Assembly (NCBI GenBank): GCA_963714015.1
Contig: OY970223.1
Location: forward strand, 928,001-992,000
Source: Vulcanimicrobiota bacterium
GTDB taxonomy: Bacteria; Vulcanimicrobiota; Vulcanimicrobiia; Vulcanimicrobiales; Vulcanimicrobiaceae
DNA length: 64,000 nucleotides
Direction of reading: 5' to 3'
In this document: one piece after another, positions 1-64,000 of the stretch
How the letters are laid out: every line of letters starts with the position of its first letter
Numbering within the stretch: position 1 is the first letter of the stretch
Made by a program: the position numbers and the translations under genes
Notes under the pieces: generated by a model
Told to the model about the DNA's origin: nothing
The model's input: the letters and a program-made list of their open reading frames with translations, nothing else
Databases searched by the model: none

Positions 1-167
1 GACCCCAAGTGCAGCGTAGGGCGCGAAGAACTGCGGCTACTCGAAGTTCCCGCGCTACCCCGTCACGCAGTGGCCGCGAATCGGTAATTATCGAGAGCGG
101 CGCGGTGTTTCCGTGCAGTGCGTTGAAGAAGTTGACCAATCGGTCGCGCGAGCCTAGACTTGAATCG

Positions 168-1229
168 ATGATAGATCGAGCTCTGCGTACAAGCGCTCTG
201 TTGATGATCTCCGTTGCCGCCGGCTGCAGCGCGGCAAACATGCCGTCATCTCTGAATCGCAGCCTTTCTTCAGCTACCGCGCAGGCGACCGCGCACTTCA
301 CCGAGATTGCGGCGCCCGACCAACTTATGGGCGGCATTGCGATCGCTGCCGACGGCAGCGTATTTCTCAATGCAAATCAGCATTTCCTCAAGTACGATGG
401 CGCATTCACGTCATATGCCTATCCACCGTGCGGATCGGGCTGCAGGGGCGACTTCGGAGTGAACACGCTCGCGTTCGGACCCGGCGGCACGGTATGGACG
501 ACCTTCGTCATTAGTAGCAGCGGCGGCGGCCCCACAACGGGCGAAATCGTTGCTTTGACGCGGAGCACCGGCATAGTAAATGAATATCAGAATGGTATAC
601 CGGGCGATGTGTACTCAACGGTAGCAAGCGCCGGCCGCGGCTACATGTGGGTGATCGACTGGTATGGCGGCGTACGTCCCTCAGCCGTTCCGGATGTCTA
701 TAAGGGTTCCGAGGAGGTCAAAACGGTGGGTGCGCCCACGCCTATAAATACAGCGGAGACCCTGGGGAGTGACGGCTTGATGTATCTTGCAAGCGATCCG
801 CACTTTAAGCCCGGGGAGCCGTCTCGCATCTTCGGTTACAACGACGCCGACAAACTCGTCGATCGCATCGTTTTGCCGTCACATTCAAATGTCGCGGCGA
901 TGACAAACGGACCCGACGGAAATGTTTGGTTCACCGATGTGGGCTTGAATGAAATCGGGCAGGTCGCGCGCAACGGAACCGTTACCTATTACAGCATTCC
1001 AACGGCGAATGCCGGCCTCTCCGGAATTACGTCGGCAAGCGACCATGCGTTGTGGTTCACTGAGAGTTCCGCAAATAAGATCGGCCGAATCGACCTCAAA
1101 GGGAATGTCAGCGAATATGCCGTTCCGAATAAGGCCGCGGGACCGTCGGGAATCGCCGCAACGCCGGCCGGTCAACCCTTTGCGATCTATTTCGTCAATG
1201 GGGGCGGTTTAGGGGAACTGACGCTGTGA
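168..1229 (+). CDS. Vgb-like (virginiamycin B lyase-type) beta-propeller lipoprotein
   Basis: Signal peptide with lipobox VAAGC after ATG 168; repeated GPDGNVWFT / SDHALWFTESSANKIGRI propeller motifs. Confidence 0.75.
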   Translation: MIDRALRTSALLMISVAAGCSAANMPSSLNRSLSSATAQATAHFTEIAAPDQLMGGIAIAADGSVFLNANQHFLKYDGAFTSYAYPPCGSGCRGDFGVNTLAFGPGGTVWTTFVISSSGGGPTTGEIVALTRSTGIVNEYQNGIPGDVYSTVASAGRGYMWVIDWYGGVRPSAVPDVYKGSEEVKTVGAPTPINTAETLGSDGLMYLASDPHFKPGEPSRIFGYNDADKLVDRIVLPSHSNVAAMTNGPDGNVWFTDVGLNEIGQVARNGTVTYYSIPTANAGLSGITSASDHALWFTESSANKIGRIDLKGNVSEYAVPNKAAGPSGIAATPAGQPFAIYFVNGGGLGELTL

Positions 1230-1260
1230 ACGCGTCTCGCGTCGCGGCGTGCAAATGACG

Positions 1261-2244
1261 TTAAACTTTATAACTGTGTAAGCCGCTGATCCACAAGTTC
1301 ACGCCGAAGTAGCAAAACATGATCGTCAGGAAGCCGATGCAGCTGATCCACGCGCTTCGGATCCCGCGCCACGTGGCGCGCGTGTGCAGATGCATGTAGA
1401 TGGCGTAGACGATCCAGGAGACAAGCGCCGCGGTTTCCTTCGGATCCCATTGCCAGTACGCACCCCAGGATTCGTGCGCCCACATTGCGCCGGTAATAAC
1501 GCCTAGCGTCAAAAGCGGCAAACCTACGGCGACGATGCGGTAGATCAGGATGTCGATCTGCGCGAGGCTCGGCAGCGTGTTCAGCCATTGGGCCGTGGGT
1601 TGCCCGGCGGCGGCTGCTGCAGCGATGTTCGGCGTATCCATACGAATGGTCACCGCCCGCGAAAAACTTTCCGCGACGGACAAGTCCGCCGGAGGTCCGC
1701 CGGCGGTCTGCGCAACGGGCGCAAAGCCCGAAGAGCCGCCTCTCTGGAGCGATCTTTCAAAGTAGTACTTCACGAGGTATACGATCGACATCACGAAGGC
1801 GACCATGAACGCGGCGTACGACGAGACCACGAGCGGCACGTGAATCTTTGCCCAGTACGACTGCAGCGAGGGAACAGCCGGCATTACGCCTTCGTTCCAG
1901 GTCGATCCGTACGCCAGGAAAAGGGCGGCAAGCCCGATGAGCAACCCTCCCGCGAACCACAGCTTGTAGCGGAACGCGAAGTACATGAAGATCGCCACCG
2001 ACACCGCCGAGAAAAGCGACAGCGAACCGTAGAGATTCAGCAGCGGCCAAATGTGCGTGATTTCGTAACGGGCTACGAGCTGAGCGAACTGCGCGACGCA
2101 GCCGGCAATAGCGAGCGGAATTCCGAGATGCGCGAGCCACTCGTCGCGCGCGAAGAAGTATACCAGCAGCGCGAGAGCGCTGACCGTGTACGCACCGATT
2201 GCGACGATCAGCAAGACTTCGTCCAAGGGCATGTGGCTCTGCAT
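1261..2244 (-). CDS. ccsA: Cytochrome c biogenesis protein CcsA/ResC (system II)
   Basis: WWD motif GAMWAHESWGAYWQWDPKE, LQSYWAKIHV and C-terminal GLHSY. Confidence 0.95.
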   Translation of the reverse strand: MQSHMPLDEVLLIVAIGAYTVSALALLVYFFARDEWLAHLGIPLAIAGCVAQFAQLVARYEITHIWPLLNLYGSLSLFSAVSVAIFMYFAFRYKLWFAGGLLIGLAALFLAYGSTWNEGVMPAVPSLQSYWAKIHVPLVVSSYAAFMVAFVMSIVYLVKYYFERSLQRGGSSGFAPVAQTAGGPPADLSVAESFSRAVTIRMDTPNIAAAAAAGQPTAQWLNTLPSLAQIDILIYRIVAVGLPLLTLGVITGAMWAHESWGAYWQWDPKETAALVSWIVYAIYMHLHTRATWRGIRSAWISCIGFLTIMFCYFGVNLWISGLHSYKV

Positions 2245-2245
2245 T

Positions 2246-3634
2246 TTACGTGGCCTCCGCTAGGTTGAGATTTGCCGCCGGACCCGCGGGATTGAGCGCG
2301 CGTTCCAGTTCCGCCGCGAGCTCCGCGAACTGCGTTTCGAAGATATCGTAGCCTTTGACCGTCATCGCGGCGATGCCGATGCGGCTGTGGCCCGCGCCTT
2401 GCGCGTCGATGCGCACGAACAGCCGCGCCGGTAAAAAGTAGAACGAGACGACGAGCCCCGCCAACAAGACGAAAGCGCCTATTCCCACGAGCGGGACGCC
2501 GGGATCGTAGCGGTACTGCAGCCCGCTTACCATTAGATATCGTTCGGGCGTGATGCGCCAGCCGTCGCCCACGTCGATCCAGGTGTTCATCGGAACCATA
2601 GCGGCGCCAAGGCTTTGCCCGTTTTCAACTGCCTCCAGGACGACCGCCGGATTGTTGACGCGCGGATCGCTCGAAGGCATGTTGGTCTGACGATCGACCG
2701 TCGGTACGAATTGATCGACGACGACTTGCCGCTGGGATCCGGGCAACTCGATCGCGTCGCCGGCCTCGTACGTCTTGCCGGAAAGCCCGGGGTCGCGCGT
2801 GCCGGCATGCGAAACGAGGAAACGCAGCGCGAAACCGTAGCTCGATTGATAGAACAGCGATCCGCCGATGTCGATCGGGTGATTGACCCGGATCCTCTTA
2901 TGCTCTACCGTACCGTTGCCGTACGCGACGGTGACGTTCGAAACGTAGTCGATCGGCTGGTATACCATCCCGCTCTTGGTCATGATCGGCTGAATCTTAT
3001 ATTTGAACCCGTCCAACCGCAGCGTCGCATCGCGATGGGGAACGTCGATCGTCTGTCCCACCACCAGCCCCGCGTTGCCCGAGAAGCCCTTCGCCCAGTA
3101 CACGGTCGTTCCGGCGGCGATAATCGTGAAGCCGATGTGCGCGATCAGCACGCCGCGCCGCGCCCAATTGTGCTTGTCGGCGAAGGTCCACTCCGTTCCG
3201 CCGAATTCTTTCTTGCGGATCATCCAGCCGCGTTTGGCGAAAAATCGCTGGACGCGATCGCGCACCTGCGCTTCGGACCCGCGCACGTCGATCGTCGCAT
3301 TCAGCGGAATCTTGTCGATGAGTACCGGCCGCAGCGCCGGCAGACGCGCGGGTATGACGCGCTTGAACGTACAGACCGCCAGAGAAAGCAAGATGAGGCC
3401 GATCGTTCCGACGTAGTACGGAGCGTGATAGATATTGTTGATATTTAGGCGAAGGATTAGGCGCGCAAGGGGCGGCGCGTACATCGAAAAATAGGTGGCT
3501 GCGTCTTTGCCTTGGTCGACCACCACGCCGGCAAACGTCATCAAACCCCAGACGAGGAGCAGGCAAACGGCGAAGAGCACGTTTCCGAACGTACGCGTGA
3601 AGTCGTCGTAGAACGATCGCAGCGCCGCAGTCAT
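2246..3634 (-). CDS. resB: Cytochrome c biogenesis protein ResB/Ccs1
   Basis: N-terminal TMs, LIAHIG, IRVNHPI, FYQSSYG, DPGVPLV motifs; adjacent to ccsA. Confidence 0.92.
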   Translation of the reverse strand: MTAALRSFYDDFTRTFGNVLFAVCLLLVWGLMTFAGVVVDQGKDAATYFSMYAPPLARLILRLNINNIYHAPYYVGTIGLILLSLAVCTFKRVIPARLPALRPVLIDKIPLNATIDVRGSEAQVRDRVQRFFAKRGWMIRKKEFGGTEWTFADKHNWARRGVLIAHIGFTIIAAGTTVYWAKGFSGNAGLVVGQTIDVPHRDATLRLDGFKYKIQPIMTKSGMVYQPIDYVSNVTVAYGNGTVEHKRIRVNHPIDIGGSLFYQSSYGFALRFLVSHAGTRDPGLSGKTYEAGDAIELPGSQRQVVVDQFVPTVDRQTNMPSSDPRVNNPAVVLEAVENGQSLGAAMVPMNTWIDVGDGWRITPERYLMVSGLQYRYDPGVPLVGIGAFVLLAGLVVSFYFLPARLFVRIDAQGAGHSRIGIAAMTVKGYDIFETQFAELAAELERALNPAGPAANLNLAEAT

Positions 3635-3644
3635 TTCGATCAGC

Positions 3645-4425
3645 CTAGTACGCTTCAGCCTCGCCGCGCCACGACTTCTCGAGCAGGACGATGACCCACA
3701 GGCTCCCCTCGTAAAGCGCGTACATCGGCAAAGCCATCATGGCCATGGTCAGCGGGTTGCCGTCCGGTGCGGCAATAGCGCCGAAACAGAAGAAGCCGAA
3801 CAGAAAATACCGCCGCGATCGCTTGAGAAACGCCGAATTGACGACACCGATGCGGGCAAGCGCGATCATGACGATCGGCGTCTGGAAGATGAGGGCAAAC
3901 GCCAGGAATACCAGCAGAATGAAATTCAGCGTCGCTTCGATGCCGAACGTCGGCGTCGCTAGGTCGTGTGTGACCCCAAGCAGCGTTCCGACGACCCGTG
4001 GCAGCACGAGAAAGTGCGCGAAGGCGATGCCGGCGGCGGCCAGCAGCGCCGAAGGAGCGACATACGCATACACCAGGCGCCGGGTGCGCGGATGGAACGC
4101 CGGAACGATGAACATCCAGAGCTGATAGAGCAGCACGGGAAGGCCGACGACGATGGCGCCGTAGATCGAGAACTTGAACTCGACCATGATGACGTCGGCG
4201 GGACCGAACGCATGCAATTGCACGCCTTTGAAATATGCATTCGTCAGCAGCGGGATGACGTAACGCGAGGGCCAGAACAGCAGAATGCCTAGGCCGAGCA
4301 CTGTCCCAATGGATATCAGCAGACGCTTACGGAGCATCCCGCAGGTGCTCCGTAAAACTCATCTCCTTTTGATCCCAGATGGCTTCGTCCGGATCGGCGG
4401 CCGGCCGAGCCCGCTCGACTAGCAT
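3645..4425 (-). CDS. tatC: Twin-arginine translocase TatC (frameshift near 4338)
   Basis: N-terminal EMSFTEHL in one frame continues as LRKRLL..YQLWMFIVPAF..FQTP..PDG..LYE in another. Confidence 0.92.
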
Positions 4426-4428
4426 AGG

Positions 4429-4737
4429 TTAACTGCTGAGCGTTCCTTTATCCGGCGTAGGCGGCGGAATCGGTTCACCGGTGCCCGAGGCGTTGGGCTG
4501 GCCCGTATAGTTCATGGGATCGGTGCGCGCGGTTTCCGCACGGACGCGGGCTTGCTCGCGCGCTTGGTCTGCCGCAGCGTCCGCTTCGGCTTGCCCCATC
4601 AAAAATTCTTTCTTCGCTTGACCTGCGCTGCGCGCAAGTTTCGGCAGCTTCTCCGCGCCGAACAGCAGTACCGCGGCGACGACGATGATGCCGATGATTT
4701 CCGGACTAAGCAGTCCGAGAATGGGGTGAATGGTCAT
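4429..4737 (-). CDS. tatA: Twin-arginine translocase TatA/E
   Basis: TM helix followed by LLFGAEKLPKLARSAGQAKKEF; directly upstream of tatC. Confidence 0.92.
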   Translation of the reverse strand: MTIHPILGLLSPEIIGIIVVAAVLLFGAEKLPKLARSAGQAKKEFLMGQAEADAAADQAREQARVRAETARTDPMNYTGQPNASGTGEPIPPPTPDKGTLSS

Positions 4738-4755
4738 AATGGCTCCTTTTGCGTG

Positions 4756-5724
4756 TTACTCGAGCAGCGCGCCGGCCAAGCGACTCAGTTCCGTCTTTGC
4801 CGCGCTCTCTTCGAGCGGTGCCAGCGAGAGTTTCGCGCGACTCGCGTACTGAGCGATCTGTTCGCGCGTCCCTTCGAGGCCGCCGTTTTCGGCGATGCCG
4901 TCGATTACCGCCGAGATTCCGCCCTGCTCACTTCCCGAATAAAACCGCCCGGCCATGCTGCGAAAGACCGCGCTTCCGCGGTTAAGCGCCAGAATTAACG
5001 GAATTGTCATCTTACGCTCCTGAAGGTCGTTGCCGACCGGCTTGCCGAGCGCCTCGGCGTCCGCGGTGACGTCGAGCAAGTCGTCCTTCATTTGAAACGC
5101 GATGCCGTAAAAGAGGCCGAAATCGCGCAGCGCCTTGATCTTCCGCGCAGATCCGCCGCCCATTATCGCTCCGCATTCGGCCGAGGCGGCGAAAAGGGAA
5201 GCCGTCTTCTTCATAACGATCTCTATATACGCTGTAAGCGGCAACTCCAGATTGCCCAAAGCACGCAGCTGCAGCACTTCGCCGTCGCAGATGTCGGCGA
5301 GCGTGGCCGAAAGGATGTTGGGCACCGGCTCAGGATACTGCGCGGTGACGTTCTTGAAGATCCAGGCGAAGAGATAATCGCCGGCCAGTACGCTGATCCG
5401 ATTGCCGTAGTCCACCGCGGTCGCATTGACGCCGCGACGTGTTTGCGCATTGTCGACGACGTCGTCGTGAATCAGCGTCGCCACGTGGATCAGTTCCATG
5501 TACGCCGCGAGGTGCAGATGATCTTCGGCGCTGCTGCCGTTCGCTTCGGCCGCCAGGAGCGTGATGCGCGGACGTAAGCGTTTGCCCCCCGCCGCCAGCA
5601 TGCGTTTAATCGCCTCGGTAATGAGCGGATTGTCGGTCGTGAACGTATTGCGAAAGAAGTCCTCGACCAGAAGGTAGAGGCTAGAATCGCTGCGGGACGT
5701 GCGGCGTTTGCGTGCGGAGATCAT
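4756..5724 (-). CDS. Polyprenyl diphosphate synthase (HepT/IspB family)
   Basis: GGKRLRP, LIHDDVVD, FQMKDDLLD, GKPVGNDL motifs. Confidence 0.93.
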   Translation of the reverse strand: MISARKRRTSRSDSSLYLLVEDFFRNTFTTDNPLITEAIKRMLAAGGKRLRPRITLLAAEANGSSAEDHLHLAAYMELIHVATLIHDDVVDNAQTRRGVNATAVDYGNRISVLAGDYLFAWIFKNVTAQYPEPVPNILSATLADICDGEVLQLRALGNLELPLTAYIEIVMKKTASLFAASAECGAIMGGGSARKIKALRDFGLFYGIAFQMKDDLLDVTADAEALGKPVGNDLQERKMTIPLILALNRGSAVFRSMAGRFYSGSEQGGISAVIDGIAENGGLEGTREQIAQYASRAKLSLAPLEESAAKTELSRLAGALLE

Positions 5725-6452
5725 TGCGGCACCGTTCCGCAGTGGATCGCTATCGCGCCGCCCATCAAGCGCACGAAACTTGAATCGACGAAACCGGCGC
5801 GCGAAAACCGGTCGCGCAGCGCTTCCGCATTCGGGTGGTGCGTGAGCGAGTTCGGCAAATAGGTATAGGCTTGGCGTGAACCGCCGACGGCGCCGCCGAT
5901 GAGCGGCACGATCTTATAAAAATAGAAATCGAAGCACGCTTTCCATACGCCGTTCGGCGCTTTGCTCATATCCAGGTTCACAAAACGCGCGCCCGGGCGA
6001 AGCACTCGCCGGATCTCTCCAAGCGTGGTGTCGATGTCGACGACGTTGCGCATCGAGAAACCCATCGTTGCGCCGTCGAACGAGTCGTCCGCGAAAGGCA
6101 GGTGCATCACGTCGGCCTCGATGAACTGCGCGTCGCCTTTGGCTTCCCGTAGCGCGCGGGTGCGCGCCGTGTTCAGCATCGGTTCGCAAAAATCGGCGCC
6201 GGTGACGTGCAGCGAACGGTCGGTTCGCAACAAATTAAAGACGAAATCGCCGGTTCCGCAACAGAGATCCAGAATATTGCCGCCCGGAGGAGCCTGAAGC
6301 ATCGCAATCGTCCGGCGCCGCCACCCTTCGTCCATACCCGCGCTTATGATCCGGTTCGTGGTATCGTACCGGGGCGCGATCAGGGCGAACATCTCGCGTA
6401 CGAACGCACCTTTGTCGGAATGAGCCGGCTGCGTGCTTTGGCTGGAGGTCAT
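5721..6452 (-). CDS. menG: Demethylmenaquinone methyltransferase (UbiE/MenG)
   Basis: MFALIAPRYD, LDLCCGTGD, LPFADDSFD, FSMRNV, AYTYLPNS. Confidence 0.92.
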   Translation of the reverse strand: MTSSQSTQPAHSDKGAFVREMFALIAPRYDTTNRIISAGMDEGWRRRTIAMLQAPPGGNILDLCCGTGDFVFNLLRTDRSLHVTGADFCEPMLNTARTRALREAKGDAQFIEADVMHLPFADDSFDGATMGFSMRNVVDIDTTLGEIRRVLRPGARFVNLDMSKAPNGVWKACFDFYFYKIVPLIGGAVGGSRQAYTYLPNSLTHHPNAEALRDRFSRAGFVDSSFVRLMGGAIAIHCGTVPQ

Positions 6453-6512
6453 ACCCGGTCATAGCTTTCGCCTCCGGGCTAGGCGTTCATTCCGGGGGCG
6501 TGATGGAGCGCC

Positions 6513-7373
6513 ATGATTGCCCTAAGTTCGACCGCGAACGCATTCCGGGCCGTCGAACACGCCCGAAGCATCGTCGCGGCCGTCTACACGTTGCAGTCAG
6601 GTCGCCTGCTGCGCGAACTGGAGAATGCGGCTCGCCGTGGGGCGCGCGTGACGGTCCGTATTGAAGGCCGCCCCGCCGCGGATGCAACCGGTTCGCTGCA
6701 GAGAATGAACGAAGCGGCCGTCCGGCAACTCCAACGCCTAGGTGCCGACGCAAAACTCGTGGATCAAATGGACGGCGAGGGCGCTCCCCTTCATCTAAAA
6801 GGACTGGTCTGCGACGGCGCCGTCTACTTGGACGATCGCAATTTCACGACGACCGGCGCAGATGCGGTCGTGCGTTTGAATACCTCGCGCGAGGTAGCGG
6901 ACGTCAAGACCGCCATTTTGAGCGGAATCGTGCGCCAATCGCGTTCGCTGCAACTGACCAAAGCCGATGCGCTTCAAGCGGAGAAGCGCGTGCTGCAAGG
7001 CGCAAAACACTGCGAAGCGGTGGACGTCGAGAGCGAATCGTTCGGCATCGGCAGCGGTGTGTACGGCGCGTTGAAGGATTTGGCGCAGCGCGGTGAGCAC
7101 TGCCGGCTAATCGTCGCACGTTCGGCAATGACGGCAAGGACCCGCAGCGCGATCGCGCGCTTGCAGAATGCGGGCGTCGACGTCCGAGCGGCGGCGTATA
7201 ACGAGAAATTCGCGGTCGCCGGAAAACGAACGTGGATCGGTTCCGCCAACGCCACAACGCCTTACTACGACGGCAATCAGTTGGACTGGGGCATCACCAC
7301 CGCATCCGAACGAATCGCGGGCGACCTACGGTCGCGCTTCGAGCAGCAGTGGCAGCACGCCAAGCCCGTTTAA
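6513..7373 (+). CDS. Phospholipase D-like domain protein (two PLDc domains, one degenerate)
   Basis: HLKGLVCD motif; second NEKFAVAG...GSAN motif; RRGARVTV and AGVDVR segments; GGAG RBS. Confidence 0.75.
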   Translation: MIALSSTANAFRAVEHARSIVAAVYTLQSGRLLRELENAARRGARVTVRIEGRPAADATGSLQRMNEAAVRQLQRLGADAKLVDQMDGEGAPLHLKGLVCDGAVYLDDRNFTTTGADAVVRLNTSREVADVKTAILSGIVRQSRSLQLTKADALQAEKRVLQGAKHCEAVDVESESFGIGSGVYGALKDLAQRGEHCRLIVARSAMTARTRSAIARLQNAGVDVRAAAYNEKFAVAGKRTWIGSANATTPYYDGNQLDWGITTASERIAGDLRSRFEQQWQHAKPV

Positions 7374-7389
7374 AAGGTGTGGTTTAGAA

Positions 7390-9402
7390 TCACCGCTGCA
7401 AGCGCTGCTCGAGCCACCCCGCCCAGCGCTTGTACGTATCGAGACGCCGCACCGGATCGCTCGGAAAATGCCCGTACGCGGGTATCGCGACGAACTCGAC
7501 CGTCTTTCCCTGATCCCGCAGCGCTTTGTAGAACTCGTATGCTTGCGGTTCCGGAACCCGGTAATCGCCCGTATCACTCAAAATCAATGTCGGAGTGCGG
7601 ACGTTGCTCGCATAGGTGATCGGTGAATTGCGGCGGTACGCCGCCATTCCATTACCTTTCCAGGGCGTGAGTCCGCCGAATAGCGCCGGCAGATAGTCCG
7701 TGACGTCTTCCAAAGAATATTGCACCAGGCAGTCGTTGATCGCTGCACCGCTCACTGCGGCGGTCCACATCGACGGATAGTTCGTAATGAGCCATGAGGT
7801 CATCCAGCCGCCGCCGGACCAGCCGGAAACGCCCACGCGCGACGTGTCGATCATGCCCGTCGCTTCCAACGCCTTTGTGCCCGCGACCACGTCTCGCCCG
7901 GCGCCGACGTACACTTCGGGGCCGATCATCGCATCGGCGTACTTGAATCCTAAGTTGTCGCTGCCACGGTAATTCGGCTGCAGCACGAACATGCCATGGT
8001 TGGCGAGTTCTTGCACGAGCGGCGAAAACCCGATGTTCGAGGATGCTTGCGTCGGTCCGCCGTGAATCACCAGGGCCAGCGGATACTTACGACCGGCGAG
8101 GTAACCCGCAGGGTATGTCAGCGCGCCGTCTTCGTCGAAGCCTTCGTTCGTCCACGTGAACTCCTTGGACGGCGCGACGACGCGATCGCTCGCGATCCAC
8201 GCATTATCGTTCGTCAATTTGCGCACCGCGTGCGTGTCCGCTGCGAGGTAATAGAGCTCCGACGGATCGGCCTGCGTCGAACCCGTGAACGCAATCGCGC
8301 CGTCGCTCGCGACCGTCCCGTCCTCGAACTGGACGTTGCCGAGGTCGACGCGGCGCGCTGCTCCTCCGGGTGCGCCGATCCACAAGGCACGCGTCGTGCG
8401 GTCGGCCGCGCTGAATGCAATGCTCTGTCCGTGCGGCATCCAGGCGAACCAACCGATGTCGCGATCTACGGAGGGCGCCGCGTCGCGGCCGCCGGCCGAC
8501 GGATCGGACGCGACGAGCAGCGTATTCTGGACCGCGATGGAACCGTTTTTGCCGGCGAAGTAGGCGATGCGCGTTCCCTCAGGCGCAAAAACGGCGTTGC
8601 TGCTGTAAGGGGCGCCGACGGTGTGCTGCGTTCCGGAGGCAATGTCGTATACCACGGAACGTGCGTAGAGCGAATGCGCGAGGGGATACGCGTCGGGCCC
8701 TCGTTCGAAGGCTACGTAGCGTCCATCGCGCGACCACGAAATCGGCCCCGAGTCTGTAGGATTTCCTGACGTCAAACGCTTTGCTTTTGCATGTTCTGCA
8801 ATCTCTTGCATCCACACGTGCGTCGGCACCGGCGCAGCTTGCGAGAGAAAATCATTGTCGCCGACTACGAACAGATCGTGGTGCGCGTCGAGTTGCTTCT
8901 TGTTGCCGGGAGTGTCTTCGGTGATATAGGCGAGTGCCTTTCCGTCGGGTCGCAGCGAATAGTCCTCCACGCCGTTCGGCGCACTGGTCACCGGCCGTGC
9001 TTCGCCGCCGTCCATCGGCAGAATCCACACCTGCTCCTTGGCATCCTTACCTTCACCGGCGATCGAGATGAACGCTAATTGCGTGCCGTCCGAAGAGAAT
9101 TGCGGTGAAGCGATGCGGTCCCGCGTCGGCGTCAGCACGCGCATTGCGCCCGTCGCAACGTCGATCAGTTCCAATTGCGAATGTGTCTTATCGCTTTTCA
9201 TATCGGGCCTGGATACCACCACTGCGATTTTTTTGCCGTCGGGCGTTATCTGCGCGTCACTGAACGAAACAATCCTCGGAATATCGTCCAAAGTGAACGG
9301 CCTGGCGGATGCGGCTAGTGCCGGCATGGGCAACGCCGAAGCGAGCATGGCGACGAACGCGACACTTCTCATAATGGAGCATTTTCGGCTCGCGCCGTTC
9401 AC
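7390..9402 (-). CDS. S9 family prolyl oligopeptidase (signal peptide; start may be slightly downstream)
   Basis: Beta-propeller repeats, YPLALVIHGGP, PNYRGS, GWSGGG nucleophile, DYRVP, GH catalytic His. Confidence 0.92.
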   Translation of the reverse strand: MNGASRKCSIMRSVAFVAMLASALPMPALAASARPFTLDDIPRIVSFSDAQITPDGKKIAVVVSRPDMKSDKTHSQLELIDVATGAMRVLTPTRDRIASPQFSSDGTQLAFISIAGEGKDAKEQVWILPMDGGEARPVTSAPNGVEDYSLRPDGKALAYITEDTPGNKKQLDAHHDLFVVGDNDFLSQAAPVPTHVWMQEIAEHAKAKRLTSGNPTDSGPISWSRDGRYVAFERGPDAYPLAHSLYARSVVYDIASGTQHTVGAPYSSNAVFAPEGTRIAYFAGKNGSIAVQNTLLVASDPSAGGRDAAPSVDRDIGWFAWMPHGQSIAFSAADRTTRALWIGAPGGAARRVDLGNVQFEDGTVASDGAIAFTGSTQADPSELYYLAADTHAVRKLTNDNAWIASDRVVAPSKEFTWTNEGFDEDGALTYPAGYLAGRKYPLALVIHGGPTQASSNIGFSPLVQELANHGMFVLQPNYRGSDNLGFKYADAMIGPEVYVGAGRDVVAGTKALEATGMIDTSRVGVSGWSGGGWMTSWLITNYPSMWTAAVSGAAINDCLVQYSLEDVTDYLPALFGGLTPWKGNGMAAYRRNSPITYASNVRTPTLILSDTGDYRVPEPQAYEFYKALRDQGKTVEFVAIPAYGHFPSDPVRRLDTYKRWAGWLEQRLQR

Positions 9403-9420
9403 CCCTCTGCCGCGCCGCGG

Positions 9421-10188
9421 TCATGACAAGGGAAATAGCGTCTGCGCGTTCCGTGTCGTCGTCGCGTGCACTGCGTCAAGCGGCAAGGCTAACAGCTCCG
9501 CGAGTTTTTGAGCAGTAATCGCGACGTACGCAGGTTCGTTGCGTTGTCCGCGATGCGGAACGGGCGCGAGGTATGGGCAGTCGGTCTCCAAGATCAGATG
9601 CTCGATGCCCGCGGAAATTACGGCATCGCGGATCGGCTGAGCGGTTTTGAACGTGATCGCGCCGCCGATCCCCAGCTTCAACCCAAACTCTTGCACGTAA
9701 ATCTTCGCCTGCGCGGTATCCCCGGTGAAGCAGTGAATCACGCCGTTCATCCCGGAGCGCCATTCCTCGCGCAGGATCGCGACGAAATCCTCGAATGCCT
9801 CGCGATGATGAAAGATCACCGGCTTGCCGCACCGGCGCGCCAGCACGATCTGCTTGCGCAGCACGTTCCGCTGAATCTCCCGCGGGCTGTGATCGTAATG
9901 GTAATCCAGCCCGGTCTCGCCGATCGCGACGATACGATCGTCATTCAAGAACGGCGCAAACGCCGACGCCAAGTCCTCGGGCGCGTCTTTGGCTTCGTGC
10001 GGGTGAACGCCGGCGCTCGCGAACAGCCCGAATTCCCGCGCCGTTTCGAGAGCTCGCTGCGAGTCCGCCAGGTCGCACCCGACCGTCAGCGCTTGCGCTA
10101 CCCCCGCCGCGTGCATTCGTTCGACGACTTGAGCGCGATCTGCGTCGAACGCGCGATCGTGAATGTGCGCGTGCGTGTCGACCAGCAT
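9421..10188 (-). CDS. tatD: TatD family hydrolase/DNase
   Basis: DTHAH, GVHPH, AIGETGLDY, HCFTG, ETDCPYLAP, RNEP. Confidence 0.95.
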   Translation of the reverse strand: MLVDTHAHIHDRAFDADRAQVVERMHAAGVAQALTVGCDLADSQRALETAREFGLFASAGVHPHEAKDAPEDLASAFAPFLNDDRIVAIGETGLDYHYDHSPREIQRNVLRKQIVLARRCGKPVIFHHREAFEDFVAILREEWRSGMNGVIHCFTGDTAQAKIYVQEFGLKLGIGGAITFKTAQPIRDAVISAGIEHLILETDCPYLAPVPHRGQRNEPAYVAITAQKLAELLALPLDAVHATTTRNAQTLFPLS

Positions 10189-10192
10189 TACG

Positions 10193-11863
10193 TTACGCGC
10201 CTAGTTCGATGACGCGGTTGCGTCCCGTCCGCTTGGCTTGGTAGAGTGCGCGGTCGGCACGGGCCAGCAGCGAATCCACGGTGTCGCTCACACTCGCGAC
10301 GGCCACGCCGATGCTTGCGGTCAACGGCCGGCCGTCGGCATAGTACAGCTCGCCGGTTTCGACGGCATTGCGAAGCCGCTCGCCTACGGCCAGCGCCATT
10401 TCGCTGGTCGTGTCGGGCATCATCACGACGAACTCCTCGCCCCCGATGCGTCCGGCGCGATCGTGCACGCGGATGTGGCTGCCGATGATCTTGCCGACGG
10501 CGCGCAGGCATTTGTCGCCGGTCTGGTGTCCCATTGCGTCGTTAATCATCTTGAAGTGATCGATGTCCAAGATCAACACCGCACACGGGTTTCCGACCGA
10601 CAGCTGTTCGATCTGCGCGCGCAAATCCAGCATGATGGAGCGCCGGTTCGGCAATCCCGTCAGTGCGTCGAGCGTCGCTGCTTTCTGCGTTGCCGCAATG
10701 GTCCGGAAGTCGCGCAGCAGCGCCGCAAGTTCCGAAGCCGCTTGCACGAAACGCCGCGCCGGCAGGAGCGATGCAGTACGCGCGGGCCGATGGACGACCA
10801 GCGCTCCGAGCAGCTGTTCGTCCGGAGCTCGCGCGGCATATCCGGTGACGCTCCAAATATCCGTCCGCTGCGACGCCGAAGATTCCTCGCCGCGCTGCAG
10901 CTGCGCAAGGACGCGGCGAACGCCGTCGATTTGCACCGCATCCGGCACCGGTCCCAGCGTTGCGAGCGGCGCAAGATGCGCGTCGCCCGGCGACATCGAT
11001 GCGTAAATCTGCAGCGTCTCTTCCGCCGCGGGGGTATGCAGGCTCGAGAGCAGCGAGTTCATCTGCGGCAGCGGATCGCGCGTGCGCAGCATCGCCTGTA
11101 CGGCATCGCGCGCCAGCCGGAGGCGATGCACTTCAGACCGGTAGTTGTTGACCGAACGCAACGCAAATGCAAGGAAGGGAAGCGGGGTAAACGCAGCCAT
11201 GCCCAGAGCCGCGCCGGCGCGCTGCCATATCGTCGTGCAGACGAAGCCCCAGGAAATCGTCAGCAGCGCAAACGCCAGCAGCCGCGTATCGCGCAGCAAT
11301 CCGCGCCAGAGCCGCACGACCGAAAGCGAGCGCCGCGAAAGCGCGTGCAGCGGGAGCCAAACCAAAAAGAAGAACGCAAAGAGCGCAGCCAAATAGAACG
11401 CGACGAAGAGCGCGAATGCCGGCGCTGACAACGCCGGATGCCGCGTTAGAACGAGCGGCGCGATGGTGCCCAGGGCAATCCAGAGCAGCGCTTCGGCCCC
11501 TCCATCCAGAAAGCGGCGCAGCAAGCGCGCACGCCCTTCGGGCGCGACGGAAAATGGATAACTCACCAATGCCAGCGCGGCGGGAGCTTGCCAACCGTAC
11601 ACGGTGAACAGTGTGAGCATCAGGGGAAGCTCGAGCGTGAGCAGGTGCTGTTCCATCGAGCGGCGCCGCTGATATGCCACCGCAAGAATCGGCGAGCTGA
11701 TGCGGTGCAGGGTCACGAGCAGCGCAAAAGAGACCAGGAGTGTCGCCCACCCCGTTGGACCGATTCTTCGAAAGAAATGCGCTTGCAATGCAACCGCAGC
11801 TACCGCGCCTGCCAGCATGCCGGCGCGTATTCCGAAATAGAACGGCCGGCGATAAGGACTCAT
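10193..11863 (-). CDS. Membrane-bound diguanylate cyclase (GGDEF)
   Basis: Multiple N-terminal TMs; DALTGLPNRR, DIDHFKMIND, RVHD I-site, GGEEF, ADRALYQAK. Confidence 0.92.
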   Translation of the reverse strand: MSPYRRPFYFGIRAGMLAGAVAAVALQAHFFRRIGPTGWATLLVSFALLVTLHRISSPILAVAYQRRRSMEQHLLTLELPLMLTLFTVYGWQAPAALALVSYPFSVAPEGRARLLRRFLDGGAEALLWIALGTIAPLVLTRHPALSAPAFALFVAFYLAALFAFFFLVWLPLHALSRRSLSVVRLWRGLLRDTRLLAFALLTISWGFVCTTIWQRAGAALGMAAFTPLPFLAFALRSVNNYRSEVHRLRLARDAVQAMLRTRDPLPQMNSLLSSLHTPAAEETLQIYASMSPGDAHLAPLATLGPVPDAVQIDGVRRVLAQLQRGEESSASQRTDIWSVTGYAARAPDEQLLGALVVHRPARTASLLPARRFVQAASELAALLRDFRTIAATQKAATLDALTGLPNRRSIMLDLRAQIEQLSVGNPCAVLILDIDHFKMINDAMGHQTGDKCLRAVGKIIGSHIRVHDRAGRIGGEEFVVMMPDTTSEMALAVGERLRNAVETGELYYADGRPLTASIGVAVASVSDTVDSLLARADRALYQAKRTGRNRVIELGA

Positions 11864-11873
11864 GCGCGCCCGC

Positions 11874-13403
11874 CTAAGTCAGTGCGGTCTCGATGCGCGG
11901 AAAGAGCGTCTCCCCCGCGCTGGTTTGCGTCCCATGCGCGATTCCGCCCCACACCAAGGCATCGTCCCAATTTGCGTCGATCGATTCCGTCATTCCCAGC
12001 TGCTGCCAAATGACGCGCGCCCGCGCGGGCATGAACGGGGCGAGCAGTATTGCGAGCCACCGCAATCCCTCGCAAAGGTCGTACAGCACAGCGTCCAATT
12101 CGTCGCCCCGGCCCTCTTTATGCAGCGTCCACGGTTTGCGATCTTCGATAGCCCGGTTGAGTGCCGAAACCAATTCCCAAATCGCCTCGAGCGCATCCCG
12201 GAACTGCAGGTCGAAGATTAGGGTGCGCACGCGTTTCGGCAGGTCCCCGAACTGCTCGCCGAACACGCGTCCCGCAACGTTTTCGTCAAACGGCGGTTGG
12301 GGTACGAGTCCGTCCCGATATTTTTTCAGCATGACGAGCGAACGATTCAGCAGATTGCCCAAGTCGTTGCCCAAATCGCTGTTGTAGCGGTGCAGAATCT
12401 TTTCCTCGGAGTACGAAAAGTCGCTGCCGAAATGCGCTTCGCGCAAAAGGAAATACCGCATCGCGTCTGCGCCGAAGCGATCGGCCAGCGCGAAGGGATC
12501 GACGGCGTTTCCCAAACTTTTTCCCATCTTCTGACCTTCGACCGTAATCCAGCCGTGAGCGAAGACCAATTGCGGCGCTTCTTCGCCGATACCCCACAGA
12601 ATCGCCGGCCAAATCAGCGTGTGGAAGCGCGCGATCTCTTTGCCGATGAGCTGTACGCTCGCAGGCCAAAAGGTCCTGAAGTTGGAGCCGTCCGGCCAGC
12701 CAAGCGCCGAAATGTAGTTCAGCAGCGCGTCGAACCATACGTAAATGACGCCGCCGCCGCCCGGAACGGGAATGCCCCATGCCAGATTGGTGCGCGAGAT
12801 GCTTAGGTCGTCCAAGCCTTCCTCGAGCAGCGCCATCATCTCGTTGTAGACTGCGCGCGGACGCACCCAGTCCGGATGATCGATATAATACTGCTTGAGC
12901 CGTTCGTTGTACTTGGACAACCTGAAGAACCAGTCGTCCTCGGAGAGCCACTGCACCGGACGCCCGCACGTGGGACATTTGCCGTCGACGAGTTTGGATT
13001 CGAGCCAAAACGTCTCGTCGTGAACGCAGTACCAGCCTTCATATTTGCCGAGATAGACGTCGCCGTTCTCGCGCAGTCTTTCAAATACCGACTGCACCAC
13101 GCGTTGATGCCGGGTTTGCGTCGTGCGTATGAAGTCGTCGTAAGCGACCTCGTATCGTTTGAACAGGTCTTGCCAGCGCGGAACCAGGTCGTCGCACCAC
13201 TCCTGCGGAGACTTGCCGGCCGCCGCCGCGGCGTCTGCGACTTTTTGGCCGTGCTCGTCCGTACCGGTCAGGAAATATGCTTGCCCGTGCGCTCGCGCGG
13301 TACGCGCCAAAACGTCCGCCACAATCGTCGTGTAAGCGTGACCGATGTGTGGATTGCCGCTGATGTAATAAATGGGCGTGGTCACGTAAAACGGACGGCT
13401 CAT
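11874..13403 (-). CDS. metG: Methionine--tRNA ligase (short form)
   Basis: FYVTTPIYY, HIGH, TGTDEHGQK, YVWFDALLNY, KMGKS; start reassigned to ATG 13403. Confidence 0.96.
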   Translation of the reverse strand: MSRPFYVTTPIYYISGNPHIGHAYTTIVADVLARTARAHGQAYFLTGTDEHGQKVADAAAAAGKSPQEWCDDLVPRWQDLFKRYEVAYDDFIRTTQTRHQRVVQSVFERLRENGDVYLGKYEGWYCVHDETFWLESKLVDGKCPTCGRPVQWLSEDDWFFRLSKYNERLKQYYIDHPDWVRPRAVYNEMMALLEEGLDDLSISRTNLAWGIPVPGGGGVIYVWFDALLNYISALGWPDGSNFRTFWPASVQLIGKEIARFHTLIWPAILWGIGEEAPQLVFAHGWITVEGQKMGKSLGNAVDPFALADRFGADAMRYFLLREAHFGSDFSYSEEKILHRYNSDLGNDLGNLLNRSLVMLKKYRDGLVPQPPFDENVAGRVFGEQFGDLPKRVRTLIFDLQFRDALEAIWELVSALNRAIEDRKPWTLHKEGRGDELDAVLYDLCEGLRWLAILLAPFMPARARVIWQQLGMTESIDANWDDALVWGGIAHGTQTSAGETLFPRIETALT

Positions 13404-13413
13404 GCGCTCTCCT

Positions 13414-14268
13414 CTATTGCGGTTTTGGCAAGACGTCCCCTCGCAGCCGCTTGCGGTCGCCGGCCCGCGCATAAAGATGACGCCGCGCGCCGAGGCCCCG
13501 TTCGGAAAGCGCCTTCGCGATAGCCGACACGGCGGTGCCCGCATCCAGCAGCACGTCGATCTCGCGATCCACGTCGGCCTGCGCCGGAGCAGCCGGTAAG
13601 GCCGCAAGCGACGGACGAATCGCCAGCGCGATTTCACCGCGCACGGGCTCAGGCAATTCCGCGGCGACTTGGGCGGCTTTGCCGGCGATTTGCTGCTCGT
13701 AGCGTTTGGTGTACTCCCGCAACAAGAAAACGTCGGCTTGCGGATCCACGGCCTCGACGTCCGAAAGGAACGCGACAATCCGCTGCGGCGACTCGTACCA
13801 GATGCTCGGTACCCCGAGGGCGAAGCTTTGTGCCAGCGCTTCGCGGCGCGGTCCGGACGAGCGCGGCGCGAACCCTTCGAAGACGAAGCGCCGCAAGGGG
13901 AAGCCCGAAAGCACGGCGGCTCCTATCGCGGCGCTGGCACCGGGGAGCACTTCGATTGGTATGTCGCGCTCGCGCGCCAAGGCAACGAGCTCGTTGCCCG
14001 GGTCCGAGATTCCGGGCATGCCGGCGTCGGTGACGACGGCAACCAGCTCGCTCCGAGCGCGATCCAAAATCCCCGAAGCCGCCGCCTGCGCGTTGTGTTC
14101 GTGATAACTCCAGATCTCTTTTCCCGGCAGCCCGAGGGCGCTGAGCAGTTTGCGCGCAACGCGCGAATCCTCTGCGACGAGCAGATCGCATTCTTTCAAA
14201 ACGTCGAGCGAGCGCAAGGTGACGTCGCGAAGGTTGCCCAGCGGCGTCGGAACGAAGACGAGCGGCAT
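13414..14268 (-). CDS. rsmI: 16S rRNA (cytidine1402-2'-O)-methyltransferase
   Basis: VPTPLGNLRDVT, AEDSR, DAGMPGISDPG, YESPQR, REYTKRYE, RGE. Confidence 0.95.
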   Translation of the reverse strand: MPLVFVPTPLGNLRDVTLRSLDVLKECDLLVAEDSRVARKLLSALGLPGKEIWSYHEHNAQAAASGILDRARSELVAVVTDAGMPGISDPGNELVALARERDIPIEVLPGASAAIGAAVLSGFPLRRFVFEGFAPRSSGPRREALAQSFALGVPSIWYESPQRIVAFLSDVEAVDPQADVFLLREYTKRYEQQIAGKAAQVAAELPEPVRGEIALAIRPSLAALPAAPAQADVDREIDVLLDAGTAVSAIAKALSERGLGARRHLYARAGDRKRLRGDVLPKPQ

Positions 14269-14539
14269 GGCTGGGCAATTCGACCCGCGGCGCATCCCTC
14301 CGGGCGCCAAGCTGGAGCTCTTTATCAGCCCGAGCTGCCCGTACTGCCGCGAGGCCATGGCCTTCTACGATTCCGCCGGCCTGCCTTACAGCACTCACGA
14401 TGCTCAAAACGATTCTGCGGCGCGGACCCGGATGTTCTCTTACACCGGCGGCGACCCGACGGTTCCGGCGATCGTCGTGGACGGAATCTACCGTCAATCG
14501 GGTTGGGGAAGCCCGCCCCGGGGCTGAACGGTACATTAA
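14267..14539 (+). CDS. Glutaredoxin-like protein, probable C-terminal selenoprotein (UGA 14525-14527 read as Sec; otherwise ends at 14527)
   Basis: CPYC, TVPAIVVDG, tail GWGSPPRG-TGA-TVH-TAA followed by a SECIS-like hairpin. Confidence 0.8.
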
Positions 14540-14543
14540 CTTC

Positions 14544-14561
14544 GCTGTCCGGTCGGGCAGC
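14544..14561 (+). promoter_or_regulatory. Candidate bacterial SECIS element
   Basis: Stem GCTGTCC/GGGCAGC with GGTC loop; stem starts 16 nt after the in-frame TGA. Confidence 0.65.
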
Positions 14562-14620
14562 ACCATCAACGAACGTTAACGGCCCCGGCCGTTCACGCCG
14601 ATATTCCAAACGCAGGCTTC

Positions 14621-16216
14621 ATGATTCGCACACGCACACTGCCGCGTTTGGCACCATCGACCGTTCGCAGGCCGCGTTTAGAACGCTGGCTGGCGACGCA
14701 CGTCGCCGTTCCGCTGCGCTTGCTGGTTGCACCGGCCGGATCCGGCAAGACGACGCTGCTGCTCAAGTATTTGCCGAACAGCGTCGTGGACGCGGCGTAT
14801 TGCGCCCTGCCGCCCAATTGCAATGCGACTACACTCCGGGAAGCCGTCGCGGCGGCGTTTGCCCTTCCGCGCGTGCCGCCTTCGTACGACGACCTCGTCA
14901 TGGCTCTGCGCTCTCTCGTCTTTGAACCGACGGAGCTGGCCGTCGACGACGTCGACAACGCCTCACCCGAAGCGATGGACGAACTGCGCCGCCTGATTGA
15001 AGACGCGCCCGAGCATCTGACGTTCATCTATACTTCGCGTTCGCGCGACGCCATCGACGCCAAGACCTGGATAGCGCGCGGGCTGGCGGTCCTCTGCGAT
15101 CACCGGCGGCTCGCGTTCGATTCGGCGGAGACCGAACTGCTCGCCGAAACCTGCGGAGTAGCTTCGTCCCATCTGGACATCGGCCGGCTGCTCGAAGAGA
15201 GCGATGGTTGGGCTATCGTCGCTTGCGGCGCCGTTCGGGCCGTGGCCGAAGACGGCCGGTCGCTGAGCGACGCCTACGAACACTGGCGTGGGCGTTACGG
15301 ACAGCTGTTCACCGAATTCATCGCCGCCGAACTGGAACGCGCTCCCGAAGAAGATCGCGCGCTCGTGCGCAGTCTCATCGCGGGCGCAACCGCCGACGAT
15401 CAGGAACGCCTCCATGCGCTGGAGATGCAGGGCTTGTTCGTCGTCGGCGACGACGACGGGTATCGTCCTCTTCGCCCTATCCGGCAACTGCGCGGCCGAG
15501 GACGCTTGGCGCCCAGCGCGCGGCTTTCACCACTCGTGGTCAGGATGTTCGGCAGATTCACGGCCCAGATCGAATCGCAGGAAGTAAACTGGATCCGGCG
15601 GCGCGATCAGCAGTTCATCAAATACTTGCTTCTCAAGCCGTCGGGTTCGGCCACTCGCGCCGAGCTCGCTTCGATATTTTGGCCGGACGCCGATCGGCAA
15701 CTGGCGGCGCAGAGCGTACGCACGGCGTGCAGCAACATTCGCAAAGCGATCGCCGCGCAAGTCGGCTATGCGTGCGTGGATCTCTATTTCCGAGCCGATC
15801 CGGACGTCGCGCTGAACCTTACGAACGTGGTCGCAGACGTCCGCCGTTTCACCGCGCACGTCGCAGACGGCGATTCCGGTTTCGATCGCGGCGACACGCA
15901 GGAAGCGGCCGTTCACTATCGCGCCGCTGAAGAACTCTACACGGGCCGTTTGCTCGATGGCGACGTACCCGAGCCGTGGTTCTCGGGCCATGCGCAGCTC
16001 CTCGAGGACCGTTACGTCATCGTGCTCGAACGTTTGGCGCAGACTGCGTTCGACGAAGGCGATATGAAGAGCGCCGCAGAGTACGCCTATCGCGTACAGC
16101 GCATTCGCCCCGACGCGAGCGGTCTGGTCAAGATGCTCGGCCAGATCACGCCGCAATATTCGGGTGCCGAGTCGGGCGCATTCGAGAATCGCCGGCGCAA
16201 AAGCGCCGGTGCGTAA
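14621..16216 (+). CDS. Transcriptional activator: MalT-like P-loop domain + winged HTH + BTAD (regulator 1)
   Basis: RRPRL..APAGSGKTTL; TRAELASIFWPD..SVRTACSNIRKA; ADVRRF; LYTGRLLDG..PWF. Confidence 0.85.
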   Translation: MIRTRTLPRLAPSTVRRPRLERWLATHVAVPLRLLVAPAGSGKTTLLLKYLPNSVVDAAYCALPPNCNATTLREAVAAAFALPRVPPSYDDLVMALRSLVFEPTELAVDDVDNASPEAMDELRRLIEDAPEHLTFIYTSRSRDAIDAKTWIARGLAVLCDHRRLAFDSAETELLAETCGVASSHLDIGRLLEESDGWAIVACGAVRAVAEDGRSLSDAYEHWRGRYGQLFTEFIAAELERAPEEDRALVRSLIAGATADDQERLHALEMQGLFVVGDDDGYRPLRPIRQLRGRGRLAPSARLSPLVVRMFGRFTAQIESQEVNWIRRRDQQFIKYLLLKPSGSATRAELASIFWPDADRQLAAQSVRTACSNIRKAIAAQVGYACVDLYFRADPDVALNLTNVVADVRRFTAHVADGDSGFDRGDTQEAAVHYRAAEELYTGRLLDGDVPEPWFSGHAQLLEDRYVIVLERLAQTAFDEGDMKSAAEYAYRVQRIRPDASGLVKMLGQITPQYSGAESGAFENRRRKSAGA

Positions 16217-17637
16217 GCACCTCCCTGCAATCGCCGCTATCGCGGCGACCTGTCTACTGCTGTGCTGGCAGACGTTTTCTCTGAGCCGCGGTCATGCGCT
16301 GCTCGGGGATTTTCGCGCATTTTACTGCGGTGGAAGGGTCGTCGCACACGGCGGAAATCCGTACGCCGCGGCACCCATCATGGCATGCGAATCGACTCCG
16401 CAGCCGTTCGGACTCCACAAATCGCCGCATGGTTTGGCGGAGCCCGTTCCATATCCGGGATACGCTTTCGCGCTCTTCGTGCCGTTTGCACTGCTGCCGT
16501 ACGTGCCGGCCGCGCTGCTGTGGACCGTCTTCATGATCGGCGCGTTGCTCGCTGCATGCGCGCTTCTGGCGCGCATCGTGGATCGGCCCTTCGCGAGCGC
16601 ACTCGCCGTCTTTGCGTTGGGATTCTCCGTTGCGATATGGCCTTATGGCGAAGTTGCCCCGCTGGGAGTTTTCGGTCTCGCGCTTGCCGCCTATTTGCTG
16701 CGTTCGGCTCGTCCGGCGCTCGCCGCACTTGCGCTCTGCTGCGCGGCCATACTTCCGCACGTCGCCGCCCCCGCATTCGCGGCCCTCTTCGTTTGGGAGC
16801 GCCGTTCGCGCATTGCGCTGATTGCCGCATGCGCGGCGCTGATCGCTTTCGATCTTGCCGTCGGAGGACCGGAGCTGGCCTTCAGCTACTTTGCACGCGT
16901 GCTGCCGGCACATTCGCAATCCGAGATCGGGTACGTCACGCAGTACGGTTTAACGTGGCTGCTTCACGCGCTCGGCGCCTCGAATGGCGCCGCCGTTGCT
17001 GCCGGAGACCTGTCCTACGCGGTAATGACCGTTTGCGGAATTTGGCTCGGCGGCGCGCTCGCCAAAAAGTACGCGGATCCCGCTTTCGTCGTGCTGCTTC
17101 CGGCCGCGTTCGCGCTGATCGGCGGACCGTTCGTGCACTACTCGGAGATCACGCTGGCTCTTCCGGCGTTGATGCTGTTCTACGCGCGTACGACCGGCCG
17201 TTTGCGGATCGGCCTTGCCGCTTCGCTGCTGCTGGTCGCCCTGCCGTGGCAGTCGTCGCTGCAAATCGAGTCTCGTTGCGGCGATCGTCGCAGCCTCGTT
17301 TGCGGTGGCCAGGCTGTACCTGCGACTTACGCCGCTTGCGGCGCTTCGCATCGCGCTGGTAACTGTAGCGTGGTGCGCCGTGGTGGTCGGGACGGGAGCC
17401 GCGTTCGGCGCGCAGCTTTCGGCCGGCGCGGCGCCGCACTTGGATCCGCATCTGGCGCAAGCGACATGGGCGGAATACGTGCGGACGAACATCTCCAGCG
17501 TGGGCATCGTGTGGATTCTCGCCAAGCTGCCGACTTGGACCGGCCTGGTGCTGCTAGCGGCTTGCGGTGCGTATGCCGTCGTGAAGAAAGATCTCGAACC
17601 GGCGGTCGCGATAAAACAGGCGCCAGTCGAGTCGTAG
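16209..17637 (+). CDS. GT87/DUF2029-like polytopic glycosyltransferase (frameshift near 17265)
   Basis: TM then GDFRAFYCGG, PYPGY..LFVPFALLP, many TMs; paralog of 45458-46882. Confidence 0.65.
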
Positions 17638-18967
17638 CGCGAGCGCTTGCGCGAGCGGCCGTCCGCTTTTCACGAGCACCGCGTCGGTGCCGTACCGATT
17701 CAGCAAACCATTCCAGCGCGGCGAAAGGTTTTGGACCGCCACGTAATCGTTCCATACCTGCTTGGGAAACGGGTCGCAGCGGCCGTCCACGAACGTGCGC
17801 AAGTTGTCGTAACGAAGCGCTAAACTGCACCAAGCAAAGTCTTCGCAGTACAGATTGTGCATGCCGGGCAGTCGCCCAAGCGCGGCAACCGCCGTACGCG
17901 GCAGATTAACGGCGGCAACTGCCGGAACTCGCGAGAGATTCACGACAATCGTAACGATGGCCAGAGCGGTCGCGCTGAAGACGAGCACTTCGCTGAAGCG
18001 TTCGTGCAAGACGACGTTGATTCGCATGTGCGAAGGCAGGACGGTGCTCAAGCGCTGCGCGGCCATCGGCGCAATGATGAGGGCCGCAAGCGGCAGATGC
18101 CGGACCGCCGCAAACGCCATCACGCAAGCCAGGGCAAACTGCATCCCGTCGCGCCAGCGTTCCCGCGGCGCCGCGATACCGAAATACGCGCAGATCCCAA
18201 GGAGCGGAAGAACGCCGCCGGCGAGCGCGGCGAAGAGAATGTCGCTCGGCTGCCATTCCGTGATCGTGGCCCGAATCGTGCTGGTCTCAAGGCCAAATGC
18301 GTAGGCCGGAAGCTGCCAGAGCAACGGCGTCAGAAACACCGCGAAAACGCAGCCGGCAGTTAGGACTGCATTGCGCTCGACGCGTTCGGTCCAGCGGCGA
18401 TCCTCGATCAGCGTTCCGGCCGTCCAGGCGCCCACGATTACCGGCGCGATCATTGCGCTGGCATGCAGATTGGCCCAGAGCGCAACGATCGGGATGATCC
18501 AGAAAAGCCAAGCGTTCTCGAGATCGAGCAGCAGAAGTATCAAAGCCAGCAGCGGCCAGCCGAAAATTTGGGCACGCACGCCGAACGACTGCAGCATCGC
18601 GAGTCCCGTCAGTGTGGTCGTCAGTGCGATTGCAACGGTCGACGAACCGCGCCGGTACGATCGCCAAGCCGTAAGCAGAAGCGCGAGCGCCGCCGCCAGT
18701 GCGCTGAGAAATGCAAGGCTGCCGAAGCGGCCCTGCGGCAGCGTCGATGCAACCGCGAGGCTGAATGCCCATTCCTGCGGCACCCATTTGGCGCCGGCCG
18801 ACGTGAACGTCTCCGGTCCGAGCGAGTGCGGCAGCTGATGCGCCTGGATGACCTTCGCGCCGAGCCATTGCTGCCAGGCAAGATCGCCGTCTTGTCCCGG
18901 ATAGAACCATGCCGCCACCGACGAAACGCGCGAAAAAAATCGCCGCGACGGCCCACGCGATTCTCAT
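17554..18967 (-). CDS. Polytopic membrane protein, GT-C-like (frameshift near 18920)
   Basis: DGDLAWQQWLG, WVPQEWAF, LWANLHAS, ITEWQP, FVDGRCDPF pattern with about 10 TMs. Confidence 0.6.
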
Positions 18968-20263
18968 TCGCCCGCGCCTCTTACGAGCAAAACGCGCGTG
19001 CCTTCCCTCGCGCTGGGCCGCCAGCCCTGCGCGAGCAGAAGCGTTGCGATCGAGTCGTCTTTTTCGGCGACGACTTCGTCGACCGCGTTGGCTGCCAGCT
19101 CTTTGCTCCAATTTCCGCTTAGGTGCGTGACGTCAAATTGAAGGCGATGCATCCTTCGCCGCGCTATCCCGGCGCGATCGTCGAGCACTGCGCCCGCAAG
19201 CCCGTCGCACCATCGGCGGATTCTGGCAGAGAATAGCGCGCGATGGGTCTTCGGCGGATGCCGAGCCGATTAGCGTCTGCGGCGAATCCGCCGGCAACCG
19301 CCACTGGGCGATCTTCGGTTCGTTCGCAGTCAGCACGGCAGCGAAAACTGCGGCTGCGGCGATGAACGTGACGAAATACTGGCGAACCGATCCCACCGGA
19401 AACGTGCGAACGTTCAGGTAGAAGCTCGCCGCCGCATCAGCTGCAATGGGTGCTGCGACGATCCCGAAGTACGGCAGATTGCGAGCGTCGAGCAGCGAAA
19501 GGACGAGGAGTGCGAAGAAGCTGAGCGCTTCGAACGCCTGAGCTCGCCGGCGAATGCCGTACCACGCAGCAACGATGATGACGAGGCAAAATCCGATTGC
19601 AGAGGCGGTCGACGCATCGCCCCAAATGCGATCCCGCAACGCGCCGAGCGTAAGAGAATCCAGGTAGAGCGCGTGCGGGCCGTATGCGTGCCACGGGAGC
19701 GCACGCAGCTGCAGCGATCCGGCGATACAGCAGGCCCCCGCGACGAGTGCTTTGCGCCGGACGCGCGCGCCGAACGCGCGCTCGTCGACAAGCGCACCGA
19801 TAAATGCGAGAACGGCGAGCAAAGCGCCGAGTGTCGCGCCACCCTGCAGCAGCGACCAAATGACGACCAGCGCGACGGTATTTATTGCCGACGCGTCGTC
19901 ATCGCGATCGAGCAGCAGACAGACACCCGCGGCGCAAACCCACCCAATGGGATCGAGACTCACGCCGAGTCGCGACGTGAAGCAGAGCACCGCCAACACC
20001 GCCGCCAACGACGCATACCAATCGGATGCACCCCGTACGCGCGTGCGCCACGCCACCAGCACGACGGCGGCCGCCGTGAGAATCGCGCAAAGCGCCAGCA
20101 CGAAAGAGTATCCGAGCGCGCCGAGCATCGCGCCGAAGAGCGGGCCGCCCAGCAAATTCGGATCCCGTAGTTGAACGAAAAACTCCGGGAGTGTCGAGGC
20201 GTGCGTTACGACGGCAGTGCCGATTGCGAATGCGACGATTGCGGGGCAGAAGCGTCCATTCAT
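18964..20263 (-). CDS. Polytopic membrane protein, divergent paralog of 17554-18967 (frameshift near 19200)
   Basis: Shared segments AWRTRVRGAS, IWSLLQGG, ARNLPYF, LDDRAG; hydrophobic throughout. Confidence 0.55.
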
Positions 20264-20604
20264 TCCAAAGTTAGGCGGTCGCCCACGAGGACGTCCCGGC
20301 CCTCCAATGCTCCGGCTCCCAGTTCCACGACGCTGCGCGCGCCGAAGTGGGAGACGAACGGACGATGCCGCCCGACTTGACGTTTGGTCGCGACGACGCA
20401 TCCTTCGTCATCCAGAAAAAGCACGTCCAACCGGGCGCGCATGCCGATGGTATGGATCGCCCAGCAGTCGCGAAACCAAAGTCCATCGTCGGGATCGACG
20501 ACGGGCTTGGGAATAAAACCGGTCAGGCGGTTCCACCAAGTGTCGGCATAGTGAACGTTTTCGGCGATGATTTGGCCGGTCGTCGCGTTACGCAAAATGC
20601 TCAT
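20260..20604 (-). CDS. DUF192 family protein
   Basis: ADTWWNRLTG, GLWFRDCWAIHTIGMR..LDVLFLD, ARSVVELGAG. Confidence 0.85.
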   Translation of the reverse strand: MSILRNATTGQIIAENVHYADTWWNRLTGFIPKPVVDPDDGLWFRDCWAIHTIGMRARLDVLFLDDEGCVVATKRQVGRHRPFVSHFGARSVVELGAGALEGRDVLVGDRLTLE

Positions 20605-20608
20605 GGGC

Positions 20609-21223
20609 TTAGAAATGGAGCACCTCGAACGGAATCGCGAAACCGATGGAGCACGCCAGATACGGCGCAAAAGCGATCGCGCCGTGCTTTTTGCCTCTGC
20701 GATAGCTGATGGCGACCGCCGCGAAACAGGCGAGCGCGAACGCGAGCACCGCGATCTGCGGACCGAGAACGATGCCGCCGAGCGCAACGAGTTTTGCGTC
20801 GCCCCAACCCATACCGCGGCCCTTCGAGAGCAGAGCCGTCGCGGCGAACGGAACGAACGGAACCGCCGCCCAAATGAATTGCCACCATTCGTGCCGCCAC
20901 AACGCAATCAGCAACAGCAGGGCGAGCGGACCGAGCGTGAATGCGTCGGGAACCAATCCCCGGCGGGCATCGGTAATCCAGATCGCGACGAGCGCTCCGC
21001 AGACGATCGCGATCGTGACGATCTGCGATTGCGACGAGCCGTGCGTCGCCATTACTCCGCCGATAAGAGCGCTGGCTGCAATGAGCAGAGCTACGGGTGC
21101 TTGAGCGGACGGCGGACCGTCGGGGAATGCCTCGAGGCGTTCCACGTAATAGCTTGCGATCAGCGATCCTACGAACGCGGCGACGCCGAAGAAGATTGCG
21201 CCCAAAAGTGCTGCGATGATCAT
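20609..21223 (-). CDS. Prepilin peptidase (A24, PilD-like peptidase domain), locus 1
   Basis: ITDARRGLVPD, GMGWGDAKL, IAFAPYL. Confidence 0.85.
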   Translation of the reverse strand: MIIAALLGAIFFGVAAFVGSLIASYYVERLEAFPDGPPSAQAPVALLIAASALIGGVMATHGSSQSQIVTIAIVCGALVAIWITDARRGLVPDAFTLGPLALLLLIALWRHEWWQFIWAAVPFVPFAATALLSKGRGMGWGDAKLVALGGIVLGPQIAVLAFALACFAAVAISYRRGKKHGAIAFAPYLACSIGFAIPFEVLHF

Positions 21224-22080
21224 TTGTTGTTCGTCACGTAGTTGGCCATCAATGCGCCGAAGATGACGACGAACAGCGCGGGCAGCATGAACATCGCCAT
21301 CGGAAAGACCATTTTGACGGGAAGTTTGGCTGCGTGCTCTTCGACCAGCATGATGCGGTGATTGCGGACGTCCTCGGCGAGCTCGTTCAAGACTTTGGAG
21401 ATATTGGTTCCGAGGCGTTCGGCTTGAGTGATTGCCGTAACGGTGCTGCTGAACTGCTGCTGCTGCAGCCGTTCGGCGGCGGCCTTTAAGGCATCGGAAC
21501 GCGCGCGGCCGAGCCGAATTTCCGAGAGCGCCGCCTTGATTTCTTCACCGAGCGCTCCGGGCGCCGCGTCGATAGCATATGCCAGCGCCTGATTTACCGA
21601 GAGGCCCGGCTTGCACCGTCGTGCCGACCATGTCCAGAAAATCGGGAAGCGTTCTTTGCACTTGCGCTTTGCGCGCCTGCACCGCTTTATCGAGCGTTGC
21701 AAGCGGCAAGTAGGCGCCCATGCCGATCAGCAATGCCGGAGACGATCAGCTCGAGCACCGGACTGAAATGCAGCACGCGTAAATATAAACACGGCGAAGA
21801 TGGCGCCGAACAATGCGCCTCCGACTAAACGCACGCCCATCTGGGCAGGCGTGACCGTATACCAGCCGCCTTCGATCAGTTTGCGCCGCAGTGCCCCGCG
21901 CTTCTCTTTGGAGAAGACGCGTTCGAACGGCTTTACGCCGCTCGAGTCGCGCTGAACGCCGCGCGCTTCGAGCTCCTCAAGCGTCTTCTTCAGAACGCTC
22001 TTCTGCGGAATCAGCGAGAGTGCAAACAAGAACGTCGCGCCGACGCCCAGGGCGACGATGACGAGAATCATCAAGGTCAT
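21220..22080 (-). CDS. tadC: Tad inner-membrane platform protein TadC, locus 1 (frameshifted)
   Basis: LPDFLDM, GLSVNQAL, EIRLGRARSDAL, QAERLG, AAKLPVKMVFP spread over 2-3 frames. Confidence 0.88.
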
Positions 22081-22910
22081 ACGTCCACCTTGAGCATCTT
22101 CATTAGCGTGAAGACTCCGAGCGCTTCGAGCACCGCGACGATGGCAAGCGCGACGTGGCCCGGTGCAGTGAGGAACAGCGCGGTCCCCATTTGCGGTTCG
22201 GTGAGCGAGATGAAGCCGCTCAAGAACGGCGGAAGCGCCGCGAGAATTGCCGCGCTGGCGCGGCCTTCGGACGTAAGCGCGCGAATCTTGCGTTGAATCC
22301 GGCGCCGGTCTTTGATCGTATTGGCCAGATGCTCCAGAATCTTGCCGAGATCGCCGCCCGTCTGCGATTGAATCCGGATAGCGCGCGCCATCATCAGCGT
22401 TTCGTTGCACGGCATGCGCTTGGACAAAGTATCGAGCGCGTCGTAGACGCTTACGCCGATGTTCGTCTGACCGATGACGCGCATATACTCGTACTTGGCC
22501 GGGTTGGGCATCTCTTCGATCACCATCGTGAGCGCTTGACGCAGTCCCAAACCGATCCGTACGCCGCTGGAGATCAGCCGCAGCGCGAGTTCGAGCTGCT
22601 GCACGAATTGATCGAGCCGCCGTTTGATCTTCATTTGCACGAAGCACCAAAAACCGCCGGCCGACGCGCCCCCGCATAACACCAGAAACATCACCGCCAT
22701 CACGGGCACCGGATGCATGAAGAAGATCGAAAATACCCAGAGTATCGCCGTGGCTACCGCGATTCCGATGGCCGCTTCGGCCGGACGCATGTGCATCCCG
22801 GCGCGATCCATCAGGTTCGCGAATTCGCGCGCGCGGTCGCGTTTCGGCGCCGCGCTTTGCGAGGCGTTCGCAGCGGCTTTGGCGCCGAAAAGGTTCCCGA
22901 TCGTTGTCAT
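22077..22910 (-). CDS. tadB: Tad inner-membrane platform protein TadB, locus 1
   Basis: QLELALRLISSGVRIG, IQSQTGGDL, IRALTSEGRASA. Confidence 0.9.
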   Translation of the reverse strand: MTTIGNLFGAKAAANASQSAAPKRDRAREFANLMDRAGMHMRPAEAAIGIAVATAILWVFSIFFMHPVPVMAVMFLVLCGGASAGGFWCFVQMKIKRRLDQFVQQLELALRLISSGVRIGLGLRQALTMVIEEMPNPAKYEYMRVIGQTNIGVSVYDALDTLSKRMPCNETLMMARAIRIQSQTGGDLGKILEHLANTIKDRRRIQRKIRALTSEGRASAAILAALPPFLSGFISLTEPQMGTALFLTAPGHVALAIVAVLEALGVFTLMKMLKVDV

Positions 22911-23219
22911 TTTAAAAGGCGCTCCGCTCTAAGCTCCGCGCCCCCCACGCTAAAGCGCGGGGCCCCCATAACCACGGCGCGCGCACGATTCGTTCCTGCG
23001 AAATCCTCCCCGTGGCCGCGCCAAACAACGTCTACCATTTTGAAAGGCGCTCCGCTCTAGCTCCGCGCCCCCCACGCTAAAGCGCGGGGCCCCCATAACC
23101 ACGGCGCGCGCACGATTTGATCCTGCGAAATCCTCCCCGTGGCCGGGTACTGCGCACATCCTGTGCTTGCCGGCATGCTCCCGTCCTGGTCGCGAGGCGC
23201 GCCCAACAACGTTTACCAT
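22908..23219. repeat. Two imperfect tandem copies of a 128-bp GC-rich structured repeat (second copy has a ~52-bp insert)
   Basis: Copies start at 22908 and 23036 (CATTTT.AAAGGCGCTCCGCTCT...CCCCGTGGCCG); internal hairpin CCCCACGCTAAAGCGCGGGG. Confidence 0.9.
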
Positions 23220-25312
23220 AAAGCACCGGCTGAGGCGAGCTGGGAGAGGTTGCGGACGTCGTACGTGATGCCGTACTCGTCGAATTTTTCGAGCGATTGC
23301 GGCTGGACGCCGGTGTACTGGAATTCGCCGGCGACCTTGTTTTCCAGATCCATGCCGTGCTGCGCGTACCGGAGGATCTCTTGCATCGTGACGACGTCGC
23401 CTTCCATGCCGATGATCTCGCTGACCGAGACGATCTTGCGGCTGCCGTCACGCAAACGGGCAATCTGCACGATCAGATCGACCGCGCTGGCAATCTGTTC
23501 GCGAATGGCGCGGACGGGCAGATCGAAGCCGGCCATCATGACGAGCGTCTCTAAGCGCGAGAGCGCGTCACGCGGCGAGTTGGCGTGCAGCGTGGTGAGC
23601 GAACCGTCGTGACCGGTATTCATGGCCTGAAGCATGTCCAGCGCTTCTCCGCCGCGGCACTCACCGACGACGATGCGGTCGGGGCGCATGCGCAGCGAGT
23701 TCCGCACCAGATCGCGGATCTTGATTTCGCCCGCGCCTTCGAGGTTGGCCGGACGCGTCTCCAAGCGCACGACGTGCGGCTGGTTCAAGTTGAGCTCGGC
23801 GGCGTCTTCGATGGTCACGATGCGTTCGCGCGCCGGAATGTAGCTCGACATGATATTAAGGAAGGTCGTTTTACCGGAGCCGGTGCCGCCGCTGATGACG
23901 ACGTTCAGCCGTCCTTCGATGCAGGCGCGCAGAAAGTCGAGCATCTGCTCGTTGGCCGAGCCTTTTTCGACCAGGTCTTGCGCGTTCAGGCGCCGCGTTC
24001 CGAAACGCCGGATCGTGAGCGACGCTCCATCGATGGCGAGCGGCTCGATGATGGCGTTGACGCGCGATCCGTCGGGCAGACGCGCATCGACCATCGGCAC
24101 GGATTCGTCCAAACGGCGGCCGAGCGGCGCGATGATGCGCTCGATGACCAGCCGCAGCTGTCCGGACGTGCTGAACCGCTTGCCCGTCAATTCCAGCTTA
24201 CCGGCGCGCTCGACGTAGACGGTCTTGCGGGCCGTTGACCATGATCTCGCTCACGGCGGGATCGGCCATCAAATCTTCCAGCGGTCCCAAACCAAGCGAC
24301 TCGTTCACGATCTCTTCGCGTATCTGCGAGATGTCCTCGGCGGTCAGTTCGTGCTGCGTCTTCTCGCTGAGCACTTGCTGCGTGGCCTCTTCGATCTTCG
24401 CGCGAAGTTCGGCGAGTTTTTCGGTGTCGCTGTGTGCGGCGCTGGCCTCGATCAGATTGACCTTGCTCGTAAGCGCTTCGTGAATCTCGAGTTTGAGCTT
24501 TTCACGCGGGTCGTATCGCCTCAGCCTCGGAAGCGCGCCGGCCGGGCGAGCCGGACGCGGCTTCGGCGGCACCCGCGGTACGCGGACGCATTGCGGTGCG
24601 CGGCTCCAAGCGGCGATCCTGAATCAGACCGCGCGCCGACGGCAAAAGCGCCTCGATCTGCGGTTCGGCCGTGATCGTGCGAATCGTCTGCGCTCGAGGC
24701 TCGCGAGTGCCTTCGCATAGTTGCGGTCGTCGTGCGCGGGGAGTTCGGCGATGATTTTCGTTTCCAGCGCGCGCTCGATCTCGGCGCGCGTTGCACTCGG
24801 GTTGCCGTCGCGGCAGTTCGTAAGCAGCACGATGCGCGTGATCGGGACGCCGAAGTTTTTCAGCTCGGCAGATCATCGTGCGCGCCGAGGCGATTCCCAG
24901 CAGCGTCGGTTCGGCAACGATTACGAAGCGAGTTGCGCGCACCACGAACGGACGCACGGGAGCGGAAAACGGAATCGGAACGTCCGCCAGAACGCAGTCC
25001 CCGGAGGAGAACGATGCGGCCAGTTGCTCGACGTCATCGAAGTTGATCGTAAACGCTGTGTCGTAAGTCGGCGCGAGTTCGGCGAGCGTAAGTCCGGCGA
25101 CTTCCGTTAAACCGATGCCCTTGCCGGCGCGCGAGGTATCGAGCGGGCGAACCGCGTCGAAGACGATTGCCATATTGCGGCGTCCCGGAGAGATCGCCGT
25201 CCACGACGACGACTTTCTGATCGGAGCGCAGAAGCTTGGCGAGTTCCGCGCAAACCGTGGTTGCGCCGGATCCGCCTTTTGCGTTGATGAACGCAAAGAC
25301 CGGCGAGCTCAT
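23213..25312 (-). CDS. cpaF: Fused TadZ/CpaE-like domain + Tad ATPase TadA/CpaF, locus 1 (several frameshifts)
   Basis: N-terminal [62 protein letters not shown]. Confidence 0.88.
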
Positions 25313-26170
25313 TGCGAGCCGGCCAGATGGTCGCCGTCGATGACGACCACGGACGAGAGCGATGGAGGGTCGGCTTTGGCCGGTTTGGCAGCCGGCGCTT
25401 GGGCCACGACAGGCGGCGCGTACGGCTGCGGTTCCGGCGCGACCGGAGCGGCGGGCGCAGGCTGCTGCAGATCCGGCCACGCGAGCGCTTCGGTGGGCAG
25501 AGAGTTGAGTGGTTCGCGCGGCGAGCGAAGCGCCAAGCGCAGCACCGTGTTCAAGTCGGCCATTGCAATCAAATCCGCTTGTTTCGGCGTAACTTCCAAT
25601 GTAACGGTCGTCGAGTTGGCTTCCTGCGGGGAGGGAGTCGCCGAACTGTATTCGAGCGATTCGCCGATGGCGAGCACGCGAATGCCGCGCAGGATCGCCG
25701 ATGCCGGCGGCGGCTTGTTGCCGATGCGCGGAAGCACCGCAATCACATCGACGTAGTCGCCCGGCTCGATCAATCCGGATACGCCTTTGACTTTGTCGAT
25801 CTGAATGCTGACGGCACGCATGCCCGGCTTCAGCCGTACGGGAAGTCCGACGTCCGTAGGATGTCCAACCTTCGATTGGGTGATTGTCGACCCTGCCGGA
25901 ATAGAGATGAGCGCGAGCGCGCCTACCGCTTTGCCCGGATCGCGGATCGCATCCGGATCGACAGCGCTTGCGGGGCGAGCAATTGTCGGCAACCATCGCC
26001 TGCGTTATCGGAACGCGCGCGGGAATGTCTTGCGCGGCAACGAGGATCTGCACGGGCGCGCTGTTTCCGTTGGCTTGACGCTGCAGGCCGGAGAGGTAGT
26101 TCAGCGTCAGCCAGCCGGTTCCAACCGCCAAAACGAGGGCGACGATCAGCGTAGTGCGGCGGGTATTCAT
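25309..26170 (-). CDS. cpaB: Flp pilus assembly protein CpaB/RcpC, locus 1 (frameshift near 25990)
   Basis: N-terminal TM, SAF-like VAAQDIP, PGMRAVSI, GLIEPGDYVDVI, VTLEVTP, LRLALR. Confidence 0.9.
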
Positions 26171-26685
26171 GGTAGGAACCTCAGATGCGGCGCGAAGCCG
26201 TTGGCGAACGCGGTGCAAAGCGCACCGGCGAAGATTGCGAGCGCATAGGGCATCGGCGTGCCGTCGGGACGAGCCGGCCGCACGCCCGCGAAGACGGGCA
26301 GCGCCATAGCGTGCACGTTTGCGAACGTTGCGCGAAGACGGCCGCGCATTGCGGCATATACGACGGCGATGAAGCCGCCGCTAACGAGCGTACAAAGAAG
26401 AAAGGCCGCGCAATCCGGATAGCCCAGCGTGCCGGCAGCGGCCGCAAGCAACTTCACGTCGCCGCCGCCGATGAGTCTCAAGGAAAATGCGAAGGTGCCC
26501 GCGATCAGCACGAGTGCGGCGATCAGCAGGTCCAAACCGGCGGGTTTCCAGCCGCCCGCGGCATTCAGCGCGAGGCCGGCGAGCAGAAGCGCTCCGACCA
26601 GAAGATTGGGAATCTTTCGAGTGCGCACGTCGCTCACTGCGGCAAGTGCGGCGGCGGCGACGACGAGGGCGATCGCTAGATTCAT
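26167..26685 (-). CDS. cpaA: Prepilin peptidase CpaA/TadV
   Basis: SDVRTRKIPN, IGGGDVKL, MPYALAI; directly downstream of flp genes. Confidence 0.9.
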   Translation of the reverse strand: MNLAIALVVAAAALAAVSDVRTRKIPNLLVGALLLAGLALNAAGGWKPAGLDLLIAALVLIAGTFAFSLRLIGGGDVKLLAAAAGTLGYPDCAAFLLCTLVSGGFIAVVYAAMRGRLRATFANVHAMALPVFAGVRPARPDGTPMPYALAIFAGALCTAFANGFAPHLRFLP

Positions 26686-26849
26686 ACGCCGTTCCAATTG
26701 CTGTTGATCGGTGCGAACAGGCCGTTGGTGCTCGATCCGAGCGAAGCGATGAGGACGATGCACACCACAGCGATGAAGGCGAGCAACACGGCGTATTCGA
26801 CCATTGTCGCGCCGCGCCGGCTGCTGATCATTCGCCGCAATGCGTTCAT
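26682..26849 (-). CDS. flp: Flp family type IVb pilin (second pilin, locus 1)
   Basis: RRG/ATMVEYAVLLAFIAVV Flp motif; GAGGA RBS upstream of ATG 26849. Confidence 0.88.
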   Translation of the reverse strand: MNALRRMISSRRGATMVEYAVLLAFIAVVCIVLIASLGSSTNGLFAPINSNWNGV

Positions 26850-26872
26850 TTGCTGGTTCCTCACCGTATAAA

Positions 26873-26903
26873 GCCGGGGCTGTAGGGGAGAGTCAGCCCC
26901 GGC
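26873..26903 (-). terminator. Stem-loop after major flp (leaky terminator or mRNA stabiliser)
   Basis: Perfect 10-bp stem GCCGGGGCTG/CAGCCCCGGC followed by TTT on the minus strand. Confidence 0.65.
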
Positions 26904-26937
26904 GTTGCGGTAGTTTCCGAGTGTGTCGTTTTAGGGA

Positions 26938-27099
26938 TTAGATGTTGCTGTTGACGGACGCGAAAGCGGTCGAAACCTTACTGCCGAGCGTCGAAATCAG
27001 CACGATGCAAACGGCGGCGATGAGCGCGACCATGATGCCGTATTCGACCATCGTGGCGCCGTCTTCGTTACGAATCAGAGCGAGCATGTTCTTGAGCAT
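26938..27099 (-). CDS. flp: Major Flp pilin, locus 1
   Basis: NEDG/ATMVEYGIMVALIAAV; strong AGGAGG RBS. Confidence 0.95.
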   Translation of the reverse strand: MLKNMLALIRNEDGATMVEYGIMVALIAAVCIVLISTLGSKVSTAFASVNSNI

Positions 27100-27161
27100 A
27101 GTGTCCTCCTGGACTGTCGTAGAGTTCGTGCAATCAGATAGGGAAATCGAGCACATCGCGG

Positions 27162-27829
27162 CTAGTACTGCTCGAGCGGCACGTCGACTCCATCGTTGGG
27201 AGCCGCCGTTACCAGTTGTGCCGACGCCGAACCGACGCCGGGAAGTGACGTGGCTACGACTCTGAGAATCGTGCCGCGCTCGTAGGCGGACGCAATCGGA
27301 ATAACCGCTGCGAAGTGTCCGCTGACGTCGGTGACTACGTCGTGTCGGCTCACAACGATTGTCGGCACATCCGACGACACGATCGCCAGTAGGGTGATGG
27401 TGACCGGAGCATCCGGTGGAGCGGTTCCGTCGACCGTGATAGCCTCGGCGCCCTGCAGTTGTCGAGCCTCCAGGGATATTGTTCGTTGCGCCGAGGCTAT
27501 CCGTCGATGGCGATCCGCCGGTGCGGCGCGGGATGCCGTCGCAAGCGCGCCAGATCCGGCCAACGGAGTCACGAATAGTTCGCCTCGTTGCGCGCTCGGC
27601 GCCGTATCGGCGACCTCTTCCCGGTCGTTCACCTGATACACCGTGGCCCCGGGCCGCAATACCACAACGATACCGGCCCGAGAGAGAACGCGGATGCTGC
27701 GGCGGCCGACCATGAATACTGGTAACCGTCGCGGGCGGCCACGTCTTTGACGGCGACGAGCTGCTGCGCTCCGGCTTGTAAAGCCGGAATGCTGAGCGCT
27801 ATAGCCGTTGTCAGAGCGATGGTCCGCAT
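27162..27829 (-). CDS. Secreted two-domain hypothetical protein (frameshift near 27700)
   Basis: Signal peptide MRTIALTTAIAL..AGA with GGAGG RBS; C-terminal domain homologous to 40538-40954. Confidence 0.65.
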
Positions 27830-27902
27830 TGATGCCTCCGTGTCCTTCGGTGAGTGCATCATGCCATGCGGACATTTCGGCCACAATATTGAAATCGGCG
27901 AA

Positions 27903-27970
27903 TTGTACCGTATATTTACGTAACGTCTATTGATTGTTGACGTGTTAACGTATCCACGCCATGGCATAAT
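27903..27970 (+). promoter_or_regulatory. Divergent promoter of Tad locus 1 with heptamer array and extended -10
   Basis: ATTTACG-N4-GTCTATT-N4-GTTGACG, then 22 nt, then CATAAT preceded by TGG; same geometry at 41011-41067. Confidence 0.65.
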
Positions 27971-27980
27971 GGGCACGTCT

Positions 27981-29409
27981 ATGCAGTTACGGACATTTGT
28001 CTTGTCGACGCTCGCGGCGTTCGCCGTTTTGGCTGCGCCTGCGCCCGCGCCGGCGGCCGAGGCCGTACAATCTTTATCGGTCGAATCGGGTCACTCACTG
28101 CTGTTGTACGACTCCGGGCCTCTCTCGGGTGGCCGTAGGCGACGGCCGCATCGCGGGCGTTCTGCCCATCGGAACCGCTCAGCTCGTCCTCAACGGGAAG
28201 GCGCCGGGCCAAACGACAGTCTTCGTCTGGGAGAACGGTCACCGCGCCGCCTACGAAGTGACCGTTACCGAACAGACCATGACGATCTGGCCGACATGCT
28301 GCGCACGTCGATTACCGTGCCGGGGATCGACGTGGTTCGCGTTCCGGGATTCGGTCGTACTGCGGGGCACGGTCGCGGACGGCGCGCAGTTCAATCAGGT
28401 CGACGAAGTACTCACGCGGTTTGCGGATTACGCGAAGAAGTCGAACTCCACGATCGTCAACGCGGTCACCATCGCGCATCCGCTCGGCTCTCTCCAAAGC
28501 GATCTGGCGGCGATACCGGGCGGGGGCAACATCCGCGTGGATCCGGACGGCAAGGGCAACGTCATCGTCAGCGGCCACGTGCACGACACGGTAACCGCTC
28601 AGGCCATTCTGGACCGGGCCAAGGACCTGGCCGGACCGTATCTTGCGGCGGACGGCAAGCTGATCAACCGCATCAGTACCGACGTGAACAGCGAGATCGA
28701 CGTGAAGGTCTACGTTCTGGAAGTCGATCGCACTGCGCTGAGCAATTTGGGCGTGCAGCTGCAGTCGGCGATCGCTTCAATCCCGACGGCACGTTACACG
28801 ATCGGACAGCCGAGCTTCCCGATCGTCGAGAACCCTGCGAATCTGCAGCCGGCTAAAGGCTTCACGATCTCCAACGCGTTCTTCCGTACCGTAACGCTGG
28901 CGCCGACGCTCAATTTATTAATTACCTCGGGACACGCGCACGTGCTTTCGTCGCCGAATTTGGTGACGACGCCCGGAAACGAGGCGACGTTTTTGGTCGG
29001 CGGCGAGATCCCGGTCATCTTCTCCACCGGCCTCGGCCAAGTCAGCGTAGTTTACAAAGATTACGGCGTGCAAGCTCGACGTGACGCCCATTATTCTGGG
29101 CAACGGCGGCATCGACGCCAAGATCAATCCCGAAGTCTCCGACCTGGACTTCCAGGACGGCGTCAACTACAACGGCTTCCTGGTGCCGGCGCTCAAAGAC
29201 GAGCAAACTCTCGACGGACGTCATCACGAAACCCGGCGAGTCGATCATCATGGGCGGCATGCTGCGCCGCGTCGAGCAGCGCAATATCGCCAAAGTTCCG
29301 CTGCTCTCGCGCATTCCGATCTTGGGCAAACTCTTTCAGTCCGACGTCCTATCAGAACGATCAAACCGACGTCGTTTTCGTGATGACGCCGGAGATCATT
29401 ACGCGATGA
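27981..29409 (+). CDS. cpaC: Tad secretin CpaC/RcpA with BON-like domains, locus 1 (multiple frameshifts)
   Basis: RVAVGDG..LVLNGKAPGQTTVFVW; VLSSPNLVTTPGNEATFLVGGEIP; KVPLLSRIPILGKLF; VFVMTPEII. Confidence 0.9.
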
Positions 29410-29594
29410 TCGAGAGCCTGATCGAGCTGTTGAACGACAACTCGGCCAGTACCCTCGTCGAATACGGGATCGCGTTCGCGCTCATCTCCGCGGCCGCTAC
29501 GGCAATCCTCTACGGTATGGGAGCGACCACGAACAGCGCATATTCCAACGTCGCCTCGAACATGCAGTCGTTTCAGAATGCCCCGCCGCCGTAA
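29406..29594 (+). CDS. Flp-like minor pilin, locus 1
   Basis: DNSA/STLVEYGIAFALISAAA hydrophobic helix; paralog of 42520-42717. Confidence 0.75.
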   Translation: MIESLIELLNDNSASTLVEYGIAFALISAAATAILYGMGATTNSAYSNVASNMQSFQNAPPP

Positions 29595-29607
29595 AGGTTA
29601 GCAGCAG

Positions 29608-30579
29608 ATGAAGAAGGTGCGAAGCGCCCGGCGCGGCTCGGCTTTGGTGGAAACGGCGTTTACGCTTGGGTTTACGCTCATGCTGATTCTGGGGGCGCTG
29701 CAGATTGCGGTCATGGGATTTTTCCAAATGCAGCTCGACGGTGCGACGTTCTTCTTCGCGCACAGTTTCGCAACCGGATCGACGAACGTCACGTCGCTCG
29801 AGACAGCGCGCTTGCGCCGCTGTTTCCCAACGCCAATCATGAACATGAGCCCCAATCCGCAGAGTCCGCCCCTCACGAACGTTCCGGTCAACTTCACGCA
29901 ATGGGGCAACCTGAACAACCGCTACGGCGGGGCGTCGATTCTTCGCCCGCAGCGGCTTGAGGCGACCTCGCAGATGAACCTGGGATTCCTCTCGGTGCTC
30001 GGACGTTCGGTCACGCTCACCAGCGGCAATGTCGACGGACGCTCGATGATCGGCAACCATGACGACGACGCACAAGGCATCGCCTACGACTCGAATGCCG
30101 AGTACAGCTCCCTCGTCGATCCGCTGCTCCAAGACGATCAGAACGTGCCGCCGTACTACATCACGCTTTCATTCTTTTGGAACTGCGGCGATACGCCGCC
30201 GTGGGGCCCGACCTGCAGCAATCAGAACCATCAGCTGCGGGCGATCGGTCTTGGCGAGTTTCTAAAAGACGACAACTATCAGAATCCCAATAACGGCATC
30301 GGGCCGAGCGCGACGTTTGCGACGGCCGCATGCCACCAGCGCATCCTCGCCGATTTGGCGCAAGCCTTTCCGCAAACGATGCCGACCTACGCGCCGCGCG
30401 GGAACTACGATCAGGTCAACGGTCCGTCATCCGTAGACTCGTGGAACGGCGCTTCATTTAAATTGGTATACAGCTGGGACATTCAGCCGGTTCAGGGTGA
30501 AAGCGGTCAAGTCATGGTCGGCCGGCTCTATCCGATGGCGGTGAACAACGGCTGCGCGTCAGGAGAGCCGGGCGCATGA
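29608..30579 (+). CDS. Large TadE-like pseudopilin with Cys-containing C-terminal domain, locus 1
   Basis: RRG/SALVETAF prepilin motif; paralog of 42714-43751. Confidence 0.75.
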   Translation: MKKVRSARRGSALVETAFTLGFTLMLILGALQIAVMGFFQMQLDGATFFFAHSFATGSTNVTSLETARLRRCFPTPIMNMSPNPQSPPLTNVPVNFTQWGNLNNRYGGASILRPQRLEATSQMNLGFLSVLGRSVTLTSGNVDGRSMIGNHDDDAQGIAYDSNAEYSSLVDPLLQDDQNVPPYYITLSFFWNCGDTPPWGPTCSNQNHQLRAIGLGEFLKDDNYQNPNNGIGPSATFATAACHQRILADLAQAFPQTMPTYAPRGNYDQVNGPSSVDSWNGASFKLVYSWDIQPVQGESGQVMVGRLYPMAVNNGCASGEPGA

Positions 30580-31626
30580 ACGGGCAGCGCGGACAAAGCA
30601 TCCCCATCTGGGCGTTCGGTACCCTGACGGCGCTCGTGCTGCTGGCCATGGCGCTCAACTACGGCTCGACGTTGCGCTGGCAGATTCGCGCGCAGAATGC
30701 TGCGGACGCTGCCGCGCGCGGCATGCTGGCCGTGCAAACCTCGCAATGGAACGAGACCATTGCCGACGTGCATGCAGCGGCAATCGAAGAATTTCGTTTG
30801 CGCGGCCATCATGAACGATCTGCTCGAGGTCATTCAGGGCAGCGGCGGGTGCGACGCCAAGCCGGGCGACAGCGGCCCGACGACGTGCAGCGCGATGTAC
30901 GCGAATTTGCGCCAGCAGTATTTAGACGGTTTGCAGCGCTACACGAACGACGTGCTGCTGCTCAATCGCATCGACTATCCTCAGCAAGACGATCAGATCT
31001 CGCAAATCAAAGCGGCGCTGCAGCTATATCAGAGTAATTGCGGCAAGGCAAACGGCGGCGATTGCGCCTTCAATTACTCCCTGGTCGCTGCCGCGCCGCG
31101 GCAGAACAGTTACGTCGAGGACGTGTACGCCGACTGCTGCGCGTTCGTCGTCGGCGGCGACACGACCGGCAATCCGAAAACCGATCTTTCGCCGCTCAAA
31201 CTCGAAGTCGTCGCTTGCGCAAACGTGCAGCCGGCATTCCCGTCGTTCTTTAAATTCGCACCGCAGCCGTATCAGGCCATCGGACGCGCCGCGGCGACCT
31301 CGATCATGGGTACGCAAGAGTTCTTTTACGTGGGATCGCTCGTGAACCCGGTAACGAACGAAGTCTTTCAGCCTAGTGAATTCCCGGAGAGCAGCAGCAA
31401 CTCGCCGATCTTCAAGAACGACGATCCGGGTTATCGCATCGACTACGGCGGCAATCCGAACGACCAGTACAACAATGGTAATCCCGCCGTTTCCGATGGA
31501 AAATGGGGCTTTACATACACGCCGGAAAACGCAGGTTTCATGGCGGGTACGGGCTGGTGGGAATCGATGGCCATCAAGCCGTTCTCGGGACAACTGACCA
31601 ATGGAGTGCAGTACACGTGCAAATGA
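30576..31626 (+). CDS. tadG: TadG-like pseudopilin, locus 1 (frameshift near 30800)
   Basis: QRG/QSIP, hydrophobic helix, AQNAADAAAR Tad motif. Confidence 0.78.
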
Positions 31627-32274
31627 GCATGCACCGTCAGCGCGGCACGGCCATGGTCGAGAGCGCGATCTTTCTTCCGTTGTTCTTGCTGGTGCTCTTC
31701 GGCATCATCTGGGCGGTGCAGTCGAGCGTGCAGTCGGAGCGCGTGCAGATTGCCGTGCGCTACGGCGGCCTGGTTTCAAATGAAGCCGCACCGTACGTGG
31801 GCTACAGTCTGTACGGGCTTTACGTGCAAGCAGCGGCGCCGGCTATAACGAACGGCTGCATCGCACCGACGACCGATGCGCTCACGAACTCCGGCACGTT
31901 CCCGGGACCGCAATCGAACACGTTTTGGTCGCCGGAAAATGGTCAAACGAACGGCACGTGCAGCAAAGGTCAAGCGGTGCTTACAGGCGGCGATCTGAGC
32001 AACTCTATCGTGTTTCTGCAGACGACCAGCAATATCACGTACGGAAGTAACCGTTCCGACGCCGCTGCAGTCCACGCTCGGCACCGCGAACCAAAGCCTT
32101 TCGGCAACGGAAAACTTCTTCGACACGCCCGATCTCGGAACGCTGCTCACCTGCTACACCGAGCTCGATACGGCCGTGAAGCAAACACTTGCGAACACGC
32201 CGCAAGGTGTCGTCACCGCGCCGACGCCGATTCCGGACGACAATCCCGTAAACCCGTTGACGGTAGGCTGCTGA
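31623..32274 (+). CDS. tadE: TadE-like pseudopilin, locus 1 (frameshift near 32040)
   Basis: QRG/TAMVESAIFLPLFLLVLFGII; reconstructed C-terminus SATENFFDTPD..LTVGC matches 44800-45486. Confidence 0.8.
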
Positions 32275-33620
32275 TGTCGACGTACGCGCTGGCGATTCCC
32301 GAATCTTACACTCCCCGGCCGGCCGCATACGGAACGCGCGCGCAGCTCAGCGCCCCAACCGGTGACGTCGAAGGGTATCTGGCCTTGGCCGGCTGCGACA
32401 AGCGCGCAGGAACGGCGAGTTATGCGTTGCGTATCGTCAATCAAAGCGACCGCGCACTGCGCGCACGCATGACCTGCGCCACTCTGCGCGGCGAGTCGAT
32501 TCTGGCATATCCGCTGGACGTACACGTCGCGCCTTTCTCGATCTCCGAAACCCTGCTGCCGGTGCGAGTTGCGGACGTCGGACCGTACGATCGCGCCATC
32601 GTCAACGTGGAAGGCGGCGAGATTGCCTTTTCGCTCGAAGCGCCGGCGCCCTCACGCGCCGGCCGCCGCTCGCGCTGGATGATCTATGCAATTCTCGCCG
32701 TGCTCTTGAGCGTTGCCGCGGCATGCGCCGCGGGACTATCGACTCCGCGGCTGGCGCTGCTGGCGGCGCCGCGTCGCACCTTTGCGGGAACTGCGATCGA
32801 CGTGCCTTACGCATTCGGCGGCTGGGCTGCGATGCAATACGCGCTTCAGACGCCCGACGGCCGTCAACTCGCCGCCGGTATGACCGGCGCTCACGAAGGC
32901 ACGCTGCAGTTCACCGTTCCCTCGTCGGCCGGAAACGACGTCGTGCTTTCCGTCAACGTCACGGGCCTGTTCGGTCATACGTCGACGACGCGGACGATCG
33001 CGATCGCTCCGCAGGTTCAGCACCGCGCCGCTCGCTCGCCGCTCGTTCCACGCATCACCGCCTTTGCGGTTTCACCGAACGTGCGCGCCGGCGACACGCT
33101 GCGCGTCAACTATATAACGAATGCGCGCGACGGCGAAGTTTGGCTCATCGACGACACCGGCACCCTTTGGGCTCGCCAACCGGTAAACGGCATGGGAGAA
33201 ACCGATCTCGAGATCCCGCAACAAGCGGCGGGGCGGCAGATGCGTGTCGTATTGCATGCGCGCATCGCCGGTACGGATGCAGTTGCAAGCGCAGTCGTGC
33301 TCGTATCACCCGGATCGGTAAAGGCTCAGCCGGCCGCCGGTGCCGGAACCGCGTCCATTGCGCTTTCTTCCGCTGCGGTTGCGCCGGGCCAGAACTTCAC
33401 CGTCAACGTTTCCGGCGATCACACCGACGCGCAGATCGTGCTCGCCGACAGTTCCGGAAATCAGATCGAGCAAGCCGACGTCCCGGCCGACCAAAGTTCC
33501 GCAACGCTCACGGCGCCTTCGACGGCTTCCCAGCGAACGTACTATGTTACAGCGACCATCAGCCAAGGCGTGAGCCAGGAAACGGTTGTCAGGAAACTGA
33601 CCGTCGCTCCCTCGAACTAA
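32274..33620 (+). CDS. Single-TM hypothetical protein with beta-rich (Ig-like) extracytoplasmic repeats
   Basis: ATG overlaps the tadE stop; TM WMIYAILAVLLSVAAAC; paralog of 46883-48172. Confidence 0.65.
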   Translation: MSTYALAIPESYTPRPAAYGTRAQLSAPTGDVEGYLALAGCDKRAGTASYALRIVNQSDRALRARMTCATLRGESILAYPLDVHVAPFSISETLLPVRVADVGPYDRAIVNVEGGEIAFSLEAPAPSRAGRRSRWMIYAILAVLLSVAAACAAGLSTPRLALLAAPRRTFAGTAIDVPYAFGGWAAMQYALQTPDGRQLAAGMTGAHEGTLQFTVPSSAGNDVVLSVNVTGLFGHTSTTRTIAIAPQVQHRAARSPLVPRITAFAVSPNVRAGDTLRVNYITNARDGEVWLIDDTGTLWARQPVNGMGETDLEIPQQAAGRQMRVVLHARIAGTDAVASAVVLVSPGSVKAQPAAGAGTASIALSSAAVAPGQNFTVNVSGDHTDAQIVLADSSGNQIEQADVPADQSSATLTAPSTASQRTYYVTATISQGVSQETVVRKLTVAPSN

Positions 33621-33672
33621 AACCAAGCGGCAGACCACCCGATGAACCACTTGGAGGGTTCGGAGGCAAAAC

Positions 33673-35064
33673 ATGGACGTGCCCGAAGCCGCGGCGTTAC
33701 CGCGGCTGGCCCATTTTATTCTGGAACGGCATAGACTGCTGGAGCGCTGCACGCCATCCAGCGGGATACTGAAGCTCGTCTTATCGCCGGCGGGCTACGG
33801 GAAGACGGTTCTGGTGACGCAGTTCGCGCGGCTCTACGCCGGGCGCTATGCGTATATTGCTCTGCGTCCCGAGCACGACCGCCCCTGGGTCGAGCGCGCG
33901 ATTCGCGGCGCCATCGAGGGCGGACGGCACCTCATCATCGACGACGCGCACCTCGCCTGCGAAAGCGGACGCGATGCCTTGCGTCAAATGCTCGCAACGC
34001 TCGACGGCGGCGTCGACGCGATCGTGTGCGCGCGCACCCCGGAGGGCGTGGTCGAGCGCCGATCGCTCTTCGACGGTTCCACCGACGTCATCGACGCGGC
34101 GGAGCTTGCGTTTTCGCCGCAAGAACTGCGCGCATTGTGCGGACGCCTCGGCGTAGCGTATCGCGATCAGACGATTCGGCATTTCGAACAGCGCACGGGA
34201 TGCTGGCCCATCGCCGTAAGCGGCGCGCTCCGGGTCGGCGGCGAACGCGCTCTCCCGATCGAAGAAGCAGTCGACGTTTGGTATCAGATACACGGCACCG
34301 CGTTTGCGCGATTCGTCGCCGACGAATCGCTGCTGCTGCCGCAGGGTGCGGCCTTCCTCAAACATGTCCGCCATCCCGGACCGACCTCACAAGAGGAATT
34401 GAAAGCTTGGCACGCGGCGGGGCTCTTCGTCGGGCGCGACGGCCAGGATTTTCGCGTGCTGCCCGTCGTCTACGGCGTCTTCGGAAACGAACCGCAGATC
34501 GGCCCGGGGGCCCAGCTGCCTATGCGCGTCGAACTTTTTAGTGACGACATGCGCACCACCATCGGAGATTTGCGCGTCCAGTGGGTGCGTCACAAGGACG
34601 CGCAGCTCTTCAAATATCTCGTCTTGCGCAACGCGGTCGTCACCCGCGCCGAATTGATGGAAATCTTTTGGCCCGGACGCGAGCGTAACATCGCGGCGCA
34701 AAACTTGCGCACCACGTGCAGCAACATCCGCCGCGCGCTCAAGCGGATCGTCGGCGAGGACTGCGTCACGCGCTACTTCCAGTCGGACGGCAACATTCGC
34801 ATCGTCGCGCCGGCGATGACCGACGCCGACGAATTCCGTGAAACGATCAAACTCGCGCGCACTGCCCTCTCCGGCGGCGACAGCCGCACCGCGCGAGAGC
34901 ACTTCAAGAAAGCCCGCGAAATCTATCGCAACGATCTGCTGACCGGCATGCCGACGTGCGGCTTCGAAGAATTTGCCTGCGCGTTGCGTCAGGACTTCGG
35001 CGAAGCGGTCCACCGCTTGCGAACCCTTCCCGAATTAGCCCGTCCGGCGGCTACCGCCAGTTAG
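33673..35064 (+). CDS. Transcriptional activator: MalT-like P-loop domain + winged HTH + truncated BTAD (regulator 2)
   Basis: ERHRL..SPAGYGKTVL; TRAELMEIFWPG..NLRTTCSNIRRA; TDADEF; IYRNDLLTG; GGAGG RBS. Confidence 0.82.
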   Translation: MDVPEAAALPRLAHFILERHRLLERCTPSSGILKLVLSPAGYGKTVLVTQFARLYAGRYAYIALRPEHDRPWVERAIRGAIEGGRHLIIDDAHLACESGRDALRQMLATLDGGVDAIVCARTPEGVVERRSLFDGSTDVIDAAELAFSPQELRALCGRLGVAYRDQTIRHFEQRTGCWPIAVSGALRVGGERALPIEEAVDVWYQIHGTAFARFVADESLLLPQGAAFLKHVRHPGPTSQEELKAWHAAGLFVGRDGQDFRVLPVVYGVFGNEPQIGPGAQLPMRVELFSDDMRTTIGDLRVQWVRHKDAQLFKYLVLRNAVVTRAELMEIFWPGRERNIAAQNLRTTCSNIRRALKRIVGEDCVTRYFQSDGNIRIVAPAMTDADEFRETIKLARTALSGGDSRTAREHFKKAREIYRNDLLTGMPTCGFEEFACALRQDFGEAVHRLRTLPELARPAATAS

Positions 35065-35705
35065 ACCTTACTCCACCAGGAGAAGGTAAGGGCTACGTCT
35101 GTAGCGTGAAAGCCAGCGAAGCTGAAAACGCAGATCGCCATGTAGGGTGCGAAGGCGATGGGCGTTTTGCCGCGGTCGCGGATGATCGAACCGGCAGTGG
35201 CCGCGAGGCACGCGGCGCCCAAAACGCCGAACGACCAAGGTAACCCGAGAATAGCGCCGGCAAGTCCGGCGAGTTTTGCGTCGCCCCAGCCCATGCCGCG
35301 CCCGCGTGAAAGCCATGCGGCGCAGGCGAACGCCGCGAATGTAATCGCCGCGAAGAGGATGATCTTCCAACCATGCGTGAGCGCCGCGAAGACGATGACG
35401 ATCGCGAGCGGCAGCAATGTGAAGGCGTCCGGGATGCGGCCTTTGCGCGCATCCGCGTACCAGCTTCCAATTAGCGGAATGCCCATCAGCGCGACGAGCG
35501 CGAGTTGCTGTGCGTGCGCGCCGCGCAGGGCAAGCACGGCCCCGACCGCAGCCATGAACACGGCGGGAATCGCCGGACGCAAATGACCGGCTGCCGAGTC
35601 GTCTTCGGCAGTCTCGGCGCCCCCGGCCAGCAGCTGCGCGAGCGCAACTCCCACTGCGCCGGAAGCGGCGAAAATGAACGCGGAGAGCAGCAGCCGCAGA
35701 ATCAC
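35061..35705 (-). CDS. Prepilin peptidase (A24, PilD-like), locus 2
   Basis: YADARKGRIPD, GMGWGDAKL, IAFAPYM; paralog of 20609-21223. Confidence 0.85.
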   Translation of the reverse strand: MILRLLLSAFIFAASGAVGVALAQLLAGGAETAEDDSAAGHLRPAIPAVFMAAVGAVLALRGAHAQQLALVALMGIPLIGSWYADARKGRIPDAFTLLPLAIVIVFAALTHGWKIILFAAITFAAFACAAWLSRGRGMGWGDAKLAGLAGAILGLPWSFGVLGAACLAATAGSIIRDRGKTPIAFAPYMAICVFSFAGFHATDVALTFSWWSKV

Positions 35706-36550
35706 TGCGGATGCTCCAGCAGTTTGGCAACGACCGCGCCGAAGATCAAGAGCATCAGTGCCGGCAGCATGCAAAGGCCGACGGGAAAGACCAGTTTGTT
35801 GGGCAGTTGCGCCGCCAGTTCTTCGGCCCGCATGAAGCGCCGTTCGCGCGTCTCGCTTGCGAGCTGCGCCAAAACCTCGGTAATACTAGCACCTAGGCGT
35901 TCGGACTGCACGATTGCAATCATTGCCGTGGTCACATCCGGTTCCCGAACGCGCTGAGCGAGCGCGACCAGCGCGTCGGCGCGAGAACGGCCCAGCCGAA
36001 TGTCTTGCAGCGCTGCTTGAATCTCCTCGCCCAGCGGTCCGTGCAGCCCTTGCGCGGACGCCAAGATCGCCGCATTGAGTGCGACGCCGGCGTCGACCGT
36101 CGTGGAAAGCACGTCCAAGAAATCGGGAAGTTCGCGGCGCAGGCCCAACTTGCGCCGGTCGATGGCGCGGTTCAATTCACCGGAAGGAAAATAAGCGCCG
36201 CCGGCAGCCACGCAAATCACCAGCACCGCAAAGACCGCGGAGAACTGATGGAAATAGATCATTGCCACAATGCCCAAGATTGCGCCCACAACGGCGCCCG
36301 TCAGAGTACGCGTGGAGAATGCCGACGGCGTGACGTTGTACCAGCCGGCTTCCTGAAGCCGAGCGGAAAGCGCATTGGTGCGGCGTTCATCAAGCAGCCG
36401 GCGAATGAAAGAGTCCTGCTTGCGCTCGATCCCCGCGGACGCGTCCAGCGCGGCAACTCGGGACATGACGTCATCGTCTTTGCGCACCAGCATGTAGACG
36501 ATGCCGCCGGCGGCGACCAGCAACAACAAAATGAGAACCGGAAAGTTCAT
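35702..36550 (-). CDS. tadC: TadC, locus 2
   Basis: ELPDFLDVL, DIRLGRSRADAL, QSERLG, AAQLPNKLVFP. Confidence 0.92.
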   Translation of the reverse strand: MNFPVLILLLLVAAGGIVYMLVRKDDDVMSRVAALDASAGIERKQDSFIRRLLDERRTNALSARLQEAGWYNVTPSAFSTRTLTGAVVGAILGIVAMIYFHQFSAVFAVLVICVAAGGAYFPSGELNRAIDRRKLGLRRELPDFLDVLSTTVDAGVALNAAILASAQGLHGPLGEEIQAALQDIRLGRSRADALVALAQRVREPDVTTAMIAIVQSERLGASITEVLAQLASETRERRFMRAEELAAQLPNKLVFPVGLCMLPALMLLIFGAVVAKLLEHPQ

Positions 36551-36554
36551 ACGA

Positions 36555-37414
36555 TCAAATATCCAATTCCGAAATCTTGTTGAAGAGCCACCATCCCAGC
36601 ACGAGCAGCCCCGCAACTGCGCCCATCACACCGCGCCCGATAATGCGTGTAGAAGAGGCCTTCCCGGATATCGGATTCGAACGTGGTAACGAAGATGCCG
36701 ACGAAAATCGGTAATCCGGTGATGATCCATTTCGTGGCGCGGGCTTCCGCCGTGAGCGCGCGTATTTTTTGCGCAAGCCGTCGCCGCTCTTTGATGGTTC
36801 CGGCCATGTTCTCGAGCACGCGCGAGAGGTTTCCGCCGGTCTGGCCTTGCAGCCGAATCGCGCGAGCCATCATGTTCATCTCGCCCGACGGCATGCGTTC
36901 CGCCAGGGCATCCAGTGCATCGTACAGACTCACGCCGATCTGCGTTTGACTGAGCACGCGCGTGAACTCCACACGGGCGGGGTCCGGCATGTCGGTCGAC
37001 GACGTTCACGAGCGCTTGACGTAATCCCAATCCGACGCGCATCGCGCCCGCGATAAGACGCAGCGCCATCTCCAGCTGATTGTTGAACTGCGCCAAGCGT
37101 TTGCCGATGCGAATGTTGATCCAGGCACGTGCCCCGAAAAACGAGAGTGACGAGGTTATGACGAGCAAGGCGGCGCCGACCAGCAGCGATGGACGCAGCA
37201 TGAACATCACAACGCCCCAGGGGATCGTTCCGAAAGCGAGCACGGCCAGGGCCAGCTCTTCGGATTTGATCGGAATCGCCGCCTTCTCCAGACCGGTGCG
37301 ATAGGGCTCGATCAGCCTGGCGATGACGAGAACGACGCGTTCCCAATACGAGAAGAAGCAGTACGCGACGGCTCCGCCGATACCGATGACGAGCAACGGA
37401 ATGGCAAGCGGCAT
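36555..37414 (-). CDS. tadB: TadB, locus 2 (frameshifts near 36990 and 36640)
   Basis: QLEMALRLIAGAMRVG, LQGQTGGNL, IRALTAEAR. Confidence 0.9.
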
Positions 37415-37425
37415 CTCTCGACTAC

Positions 37426-39485
37426 CTAGAAGGCGACGGCGAGCTTCATCTCGCTCATGCGCGACAGGTCGAACGTGACTCCGTATTCGCCGAAGCGCTG
37501 CATCGCGTAGCGGCTGCACGCCGGTGAAGATGAAATTGCCGTCGGTCTCGCCTTCTTTGTTCAGGCCCCTGCTGCTGGAAGCGGCACGATCTCCATCATC
37601 GAAACCACATCGCCCTCCAGCCCGATTACTTCGCTGATGCTGGTGATTTTGCGCGAACCGTCGCGCATCCGGGCGACTTGTATGACGACGTCGACCGCGC
37701 TGACGATCTGCTCGCGAATCGCCCGCACCGGAATGTCGTATCCTGCCATCAGCACCATCGTTTCAATACGCGAGAGGCAGTCGCGCGGCGTATTGGCATG
37801 TACGGTCGTGAGCGATCCGTCGTGACCGGTGTTCATCGCCTGCAGCATGTCGAGCGCTTCACCGCCGCGGCACTCGCCGACGACGATGCGATCGGGGCGC
37901 ATGCGCAGCGCGTTTCGAACCAAATCGCGGATCTTGATCTCGCCGTGGCCTTCGACGTTGGGCGGGCGTGCTTCCATCCGAACGACGTGATCTTGATCCA
38001 GATAGAGTTCCGCGGCGTCTTCGATCGTCACGATGCGTTCGGAACTCGGCAAAAAATGGGAGAGGACGTTCAGCATCGTCGTTTTGCCCGAGCCGGTGCC
38101 GCCGCTGATGACGATATTGAGCCGGGCCTCGACGCACGCGCGTAAGAAATCCGCCATGACCGGCAGCATCGAGCCGCGATTGATGAGGTCTTCGATGTTC
38201 AGCCGGCGCTTTCCGAAGCGGCGGATCGTGATCGTCGACCCGTCGATCGTGAGCGGCTCGATCGTAGCGTTCACGCGGGAGCCGTCGGGAAGACGCGCGT
38301 CCACCATCGGAACGGATTCGTCGATACGCCGGCCGAGCGGCGAGATAATGCGCTCGATGATCAGACGCAGCTGTCGCTCGTCCACGAACCGCTTCTCGGT
38401 TTTGACGATCCGGCCTTCGCGCTCGGTGTAGATCTTATTCGGGCCGCACACCATGATCTCGGTGATGCTGGTGTCGCGCATCAAATCTTCGAGCGGCCCC
38501 AAACCGAGCGCCTCGTCCAAAATTTCCTGGCGCAGCCTTGCGATCTCTTCGGCAGAACCGGCGTCTTCATGCGAACTGACCAGATCTGGCAGACGGCAGT
38601 TTCGACTTCGGAGCGAAGTTCTTCCGCGCGAAGTTGATCGGCGGCAGCGACGGCTGCGAAGTCGATTCGACGCGAAAGTTCGCTGATGAATTTGATTCTT
38701 CAGATCGTCACGCGCGGTGCGGCGCGGCACGGCGGCGCGCTGTTCGACGTCGGGATTTCCGGCATTCCCGGGATTGCGCGGGCCCAAGCGGCGCTCTCCG
38801 AGCGGAGTTGAAGCGGACGGGCGAAGCAGGAGCACTTCAGCCGGCGGCAGCGCTTCCAGCGCGGCCTGCAGTCCCGCCACGGCTTTTTCGTAGCGGCGGT
38901 CGTCCTTGGGTGGGATTTCCGCGATCATCTGCGCGCCAAGCGCGCGCTCGACGTTCGCGCGCGAAACTTCCGGCCGCGGATGCGCCGTGGAAAGCACGAA
39001 ACGCATGCGATGCGCGGGCACGCCGAACTTGTGCAGTTCGTGCTGCATTGCGCGCGCACCGGTGACGCCCAGGAGGGTTGGTTCGACGACGATGATCATG
39101 CCGGTAGCGCGCACGGCGAACGGCCGGACGGCGGCGGCGAAGGGTTGCGGCGCATCGACGATGACGACTTGAGACTCTTGCAGCGAGGTCGCGAAGAATT
39201 CATCGATGCGATCGGACTTGATGGTAAAACCTTCGTGAATGCTCGCGGCCATCTCGAGCAAGCTCAAGTTCGGGTCCGACCGCGGCAATGCCGAAACCGT
39301 CCGCGGCGCGATGTTCGTCGAGCGTGCGAAAAGCAGTTGAACAACGCAGCGCCGCTGCGGCGGCCGGACAGATCGCCGTCCACCATCAGCGAAGCGGTGC
39401 TTTGAGCGTAGCGCTTGGCCAAATCGACACATAGTGTCGTTGACCCGACGCCGCCCTTCGCGCCGATGACGAGCAGAATCAGCAT
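37426..39485 (-). CDS. cpaF: Fused TadZ/CpaE-like domain + TadA/CpaF ATPase, locus 2 (frameshifts)
   Basis: [29 protein letters not shown] in the same ORF as [30 protein letters not shown]. Confidence 0.9.
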
Positions 39486-39488
39486 GGG

Positions 39489-40355
39489 CTAATGCGTGCT
39501 CGAGCCGTTCTGGACGTGATCGCCCAGAATATACTCGATCCCGTCGCCGCGAGAAGCCGGGGGTGCCGCCGGCGCTGCCGGTTGAGGAGCGGGCGGAGGC
39601 GCAGCAGCCGCGGGTATCGGAGCCGGTGCCGACATGGCCGCCGCGGCGGTCGCCGGAAGCACGAAGGTATCCGTGGGCTCGGATCGGGTGGGTTCATCCG
39701 GCGGCCGCAGCGCCAGACCGTAACGTCGCGTTTAGATCCGCGACCGCGAGCGTTTTGGCTTGATCGGACGACACGCGCAGCGTGACCGAGCGAAGCGCGG
39801 CTTGCGGACCGGGCGTTGCGCCGGCCGGCGGATCGATGAGACCCCCGATCGCCAGAACGATGACGTTGCGAAGGATGGCGAACGCACGCGGCGTCTCAGC
39901 ACCCATTCGCGGCGGGATTGCATAGACGTCGACGTGATCGCCGGGTTGAATGAGACCGGAGACGTCTTTGACTTCGTCGACCGGAATGCTCATGGCGCGC
40001 ATGCCGTCTTTCAAATGAATGAGCGACGGCATGATGCTCGGGACGGCCGCTGTTCGACGACGTGAGCGCGGCGCCGGCCGGAATGTCGGCAAAGGCCACG
40101 TTTCCGTTGACGGCGTCGACGCTCGAGAACGAGCCGGGATCGATGCTGTCGGCGGGGCGCAGCACCGTGCGTACCATCGCAGCGGTGATCTGCTGGCGGG
40201 CTCCGATCGGAACGAGCGCAACCACGACCGGCCGCGGCGGAATTTGCGCCGGCTTGGGAGCGGGGCTGGGCCAGATAATCGAACGCCAGCAGACCTGCGC
40301 CTGCGGCGAGTACCGCTGCGATGATGACGAGCAGCGGCCGTCTCTTGCGGTCCAA
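39489..40355 (-). CDS. cpaB: CpaB/RcpC, locus 2 (frameshifted)
   Basis: N-terminal TM; GMRAMSI, GLIQPGDHVDV, VTLRVS, ADLNATLR. Confidence 0.88.
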
Positions 40356-40361
40356 GGCCTT

Positions 40362-40521
40362 TTAGATGTTGCTGTTAACGGATGCGAACGCGGTCGAAAC
40401 CTTGCTCGCCGAGGGTCGAAATCAGCACGATGCAGACCGCGGCGATCAGCGCGACCATGATTCCGTACTCGACCATCGTGGCGCCGCTCTCGTCGGCGAT
40501 CAGGTTTTTGAGTGCAGTCAT
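40362..40521 (-). CDS. flp: Major Flp pilin, locus 2 (one extra base near 40407)
   Basis: DESG/ATMVEYGIMVALIAAV; AAGGAG RBS; mature sequence matches locus 1 once one G is removed. Confidence 0.92.
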
Positions 40522-40537
40522 TATGTTCTCCTTAACG

Positions 40538-40954
40538 TTAGTAGGGTGAGGTGTCCGGAATACCGTCCATCGTGTCGATGTACGGCGAACCCGGCGGTTG
40601 GAGTATGGTTTTTGCAACCGCGGAGGCGCCTTCGGGAGTCGTCGCCTCCACCGTGATCACCGATCCTGCAATGTAGTTCGGCGCAACGCCCACGGTCATG
40701 ACATACTTGCCGTCGGGTCCGGCCTGAGCGACCACGTGATTGAGCCGCAGTATCGGCAGGTCCGCCGAGACCGCTGCGTAGAGGACGAGATCGACCGCTT
40801 CTCCTGCCGGAGCAGTACCGGAGATATCGAGGCTTTGCGCACCCGTATGGGGGTGCACGGTGAGCGTGAGTGTCCCGGTTGCAGCCAAAGACGGCACTTG
40901 CATACATGCGAACGCTGCAAATGCCAATAGCACTGCCGAAAAACGGTTGAGCAT
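40538..40954 (-). CDS. Secreted hypothetical protein upstream of flp, locus 2
   Basis: Signal peptide, GGAGG RBS; ISGTAP..VSADLP..YIAGSVITVEAT aligns with 27162-27829. Confidence 0.7.
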   Translation of the reverse strand: MLNRFSAVLLAFAAFACMQVPSLAATGTLTLTVHPHTGAQSLDISGTAPAGEAVDLVLYAAVSADLPILRLNHVVAQAGPDGKYVMTVGVAPNYIAGSVITVEATTPEGASAVAKTILQPPGSPYIDTMDGIPDTSPY

Positions 40955-41010
40955 GCGACCTCCATCCGATACACGGCATGCGTGCGCGGCGTGAAGAACG
41001 CTGGGAAACT

Positions 41011-41067
41011 CTTTACTGCGCGTTTATAGCGTGTTTACGCGTAAACGTTTACGCGGCATGGCATAAT
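41011..41067 (+). promoter_or_regulatory. Divergent promoter of Tad locus 2 with heptamer array and extended -10
   Basis: CTTTACT-N4-GTTTATA-N4-GTTTACG, then 22 nt, then CATAAT; palindrome GTTTACGCGTAAAC. Confidence 0.65.
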
Positions 41068-41073
41068 CCTCGT

Positions 41074-42506
41074 GTGTTACGGACACGCGCGTTTTTTTAT
41101 TCTCTAGCCGCGCTGCTGGCGGCGGGGCTGATCGACGGATCGGCACCGGCGCAGTCGCGCGAGATGCTGACACTCCAGACCGGGCATTCGCTCGTGGTAC
41201 AGGTTCACAACCTGCGCCGCGTGGCGGTCGGCAACGCCGACTGCGTCGGCGTGGTCGCCGTCGGAACCTCGCAGCTCGTCGTCAACGGGAAATCGCCCTG
41301 CCGGACGTCGGTCTTCACCTGGGACGACGACGGCGGACGCAACAGTTACGAAGTGCTGGTGACGAACCAAGACCTGGACAAGGTCTCGCAGATGCTCCGC
41401 GCGGCCGATCTCCGAGCCGGACGTTCAGGTGCTCAGCTTCGGTAGCGGCATCATTCTTCGCGGCACCGTTCCGGACATGGCCGCGTACGTCGATCTTCAG
41501 GACGTGCTTTCGAACTTCGGCGACTATGCCCACCAGAATCAACTATCAAATCGTCAATGCCGTCCGCATCGCGCACTCGCTGCGTTCGATCGGAGCGGAC
41601 TTTGCCGCCACGCCGGGCGTTTCGGGGCTGCAGATAGAGCCGGACGGTAAAGGGAACGTGATCGTCAGCGGGCAGCGTTCCGGACGAACTGACTTCGCAA
41701 AAGGTCATTCAGCGCGCACAAACGTTAGCCGGTCCCTATTTGGCGGCCACGGGAAAAGTCGTCAATCGGTTGGAGATCGCAAACGAGAGTGAAGTCGACG
41801 TAAAGCTCTACGTCCTCGAAGTCGACCGCACGGGCCTGAGCCAGCTCGGCGTACGTCTGCAATCGGGTACGCCGGATCCGAATAATCCCGCGAACATCAT
41901 TTCCGGGTCCGCCATTCTTCCCGCTCCTCGAGGCGCCGGCAGCCGCAGGCCCGGGCAGGGCCTTGAACGTCGGCGCGTTCTACCGAACGACGATTACTCG
42001 AACCGACTATCGACTTGCTCATCCAAAAAGGCCACGCGCGCGTGCTTTCCTCACCCGACTTGGTGGCGCTGCCCGGCACGGATGCATCGTTTTTGGTCGG
42101 CGGATCCATTCCGTACGTCTATTCGAGCGGCATCGGTCAGGTAAGCGTGGTCTTCAAAGACTACGGCGTGCAGATGAACGTTACGCCGCAGATTCTGCCG
42201 AGCGGATCGATCCGCACGAAAGTTGCGCCGGACATTTCCGATTTGGACTACCAGAATGCGGTGCAAATCAATGGGTTCTATATTCCCGCTCTCAAGGAAA
42301 GCAAACTCTCGACGGAACTCGTGACGAGGCCCGGCGAGAGCATCATCATGGGCGGCCTGCTGCGGCGCATCGAGCAGAAGACGATCCAAAAGATTCCGAT
42401 TCTTTCGAACATTCCCGTACTGGGCAAGCTCTTCCAGGACGTGAACTACCAGGACGGACAGACCGACGTCGTCTTCGTGATGACGCCGCAAGTGATCAAT
42501 CAGTAA
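41074..42506 (+). CDS. cpaC: Tad secretin CpaC/RcpA, locus 2 (multiple frameshifts)
   Basis: RRVAVGNAD..LVVNGKSP; VLSSPDLVALPGTDASFLVGG; KIPILSNIPVLGKLF; VFVMTPQVI. Confidence 0.9.
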
Positions 42507-42519
42507 GGCGGTTCCAACA

Positions 42520-42717
42520 ATGAACGCTGCAGTCGGGATGCTGCTCGACGAGAGCGGCAGCGCAATGACGGAGTACGCGATCATCTTGACGCTGCTCAGC
42601 GCGGCCGCCACGGCCGCCTTGGTGGCGATTGCAACCAGCGCCAACGGATCGCTCAGCAACGTCTCCTCGAACATGCAAGGGTACCAGCTCGGCTCCTCGG
42701 GGACGGGGCCGCCGTGA
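42520..42717 (+). CDS. Flp-like minor pilin, locus 2
   Basis: DESG/SAMTEYAIILTLLSAAA. Confidence 0.85.
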   Translation: MNAAVGMLLDESGSAMTEYAIILTLLSAAATAALVAIATSANGSLSNVSSNMQGYQLGSSGTGPP

Positions 42718-43751
42718 AGCCGCGTATTGCATGCAGCCGCGGCGCAGCAATGGTCGAGACCGCGGTTTCGCTCAGCCTGGCGCTGCTGACGCTGTACGGA
42801 GCATTCGATCTCGGGCTGATGGGCTATCTGCAGCTGCAGCTGGACGGCGCGACGTTTTTCTATACGCACGCCTACGCTTCCGGCGCCGCACAGACGCAGC
42901 AGGCCGGACAATATGGCCAGCAGCTGCAATCACTCTTTCCGAACGTTGCGACCGCAAACATGTCGCCGATGCCGGCTCCGCCGCCGACTACCGACATGCC
43001 GGTCAACTACACGCAATGGGGCACCGTAACGGACCGGTTCGGCGGTGCATCGCTGCTGCGGCCCCAGCGTTTGCAGACGCAGGCTACGTACCAAGTGGCG
43101 GGCGGCACGTGGAGCGCCATTTTTCCGCAGGCCGTCCAGCCGATTACACTCAGCTCGGGCAACGTCGACGCGCGCCCGGTAATCGGCAACCACGACGACG
43201 ACGCCCAGGGTGCCGATTTCAACTCGCAAGAGGTCTACAATTCGCTGTACGATCCGCTGATTACGGACGATCAGAACGTGCCGCCGTACTACTTCAACTT
43301 CGGCTTCATGTGGCAGTGCGCCGCAGGTCCTCCGCCGGGAACCGCGGGTTCGCAGTGGGATACCGCCGGCGATACGTGCGATTCAATGCACATCAACTCA
43401 CTGGGTCTGGCGGAGTTTCTCAAAGACGACAATTACTACGCCGGCAATCGTCCGAACAACGGCATAGACTCCGGCGGGACGTTCGAGCTGATTAAGTATC
43501 ATCAGCAAGTGTATGCATCGCTCTCCCTCGCGCTGTTTTTCTTTCCGGATCAGCCGACCGGACAGCAACTTCAAGACTGGAATTCGGTACCGTTTCCGGA
43601 CGCCGCTCCCTGGGGAATGCCGGGCTACGCGGTGGAGCAGTACTTTCCGAACCAGTGGGATGTGCGAGACATCAACGGTCTCGCCGAAAGCAATAGCGAA
43701 CTCGGGCGCCAGTATCCGTTGACCCCGCAGAACGGGTGCAGCTGGTGCTGA
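42714..43751 (+). CDS. Large TadE-like pseudopilin, locus 2
   Basis: SRG/AAMVETAV; shares LDGATFF, LRPQRL, GNHDDDAQG, DQNVPPYY, EFLKDDNY with 29608-30579. Confidence 0.78.
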   Translation: MKPRIACSRGAAMVETAVSLSLALLTLYGAFDLGLMGYLQLQLDGATFFYTHAYASGAAQTQQAGQYGQQLQSLFPNVATANMSPMPAPPPTTDMPVNYTQWGTVTDRFGGASLLRPQRLQTQATYQVAGGTWSAIFPQAVQPITLSSGNVDARPVIGNHDDDAQGADFNSQEVYNSLYDPLITDDQNVPPYYFNFGFMWQCAAGPPPGTAGSQWDTAGDTCDSMHINSLGLAEFLKDDNYYAGNRPNNGIDSGGTFELIKYHQQVYASLSLALFFFPDQPTGQQLQDWNSVPFPDAAPWGMPGYAVEQYFPNQWDVRDINGLAESNSELGRQYPLTPQNGCSWC

Positions 43752-44809
43752 GCAACGCGCAGCGCGGGCAGACGTTTCCCGTTTGGGCGATGGGCTCGCT
43801 TTCGCTGCTGGTATTGGTGGCATGCGTCGTCAACTACGGAAACATGCTGGTGTGGCAGTTTCGCGCGCAGAATGCGGCCGACGCCGCAGCTCGCGGCATG
43901 CTTTCGGCTCAGACATCGCAGTGGAACCAGACGATGTCGCTGCTGCACGCTGCAGCGGTCGAGGAATATCGCATCCGCTATATTCTGCGCGACCTGGACG
44001 AGGTCGCTAACAACGAGGGCGGCTGCGTTCCGCATCCTCCCACCTCCAACGATCCGAAAGAGCTGCCCGGGGATGTATCATCGGCTGCGCGCCCAGTTCA
44101 TGGACGCGGTAAAGCATTATACGACGGATGCGCAACTCTTGAATGACGTTGCGACCCCCGGCCAGGCGACGCAGGTTAGCGACATGCAAGCGGCTCTGGC
44201 GCAATTGCAGCAACCCGGCGTCTGCGGAACGATCAACGGTGCGGATTGCGCCTTCAAGTACACCATGGTGGGAACGCAGGATCGAACGTCGCTCGAAGAC
44301 GTCTACGCCGATTGCTGCTCGATGGTCGTCGGCGGCGGAACGGTGGGCGATCCCAAACCCGACCTCACGCCGCTTCAAGCCGAGGTCGTCGCGTGCGCCA
44401 AGGTCCCCAGCTCTGTTTCCGAACTTCTTTCAACTTCCACGCGCCGACGTTTTATGCCGTCGGCCGCGCCGCGGCGACCAGCATCATGGCCGATCAGGAA
44501 TTCATGTACTTGGGATCCATGGTGAACCCGACGACGAATCAAGTTTTTCAGCCGGCGGAATATCCCGAGTCGGACGACGGCCAGCCCAAAGATGCATCGA
44601 GCAACGATCGATATTACCGCATCGACTTTGGCGGCAACCCGAACAACCCATGGAACGCCGGCAATCCGGCTGTTTCCAACGGCATCGCGACCTTCGTGTA
44701 CGACCCGGCTAACGCGGGCCTGCTGGCGGCGACCGGCTGGTGGAGCGCGATGCCGATCGCGACCTTCATGAACCAGCTGCAGATTGGAGTGCAATTCCAG
44801 TGCAACTGA
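43745..44809 (+). CDS. tadG: TadG-like pseudopilin, locus 2 (frameshifts)
   Basis: QRG/QTFP, AQNAADAAAR, EDVYADCC, GRAAATSIM. Confidence 0.78.
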
Positions 44810-45486
44810 CGACGCGACACGGACAACGCGGGCAGGCGCTCACGGAAACGGCGGCGTTTCTGCCGCTGTTCTTGCTGCTGCTCTTCGGAATGATGTGGGT
44901 CATCCAGGTGAGCGTGCTGAACGAGCGCGCACAGGTTGCGGTCCGCTACAGCGGTCTGATCTCTAATGAAGCGAGTCCGTACGACGGCTACAGCTTGTAC
45001 GCTATCTACAATAACGTCGGCGGATACAGCCAGAGCGCGACGGTCGTCTGCGCCACGCCGCCGCCCGACGCGTTTACCAACGATCCCTCGCACGGCGCAT
45101 TTCCCGGGCCTACGTCGCAGCCGTTTTGGCAGCCGGATGCCAACCGAACGACCGGATCGTGTTCCGAGGGGCGTCTGCAGTTACAGGGCAACGCGCTGAA
45201 CGTTCCGATGTTGCTCCTCAATACGTTTTCCACCGTCACCACACACAAGAAAGTTACCTTAAGTCTGCCGGGCGCGATCCAAGGACTGCAAAACAACACT
45301 CTCAGCGCCACGCAAAACTTCTTCAATACGCCGGACATAGCGTCGCTGATTCAGTGCTATCCGCAACTGCAAAGCGCGGTTTCAAATTCGCTGGTCGCCG
45401 AGACGAGTGCTTCGGGAATTACGCTCCCTACGCTGCCGCTCGGAGCGACGACGCAAGTTACGAACCTCGGGCTGACTGCCTGCTGA
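44800..45486 (+). CDS. tadE: TadE-like pseudopilin, locus 2
   Basis: QRG/QALTETAAFLPLFLLLLFG; VRYSGLISNEASPY. Confidence 0.82.
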   Translation: MQLTTRHGQRGQALTETAAFLPLFLLLLFGMMWVIQVSVLNERAQVAVRYSGLISNEASPYDGYSLYAIYNNVGGYSQSATVVCATPPPDAFTNDPSHGAFPGPTSQPFWQPDANRTTGSCSEGRLQLQGNALNVPMLLLNTFSTVTTHKKVTLSLPGAIQGLQNNTLSATQNFFNTPDIASLIQCYPQLQSAVSNSLVAETSASGITLPTLPLGATTQVTNLGLTAC

Positions 45487-46882
45487 TCGAGGCCGGTTCG
45501 GGCCGCCGGATTGCGGCGGTCAGTACGGTAATGAGACCGGTCCACGTCAGCGCTCGAACCAGCCAAACGCAAGCGGCGCCCGTCGAGGATCTCTCGCGAA
45601 TCGCCTTTGCCCACGTTGCCTCGGAATATGCCGGATCGATCGCTGTACTCACTCGATGAGGAAGGTGCGCGTAAGCCCGAACCGCTTCGCCGTAAACATG
45701 ACTCACTTCGAACAAGGCTGCAAATGCGAGTACCGTTCCGCCTACGGCTAGCGCGCTGTTCTGCGTGAAGTAATAAATCACGTATCCCGCGCTCAGCGCG
45801 CAAAGCGCGAACCACGGAACCAAGCCGGTTGTGGGCTCGAGCGCCGCCCCCCAGTAGGTTAACAGCAACGCGAAAGCGATGGTGAGCGGCGTTTTCTGGC
45901 TCTGCGCGTGCGTCACTACCAGCAGCGCCAAGGGGATCGCCGCGACAATGTCCGTGCCGTGGACGAAGGTCCCGCCCAGCACCGCACCGGCGGCTGGGAG
46001 CGCAGCGAGCAGCGCGTCGTTGCCCAAACGAAGTGCCCCCGCCCGCGCTGCAGCAATGGCGATAGCCGAAACCACGAAATAGGAGATCGAGCCACCGATC
46101 AGTGCAATCTTGTCGGAGGTGCCGAGCCCGTGCAACAGCGCCGTGAAACTGAGCTGGCCATCCGCGGGAAGCTCGCTCAGAGCGTGAAGCGGAAGCACGT
46201 GGGAAAAATACTCGACGTTTTCCGCCGTGCCGCCGAACGCAAGTGAAAGCGCCGCGAGTGCGGCAGCGGTTAGACCCAGAACGAGACGCGTTCGCGGCGC
46301 CCATAAAAAGAGCGAGACGCAGATCGGCAGACCAAGATGCGGCTCTACAAGCGAGACCGCGGCGGCAATCGCCGCAAGCTCGTATCGTCGTTCGGCAACG
46401 AACAAAATTGCGCCGGACGCGGCAACGGCGTAGAGCGGTATGATTTGACCCAGCGCAAGCGACGGCCCGATGAAGGTCGGCAGCATCGCGCACAGCACGA
46501 CCGCCGGCGGAAGAGCAGTCAAACGTATGAGCGCGGCGCACGTTCCCGCGACGGCCAACGCCAATAAAGCGCCCCAGCATTGTTTAGCGAGATGAAACGG
46601 CGCCGCGGAGAACGCCGCGAAGAGCGCAAAATCGTACGGCGGCTGCGGCGCGGGCAGGGTAATCGAACGGTCGTAGAAGGCGAAGTTACGATCCGTTTGA
46701 CCCACTTCGCAATCGTGCAGGGGCTGTGCCCGGTACGGGTCGCTATGAATGCGCGTCAACATTCCCGCGCAGTAAAAGGCGCGAAAATCGACGGTGGCGA
46801 TTCGGCCGCTGCCGAAGATTGCAAAGCCGCCGGCGGTGCAACAGAGGGCAACAATCGTTGCAAGAGCTAGCCGCTTTTTCAT
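45458..46882 (-). CDS. GT87/DUF2029-like polytopic glycosyltransferase
   Basis: TM then VDFRAFYCAG, DPY, PAPQPPY, LGQ, EPHLG, VLPLHALSE; paralog of 16209-17637. Confidence 0.68.
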   Translation of the reverse strand: MKKRLALATIVALCCTAGGFAIFGSGRIATVDFRAFYCAGMLTRIHSDPYRAQPLHDCEVGQTDRNFAFYDRSITLPAPQPPYDFALFAAFSAAPFHLAKQCWGALLALAVAGTCAALIRLTALPPAVVLCAMLPTFIGPSLALGQIIPLYAVAASGAILFVAERRYELAAIAAAVSLVEPHLGLPICVSLFLWAPRTRLVLGLTAAALAALSLAFGGTAENVEYFSHVLPLHALSELPADGQLSFTALLHGLGTSDKIALIGGSISYFVVSAIAIAAARAGALRLGNDALLAALPAAGAVLGGTFVHGTDIVAAIPLALLVVTHAQSQKTPLTIAFALLLTYWGAALEPTTGLVPWFALCALSAGYVIYYFTQNSALAVGGTVLAFAALFEVSHVYGEAVRAYAHLPHRVSTAIDPAYSEATWAKAIRERSSTGAACVWLVRALTWTGLITVLTAAIRRPEPASISRQSARGS

Positions 46883-48172
46883 TCAGCGCGGATGAATCAC
46901 GAGGGGGACGACCATGAGCTGTCCCGCCTTGCCGCTTGTCGCGTTGACCGCGATCAAGAACGTCGTCGCGCGCTTGACGCCGGGTGCGATGAATCGCGCG
47001 GCTTTGCCTGGTCCGAGCTGCTGCGACTGCAGCGGCGTTCCGGCTGCGTTCTGCAGCGTTGCTCGGCCTGAAACATCCTTTGCGCCGCGCAGGGTCACGG
47101 CAAAATAGGTTCCGGAGACGACATAGCTCGGCGTAGTCACGATGCTCCCGAGCGCAGGCGGCGGAGCGGACGTCGGTGCTGCGGACGGCGAGGGCGTCGG
47201 TGATGGAAGGACGACGAGGCCGGTCGTCGCCTGAGCGGTAGACGCACCGTTGCGAATTTGCATTTGAATGGTAAAGTGCTGCGGAGCGTCGACGTGCGGC
47301 GCGACCATCGTTACCGAGCCGCGCGGATCGTACGGAGCTGCATTCCACGGCGTCCCGCTGTTGTCGAGCAGGCGTATCGTTCCGCTTTGCCCGTTGGCGC
47401 TGTATCGAACCTTCATCGGTGTTCCCGAAGTCGCAACCGCGGGCTGCACGTCGAGTTCGTGAATTGCTGCGGACAGCGGCCGCGGCGGCGGAGTTTGCGC
47501 CACTACGATGCGTTTCGCGATTGCGGCGCCCGCGACGCCTGCAACGGAAACCTCGATGGTATACGTTCCGCCTGCGGGACTGGTGGCGAAGCGTATCGTT
47601 CCGGCGGGCCGCGTCAGCGTTCCGGAGGACACGATCGCCGATCCGGAACGTACCGAATACTGTACCGTTCGAGATCCGGCCGTTGCGTACTCCGCCTCCA
47701 CCAAATCGCCGGCGATCACTCGGGACGGTGCGGTAAGCGCTTCAATTTTTGGAAAGAGCACGCCGCTGAAAATCAGCGCGGCGAGCGCGAGAACGACGCA
47801 AACCGCGAACAACGGCAAAAGCCGAAGCGCAATCGGCGTTTGAACGGACGTCTCGCTCAAGTATTCGCGCGCCGCGTCCCTCATACGAACGACGACCGAT
47901 TGAATGCCCGGTATGCGCATGCCGACGCGGACGTGGAGGGTGCCGGTGGTATGCGGGTCGATCCAGACGTATCCCGGCTCGAGTTGAATCTCGCGCCCCG
48001 CGCTCCGGCCGCGAATATCGCAGATCAGCGGTGACGGGCTGCCGTTCACCACGTCGACGTCGACGTCGCTGCTGAAGAACCGCGCGCGTTGAGCTCGCGC
48101 GGTAACGGTGACTGCGACGGTATCGGGCAGTTTTGGACCGGATACGGCGGGGAGCCGGGAGCCTTCCTTCAC
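46883..48172 (-). CDS. Single-TM hypothetical protein with Ig-like repeats and Pro/Ser linker
   Basis: TM then PKIEALTAPSRVIAG..Y; MKVRYSANGQSGTIRLLDNSGTPW aligns with 32274-33620. Confidence 0.68.
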   Translation of the reverse strand: MKEGSRLPAVSGPKLPDTVAVTVTARAQRARFFSSDVDVDVVNGSPSPLICDIRGRSAGREIQLEPGYVWIDPHTTGTLHVRVGMRIPGIQSVVVRMRDAAREYLSETSVQTPIALRLLPLFAVCVVLALAALIFSGVLFPKIEALTAPSRVIAGDLVEAEYATAGSRTVQYSVRSGSAIVSSGTLTRPAGTIRFATSPAGGTYTIEVSVAGVAGAAIAKRIVVAQTPPPRPLSAAIHELDVQPAVATSGTPMKVRYSANGQSGTIRLLDNSGTPWNAAPYDPRGSVTMVAPHVDAPQHFTIQMQIRNGASTAQATTGLVVLPSPTPSPSAAPTSAPPPALGSIVTTPSYVVSGTYFAVTLRGAKDVSGRATLQNAAGTPLQSQQLGPGKAARFIAPGVKRATTFLIAVNATSGKAGQLMVVPLVIHPR

Positions 48173-48193
48173 GCTAGTGTCGACTCACGACAC

Positions 48194-49408
48194 TTAGCTG
48201 CGGAGCAGACGGAGAATCTGCGAGAATCGCGGCGGACGGCCGTAGAGCAGCATACCGAGCCGATAGATCTTGCCGCCGATCACCGCAATTGCCCAAATCG
48301 CCGCGGCATTGATCGCAAACGAAAGTGCCACTTGCCAAAGCGGTACGCTGCTCACCACGATTCGCGCGAACATGACGAAAGGAGCGATGAGCGGGATGAA
48401 GCTCGTAACGATCACGCCGGGGCTGTCCGGGACCTCCAATGCCGAAATTGCGATGAAAAGTGCGGCTACGACCGGAATGAACAACGGCCCGCTGACGCTA
48501 CCCAAATCCTCGGTGCGGTTGATGAGCGATCCCATCGCAGCAAACAGCGTGGCCATCTGCAAGAAGCCGAGCATGAAGAACAACACGAAGCCCGCAATGT
48601 CCGACGGCGAGATTCCGTTGAGCGAGAACGTCACGTCACCGCCCGAGTGCGATGAAACGGGGGTGGCCTGGAGCCCAATCGCATAGGCGGCCGCGACCCA
48701 AACGAACATTTGCAGCACGGCCAAACTAGCCGAGGCCGCAATCTTCCCCGTAAGCAGAGAGCTCGGGCGAACGGACGCTACGAGAAGCTCCGCGATGCGG
48801 CTCGTTTTCTCTTCTGCGACGGAGCTCATAATCAACTGGCTGTTGATCATAATCAGCAGGTACAGCATGATGAGCAAGACGTACGCGATGATCTTCGCCG
48901 CGTTTGCTTGCTCCGCGGTGCCGAACTTTTCCGAGACGGACCGGACGTCGACCGGAATGCGCATCAAGCTTTGCACCCGGGAACCCGACAGATGCGTCTC
49001 CATCTGCAAATTCAAGGGCAAAAGGTCGCGCTGAACCGTCGACGGTTGAGCGTCGCTCGGATCGATCGCATAGACTGTAACTCGCAACCCGTCGCGATCT
49101 CGGTCGAGCTCGATCATCGAAGAAGCGTGTCGCGCGCGCAGCTCGTCGGCGGTTGGGGGACGCGCGACCGGCCCAATCTGACCCGCGCTCGGAAAGTCTT
49201 TTTTCAGCAACGGCTTCGCTCGTGCGACCAACGCGGGCTGCCCCGCCAGCAAGACACGATTGATCTTCGATGCGTAGGAATCCAAATACGAAGGCAGCTT
49301 CATCATCACGGCAATGCCGACGAGTCCGAAGATCAATCCAACCCAAAACGTGCGCGACTGCAGCCGCCGCATCATCTCGGCGCTATAGACGGTAACTAAC
49401 TCGTCCAT
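48194..49408 (-). CDS. ABC-2 type transporter permease (NatB/YhaP-like)
   Basis: SVAEEKTSRIAELLVASV..LLTGKI, SFIP..PFVMFAR, KIYRLGMLLYG. Confidence 0.9.
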   Translation of the reverse strand: MDELVTVYSAEMMRRLQSRTFWVGLIFGLVGIAVMMKLPSYLDSYASKINRVLLAGQPALVARAKPLLKKDFPSAGQIGPVARPPTADELRARHASSMIELDRDRDGLRVTVYAIDPSDAQPSTVQRDLLPLNLQMETHLSGSRVQSLMRIPVDVRSVSEKFGTAEQANAAKIIAYVLLIMLYLLIMINSQLIMSSVAEEKTSRIAELLVASVRPSSLLTGKIAASASLAVLQMFVWVAAAYAIGLQATPVSSHSGGDVTFSLNGISPSDIAGFVLFFMLGFLQMATLFAAMGSLINRTEDLGSVSGPLFIPVVAALFIAISALEVPDSPGVIVTSFIPLIAPFVMFARIVVSSVPLWQVALSFAINAAAIWAIAVIGGKIYRLGMLLYGRPPRFSQILRLLRS

Positions 49409-49433
49409 GTTGACCGCGCGACGGTGAGCAGCA

Positions 49434-50393
49434 TCATCGCGCCCGTAGGGGTGATTGTGTAATGGAACCGCCCTCCGGGGGCGCGGGGGCATTTCGTTCG
49501 GCGGACGAAATCGTATGCATGTAAATCTCTTGGAGCGAGGGCTCCATCGCATCGAAGCGCGTGATCGCTTCGCTTTGAACGAGCTCGCGAAGCAGCTCGG
49601 GGAGATCGGTCGAGGCGGGTACCTCGCAATACATGGCGCCGTTTTCACTGGAGATTTGGCGCGAATTCGGGATGCGCTCGAGGACGCCGCGCACCGTAGG
49701 CGTGGGCGGTTCGACTTTGATGAGGCGCGTCGGCCACGTCGCGCGCAGTTCGGCAAGCGTTCCGCCGGCGCGGTTTTCCCCGGCGGTAATGATGCAGAAG
49801 TGATCGCAAATTTGCTCGAGCTGCCACATCTGATGGCTCGAGAGCACCAAACTCGTGCCGCGACGCCTCAGGTCGTTCAGCGTATTCAGCAAGACGTCGG
49901 CGTTGACCGGATCTAAACCGGTGAAGGGCTCGTCGAGAACGAGTAATTCCGGCTCGTGTACTGCGGCGCTCGCGACCTGAACCTTTTGCTGATTACCCTT
50001 GGAGAGCTCGGCACACGGACGGCCGGCATACTGCTGCAGCGAAAGTCGTTCGATCCAGCGATCGGTCCGCGATCGCGCCTCGGCGTCGCTCAGGCCGTGC
50101 AGCCGCCCGAAATAGACGATCTGATCGCGCACTTTCATGCGGCCGTACAGTCCGCGTTCTTCCGGAAGGTAGCCGAAGCGGCGGCGGACGCGATCGTTGA
50201 TTGCGCTGCCGTTCCACGTCACCTTGCCGCCGTCGGGCGTAAAAATCCCGACGATCATGCGCATGGTAGTCGTTTTTCCGGCGCCGTTGGGCCCGAGCAG
50301 ACCGAACGTCGAACCGGAAGCGATGGTGAACGATACGTCGCGGACGGCGACGACGGAGCCGAATTCTTTGCGAAGGTTGCCGGCCTCAAGCAC
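49434..50393 (-). CDS. ABC transporter ATP-binding protein (YhaQ-like; 3' end possibly frameshifted)
   Basis: GPNGAGKTT, GYLPEERGLY, LSKGNQQK, LDEPFTGLDP, EPSLQEIY. Confidence 0.93.
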   Translation of the reverse strand: MLEAGNLRKEFGSVVAVRDVSFTIASGSTFGLLGPNGAGKTTTMRMIVGIFTPDGGKVTWNGSAINDRVRRRFGYLPEERGLYGRMKVRDQIVYFGRLHGLSDAEARSRTDRWIERLSLQQYAGRPCAELSKGNQQKVQVASAAVHEPELLVLDEPFTGLDPVNADVLLNTLNDLRRRGTSLVLSSHQMWQLEQICDHFCIITAGENRAGGTLAELRATWPTRLIKVEPPTPTVRGVLERIPNSRQISSENGAMYCEVPASTDLPELLRELVQSEAITRFDAMEPSLQEIYMHTISSAERNAPAPPEGGSITQSPLRAR

Positions 50394-50414
50394 GGCGCAG
50401 GGCCCTAACCCGGA

Positions 50415-51815
50415 TCAGGCCCACAGACTCGCCATCCATGCCTGCACTTCTTCCGGCTCCGACGGAAGGATCGACGAAAGGTTTTCGCAGCCTTCGGCCG
50501 TCACGGTCACGTCGTCTTCGATACGAACGCCGATGCCGCGGAAATTCTCCGGCACGGTCGCGTCGTCGGGCTGGAAGTACAGACCCGGTTCGACCGTCAA
50601 AACCATCCCCTGCCGGAGTTTTCCATAGCGGTAGTTTTCGGATCGCGCCTTCGCGCAGTCGTGCACGTCGATGCCGAGCATATGACTGACGTTGTGCAGC
50701 GTGTAGCGCTTGTAGAACTGATTCTGCGGGTCGAGCGCCTCGTCGACCGAGCACTTTAGAATCTTCAAGTCGACAAGCCCTTGCGCCAACACGCGCATTG
50801 CCGCCGTGTTGGGCGCGAGGAAGTCGTTCCCGGGCCGAACCTCGTCGAATCCGGCGCGCTGCGCTTCGTATACGAGGCGGTAGACTTCACGCTGCTCCGG
50901 CGTGAACGTGCCCGAAAGCGGCAGCGTTCGCGTGATGTCCGCAGTATACAGCGAGTCGGCTTCGACACCGGCGTCCAGCAACAGCAGATCGCCTTTGCGC
51001 AAGGTACCGTAATTCTGATTCCAATGCAGCGTGCAGGCGTGTTCTCCAGCGGCGGCGATGGTGAGATACCCTACGTCGTTCGCCTCGATGCGCGCGCGGC
51101 TCCAGAAGGCGGCTTCCACCTCACGCTCCGATTTGGCGGACTTGAGAACGCGGATGACGTCTTCGAATCCACGCTTGGTGATCTCGACGCATTTGCGCAA
51201 CTCGCCGATCTCGTAGTCGTCTTTGATTAGACGCATCTCCGAGAGGAATTGTCCGAGCTGCGGATCTTCTTCGGAGTTGCGAAGGTCGGCGCCGCGCAGA
51301 CGCAGCTCGTCGACATATTGCGCCATAGCGTCGATCGGGCGGCAGCGATCGACGCCGAAGTAAAGTTGACTCTCGTCCACGCCGCGATGGCGTCCCACCC
51401 ACAACTCGCCGCGCACGCGATCGGTGAAGAACTCCGCTTGGCCGCGGTTGTGCGGCGGAACGAACAAAACCGCGTCGTGACCGCCGCCGGCGCGCGGTTC
51501 CATCAAGAGCAATCCGCTTGGTTCGCCGGGCCCGGCCAAGTACGCGAAATCCGTCGAAGGACGAAAACGAAAATTCGTGTCGTTGGCGCGCACTTTCTCC
51601 GTTCCCGCGGGTATCAGCAGATGCACGCCGGGATAAGCGCTCGATAAGGCGGCTCGCCTCGCGCGGAAACGTTCCTGGTGCGCAAGCGCGCCGACTTTGA
51701 TCGGCGACTCCACCCAACCGCTGGACATAAAGTCGATCAGCGCTTGAGGAGCGTCTGCGTCGTGGCTGGCTTTGGCCGGTGTGCTTTCGGAGAGTTGAGG
51801 CTCGCGCGTATCCAT
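50415..51815 (-). CDS. pepP: Xaa-Pro aminopeptidase (M24B)
   Basis: FRPSTDFAYL, MRLIKD, CTLHW, LLDAG, YTADITRT, HMLGIDVHD, TVEPGLYF, GVRIEDD. Confidence 0.93.
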   Translation of the reverse strand: MDTREPQLSESTPAKASHDADAPQALIDFMSSGWVESPIKVGALAHQERFRARRAALSSAYPGVHLLIPAGTEKVRANDTNFRFRPSTDFAYLAGPGEPSGLLLMEPRAGGGHDAVLFVPPHNRGQAEFFTDRVRGELWVGRHRGVDESQLYFGVDRCRPIDAMAQYVDELRLRGADLRNSEEDPQLGQFLSEMRLIKDDYEIGELRKCVEITKRGFEDVIRVLKSAKSEREVEAAFWSRARIEANDVGYLTIAAAGEHACTLHWNQNYGTLRKGDLLLLDAGVEADSLYTADITRTLPLSGTFTPEQREVYRLVYEAQRAGFDEVRPGNDFLAPNTAAMRVLAQGLVDLKILKCSVDEALDPQNQFYKRYTLHNVSHMLGIDVHDCAKARSENYRYGKLRQGMVLTVEPGLYFQPDDATVPENFRGIGVRIEDDVTVTAEGCENLSSILPSEPEEVQAWMASLWA

Positions 51816-51879
51816 GTCCCCCTCTTCGCGCCCGTGCCCCCGTCATCCTGAGCCGGGCCTCCAAGCATTGAAACGAGGC

Positions 51880-52728
51880 CTAAGACGCGATATCGAGGCC
51901 CAAATCCAGCGCCGGTGCGCTGTGCGTGAGCCACCCGGACGAGATGAGGTCGACGCCTGTTTGCGCTATCTCGGCGACGCGCTCGGGAGTAATCGTTCCC
52001 GAGGCCTCAGTGATCAATCGGCCGCCGACGAGCTTGACGGCCGTCTCAAGCTCGCGAACGGACATATTGTCGAGCAGAACGGCATCGATCGGCAGAGCCA
52101 GCGCCTCCGTGAGTTGATCGAGCGTGTCCACCTCAACTTCAATCTTTACCATATGTCCGACCGATTGGCGGACCGCCGCGACCGCTGCATGCATCGAACC
52201 CGCCAGCGCCAGATGATTGTCTTTGACGAGCACCGCATCGTCCAAGCCGAAACGGTGATTGCTTCCGCCGCCGCACCGCAGGGCATATTTTTCCAGTACC
52301 CGCAGCCCGGGCGTGGTCTTGCGCGTACAGACGATGTGCGCTTTCGTGCCGGCCGCCAGATCCACTAAAGTACGCGTCGCCGTAGCAATACCGCTCAGGC
52401 GCGAGGCAATGTTCAGCGCGGTGCGTTCTCCCGTGAGCAAGGCGCGCGCTCTACAGTCAATCGTCGCAATGGTCTGTCCGGCATTCACGCGCTCGCCGTC
52501 TCGTACGGCGATTCGCGCGCAAGCATCCGGATCCAGAAGCCGGAACGCGAGCAGCGCGGCATCTATGCCTGCGAGAGTACCGGGTTTGCGTGCGACGATG
52601 CTCCCTCGTGCGTTCAGATCTTCGGGGACGATGGCGTCGGTCGTCAGATCGCCGCCATGTGAGAGATCCTCGAGCAGAGCGGCGCGAACGATCGGTTCGG
52701 CCAGCAAGCGGCGGGGCGAGCTACGCAA
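51880..52728 (-). CDS. nadC: Nicotinate-nucleotide diphosphorylase (start approximate)
   Basis: ALLEDL..GDLTT, GERTALN, CTRKTTPG, NHRFGL, KDNH, EVEVD, LLDN, EASG. Confidence 0.95.
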   Translation of the reverse strand: MRSSPRRLLAEPIVRAALLEDLSHGGDLTTDAIVPEDLNARGSIVARKPGTLAGIDAALLAFRLLDPDACARIAVRDGERVNAGQTIATIDCRARALLTGERTALNIASRLSGIATATRTLVDLAAGTKAHIVCTRKTTPGLRVLEKYALRCGGGSNHRFGLDDAVLVKDNHLALAGSMHAAVAAVRQSVGHMVKIEVEVDTLDQLTEALALPIDAVLLDNMSVRELETAVKLVGGRLITEASGTITPERVAEIAQTGVDLISSGWLTHSAPALDLGLDIAS

Positions 52729-52733
52729 CGGCG

Positions 52734-53751
52734 CTACGCACTGAGTTCCAGCATACGATCGACCGCAGCGCGCGCGCGCTGTGCAATCGCGGGATCGACG
52801 GTAACCTCGTACTCCATGGCTTGGAGGGAATGCAGCACCTTGGGAAGCGTGTTGCGCTTCATGTGCGGACAAAGGTTACACGGCCGAATGAATTCGACTC
52901 TCGGAAAATTGGCAGACACGTTACTCGCCATCGAGCATTCGGTGATCATGACCACGCGCGGCGCGACCGCCTTTTGGTCGATTCCGGCGACGTAATCGAT
53001 CATTCCCTGCGTCGAACCGACGTAGTCCGCCTCGGCGAGCACGTCCGGCGGACACTCGGGGTGCGCCAGAATCTTCAGCGCCGGATCTTCTTCGCGATAT
53101 GCGCGCAGTCTGAGCGCCGGTAAAGCGCTCGTGCACCTCACAGTGGCCCTTCCACGCAACGATTTCTACCGTCGTTTGCGATGCGACGTACTTTGCCAGA
53201 TACTCGTCCGGCAGAAAGATGACGCGTTCGGCGCCGAGCGAGTTCACGACTTTGACGGCATTGCCGCTGGTGACGCAAACGTCCGATTCAGCCTTTACCT
53301 CGGCCGACGTATTGACGTAGGTCACGACGGGACTACCGGGATAGCGTTCGCGCATGAGGCGGACGTCTGAAGCCGCGATCGATTCGGCGAGCGAACATCC
53401 CGCGCGCAGATCCGGGACGAGCACTGTTTTTTCGGGATTCACGAGCTTCGCCGTCTCGGCCATGAAATGGACGCCGCAGACCACAATTACGTCGGCATTC
53501 GTGCGTGAGGCTTCCATCGCCAAACCTAGCGAATCACCCACGATATCCGCGACCGTGTGAAAGATTTCCGGCACTTGGTAGTTGTGCGCCAGGATCACGG
53601 CGTTGCGCTCGCGTTTCAATTGATTGATCGCGGCGACGTAGGGCGCGTGCACCGGCCACTCCACCTCGGGGATGATGTGGGCGACGCGCTCGAAAATGGG
53701 CCGGGTTTCACGCTCGATTGCAGAGGTGTACGGCAGTTCTATAACGCTCAT
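52734..53751 (-). CDS. nadA: Quinolinate synthase (frameshift near 53110)
   Basis: [42 protein letters not shown]. Confidence 0.95.
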
Positions 53752-53849
53752 GCGGCAGTTTCACGGTTGCGGCAAGAGGGCTTAGGAACCTCCCCCGAAG
53801 TACGGGGATTCATGCGCCTGCTCCGCATCCTTACATAAACTATGACCCA

Positions 53850-55634
53850 ATGCGCGCGCCGACGTTTTCAATCGGACGTTCCGGGCCGGGCGGTCGAGCG
53901 GTGAGCCGTCTTAATGCCCGGGTCATCCTAGTGCTCGCTACGGCCGCCGTAATACTGCTGTTTTACGTGCCGCTCGGACACACCGACTTCGCGAACCGCT
54001 GGGGTGACGGAACGTTCGGCATCCATCTTCCGCCCGCCGGCGGCACGACCGTAAGTTCCGTCGATCCCGGTTCACCGGCGTGGAAGGCCGGATTGCGCCC
54101 TGGTGATACAGTGGTCGAGTCTTGGGAGGCCTTATCGGAGCTGAGCTTTCCCCGCGCCGGGGACCGGGCGGCCATGACGTTTTTGGACCCAAGCGACAGG
54201 CGTCACGCGGTGACCATGCGCGCGGTCTCCGTCGCAAACTTCGGCGCGATCCAGCGCATCTTGGGGATTCTGGCTATCGTTCCCGCGACGATCTTCTTGG
54301 CGATCGCGTTCGCGCTCGTTTATCTGCGTCCGGGGATCATGACGTGGTCGTTCTATCTGTTTGCCATCGGGTACTATTCAACCGGTCCGGTGGCGATGTA
54401 CTACTGGCGCGTAGCCCCGCATCCGGTCTACTTCGCAATTGCCTTCATCATCGGGACGCTCTTCGGCAGTTTTTCCGTGATGCCGCTGTTGCCGTTCGTG
54501 CTGCGTTTCCCAGGCGGCGATTTGCGGGGCTGGCGCAAGAAGGCCGATGGGTACGTGTGGGCATTTCTCGCCTGCAGTTTCGGCGCGTATGTCTACGAAT
54601 GGCTGTATCTGCGAATGCGAGGCGTACCTTGGCAATGGGCGCCAATCTTGGATACGTGGCTGCCGCTATTAACGTTTGCGATCGCGGCCGCAATCGTGCT
54701 GAAGAATTACCGTGTCGCCGGCCCGGAAATCCGGCAGCGCACCGGATTCCTTATCGGCGGAGTGATGGTTTCGTTCGTTGCGTACGCTGTGTATTTCGTT
54801 CCGGGAGTACCTTCGGCGGCCGCGCAGATCATCGGTTATTTAGTCGTGCTAATGCCTATCAGTGTCGCATATGCGGCGCTGCGCCATCGTGTTATCGACG
54901 TCAACTTCGTACTCAATCGCGCGATCGCATATACGCTGCTTTCGATCGCCGTCCTGATTGCCGTCTCCCTGCTGGATTGGGCGTCGGGACAAATCGTCTC
55001 GCGCATTCATTTCGCAACCGCAATCGAGATTGCCGTGACGATCGGCGTCGGCTTTTTGCTGAGCCGCGTGAATACGATTTTCGAGAGCTGGGTGGACGTA
55101 CTGCTCTTTCGCCGCCGGCACGAAGCCGAACGGTATTTGCGGCGCGCCGCTGCGGCATTGCCCTATTCGACCAGCGAGGAAGCGATTGCGGACGGCCTCG
55201 TGCACGAACCCGTCGACGCTCTCGAACTGACCGCCGCTGCGCTCTATCGCCAATCTCAAAACGGACGCCGGTTCGAGGGTGTCGGCACGTCGTCCGAAAC
55301 CGCCGTTGCCCCGATGGGCTTCGAAGGCGATCATCCGCTGGTGCGATTTCTCAAGGCGGATGAAGACGTTGTCTGGCTAAGCGACGTGCGAGCTCATCTC
55401 GATGCCGAGAACAGCGCGCTGTACGTGATTGCAATTCCGATCTCCGTACGGCACGAAATCGTTTCGTTCGTGCTCTACGGCGCGCACAAGAACGGGGCGC
55501 AGATCGATCCGGACGAGGTCGGACTGCTCAAAGATCTCGCTCGCGAGGCGGCTCGCGCGTACGACCACGTGGAAGCGGTACGCACGCGCGAACTGCTGGC
55601 GAACCTTAAGGCAGAGCCTGCAAGAACGCCGTGA
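53850..55634 (+). CDS. Membrane sensor-like protein: PDZ + multi-TM + C-terminal GAF-like domain (start may be GTG 53901)
   Basis: VDPGSPAWKAGLRPGD (PDZ); YAALRHRVIDV; IAIPISVRHEIVSFVLYG..EVGLLKDLA (GAF). Confidence 0.75.
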   Translation: MRAPTFSIGRSGPGGRAVSRLNARVILVLATAAVILLFYVPLGHTDFANRWGDGTFGIHLPPAGGTTVSSVDPGSPAWKAGLRPGDTVVESWEALSELSFPRAGDRAAMTFLDPSDRRHAVTMRAVSVANFGAIQRILGILAIVPATIFLAIAFALVYLRPGIMTWSFYLFAIGYYSTGPVAMYYWRVAPHPVYFAIAFIIGTLFGSFSVMPLLPFVLRFPGGDLRGWRKKADGYVWAFLACSFGAYVYEWLYLRMRGVPWQWAPILDTWLPLLTFAIAAAIVLKNYRVAGPEIRQRTGFLIGGVMVSFVAYAVYFVPGVPSAAAQIIGYLVVLMPISVAYAALRHRVIDVNFVLNRAIAYTLLSIAVLIAVSLLDWASGQIVSRIHFATAIEIAVTIGVGFLLSRVNTIFESWVDVLLFRRRHEAERYLRRAAAALPYSTSEEAIADGLVHEPVDALELTAAALYRQSQNGRRFEGVGTSSETAVAPMGFEGDHPLVRFLKADEDVVWLSDVRAHLDAENSALYVIAIPISVRHEIVSFVLYGAHKNGAQIDPDEVGLLKDLAREAARAYDHVEAVRTRELLANLKAEPARTP

Positions 55635-56532
55635 TATCGGCGTCCAAGCGCTGCGGCTGATCGTACATTTCAAAATGACGAGAGGGTGCGACCATCTCCA
55701 CCTTCGCCGTCGGATCGTCCGCCAACAGCGAAGCGTAGTAGCTCTGCTTTGCGGCAGCGCTTGGAAACATCCGCGCATCGATCGTGCTGTCGTACGGGGC
55801 GATTTCCAGCACAGGAATACGGATGTTCTTCAGTCCTGCACGATTGTCGGCGCTCACGTCCGCAGCCATCCATGCTCCTGACGCTTGAGGATCGCTCCGC
55901 GCGACGAGCGGCGCGACCGCGTCGACGTCGACCGGCGAGGTGAGATAATTGGACAAGACGTATGACTTCTCGATCGCCTCGAACTGCGCGGGTGATGAGA
56001 TCTTGCCGAACATGGCGCTGAAGTTTGCTCCGATTTGCGCGCGCTGCTGCGGCGTCATTTTATCGAGCCCCGGAAATACCGGCAGCCCGTCTACCGCAAT
56101 CGCTCCGCGTAACTGTTCGGAATGCTGTTCAGCGAGCAGTATTGCAAGCGTGCCGCCCAGGCTATGGCCGATAACTACCGGACGCTGCACCTTGTGTGTG
56201 CTCAGCATCGACCAAAAATCGGACGTAACCGTCTGGAACAGCGGCGTCGTAATCGGCGGGCGGCCGTCGAAACCCGGCAGCGTAAGCGCGTAAATTTCGT
56301 AGCTCGGGGAGTAGCGCGCAATTTCGCCTGACCACTCCCACGGCCCGCACGTCAGCCCCGGTATGAAGACTAGTGCCGGCTTTCCCGGCGTTCCGTAGAC
56401 GTCGACGTGCAGCGATCCGGAATCGAACGAGCTGTTGGCTTTGGGTAAAGGGGGCGGTACTGAGGCGTTTGCGGGGGCGCTCAACCAGAGCGCGGTGGTG
56501 GCGAGCACGGCTGCAGCAAGAAGACGATTCAT
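55606..56532 (-). CDS. Secreted alpha/beta hydrolase
   Basis: Signal peptide; FIPGL, LPGFDG, GHSLGG, SRHFEMYDQP. Confidence 0.88.
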   Translation of the reverse strand: MNRLLAAAVLATTALWLSAPANASVPPPLPKANSSFDSGSLHVDVYGTPGKPALVFIPGLTCGPWEWSGEIARYSPSYEIYALTLPGFDGRPPITTPLFQTVTSDFWSMLSTHKVQRPVVIGHSLGGTLAILLAEQHSEQLRGAIAVDGLPVFPGLDKMTPQQRAQIGANFSAMFGKISSPAQFEAIEKSYVLSNYLTSPVDVDAVAPLVARSDPQASGAWMAADVSADNRAGLKNIRIPVLEIAPYDSTIDARMFPSAAAKQSYYASLLADDPTAKVEMVAPSRHFEMYDQPQRLDADITAFLQALP

Positions 56533-56534
56533 TT

Positions 56535-56738
56535 TTATTCCTCCAGAGAATTGGGGTCGAAGATTTCCTCGACGTGTTTTTCGAACAACTTCGAAATTTT
56601 GAAAGCCAGCGGTAAGCTGGGCGCGTATTTGCCGGTCTCCAAAGCGTTGACTGTTTGACGCGCAATGCCGAGCCGGTCCGCAACCTCGGCTTGAGACCAC
56701 TCTCGTTCGGCACGCAGCACGCGAATGCGGTTTTTCAT
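56535..56738 (-). CDS. XRE/Cro-type HTH transcriptional regulator
   Basis: MKNRIRVLRAEREWSQAEVADRLGIARQTVNALETGKYAPSLPLAFKI. Confidence 0.93.
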   Translation of the reverse strand: MKNRIRVLRAEREWSQAEVADRLGIARQTVNALETGKYAPSLPLAFKISKLFEKHVEEIFDPNSLEE

Positions 56739-57136
56739 CCTTTGTACCTGCGGGCGACGAAGGGCGAAGCCGCTCCCCATGCGAGCATCACGACGCCGTA
56801 CGTGTACCACGCGCTGGGATGCGGAAAATGAGCGACTTCCAGAAATCCGTACGTCACCGAAAGCAGCGCAGTAACGCCTGCCGCTGCCGCGAGAGCCTCG
56901 ATGTGAATCTGCCGCTCGAGTTCGTCGATGCCGCGAATCATCGCCACGGCGGAAACCAAGACCGCGATAATCGGAAGCAGCGGGGTGAGCGCCAGCACGA
57001 TTCGCAGAGCGCCCGAGGCGTGACCCGCGGCGTTCGTAACCGGAATCACAATCGCCAGGTACGCCGCCATGGCAATCCAAAAGCGGACCTGGTATTGACG
57101 CTTGGCGCGATCGGTCGGATTGTTGACGGCGCTCAT
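56735..57136 (-). CDS. Small 4-TM membrane protein
   Basis: DELERQIHIEA..TYGFLE motif; overlaps the XRE start. Confidence 0.78.
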   Translation of the reverse strand: MSAVNNPTDRAKRQYQVRFWIAMAAYLAIVIPVTNAAGHASGALRIVLALTPLLPIIAVLVSAVAMIRGIDELERQIHIEALAAAAGVTALLSVTYGFLEVAHFPHPSAWYTYGVVMLAWGAASPFVARRYKG

Positions 57137-57137
57137 T

Positions 57138-57536
57138 TCAGCCGTAGCGTTTTTTGACGAACGGAACTGCGAGTGCCCAGCCGAGGACGAGGCTGTCGAA
57201 AGCCCACCAGGCTTCTGAATGCGGCAATCCGACGCCCTCGAGAAACGTGTACGTGACGGCCAGCCCGCACGTGATTCCGGCGGAGATCGCGAACGCCTCG
57301 AGGTGAATTTGCCGCTGCAGCTCGTCCACGCTTTGAACGAAGCGGAAGATCGCCCAGAGCCAGACGACCGTCGGTATCGCCGGCGTCACGGCGATGAGGT
57401 CTCGAAGAACGTGTGAGAACTGATGTGTTTTCAGCAGCTCGACGCTCGCGACGAGCACGGCGACATACACTATTCCCGCGACGATCATTTGGAGCAAATG
57501 TCGTTTCTTGATTTCCGGTTCGGTATCATCGATCAT
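57138..57536 (-). CDS. Small 4-TM membrane protein, paralog of 56735-57136
   Basis: DELQRQIHLEA..TYTFLE; both end in RY(K)G. Confidence 0.75.
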   Translation of the reverse strand: MIDDTEPEIKKRHLLQMIVAGIVYVAVLVASVELLKTHQFSHVLRDLIAVTPAIPTVVWLWAIFRFVQSVDELQRQIHLEAFAISAGITCGLAVTYTFLEGVGLPHSEAWWAFDSLVLGWALAVPFVKKRYG

Positions 57537-57614
57537 CGGCAGCGCCTCGGCACGCCGGGACGGTACACCAGGTTCCCGAGGCACGTCCACTTATCTGTCG
57601 TTCCCATGCGACAT

Positions 57615-57658
57615 AATGTAACTTACACCGTACATTTTGTCAACAAAAACCGACAAAA
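57615..57658 (-). promoter_or_regulatory. Sigma70-type promoter overlapped by two inverted repeats (probable XRE operators)
   Basis: Minus strand TTGACA-N17-TACATT; palindromes AATGTA-N10-TACATT and TTTTGTC-N10-GACAAAA. Confidence 0.75.
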
Positions 57659-58384
57659 CGCTCGCTTTACATCCTCTAGGGGCAATCGGCGGGCTATTCA
57701 ACCCTCCACGCGCTTTAGCTGAAGACTGGTCTGGCCCGAACTGAAGGGGGGCCCCGTTGGAGCGGAGCCTAGGATTACCAGCACCTGTAAGTCCTGCGGA
57801 CTGGCGTCGACTTCGATCGCATTGTTTTCTATTTGTACGAAGGTTCTCAACGAGCAGTAAGTCCCGCGCCCGGTCCGGCGAATCGGTTGGGGAGGTCCAG
57901 CCCAGTGACTGGGTATTGTCTTTCCCGGCGCGTAGAGTATGCCGAGAGGGTTACTCGGAAACGTTCCGGTTTGCACTAGTCTTCGATCTGAAGTGCCGGT
58001 TGAAGTGACCCAGCGATATGCAGATGCTGCTTCCGTCTGTGTAGGACTCAGGTGTAGCCCGATACATCGCGCATAACAACCCCTAACATTAACTAACATC
58101 GTGCCGGCGCACCGCGTGATAGAATGAATGGTGGAAGGAGGCCGCCATGACATCCGTTATCGCGGCAATCATCGTTTCGCCGCGCGCCGGCGGCCTTTTC
58201 GGATGGGTCGCCGCGGTGGTCATCGTCTCGATGGCCGTACTGGCAGTCCGCTGTTTCACGACCCCGTCTCCCAAATAATCTTCCGGCGGGCGGCGCCAAG
58301 ACTTCTGTACTCCCCGGCGAAGGGTTAGAGTCGGCTTTTCGGGACTCGGCTTCACTCGTCGCATCTGCGTGGAGGCATGGTGAA

Positions 58385-61300
58385 ATGAGCGTTCGCAGCA
58401 CCTGGGCGTCCCTTCTCGGTCTTTTCGTCTTCGCCGCAGCGGTATTACTCGTATGCGGTGCGCTGACGGCTCCGGCTCTGGCGGCCGGCGGCATTCAAGG
58501 CAATCTCAACGGCACGGTAATTGACGCCGGCACGCGCGCGCCGCTTGCGGACGTGCGCGTCAGTGCGCAGTCTCCGTCCGGTCAATTCTTTGCCACAACG
58601 GATTCCGGCGGTCATTTTTCAATGCTCGGACTGCCGGCAGATACGTACGTCGTCTCGTTCACCAAATCGGGTTACGACTCGATCTCGCAGCCCGGCGTGG
58701 CCGTGTTCGGTGATGAAACGGATACTGTCGGCACGATCCGGATGAGCAAGTCGCTGAAGACGATTACGCACGTCAATGCGCGCGCGCGAAGCGGAGCTTT
58801 TCAGCCCGCGCAGACGCAAGACGTGACCACGATCAGCGGTCAGCGCATCACGCAGGCACTCGGAAACGCGACCAATCAGCACGAGCAGCAACTCATCCTG
58901 GCGGCGCCGGGCGCTATTTCGGACGCGCAAGGCAATGTAACGATCCGCGGCTCGCTCAACGTCGAGCTTGGGTACCAGTACGACGGCGTCAACTTCACCG
59001 TGCCGTTCTTCGACGGCAACGGATCGAGTAATTATCTGAGCAACATCTCCGGCGGTTCCGGCGGTTCGCTGCAGGTGGTCTCGGGTTCCGGCGATGCTAC
59101 GCAAGGGAACATCGGCGCGGGCGTCATCAACATCGTCCCGCCGCGCGGAACCTATCCGGCCTCGGGTTTGCTTTCCGGGCAGGTCGACGAGCCGTTCTAC
59201 GATCATCAATTCGACGTCGATTACGGCTGGGCAACGCCGAACAATCGCTTGAGCGACTACTTCAGCTATGACGGCACGCGTTCGGTCCCGCAGTACGCGC
59301 CGTTCGGTGTCGACGCTGCAACCATTGCTCAGTACTACGGCACGTCGTATATCAAGCACGACGACATCGTGAACAACCTGGTGTACCGCTTCGGCCATCA
59401 GAACGACATGTCGATCCAGTGGCTCTTCCGCAACGAGTGGAATAACGAGTGGGGCAACTACGGCGGCTTGCAAAACGCGGCCTACTATCCATACAATCCG
59501 CTGGGATACTCCCCCTGGAATCAGATATTCCCTAACGGCCTCGCGCAACTGAACTCCGAGACGGTGCTCATGCCGGGCGTGCCGTCCAGCAACATAACGC
59601 CGACGGGCCCCGAGGAGACGCTGTATCAGCCTCTGGCCTTCAACAAAGTCGGCTTTACGTGGAATCTGAACTCGTCGACGTTCCTCTCGCTCAGCTATGC
59701 GAACTTCTATCAGCAGAGCGGAAGCACCAACTATATTCAGGGGAACGATAGTCCCGGCGTTCAAGAAGTCGGCGGCCAACGGTTGTCCGACGAATTCGAT
59801 CTGACCCATCAGTTCGGCACCGCGCATACGACCACGCTCGCAATTCGCTATCAGAACGACTTGCCGCGTTGGTGGACGACCTCTCCGTACGGGCTTCTGT
59901 GTCCGCTTTCCGGATTCTGCAGCGGCGAGAACACCGGACTTGCGTATGCCCCCGATATTTCGGACTTTTATCTACCGGCGAACTCCGCATTGATCGGACA
60001 GCAAATTAGCGCTGCGAATCCCTGTCAAACGGATCCGCTGACGGGCAATCCGGGCTCGTGCTACGTCTACGACTGGCTGGTGACCAACGGCAAATGGACG
60101 GGGTCTCTTCCGCTGATTCCGACCGAAGGCATCGATTATCACCACGCGATGTTCCATGAAGCGGGCATCGGCTTGCGCGATCAGTGGGTTGTAAGTTCGC
60201 GATTGCATCTGGACTACGGTCTGCGATTGGACGCGGATAATATGGACTGGGGAGTGAATCCGTGGGGTGGTCCAACCGCGCTGGAAGCAGCCGCAAATCC
60301 GTCGGACATCGCACCGGCGCAGTGGAGCGACACGTTCAACCGCCCGCGCATTTTGCAACCGCGGTTCGCCGCGAGTTATCAACTCGGCGCCGATGACTCA
60401 CTTCGATTCTCCTACGGCCGTTCCGTCGAGTTCTTCTTTGCGCAAACGGCCGGAACGCCGTTGGACATGACCGCCGTAAACCCGATTCTTTTGCAGATCC
60501 CATCCAAAGACAGCCCGGCGGGCGGGGCGCTGCTCGGACTTTCGCCATCGAGTTTGGCGCCAACGTGTGGAAGCGGAACGAATCCGACGCATCCTCAGCC
60601 GGGCGGCGGCGTTGGATATTTCTGGTTCTGTTCCAACTATGCGCAGCAATTGTTCTGGAACGCCGATCAGTGCTGCGACGCGCCGGACATCGGTGGTTAC
60701 GGTCCGCCCACGTACAACAACTGGGACCTCGCATGGGGCCATCAGTTTACGCGCGGAGTGATGAGCGGCTTCGGAATGAAACTCACGGCTTTCGCGCGGC
60801 GCGGTTACGACGTCGAACAAAATACCTTGCTCGCCAACGGCGTACCGAATCCCGTAACTGGACAAACCTCGGCTTCGATCTTCGCCACCCGCGCCAACGG
60901 CGTCGAGAAGACGTCGGGGCTGGAGTTCATGCTTACCGCACCGGATCGTCCGACCGGTTTGAGCGGATTCCTGACGATGAACTACATCTCCGAGTTTTCC
61001 TCGACTCCGCCCGTCGACTCGGGTAACTACGGCGATGACGCGCTGCCTATTCTGTACCAGTTCGAATTCAATTCGGGAGAGCTGTATCGCAGCAGCTTCC
61101 TCCCGCCGTTCCAGGGCCGGCTCGGCATCACGTACCAAACGTCGAACGGCTGGCGGATCAATCCCATCTTTGCGTTCGACGGCGGCTTTCCGACCGGAGT
61201 CGGATCGCAAACCTACGGCGCCGTCAACGGCCAGTATATCTGGATGCCCGAAACGAATTGGGGCGCCGCAACGCCGCTGGGCGGCCCGAACGGACCGCAC

Positions 61301-61726
61301 AACACGTACAACGCTTCATACTTCATCGATCCCGCAAACCCGGGGAATTATCTGAGCCCGAACATCGACGCAACGCGCGGTTGGCCGGAGCCGGCGCTAC
61401 CCGGCGGAGCGCTTACGAAAGCGCATGGTTCGCTGGATTTGGTGCTCGAATATTCTCCGCCGGGCACGCCGTGGACACTGGGAACATACATCAGCAACCT
61501 CTTCAACAACCACTACGGGCTGTGGTATCCCAATACGGTGTATCAGCCGGTCGCTACGGGCGTCTCGGGGCCTCAGTCTGGTCAGTACTCCGCGGGATAC
61601 CCCGGGAATCCGTACTATGTCGCGGGCGCGCGAGACGAATACCTCGGCACGTTCTCGAACCAGGCGTTCAGCGTGCCGTACAACCCGGGAACGACGTTCG
61701 CGTTCTATTTACAGCGACGGCTGTAG
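58385..61726 (+). CDS. TonB-dependent receptor with N-terminal carboxypeptidase-regulatory-like domain
   Basis: Signal peptide; GTVID..TTDSGGHF; plug TIRG..YDGV; QPRFAASY..SYGR; ISNLFN; C-terminal FYLQRRL. Confidence 0.85.
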   Translation: MSVRSTWASLLGLFVFAAAVLLVCGALTAPALAAGGIQGNLNGTVIDAGTRAPLADVRVSAQSPSGQFFATTDSGGHFSMLGLPADTYVVSFTKSGYDSISQPGVAVFGDETDTVGTIRMSKSLKTITHVNARARSGAFQPAQTQDVTTISGQRITQALGNATNQHEQQLILAAPGAISDAQGNVTIRGSLNVELGYQYDGVNFTVPFFDGNGSSNYLSNISGGSGGSLQVVSGSGDATQGNIGAGVINIVPPRGTYPASGLLSGQVDEPFYDHQFDVDYGWATPNNRLSDYFSYDGTRSVPQYAPFGVDAATIAQYYGTSYIKHDDIVNNLVYRFGHQNDMSIQWLFRNEWNNEWGNYGGLQNAAYYPYNPLGYSPWNQIFPNGLAQLNSETVLMPGVPSSNITPTGPEETLYQPLAFNKVGFTWNLNSSTFLSLSYANFYQQSGSTNYIQGNDSPGVQEVGGQRLSDEFDLTHQFGTAHTTTLAIRYQNDLPRWWTTSPYGLLCPLSGFCSGENTGLAYAPDISDFYLPANSALIGQQISAANPCQTDPLTGNPGSCYVYDWLVTNGKWTGSLPLIPTEGIDYHHAMFHEAGIGLRDQWVVSSRLHLDYGLRLDADNMDWGVNPWGGPTALEAAANPSDIAPAQWSDTFNRPRILQPRFAASYQLGADDSLRFSYGRSVEFFFAQTAGTPLDMTAVNPILLQIPSKDSPAGGALLGLSPSSLAPTCGSGTNPTHPQPGGGVGYFWFCSNYAQQLFWNADQCCDAPDIGGYGPPTYNNWDLAWGHQFTRGVMSGFGMKLTAFARRGYDVEQNTLLANGVPNPVTGQTSASIFATRANGVEKTSGLEFMLTAPDRPTGLSGFLTMNYISEFSSTPPVDSGNYGDDALPILYQFEFNSGELYRSSFLPPFQGRLGITYQTSNGWRINPIFAFDGGFPTGVGSQTYGAVNGQYIWMPETNWGAATPLGGPNGPHNTYNASYFIDPANPGNYLSPNIDATRGWPEPALPGGALTKAHGSLDLVLEYSPPGTPWTLGTYISNLFNNHYGLWYPNTVYQPVATGVSGPQSGQYSAGYPGNPYYVAGARDEYLGTFSNQAFSVPYNPGTTFAFYLQRRL

Positions 61727-61751
61727 CACGCGCTAAGGCATCGAAGGGTGA

Positions 61752-61790
61752 AACCGTCGGGACCCGCAACGGGTCCTGACGGTTATTCTT
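61752..61790 (+). terminator. Intrinsic terminator-like hairpin after the TonB-dependent receptor
   Basis: AACCGTCGGGACCCG-CAA-CGGGTCCTGACGGTT followed by a T-rich tract. Confidence 0.7.
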
Positions 61791-61825
61791 TATACACCAA
61801 AGTTGATAGGAGTAAATCCGCTTTC

Positions 61826-62380
61826 ATGTTGGCACAGGTTGGCAAACCAGCACCAGATTTCGAGCTTCCCAGCACCAAGGGCGCTACCGGCGCCAAGGAT
61901 CTGGGAAAGCGCGTCAAGCTCTCCGACTACAAGGGAAAGTGGTTAATCTTTTTCTTCTATCCGCTTGATTTCACGTTCGTCTGCCCCACCGAAATTACCG
62001 CACTGTCGGATAGATTCGACGAATTCCACGATCTGGAAGCTGAAGTACTCGGCGCTTCCTGCGATTCGGAGCACAGCCATTGGGCGTGGATCAATACGCC
62101 GCGCGAAAAGAACGGAATCGCGGGCCTGAAGTATCCGCTCGCTTCGGATTACACGAAAGAGACCGCGCGTTCGTACGGCGTTCTGGACGAGAAGAGCGGC
62201 GTTGCCCAACGCGGACTCTTCATCATCGATCCCGACGGCGTTTTGAAGTACGCGGTAGTTACGGACGATAACGTCGGCCGCAGTGTTGACGAAACGATTC
62301 GCGTGCTGCAGGCGCTGCAGACCGGCGGCCTGTGCCCCGCCGAGTGGAAGCCCGGCAAGGCGCTCCTGCAAAAAGCATAA
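61826..62380 (+). CDS. ahpC: 2-Cys peroxiredoxin (AhpC/TSA)
   Basis: FFYPLDFTFVCPTE, RGLFIIDP, VGRSVDE, LCPAEWKPG; AGGAG RBS. Confidence 0.95.
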   Translation: MLAQVGKPAPDFELPSTKGATGAKDLGKRVKLSDYKGKWLIFFFYPLDFTFVCPTEITALSDRFDEFHDLEAEVLGASCDSEHSHWAWINTPREKNGIAGLKYPLASDYTKETARSYGVLDEKSGVAQRGLFIIDPDGVLKYAVVTDDNVGRSVDETIRVLQALQTGGLCPAEWKPGKALLQKA

Positions 62381-62860
62381 ATGCCGCTGCGTATGCGCAC
62401 GCCGCTCCCATCGCTGGACGGCGCTGTTGAATGGATCGATGACCGTCCCTCCAGCGAAGATCTCCAGGGTAAACCGGTTCTGGTGCATTTTTGGTCGCTG
62501 ACGTGCTATCTCTGTCATGACGTCGCCGATCAGATCCGCGCGTGGCGAGAGAAGTACGAACCGCTGGGCTTGGTTTTCATAAGCGTGCACCAGCCGCGAT
62601 CGGAAGCAGAGCTCGACGTCGATGCGGTACGAGCGGATGCGCGAGAGGCCATGCGACTCACGCAGCCGATCGCCGTCGACAGCGAGCACGCAATCGTCGA
62701 TCGTTTCCAGAATCAGTTCGTGCCCGCGTACTATCTATTCGATCGTGCGCACCGGCTTCGGCACTTTCAAGCCGGTGACAAGGGATACGAGCGCATCACT
62801 GCAGCGATGGAACGCGTGCTGAGCGAAGCGCCCAACCCTCAGCTAGTGGCGCACGAATAG
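62381..62860 (+). CDS. TlpA/YkuV-like thiol-disulfide oxidoreductase
   Basis: PVLVHFWSLTCYLCH, SVHQPRSE, FQNQFVPAYY, LRHFQAG; adjacent to Prx as in Bacillus ykuUV. Confidence 0.88.
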   Translation: MPLRMRTPLPSLDGAVEWIDDRPSSEDLQGKPVLVHFWSLTCYLCHDVADQIRAWREKYEPLGLVFISVHQPRSEAELDVDAVRADAREAMRLTQPIAVDSEHAIVDRFQNQFVPAYYLFDRAHRLRHFQAGDKGYERITAAMERVLSEAPNPQLVAHE

Positions 62861-63686
62861 ACTCTGCGGACAACCGCCGACCGGGGTTGGCGTCGGAACG
62901 GGAACCGGGCCGCCTCCGCCGCCGAATCCCGGCGGTGGTCCGCCGCCATTTACGGGAGGCGGTCCGCCGATAATGGGCACCGACGGCGTATTCGATCCGT
63001 GTCCACCCAAGAACGCGACGAGCGGAATGAGCAGCAGCGGCCACAGACGCGCGTGATGTACGGGCGCCGGCGCCGTTGTCGTTGCAACACTTTGCACCGG
63101 AGCTGACTGCCGGCGGCGGCGTTGGAGGTAATCCAACGGCGGGCGCTTGTGCAACGGGAGGTGCAGGTGCGGCCGGTGTACCGGGCGGTGCGGTTGAAGC
63201 GGCTTCGACCATCGTATGCCGCCGCGGATGCGCCGCTTGTGCAACGACGGGCAGCGCTCTGCGCAACAAGGCCAAATTACCGCACCGGGCCGGAACGAAG
63301 AGCGCCAATACACGATGCCCTTCCTGGAGATCGACTTCCCACCCCTTGGTGTCCGGCGGGATGATCACGTCATTGAGCGCGTAGACGTTTCCGCCGCCGG
63401 CCCATGTCATCGCGTCGAGATGGCGCGGTAACGTGACGTAAGCAACCCGCCGCGCCGCGATGCGCTGCGCAAATTGCGCGTATTCCTTGGGCGTCAGCCC
63501 GATTCGATCGCCTGCCGCTCGAAACGTTGCATCATAGTGCGCAACGTCGTGCTGCAGTTGACTGGTTGAATCGATCCTTCCGATCACGGGAGCGTTTCCG
63601 AGCTGTGCAATGACGTGCGGTTGCGCGAGCGTTTGGACCGGGATTGCGGTGGTAATAATTAGCGCCACCAAACTTCGCAGTTTCAC
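62843..63686 (-). CDS. Exported hypothetical protein with Pro/Gly-rich tail (frameshift near 63100)
   Basis: GGAGG RBS, signal peptide, globular domain ending FVPARCGN, Pro-rich linker, hydrophobic LWPLLLIPLVAFL. Confidence 0.6.
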
Positions 63687-64000
63687 GAGCCGTCCTCCGA
63701 CTTTCTAAGGACGAAGTTACCCTTGCTCGCTATGGGCGCGTATAGGCATTTCTGCACCTTGTGCGGTCCTAATACACGGACTGCATGGCCCCCGGCAGGT
63801 TTCCAAATGTCCCATTCTAGGCCGCACGCCCGCATGTTACCGTTGGAACACTCGACGGGCATCGATGAAACGTAACCCGGCGGGCCGTTGTCCCCGCGGC
63901 AATTCCGCGGCGGCTTTCCCCAAGGCCGGTGCGGCGCGGATGCGCGCAGAGCGGCGACGACGTGTGGGCAGAGAGGCCGGCGGTGCGCACCGCCGGCTTG

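Follow-up and report, generated by a model that had tools for sequence, protein, structure and literature searches.

The gene at positions 14267 to 14539 of the window (the whole 64,000-nucleotide stretch that was analysed) very probably encodes a 90-residue selenoprotein of the glutaredoxin fold, in which an in-frame TGA close to the 3′ end of the coding sequence specifies selenocysteine (Sec). The gene starts with an ATG at 14267, and its open reading frame up to and including the TGA covers 14267-14527. The end of the frame, GWGSPPRG-TGA-ACG-GTA-CAT-TAA, would read as G-U-T-V-H-stop on read-through; this ending had been picked out in a first-pass annotation of the DNA, and each of its elements was found in place. 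The features of the gene are as follows.

14267..14539, + strand: full coding sequence of the predicted glutaredoxin-like selenoprotein, 90 residues (M1...G86-U87-T88-V89-H90) plus a TAA stop; alignments with orthologues span residues 1-90 and run across the TGA.
14336..14347, + strand: CPYC redox motif (Cys24-Pro-Tyr-Cys27), codons 24-27; C24, P25 and Y26 do not vary across 87 aligned sequences.
14525..14527, + strand: UGA codon, probably read as selenocysteine, residue 87; TGA in 81/81 aligned sequences, with Cys at this place in paralogues.
14528..14536, + strand: post-UGA codons ACG GTA CAT, for Thr-Val-His; variation in the 81 sequences is mainly at third positions.
14537..14539, + strand: predicted true stop codon, TAA; the position of the in-frame stop is shared by 80 of the 81 sequences.
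14544..14561, + strand: candidate SECIS hairpin, wholly 3′ of the stop, with a 7-bp stem and a GGUC apical loop (14551-14554) that lies 23 nt after the UGA; −10.8 kcal/mol.

The product matches the Pfam Glutaredoxin family (PF00462) with 46 bits against a cut-off of 22.9. Its predicted structure has a pLDDT of 93, and the best PDB matches found by Foldseek are glutaredoxins and NrdH-like proteins. The C-terminal residues 81-90 are likewise predicted with high confidence, having a mean pLDDT of 93 in a model where Sec was represented by Cys. It had been anticipated that gene callers would truncate such a gene, and we see that this is the case: database matches cover at most 96% of the 90-residue product, public entries are 86 residues long and carry the name “glutaredoxin”, and more than 100 public protein records, among those listed, stop at the predicted Sec codon.

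We propose that a minimal SECIS element (6-7 bp stem, GGUC loop), starting 12-17 nt after the UGA, would recruit SelB with Sec-tRNA(Sec) at UGA87, whereupon Sec would be inserted, Thr-Val-His would be added, and translation would end at the next stop codon. Because only three codons and a stop come after the UGA, the hairpin lies in the 3′ untranslated region. The translational part of this proposal rests on comparative sequence evidence, which is presented below.

The UGA codon, its tail and the redox residues

The first-pass annotation had suggested that homologues might carry either Cys or a conserved TGA at this codon, with conserved residues after it, and both arrangements were observed. 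Codon 87 is TGA in 80/80 public relatives, and in 79 of these T-[V/I]-H and then a stop come directly after it. All 11 relatives recovered by a genome search, a set that overlaps the 80 public loci, also keep the TGA and then T-[V/I]-H(Y) and a stop, while in paralogues a Cys falls in the same column. In a search of a 401-genome sample of the phylum, all 150 of the places listed contain one TGA. The gene thus shows the general hallmark of a selenoprotein, a conserved in-frame TGA with conserved coding sequence downstream of it.

The codons of the tail are informative in themselves. Across 81 sequences, the first is ACG (62), ACC (18) or ACT (1), the second is GTN (61) or ATY (20), and the third is CAC (61), CAT (19) or TGA (1). 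The true stop is TGA in 39 of these sequences, TAA in 22 and TAG in 19, and one sequence stops one codon earlier. Base changes that fall mainly at third positions are the mark of a translated region. This bears directly on an alternative explanation, namely that translation of an 86-residue glutaredoxin really ends at the TGA at 14525, and that the conserved sequence beyond it, hairpin included, is a terminator or some other regulatory RNA. All database entries do end at this TGA. However, an RNA element would not impose mainly third-position variation on the nine bases that follow it, nor have them lead to a stop codon that differs between relatives yet always lies in frame, and the Cys of the paralogues aligns with the TGA.

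The conserved post-UGA codons indicate that translation continues and not which residue is inserted, so one might also suppose that a standard amino acid is used, through near-cognate reading by Trp or Cys or through a reassigned code. We consider this vanishingly unlikely. TGA is the true stop, four codons later, in 39/81 sequences, so it is no general sense codon here and has not been reassigned; a SECIS-type hairpin is found at SECIS spacing, together with a full Sec machinery; and the Cys found at this column in paralogues is the classic Sec/Cys pairing. Insertion of Sec is the reading that we retain.

The Cys-form paralogues, which occur in relatives and once in the source genome, read ...RG-C-Y-[V/I/A]... 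where the predicted Sec protein has ...RG-U-T-V-H. They are 31-43% identical, and it is through them that the gene has homologues with Cys at the TGA position, another general criterion for selenoproteins; no Cys-form orthologue was found among the sequences examined. Residue 87 is always U or C in 87 sequences drawn from three clades, and G86 is nearly invariant over the same set. In an alignment of 12 orthologues, CPY and G86 are invariant. C27 is nearly invariant, the exceptions being CPYT in the four Cys-form paralogues that were aligned and CPYS in a single orthologue.

The strict retention of Sec suggests that the protein may perform chemistry beyond the reach of a Cys replacement, and the lack of a Cys orthologue among the sequences examined, alongside strict Sec, makes it a good candidate for biochemical study. 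We favour the idea of a redox pair because invariance holds for C24 and U/C87 but not for C27; the confident prediction of the tail speaks for it as well. The C-terminal Gly-Sec would form a second redox centre that cooperates with Cys24, the invariant first residue of CPYC, probably by way of a Cys24-Sec87 selenenylsulfide, and Cys27 may help to resolve or recycle this bond. The protein would then be a putative small thiol/selenol oxidoreductase.

A candidate SECIS hairpin beyond the stop codon

The hairpin is made up of GCTGTCC (14544-14550), the loop GGTC (14551-14554) and GGGCAGC (14555-14561), which form seven pairs including one G-U. The first-pass annotation had placed a hairpin with a GGTC loop 16 nt after the TGA and wholly within the 3′ untranslated region, and it was right in both respects: the hairpin begins exactly 16 nt past the TGA, and the whole of 14544-14561 comes after the TAA at 14537-14539. 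The same loop, GGUC, is found in the SECIS of E. coli fdhF. The proposal of a bacterial SECIS was also held against the bSECISearch model, as given in the available excerpt of PMC13188914, and the hairpin conforms to all four constraints: its loop of 4 nt and stem of 7 bp lie within the ranges of 3-9 nt and 4-16 bp (upper stem), its loop opens with GG where the model asks for two leading Gs, the UGA-to-loop distance of 23 nt falls within 16-37 nt, and −10.8 kcal/mol is below the minimum free energy limit of ≤−7.5 kcal/mol.

Folded alone, the hairpin has a z-score of −3.9, and 0/200 shuffles were as good. A 41-nt context fold (−12.3 kcal/mol, z −1.4, 19/200 shuffles as good) is ordinary for G+C-rich DNA, and context folds in relatives, with z-scores of −0.6 to −2.3, leave single-sequence folding in context without significance. 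Over both strands of the 3.56 Mb genome we counted 226 GGTC-loop hairpins with at least 5 bp and 43 with at least 7 bp, so that the chance occurrence of one in the ~24-nt span after a given TGA is unlikely. It is the comparative evidence, and not the single sequence, that is decisive against chance.

Among the 81 sequences, the apical loop is GGUC in 79 and CGUGA in the other two. In 76/81, GGUC is enclosed by an uninterrupted stem of 4 bp or more; in a further three, GGUC is present but the stem has one mismatch or the loop is 5 nt long. In the 76 sequences measured, the UGA and the loop are 17-23 nt apart and the stems have 4-11 bp. The stem occurs in 39 different versions, and compensatory changes are seen at pairs 2-6, with swaps between G-C, C-G, A-U and U-A. 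The covariation score is 0.515, compared to 0.130 in shuffles, and 0/500 shuffles scored as high. For the pair counts, sequences were anchored on the loop by script; a MAFFT alignment had misplaced several rows around the loop, including that of this stretch. In a set of 12 sequences, pairing holds in 92.9% of cells, compared to 67.2% in shuffles and 33-50% with slid partners, and five of the seven stem pairs vary on both sides.

These data also weigh on the terminator explanation introduced above. A stem-loop just past a gene is in the usual place for a terminator, and 3-4 T follow the stem in a few relatives. In this stretch, however, no T-run follows the hairpin, and a terminator and promoter scan of 13900-14900 found neither a terminator at the hairpin nor any promoter-like site. 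Moreover, a constant GGUC loop on a covarying stem fits a protein-binding loop and not a terminator. Taken with the pattern of the tail codons and the paralogue Cys, this makes the terminator explanation highly unlikely, and we continue to regard the hairpin as a probable SECIS. An Rfam scan of 14450-14650, with E up to 10, returned three chance-level matches, none of them to a SECIS family.

Selenocysteine machinery and gene neighbourhood

The first-pass annotation had made its proposal depend on the presence of selA, selB, selC and selD. All were found in the genome, with selA and selB frameshifted in the assembly, and the tRNA was located at the following position.

C1:1050520-1050613: tRNA-Sec with anticodon TCA.

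The selD match (379 bits) contains an in-frame TGA within an ...ACAG-U-ASK motif and is followed, ~32 nt downstream, by a hairpin with GGUC in its loop region. The selA match scores 465 bits and is adjoined by the pieces of selB. There is one change of frame in selA; selB is broken into three pieces that are spread over two frames within ~3.2 kb.

If these frameshifts were real, the Sec system would be decaying in the source strain; the gene would be a relic from which only the 86-residue product is made, with the true selenoprotein found in relatives. The state of selA and selB would be in keeping with this, as would a Cys paralogue adjacent to hypF that is frameshifted too. However, rpoC, an essential gene, is likewise split over two frames in this assembly, a single contig of 89.6% estimated completeness, and assembly indels are a simpler account. 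Because even rpoC is affected, we read the selA and selB frameshifts as most likely assembly errors. In the gene itself the UGA, the tail codons and the SECIS are undamaged, selD has kept its Sec codon, and both selA and selB are intact and above cut-offs in close relatives. Decay of the system is very unlikely in our view, and we keep to the reading of the gene as one that probably encodes a 90-residue selenoprotein. In one genus, selA was found in 0/11 genomes and the selenoprotein gene likewise in 0/11. Two other genomes (G228, of 200 contigs, and G263, of 280 contigs) have the gene and no selA match.

Upstream, the gene is paired with a divergent neighbour.

13414..14268, − strand: rsmI-like methyltransferase gene, divergent (PF00590, 92.8 bits), given for context.

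The ATG codons of the two genes overlap in the palindrome CATG (14266-14269). An rsmI gene lies divergently upstream in 84/91 loci, and the same start overlap is seen in 58/67 loci in which both alignments start at or near residue 1. On the other side, the gene had been described as adjoining a downstream regulator. This holds for the present stretch but not across relatives, where the two are adjacent in only 11/91 loci, a count on which a functional link to this AAA/BTAD regulator was rejected. ORF clustering, which was noisy because G+C-rich DNA yields spurious ORFs, also placed a small membrane protein downstream in 55/80 loci. It showed in addition a convergent gene whose sequence we read as Xaa-Pro aminopeptidase-like; no functional hint comes from either neighbour. 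The conserved housekeeping neighbours (rsmI, metG) offer no clue to a pathway.

Family placement and comparison with known systems

The best NCBIfam match of the protein is NF041212, the Uxx-star family glutaredoxin-like (seleno)protein. We take the name Uxx-star, as used in the model names, to stand for U-X-X-stop. Here, three residues follow U in 80/81 sequences and two in 1/81. The NF041212 score is 45.4 bits for the truncated form and 45.5 bits for the read-through form, short of the curated cut-off of 66 that marks membership, and the alignment is limited to positions 2-58 of the 70 in the profile. Its sister clades within the phylum exceed this cut-off, with 89-99 bits. The suggestion of a UXX-star-like protein is therefore upheld as regards the CxxC motif and the Gly-Sec near the end, but not as regards the tail, which is U-X-X-X-stop, or the score.

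The features typical of NF041212 proteins, a glutaredoxin fold, an N-terminal [C/U]xx[C/T] and a Gly before a C-terminal Sec or Cys, are nonetheless present. In common with NF041212 and its sub-models NF041114 (family 1), NF041211 (family 2), NF047338 (family 3) and NF045501 (HUGP/GUXX-star fusion), the protein is small and has the glutaredoxin fold; as in NF041212, Gly-Sec (or Cys) stands a few residues before the C-terminus. With Sec so placed in both groups, the SECIS must follow the stop. The present clade differs from NF041212 by a 15-residue N-terminal extension and by a longer linker (...Y-x-Q-SGWG-x-PP-x-G) before the predicted Sec. In the 401-genome phylum sample, the gene is essentially confined to one Eremiobacterota family (177/296 genomes, compared to 1/104 of other families). 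As judged from sequence comparison, the clade is very probably an unannotated branch of the known Uxx-star kind of selenoprotein, common in soil Eremiobacterota. It may already appear in papers on the UXX-star families, which Haft and Tolstoy (2025) and Haft and Gwadz (2023) reportedly describe. In the available excerpt of a review, UXX-star family 1 is given two Sec residues and a UxxT motif (PMC13188914), which is in keeping with the redox pair proposed above. The Grx-like selenoproteins given in the available part of the GOS paper are of the UxxC type only (PMC2398784), and a term search of the available part of the deep-Sep paper (PMC12013277) found no mention of glutaredoxin. A literature search found no paper on selenocysteine use in Eremiobacterota.

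A bolder reading, which we offer tentatively and regard as doubtful when taken whole, is that of a distinct, strictly Sec-dependent family of the Baltobacteraceae-type Eremiobacterota. The protein would carry a TrxR-like C-terminal selenol arm on a glutaredoxin scaffold, with a Sec87-Cys24 selenenylsulfide recycled by Cys27; its SECIS (6-bp stem, GGUC loop), in the 3′ untranslated region, would be among the smallest natural ones; and the gene would be a core housekeeping gene, head-to-head with rsmI via CATG, an overlap that may point to leaderless transcription of the two genes or to transcription of each antisense to the other. In any event, an unannotated clade of probable selenoproteins would be added to an uncultured soil phylum, and since curated models with fixed cut-offs miss this clade, selenoproteome counts for the phylum are likely too low. 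The hairpin would represent a natural, very compact and untranslated bacterial SECIS with a constant GGUC loop and a free stem sequence. It may be useful as a model of how SelB recognises its target, and might also serve to tag recombinant proteins with a C-terminal Sec.

The C-terminal arm of thioredoxin reductase (TrxR) exchanges electrons with an N-terminal dithiol centre. In mammalian TrxR, with its Gly-Cys-Sec-Gly arm, as expressed in E. coli with a SECIS in the 3′ untranslated region, Sec is near the C-terminus as it would be here, and a bacterial SECIS in this location supports C-terminal Sec insertion in E. coli, according to the available excerpt of PMC10778597. TrxR has, however, an unrelated flavoenzyme fold, and its construct is engineered, not natural; the protein described here has no Cys adjacent to Sec. 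The Sec glutaredoxins of Clostridia (Clostridium oremlandii cGrx1/cGrx2, 7c10, 4tr0) have the same fold and are among the top Foldseek matches, with TM ~0.6. In these proteins, as the available excerpt of PMC13188914 describes them, Sec takes the place of the first Cys of CxxC (UxxC) and the SECIS is inside the coding sequence, whereas here CPYC is kept and the predicted Sec is C-terminal. Finally, the fdhF-type SECIS and the bSECISearch consensus likewise feature a stem-loop that soon follows the UGA and whose first loop positions are G, but compared to the full E. coli fdhF SECIS the hairpin described here is much shorter and is untranslated.

The UGA codon and the codons that follow it

The gene described in the first-pass annotation, a glutaredoxin-like reading frame with a proposed selenocysteine (Sec) codon close to its end, is real, and the reported reading frame, CPYC motif, TGA, tail and hairpin were all found correct when the window was read again.

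Features of the selenoprotein gene, from reading of the sequence
14267, + strand: ATG start of the open reading frame
Residues 24–27, + strand: CPYC motif
14525–14527, + strand: TGA (codon 87), following ...GWGSPPRG
14528–14536, + strand: ACG GTA CAT, the codons after the TGA
14537–14539, + strand: TAA stop
14544–14561, + strand: hairpin with a 7-bp stem (one G-U pair) and a GGTC loop, beginning sixteen bases past the TGA

The protein carries a Pfam Glutaredoxin domain (46 bits, cut-off 22.9), and comparison of sequences makes it very probable that Sec is inserted at UGA87. A search of the genomes of 40 relatives gave 11 orthologues of 55–73% identity, all of which align through residue 90 with one TGA each; in tblastn, the tail after the G-stop is T-V-H in ten and T-V-Y in one. 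A scan of bacteria and archaea, with one genome per species, found 307 stretches encoding relatives, and the best 80 of these 307 were analysed. These are public MAG contigs, overlapping with the set of 11, with titles that nearly all name Eremiobacteraeota, Vulcanimicrobiota, Baltobacteraceae or Candidatus Cybelea. The main conclusions hold on these public loci (L045–L124) alone; unpublished genomes were included in the search of 40 relatives, in the 401-genome tallies of the gene and of selA, and in the orthologue alignments A1 and A2.

The homologue comparison that the annotation had proposed came out in its favour, as codon 87 is TGA in 80/80 of the best 80 of 307 and is followed by a conserved T-[V/I]-H; the residues before the stop are T-V-H in 59, T-I-H in 20 and T-V in one. 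With the window included (n = 81), the Thr codon is ACG in 62, ACC in 18 and ACT in 1, the second codon is GTN in 61 and ATY in 20, and the His codon is CAC in 61 and CAT in 19, with one sequence having its stop there. The true stop is TGA in 39, TAA in 22 and TAG in 19. Variation that falls mainly at third positions, together with a stop codon whose identity changes while its frame stays fixed, gives the stretch after the UGA the signature of translated sequence. A reassigned genetic code would also let TGA87 be read through, and is ruled out because 39 of the orthologous genes end on TGA.

In an even sample of the phylum, the gene is present in 179/401 genomes: 177/296 from the family of the window and 1/30 from a second one; the other families had none. 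Each of the 150 matches listed from this sample contains one TGA, with 30 further matches outside that list.

The SECIS hairpin and the selenocysteine machinery

As had been claimed, the window hairpin lies entirely past the stop codon, in the 3′ UTR. When the 81 sequences were re-anchored on the loop, 76/81 showed GGUC closed by an unbroken stem of 4 bp or longer, usually 6 bp; three others keep GGUC with a single mismatch in the stem or a loop of 5 nt, and two have the loop CGUGA, a type that several loci of clade B (see below) also appear to have. The UGA-to-loop spacing is 17–23 nt (18 nt in 53 sequences), and part of the stop codon lies in the stem in 15/76. There are 39 distinct stems, in which pairs 2–6 alternate between G-C, C-G, A-U and U-A and are paired in 71–76 of 76. 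In alignment A2 (12 sequences), 92.9% of cells are paired, compared to 67.2% when shuffled and 33–50% with slid partners. Both sides change at 5/7 pairs. Covariation scores 0.515, compared with 0.130 for shuffles, none of which (0/500) reached that value. Two of the 12 rows of A2 are from unpublished genomes, and the public set of 81 sequences gives the same picture.

The bacterial SECIS model set out in PMC13188914 has a loop of 3–9 nt with G in its first two positions, a stem of 4–16 bp, a spacing of 16–37 nt and an MFE of −7.5 kcal/mol or lower, and the window hairpin falls within all four published constraints. PMC10778597 describes C-terminal Sec insertion in E. coli that is directed by a bacterial SECIS positioned beyond the stop codon. 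No Rfam family matched the hairpin. A terminator would also form a stem at this place, but there is no T-run after the stem, so the hairpin is not terminator-like.

The genome containing the window (G000) is that of a selenocysteine user, and the Sec genes that the annotation had named for a search were all found, with selB in pieces. ARAGORN identified one tRNA-Sec (anticodon TCA) on the window's contig, at C1:1050520-1050613. The selD match (379 bits) has an in-frame TGA within the motif ...ACAG-U-ASK (L001:1531-1533, which is G000:C1:525002-525004) and, ~32 nt downstream, a hairpin with GGUC inside the loop region; selD is itself a selenoprotein gene here. The selA match scores 465 bits and is directly adjoined by the selB pieces. 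In the assembly, selA is split by one frameshift, with the frame switch falling around a short G/C run, and selB is in three pieces over two frames; the two genes lie at C1:1032442-1035666 (L005/L008). We read these as assembly indel errors because essential rpoC (C1:2063474-2066972) and the Cys-form paralogue of the same genome are split likewise. Such errors would bear on the interpretation of any individual gene in this genome, a single contig of 89.6% estimated completeness. Full-length selA and selB, above curated cut-offs, are present in three close relatives (G001, G009 and G011).

In the phylum sample, selA was found in 340/401 genomes. One genus has selA in 0/11 genomes and the selenoprotein gene also in 0/11, and two fragmented genomes have the selenoprotein gene without a selA match. 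As relatives are not independent, this co-occurrence counts as consistency only.

Gene neighbourhood

A divergent rsmI-like gene lies upstream in 84/91 loci, with metG beyond it in 75/91. At 14266–14269 the palindrome CATG contains the overlapping start codons of both genes, the selenoprotein gene on the + strand and the rsmI-like gene on the − strand, and this arrangement is kept in 58 of the 67 loci in which each alignment starts at residue 1 or close to it. Since this leaves no intergenic promoter region, each promoter must be inside the other gene, and the transcripts of the pair may lack leaders or be antisense to one another. The selenoprotein gene is also carried by four contigs whose titles name Babeliales, Verrucomicrobiia or Acidiferrales (L054, L068, L076, L124). 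The three with enough upstream flank share the rsmI-metG neighbourhood (59–64% and 66–74% identity to those of the window, respectively), and in L124 rsmI (61%) is the only one of the two genes inside the flank; these bin labels look doubtful.

A second G+C-rich palindrome, with 6-bp arms around CCCG, is seen at 14578–14593, past the SECIS hairpin and ahead of the next gene; transcription may in fact end there, or a regulator may bind. The gene had been placed immediately upstream of a Tad regulator. An AAA/BTAD regulator is indeed next downstream in the window, but this adjacency is conserved in only 11/91 loci. In 55/80 public loci, a gene for a small membrane protein of ~100 residues follows on the same strand, ~60 nt downstream (e.g. 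L045:3331-3639), and in the window the regulator takes its place.

Features downstream of the regulator
16164–17909: GT87-type membrane glycosyltransferase
23213–24190, − strand: T2SSE/CpaF-like ATPase
27997–29409: secretin with pilus N-terminal domain

This set fits the Tad-like pilus locus to which the annotation had alluded, a locus unlinked to the selenoprotein gene in most relatives.

Sister clades, predicted redox chemistry and relation to Uxx-star proteins

Two further clades were found in relatives and compared with that of the window. Clade B, which occurs in another family of the class (L029, L031, L032, L034, L036, L037, L041 and L043, at about 1498-1760 in each), comprises TGA-containing genes for 74 residues with the tail ...VGFGGG-U-x-[I/V]-H. 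The stop comes directly after the H in six of eight loci read, with an extra D or E in two, and by eye the hairpin after the stop appears to have a CGUGN loop in place of GGUC in several. Clade C (L027, L028, L030, L033, L039, L042 and L044) provides the Cys counterpart that the annotation had suggested looking for, with Cys in the UGA column (...G-R-G-C-Y-[V/I/A] plus 2–5 residues); the copy in G000 itself is at about C1:3108249-3108480. Clade C members mostly have a CPYT motif and lie directly upstream of a gene labelled hypF-like from its N-terminal motif, which suggests that they take part in maturing hydrogenase.

AlphaFold2, run on an alignment of 87 sequences from all three clades, predicts a confident glutaredoxin fold (pLDDT 93.1, pTM 0.84) without the usual C-terminal helix and with a mean pLDDT of 93 for tail residues 81–90. 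The closest solved structures are NrdH-like BC3987, Synechocystis GrxA and Clostridium oremlandii glutaredoxins. Only C24, P25, Y26, P67, G79 and U/C87 are invariant in the alignment. C27 is replaceable: the motif is CPYT in four aligned clade C sequences and in the G000 copy, and CPYS in one orthologue. Because C24 and U/C87 are invariant and C27 is not, and because PMC13188914 lists UXX-star family 1 as containing Sec twice, along with a UxxT motif, we infer that Cys24, as N-terminal nucleophile, and C-terminal Sec87 would form a redox pair, with C27 an optional resolving thiol; the odds of this model seem to us evenly balanced. Sec87 might bind metal rather than take part in such a pair, a role that the same source mentions as a further proposal for the Sec residues of UXX-star proteins.

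Truncation by gene callers, which had been predicted, is borne out, as database entries end before the Sec. The best 120 of 228 homologues are nearly all of 86 residues, cover at most 96% of the 90-residue query, and are named glutaredoxin, glutaredoxin 3, glutaredoxin domain-containing protein or GST N-terminal domain-containing protein. Full-text literature searches found no paper on Eremiobacter* with selenocysteine or selenoprotein. The window gene is an unannotated, phylum-restricted selenoprotein and a variant of the known UXX-star kind, families of which are listed in the 2026 review (PMC13188914). Its best NCBIfam match is NF041212, the Uxx-star family glutaredoxin-like (seleno)protein; it scores 45.4 bits (cut-off 66) and aligns to profile positions 2–58 of 70 only. 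Clade B matches the full length of the profile at 89–99 bits, its proteins being one residue longer at the C-terminus, and four tested members exceed the cut-off; clade C scores 59–71 bits. We do not file the window protein as a Uxx-star member because it lacks two defining features that were tested; its clade is a divergent sister of that family. Common to both are the glutaredoxin fold, a Cys motif at the N-terminus, Gly-Sec close to the C-terminus and a SECIS after the stop, whereas the clade of the window differs in its 15-residue N-terminal extension, its longer SGWG-x-PP-x-G linker and its U-X-X-X-stop ending.
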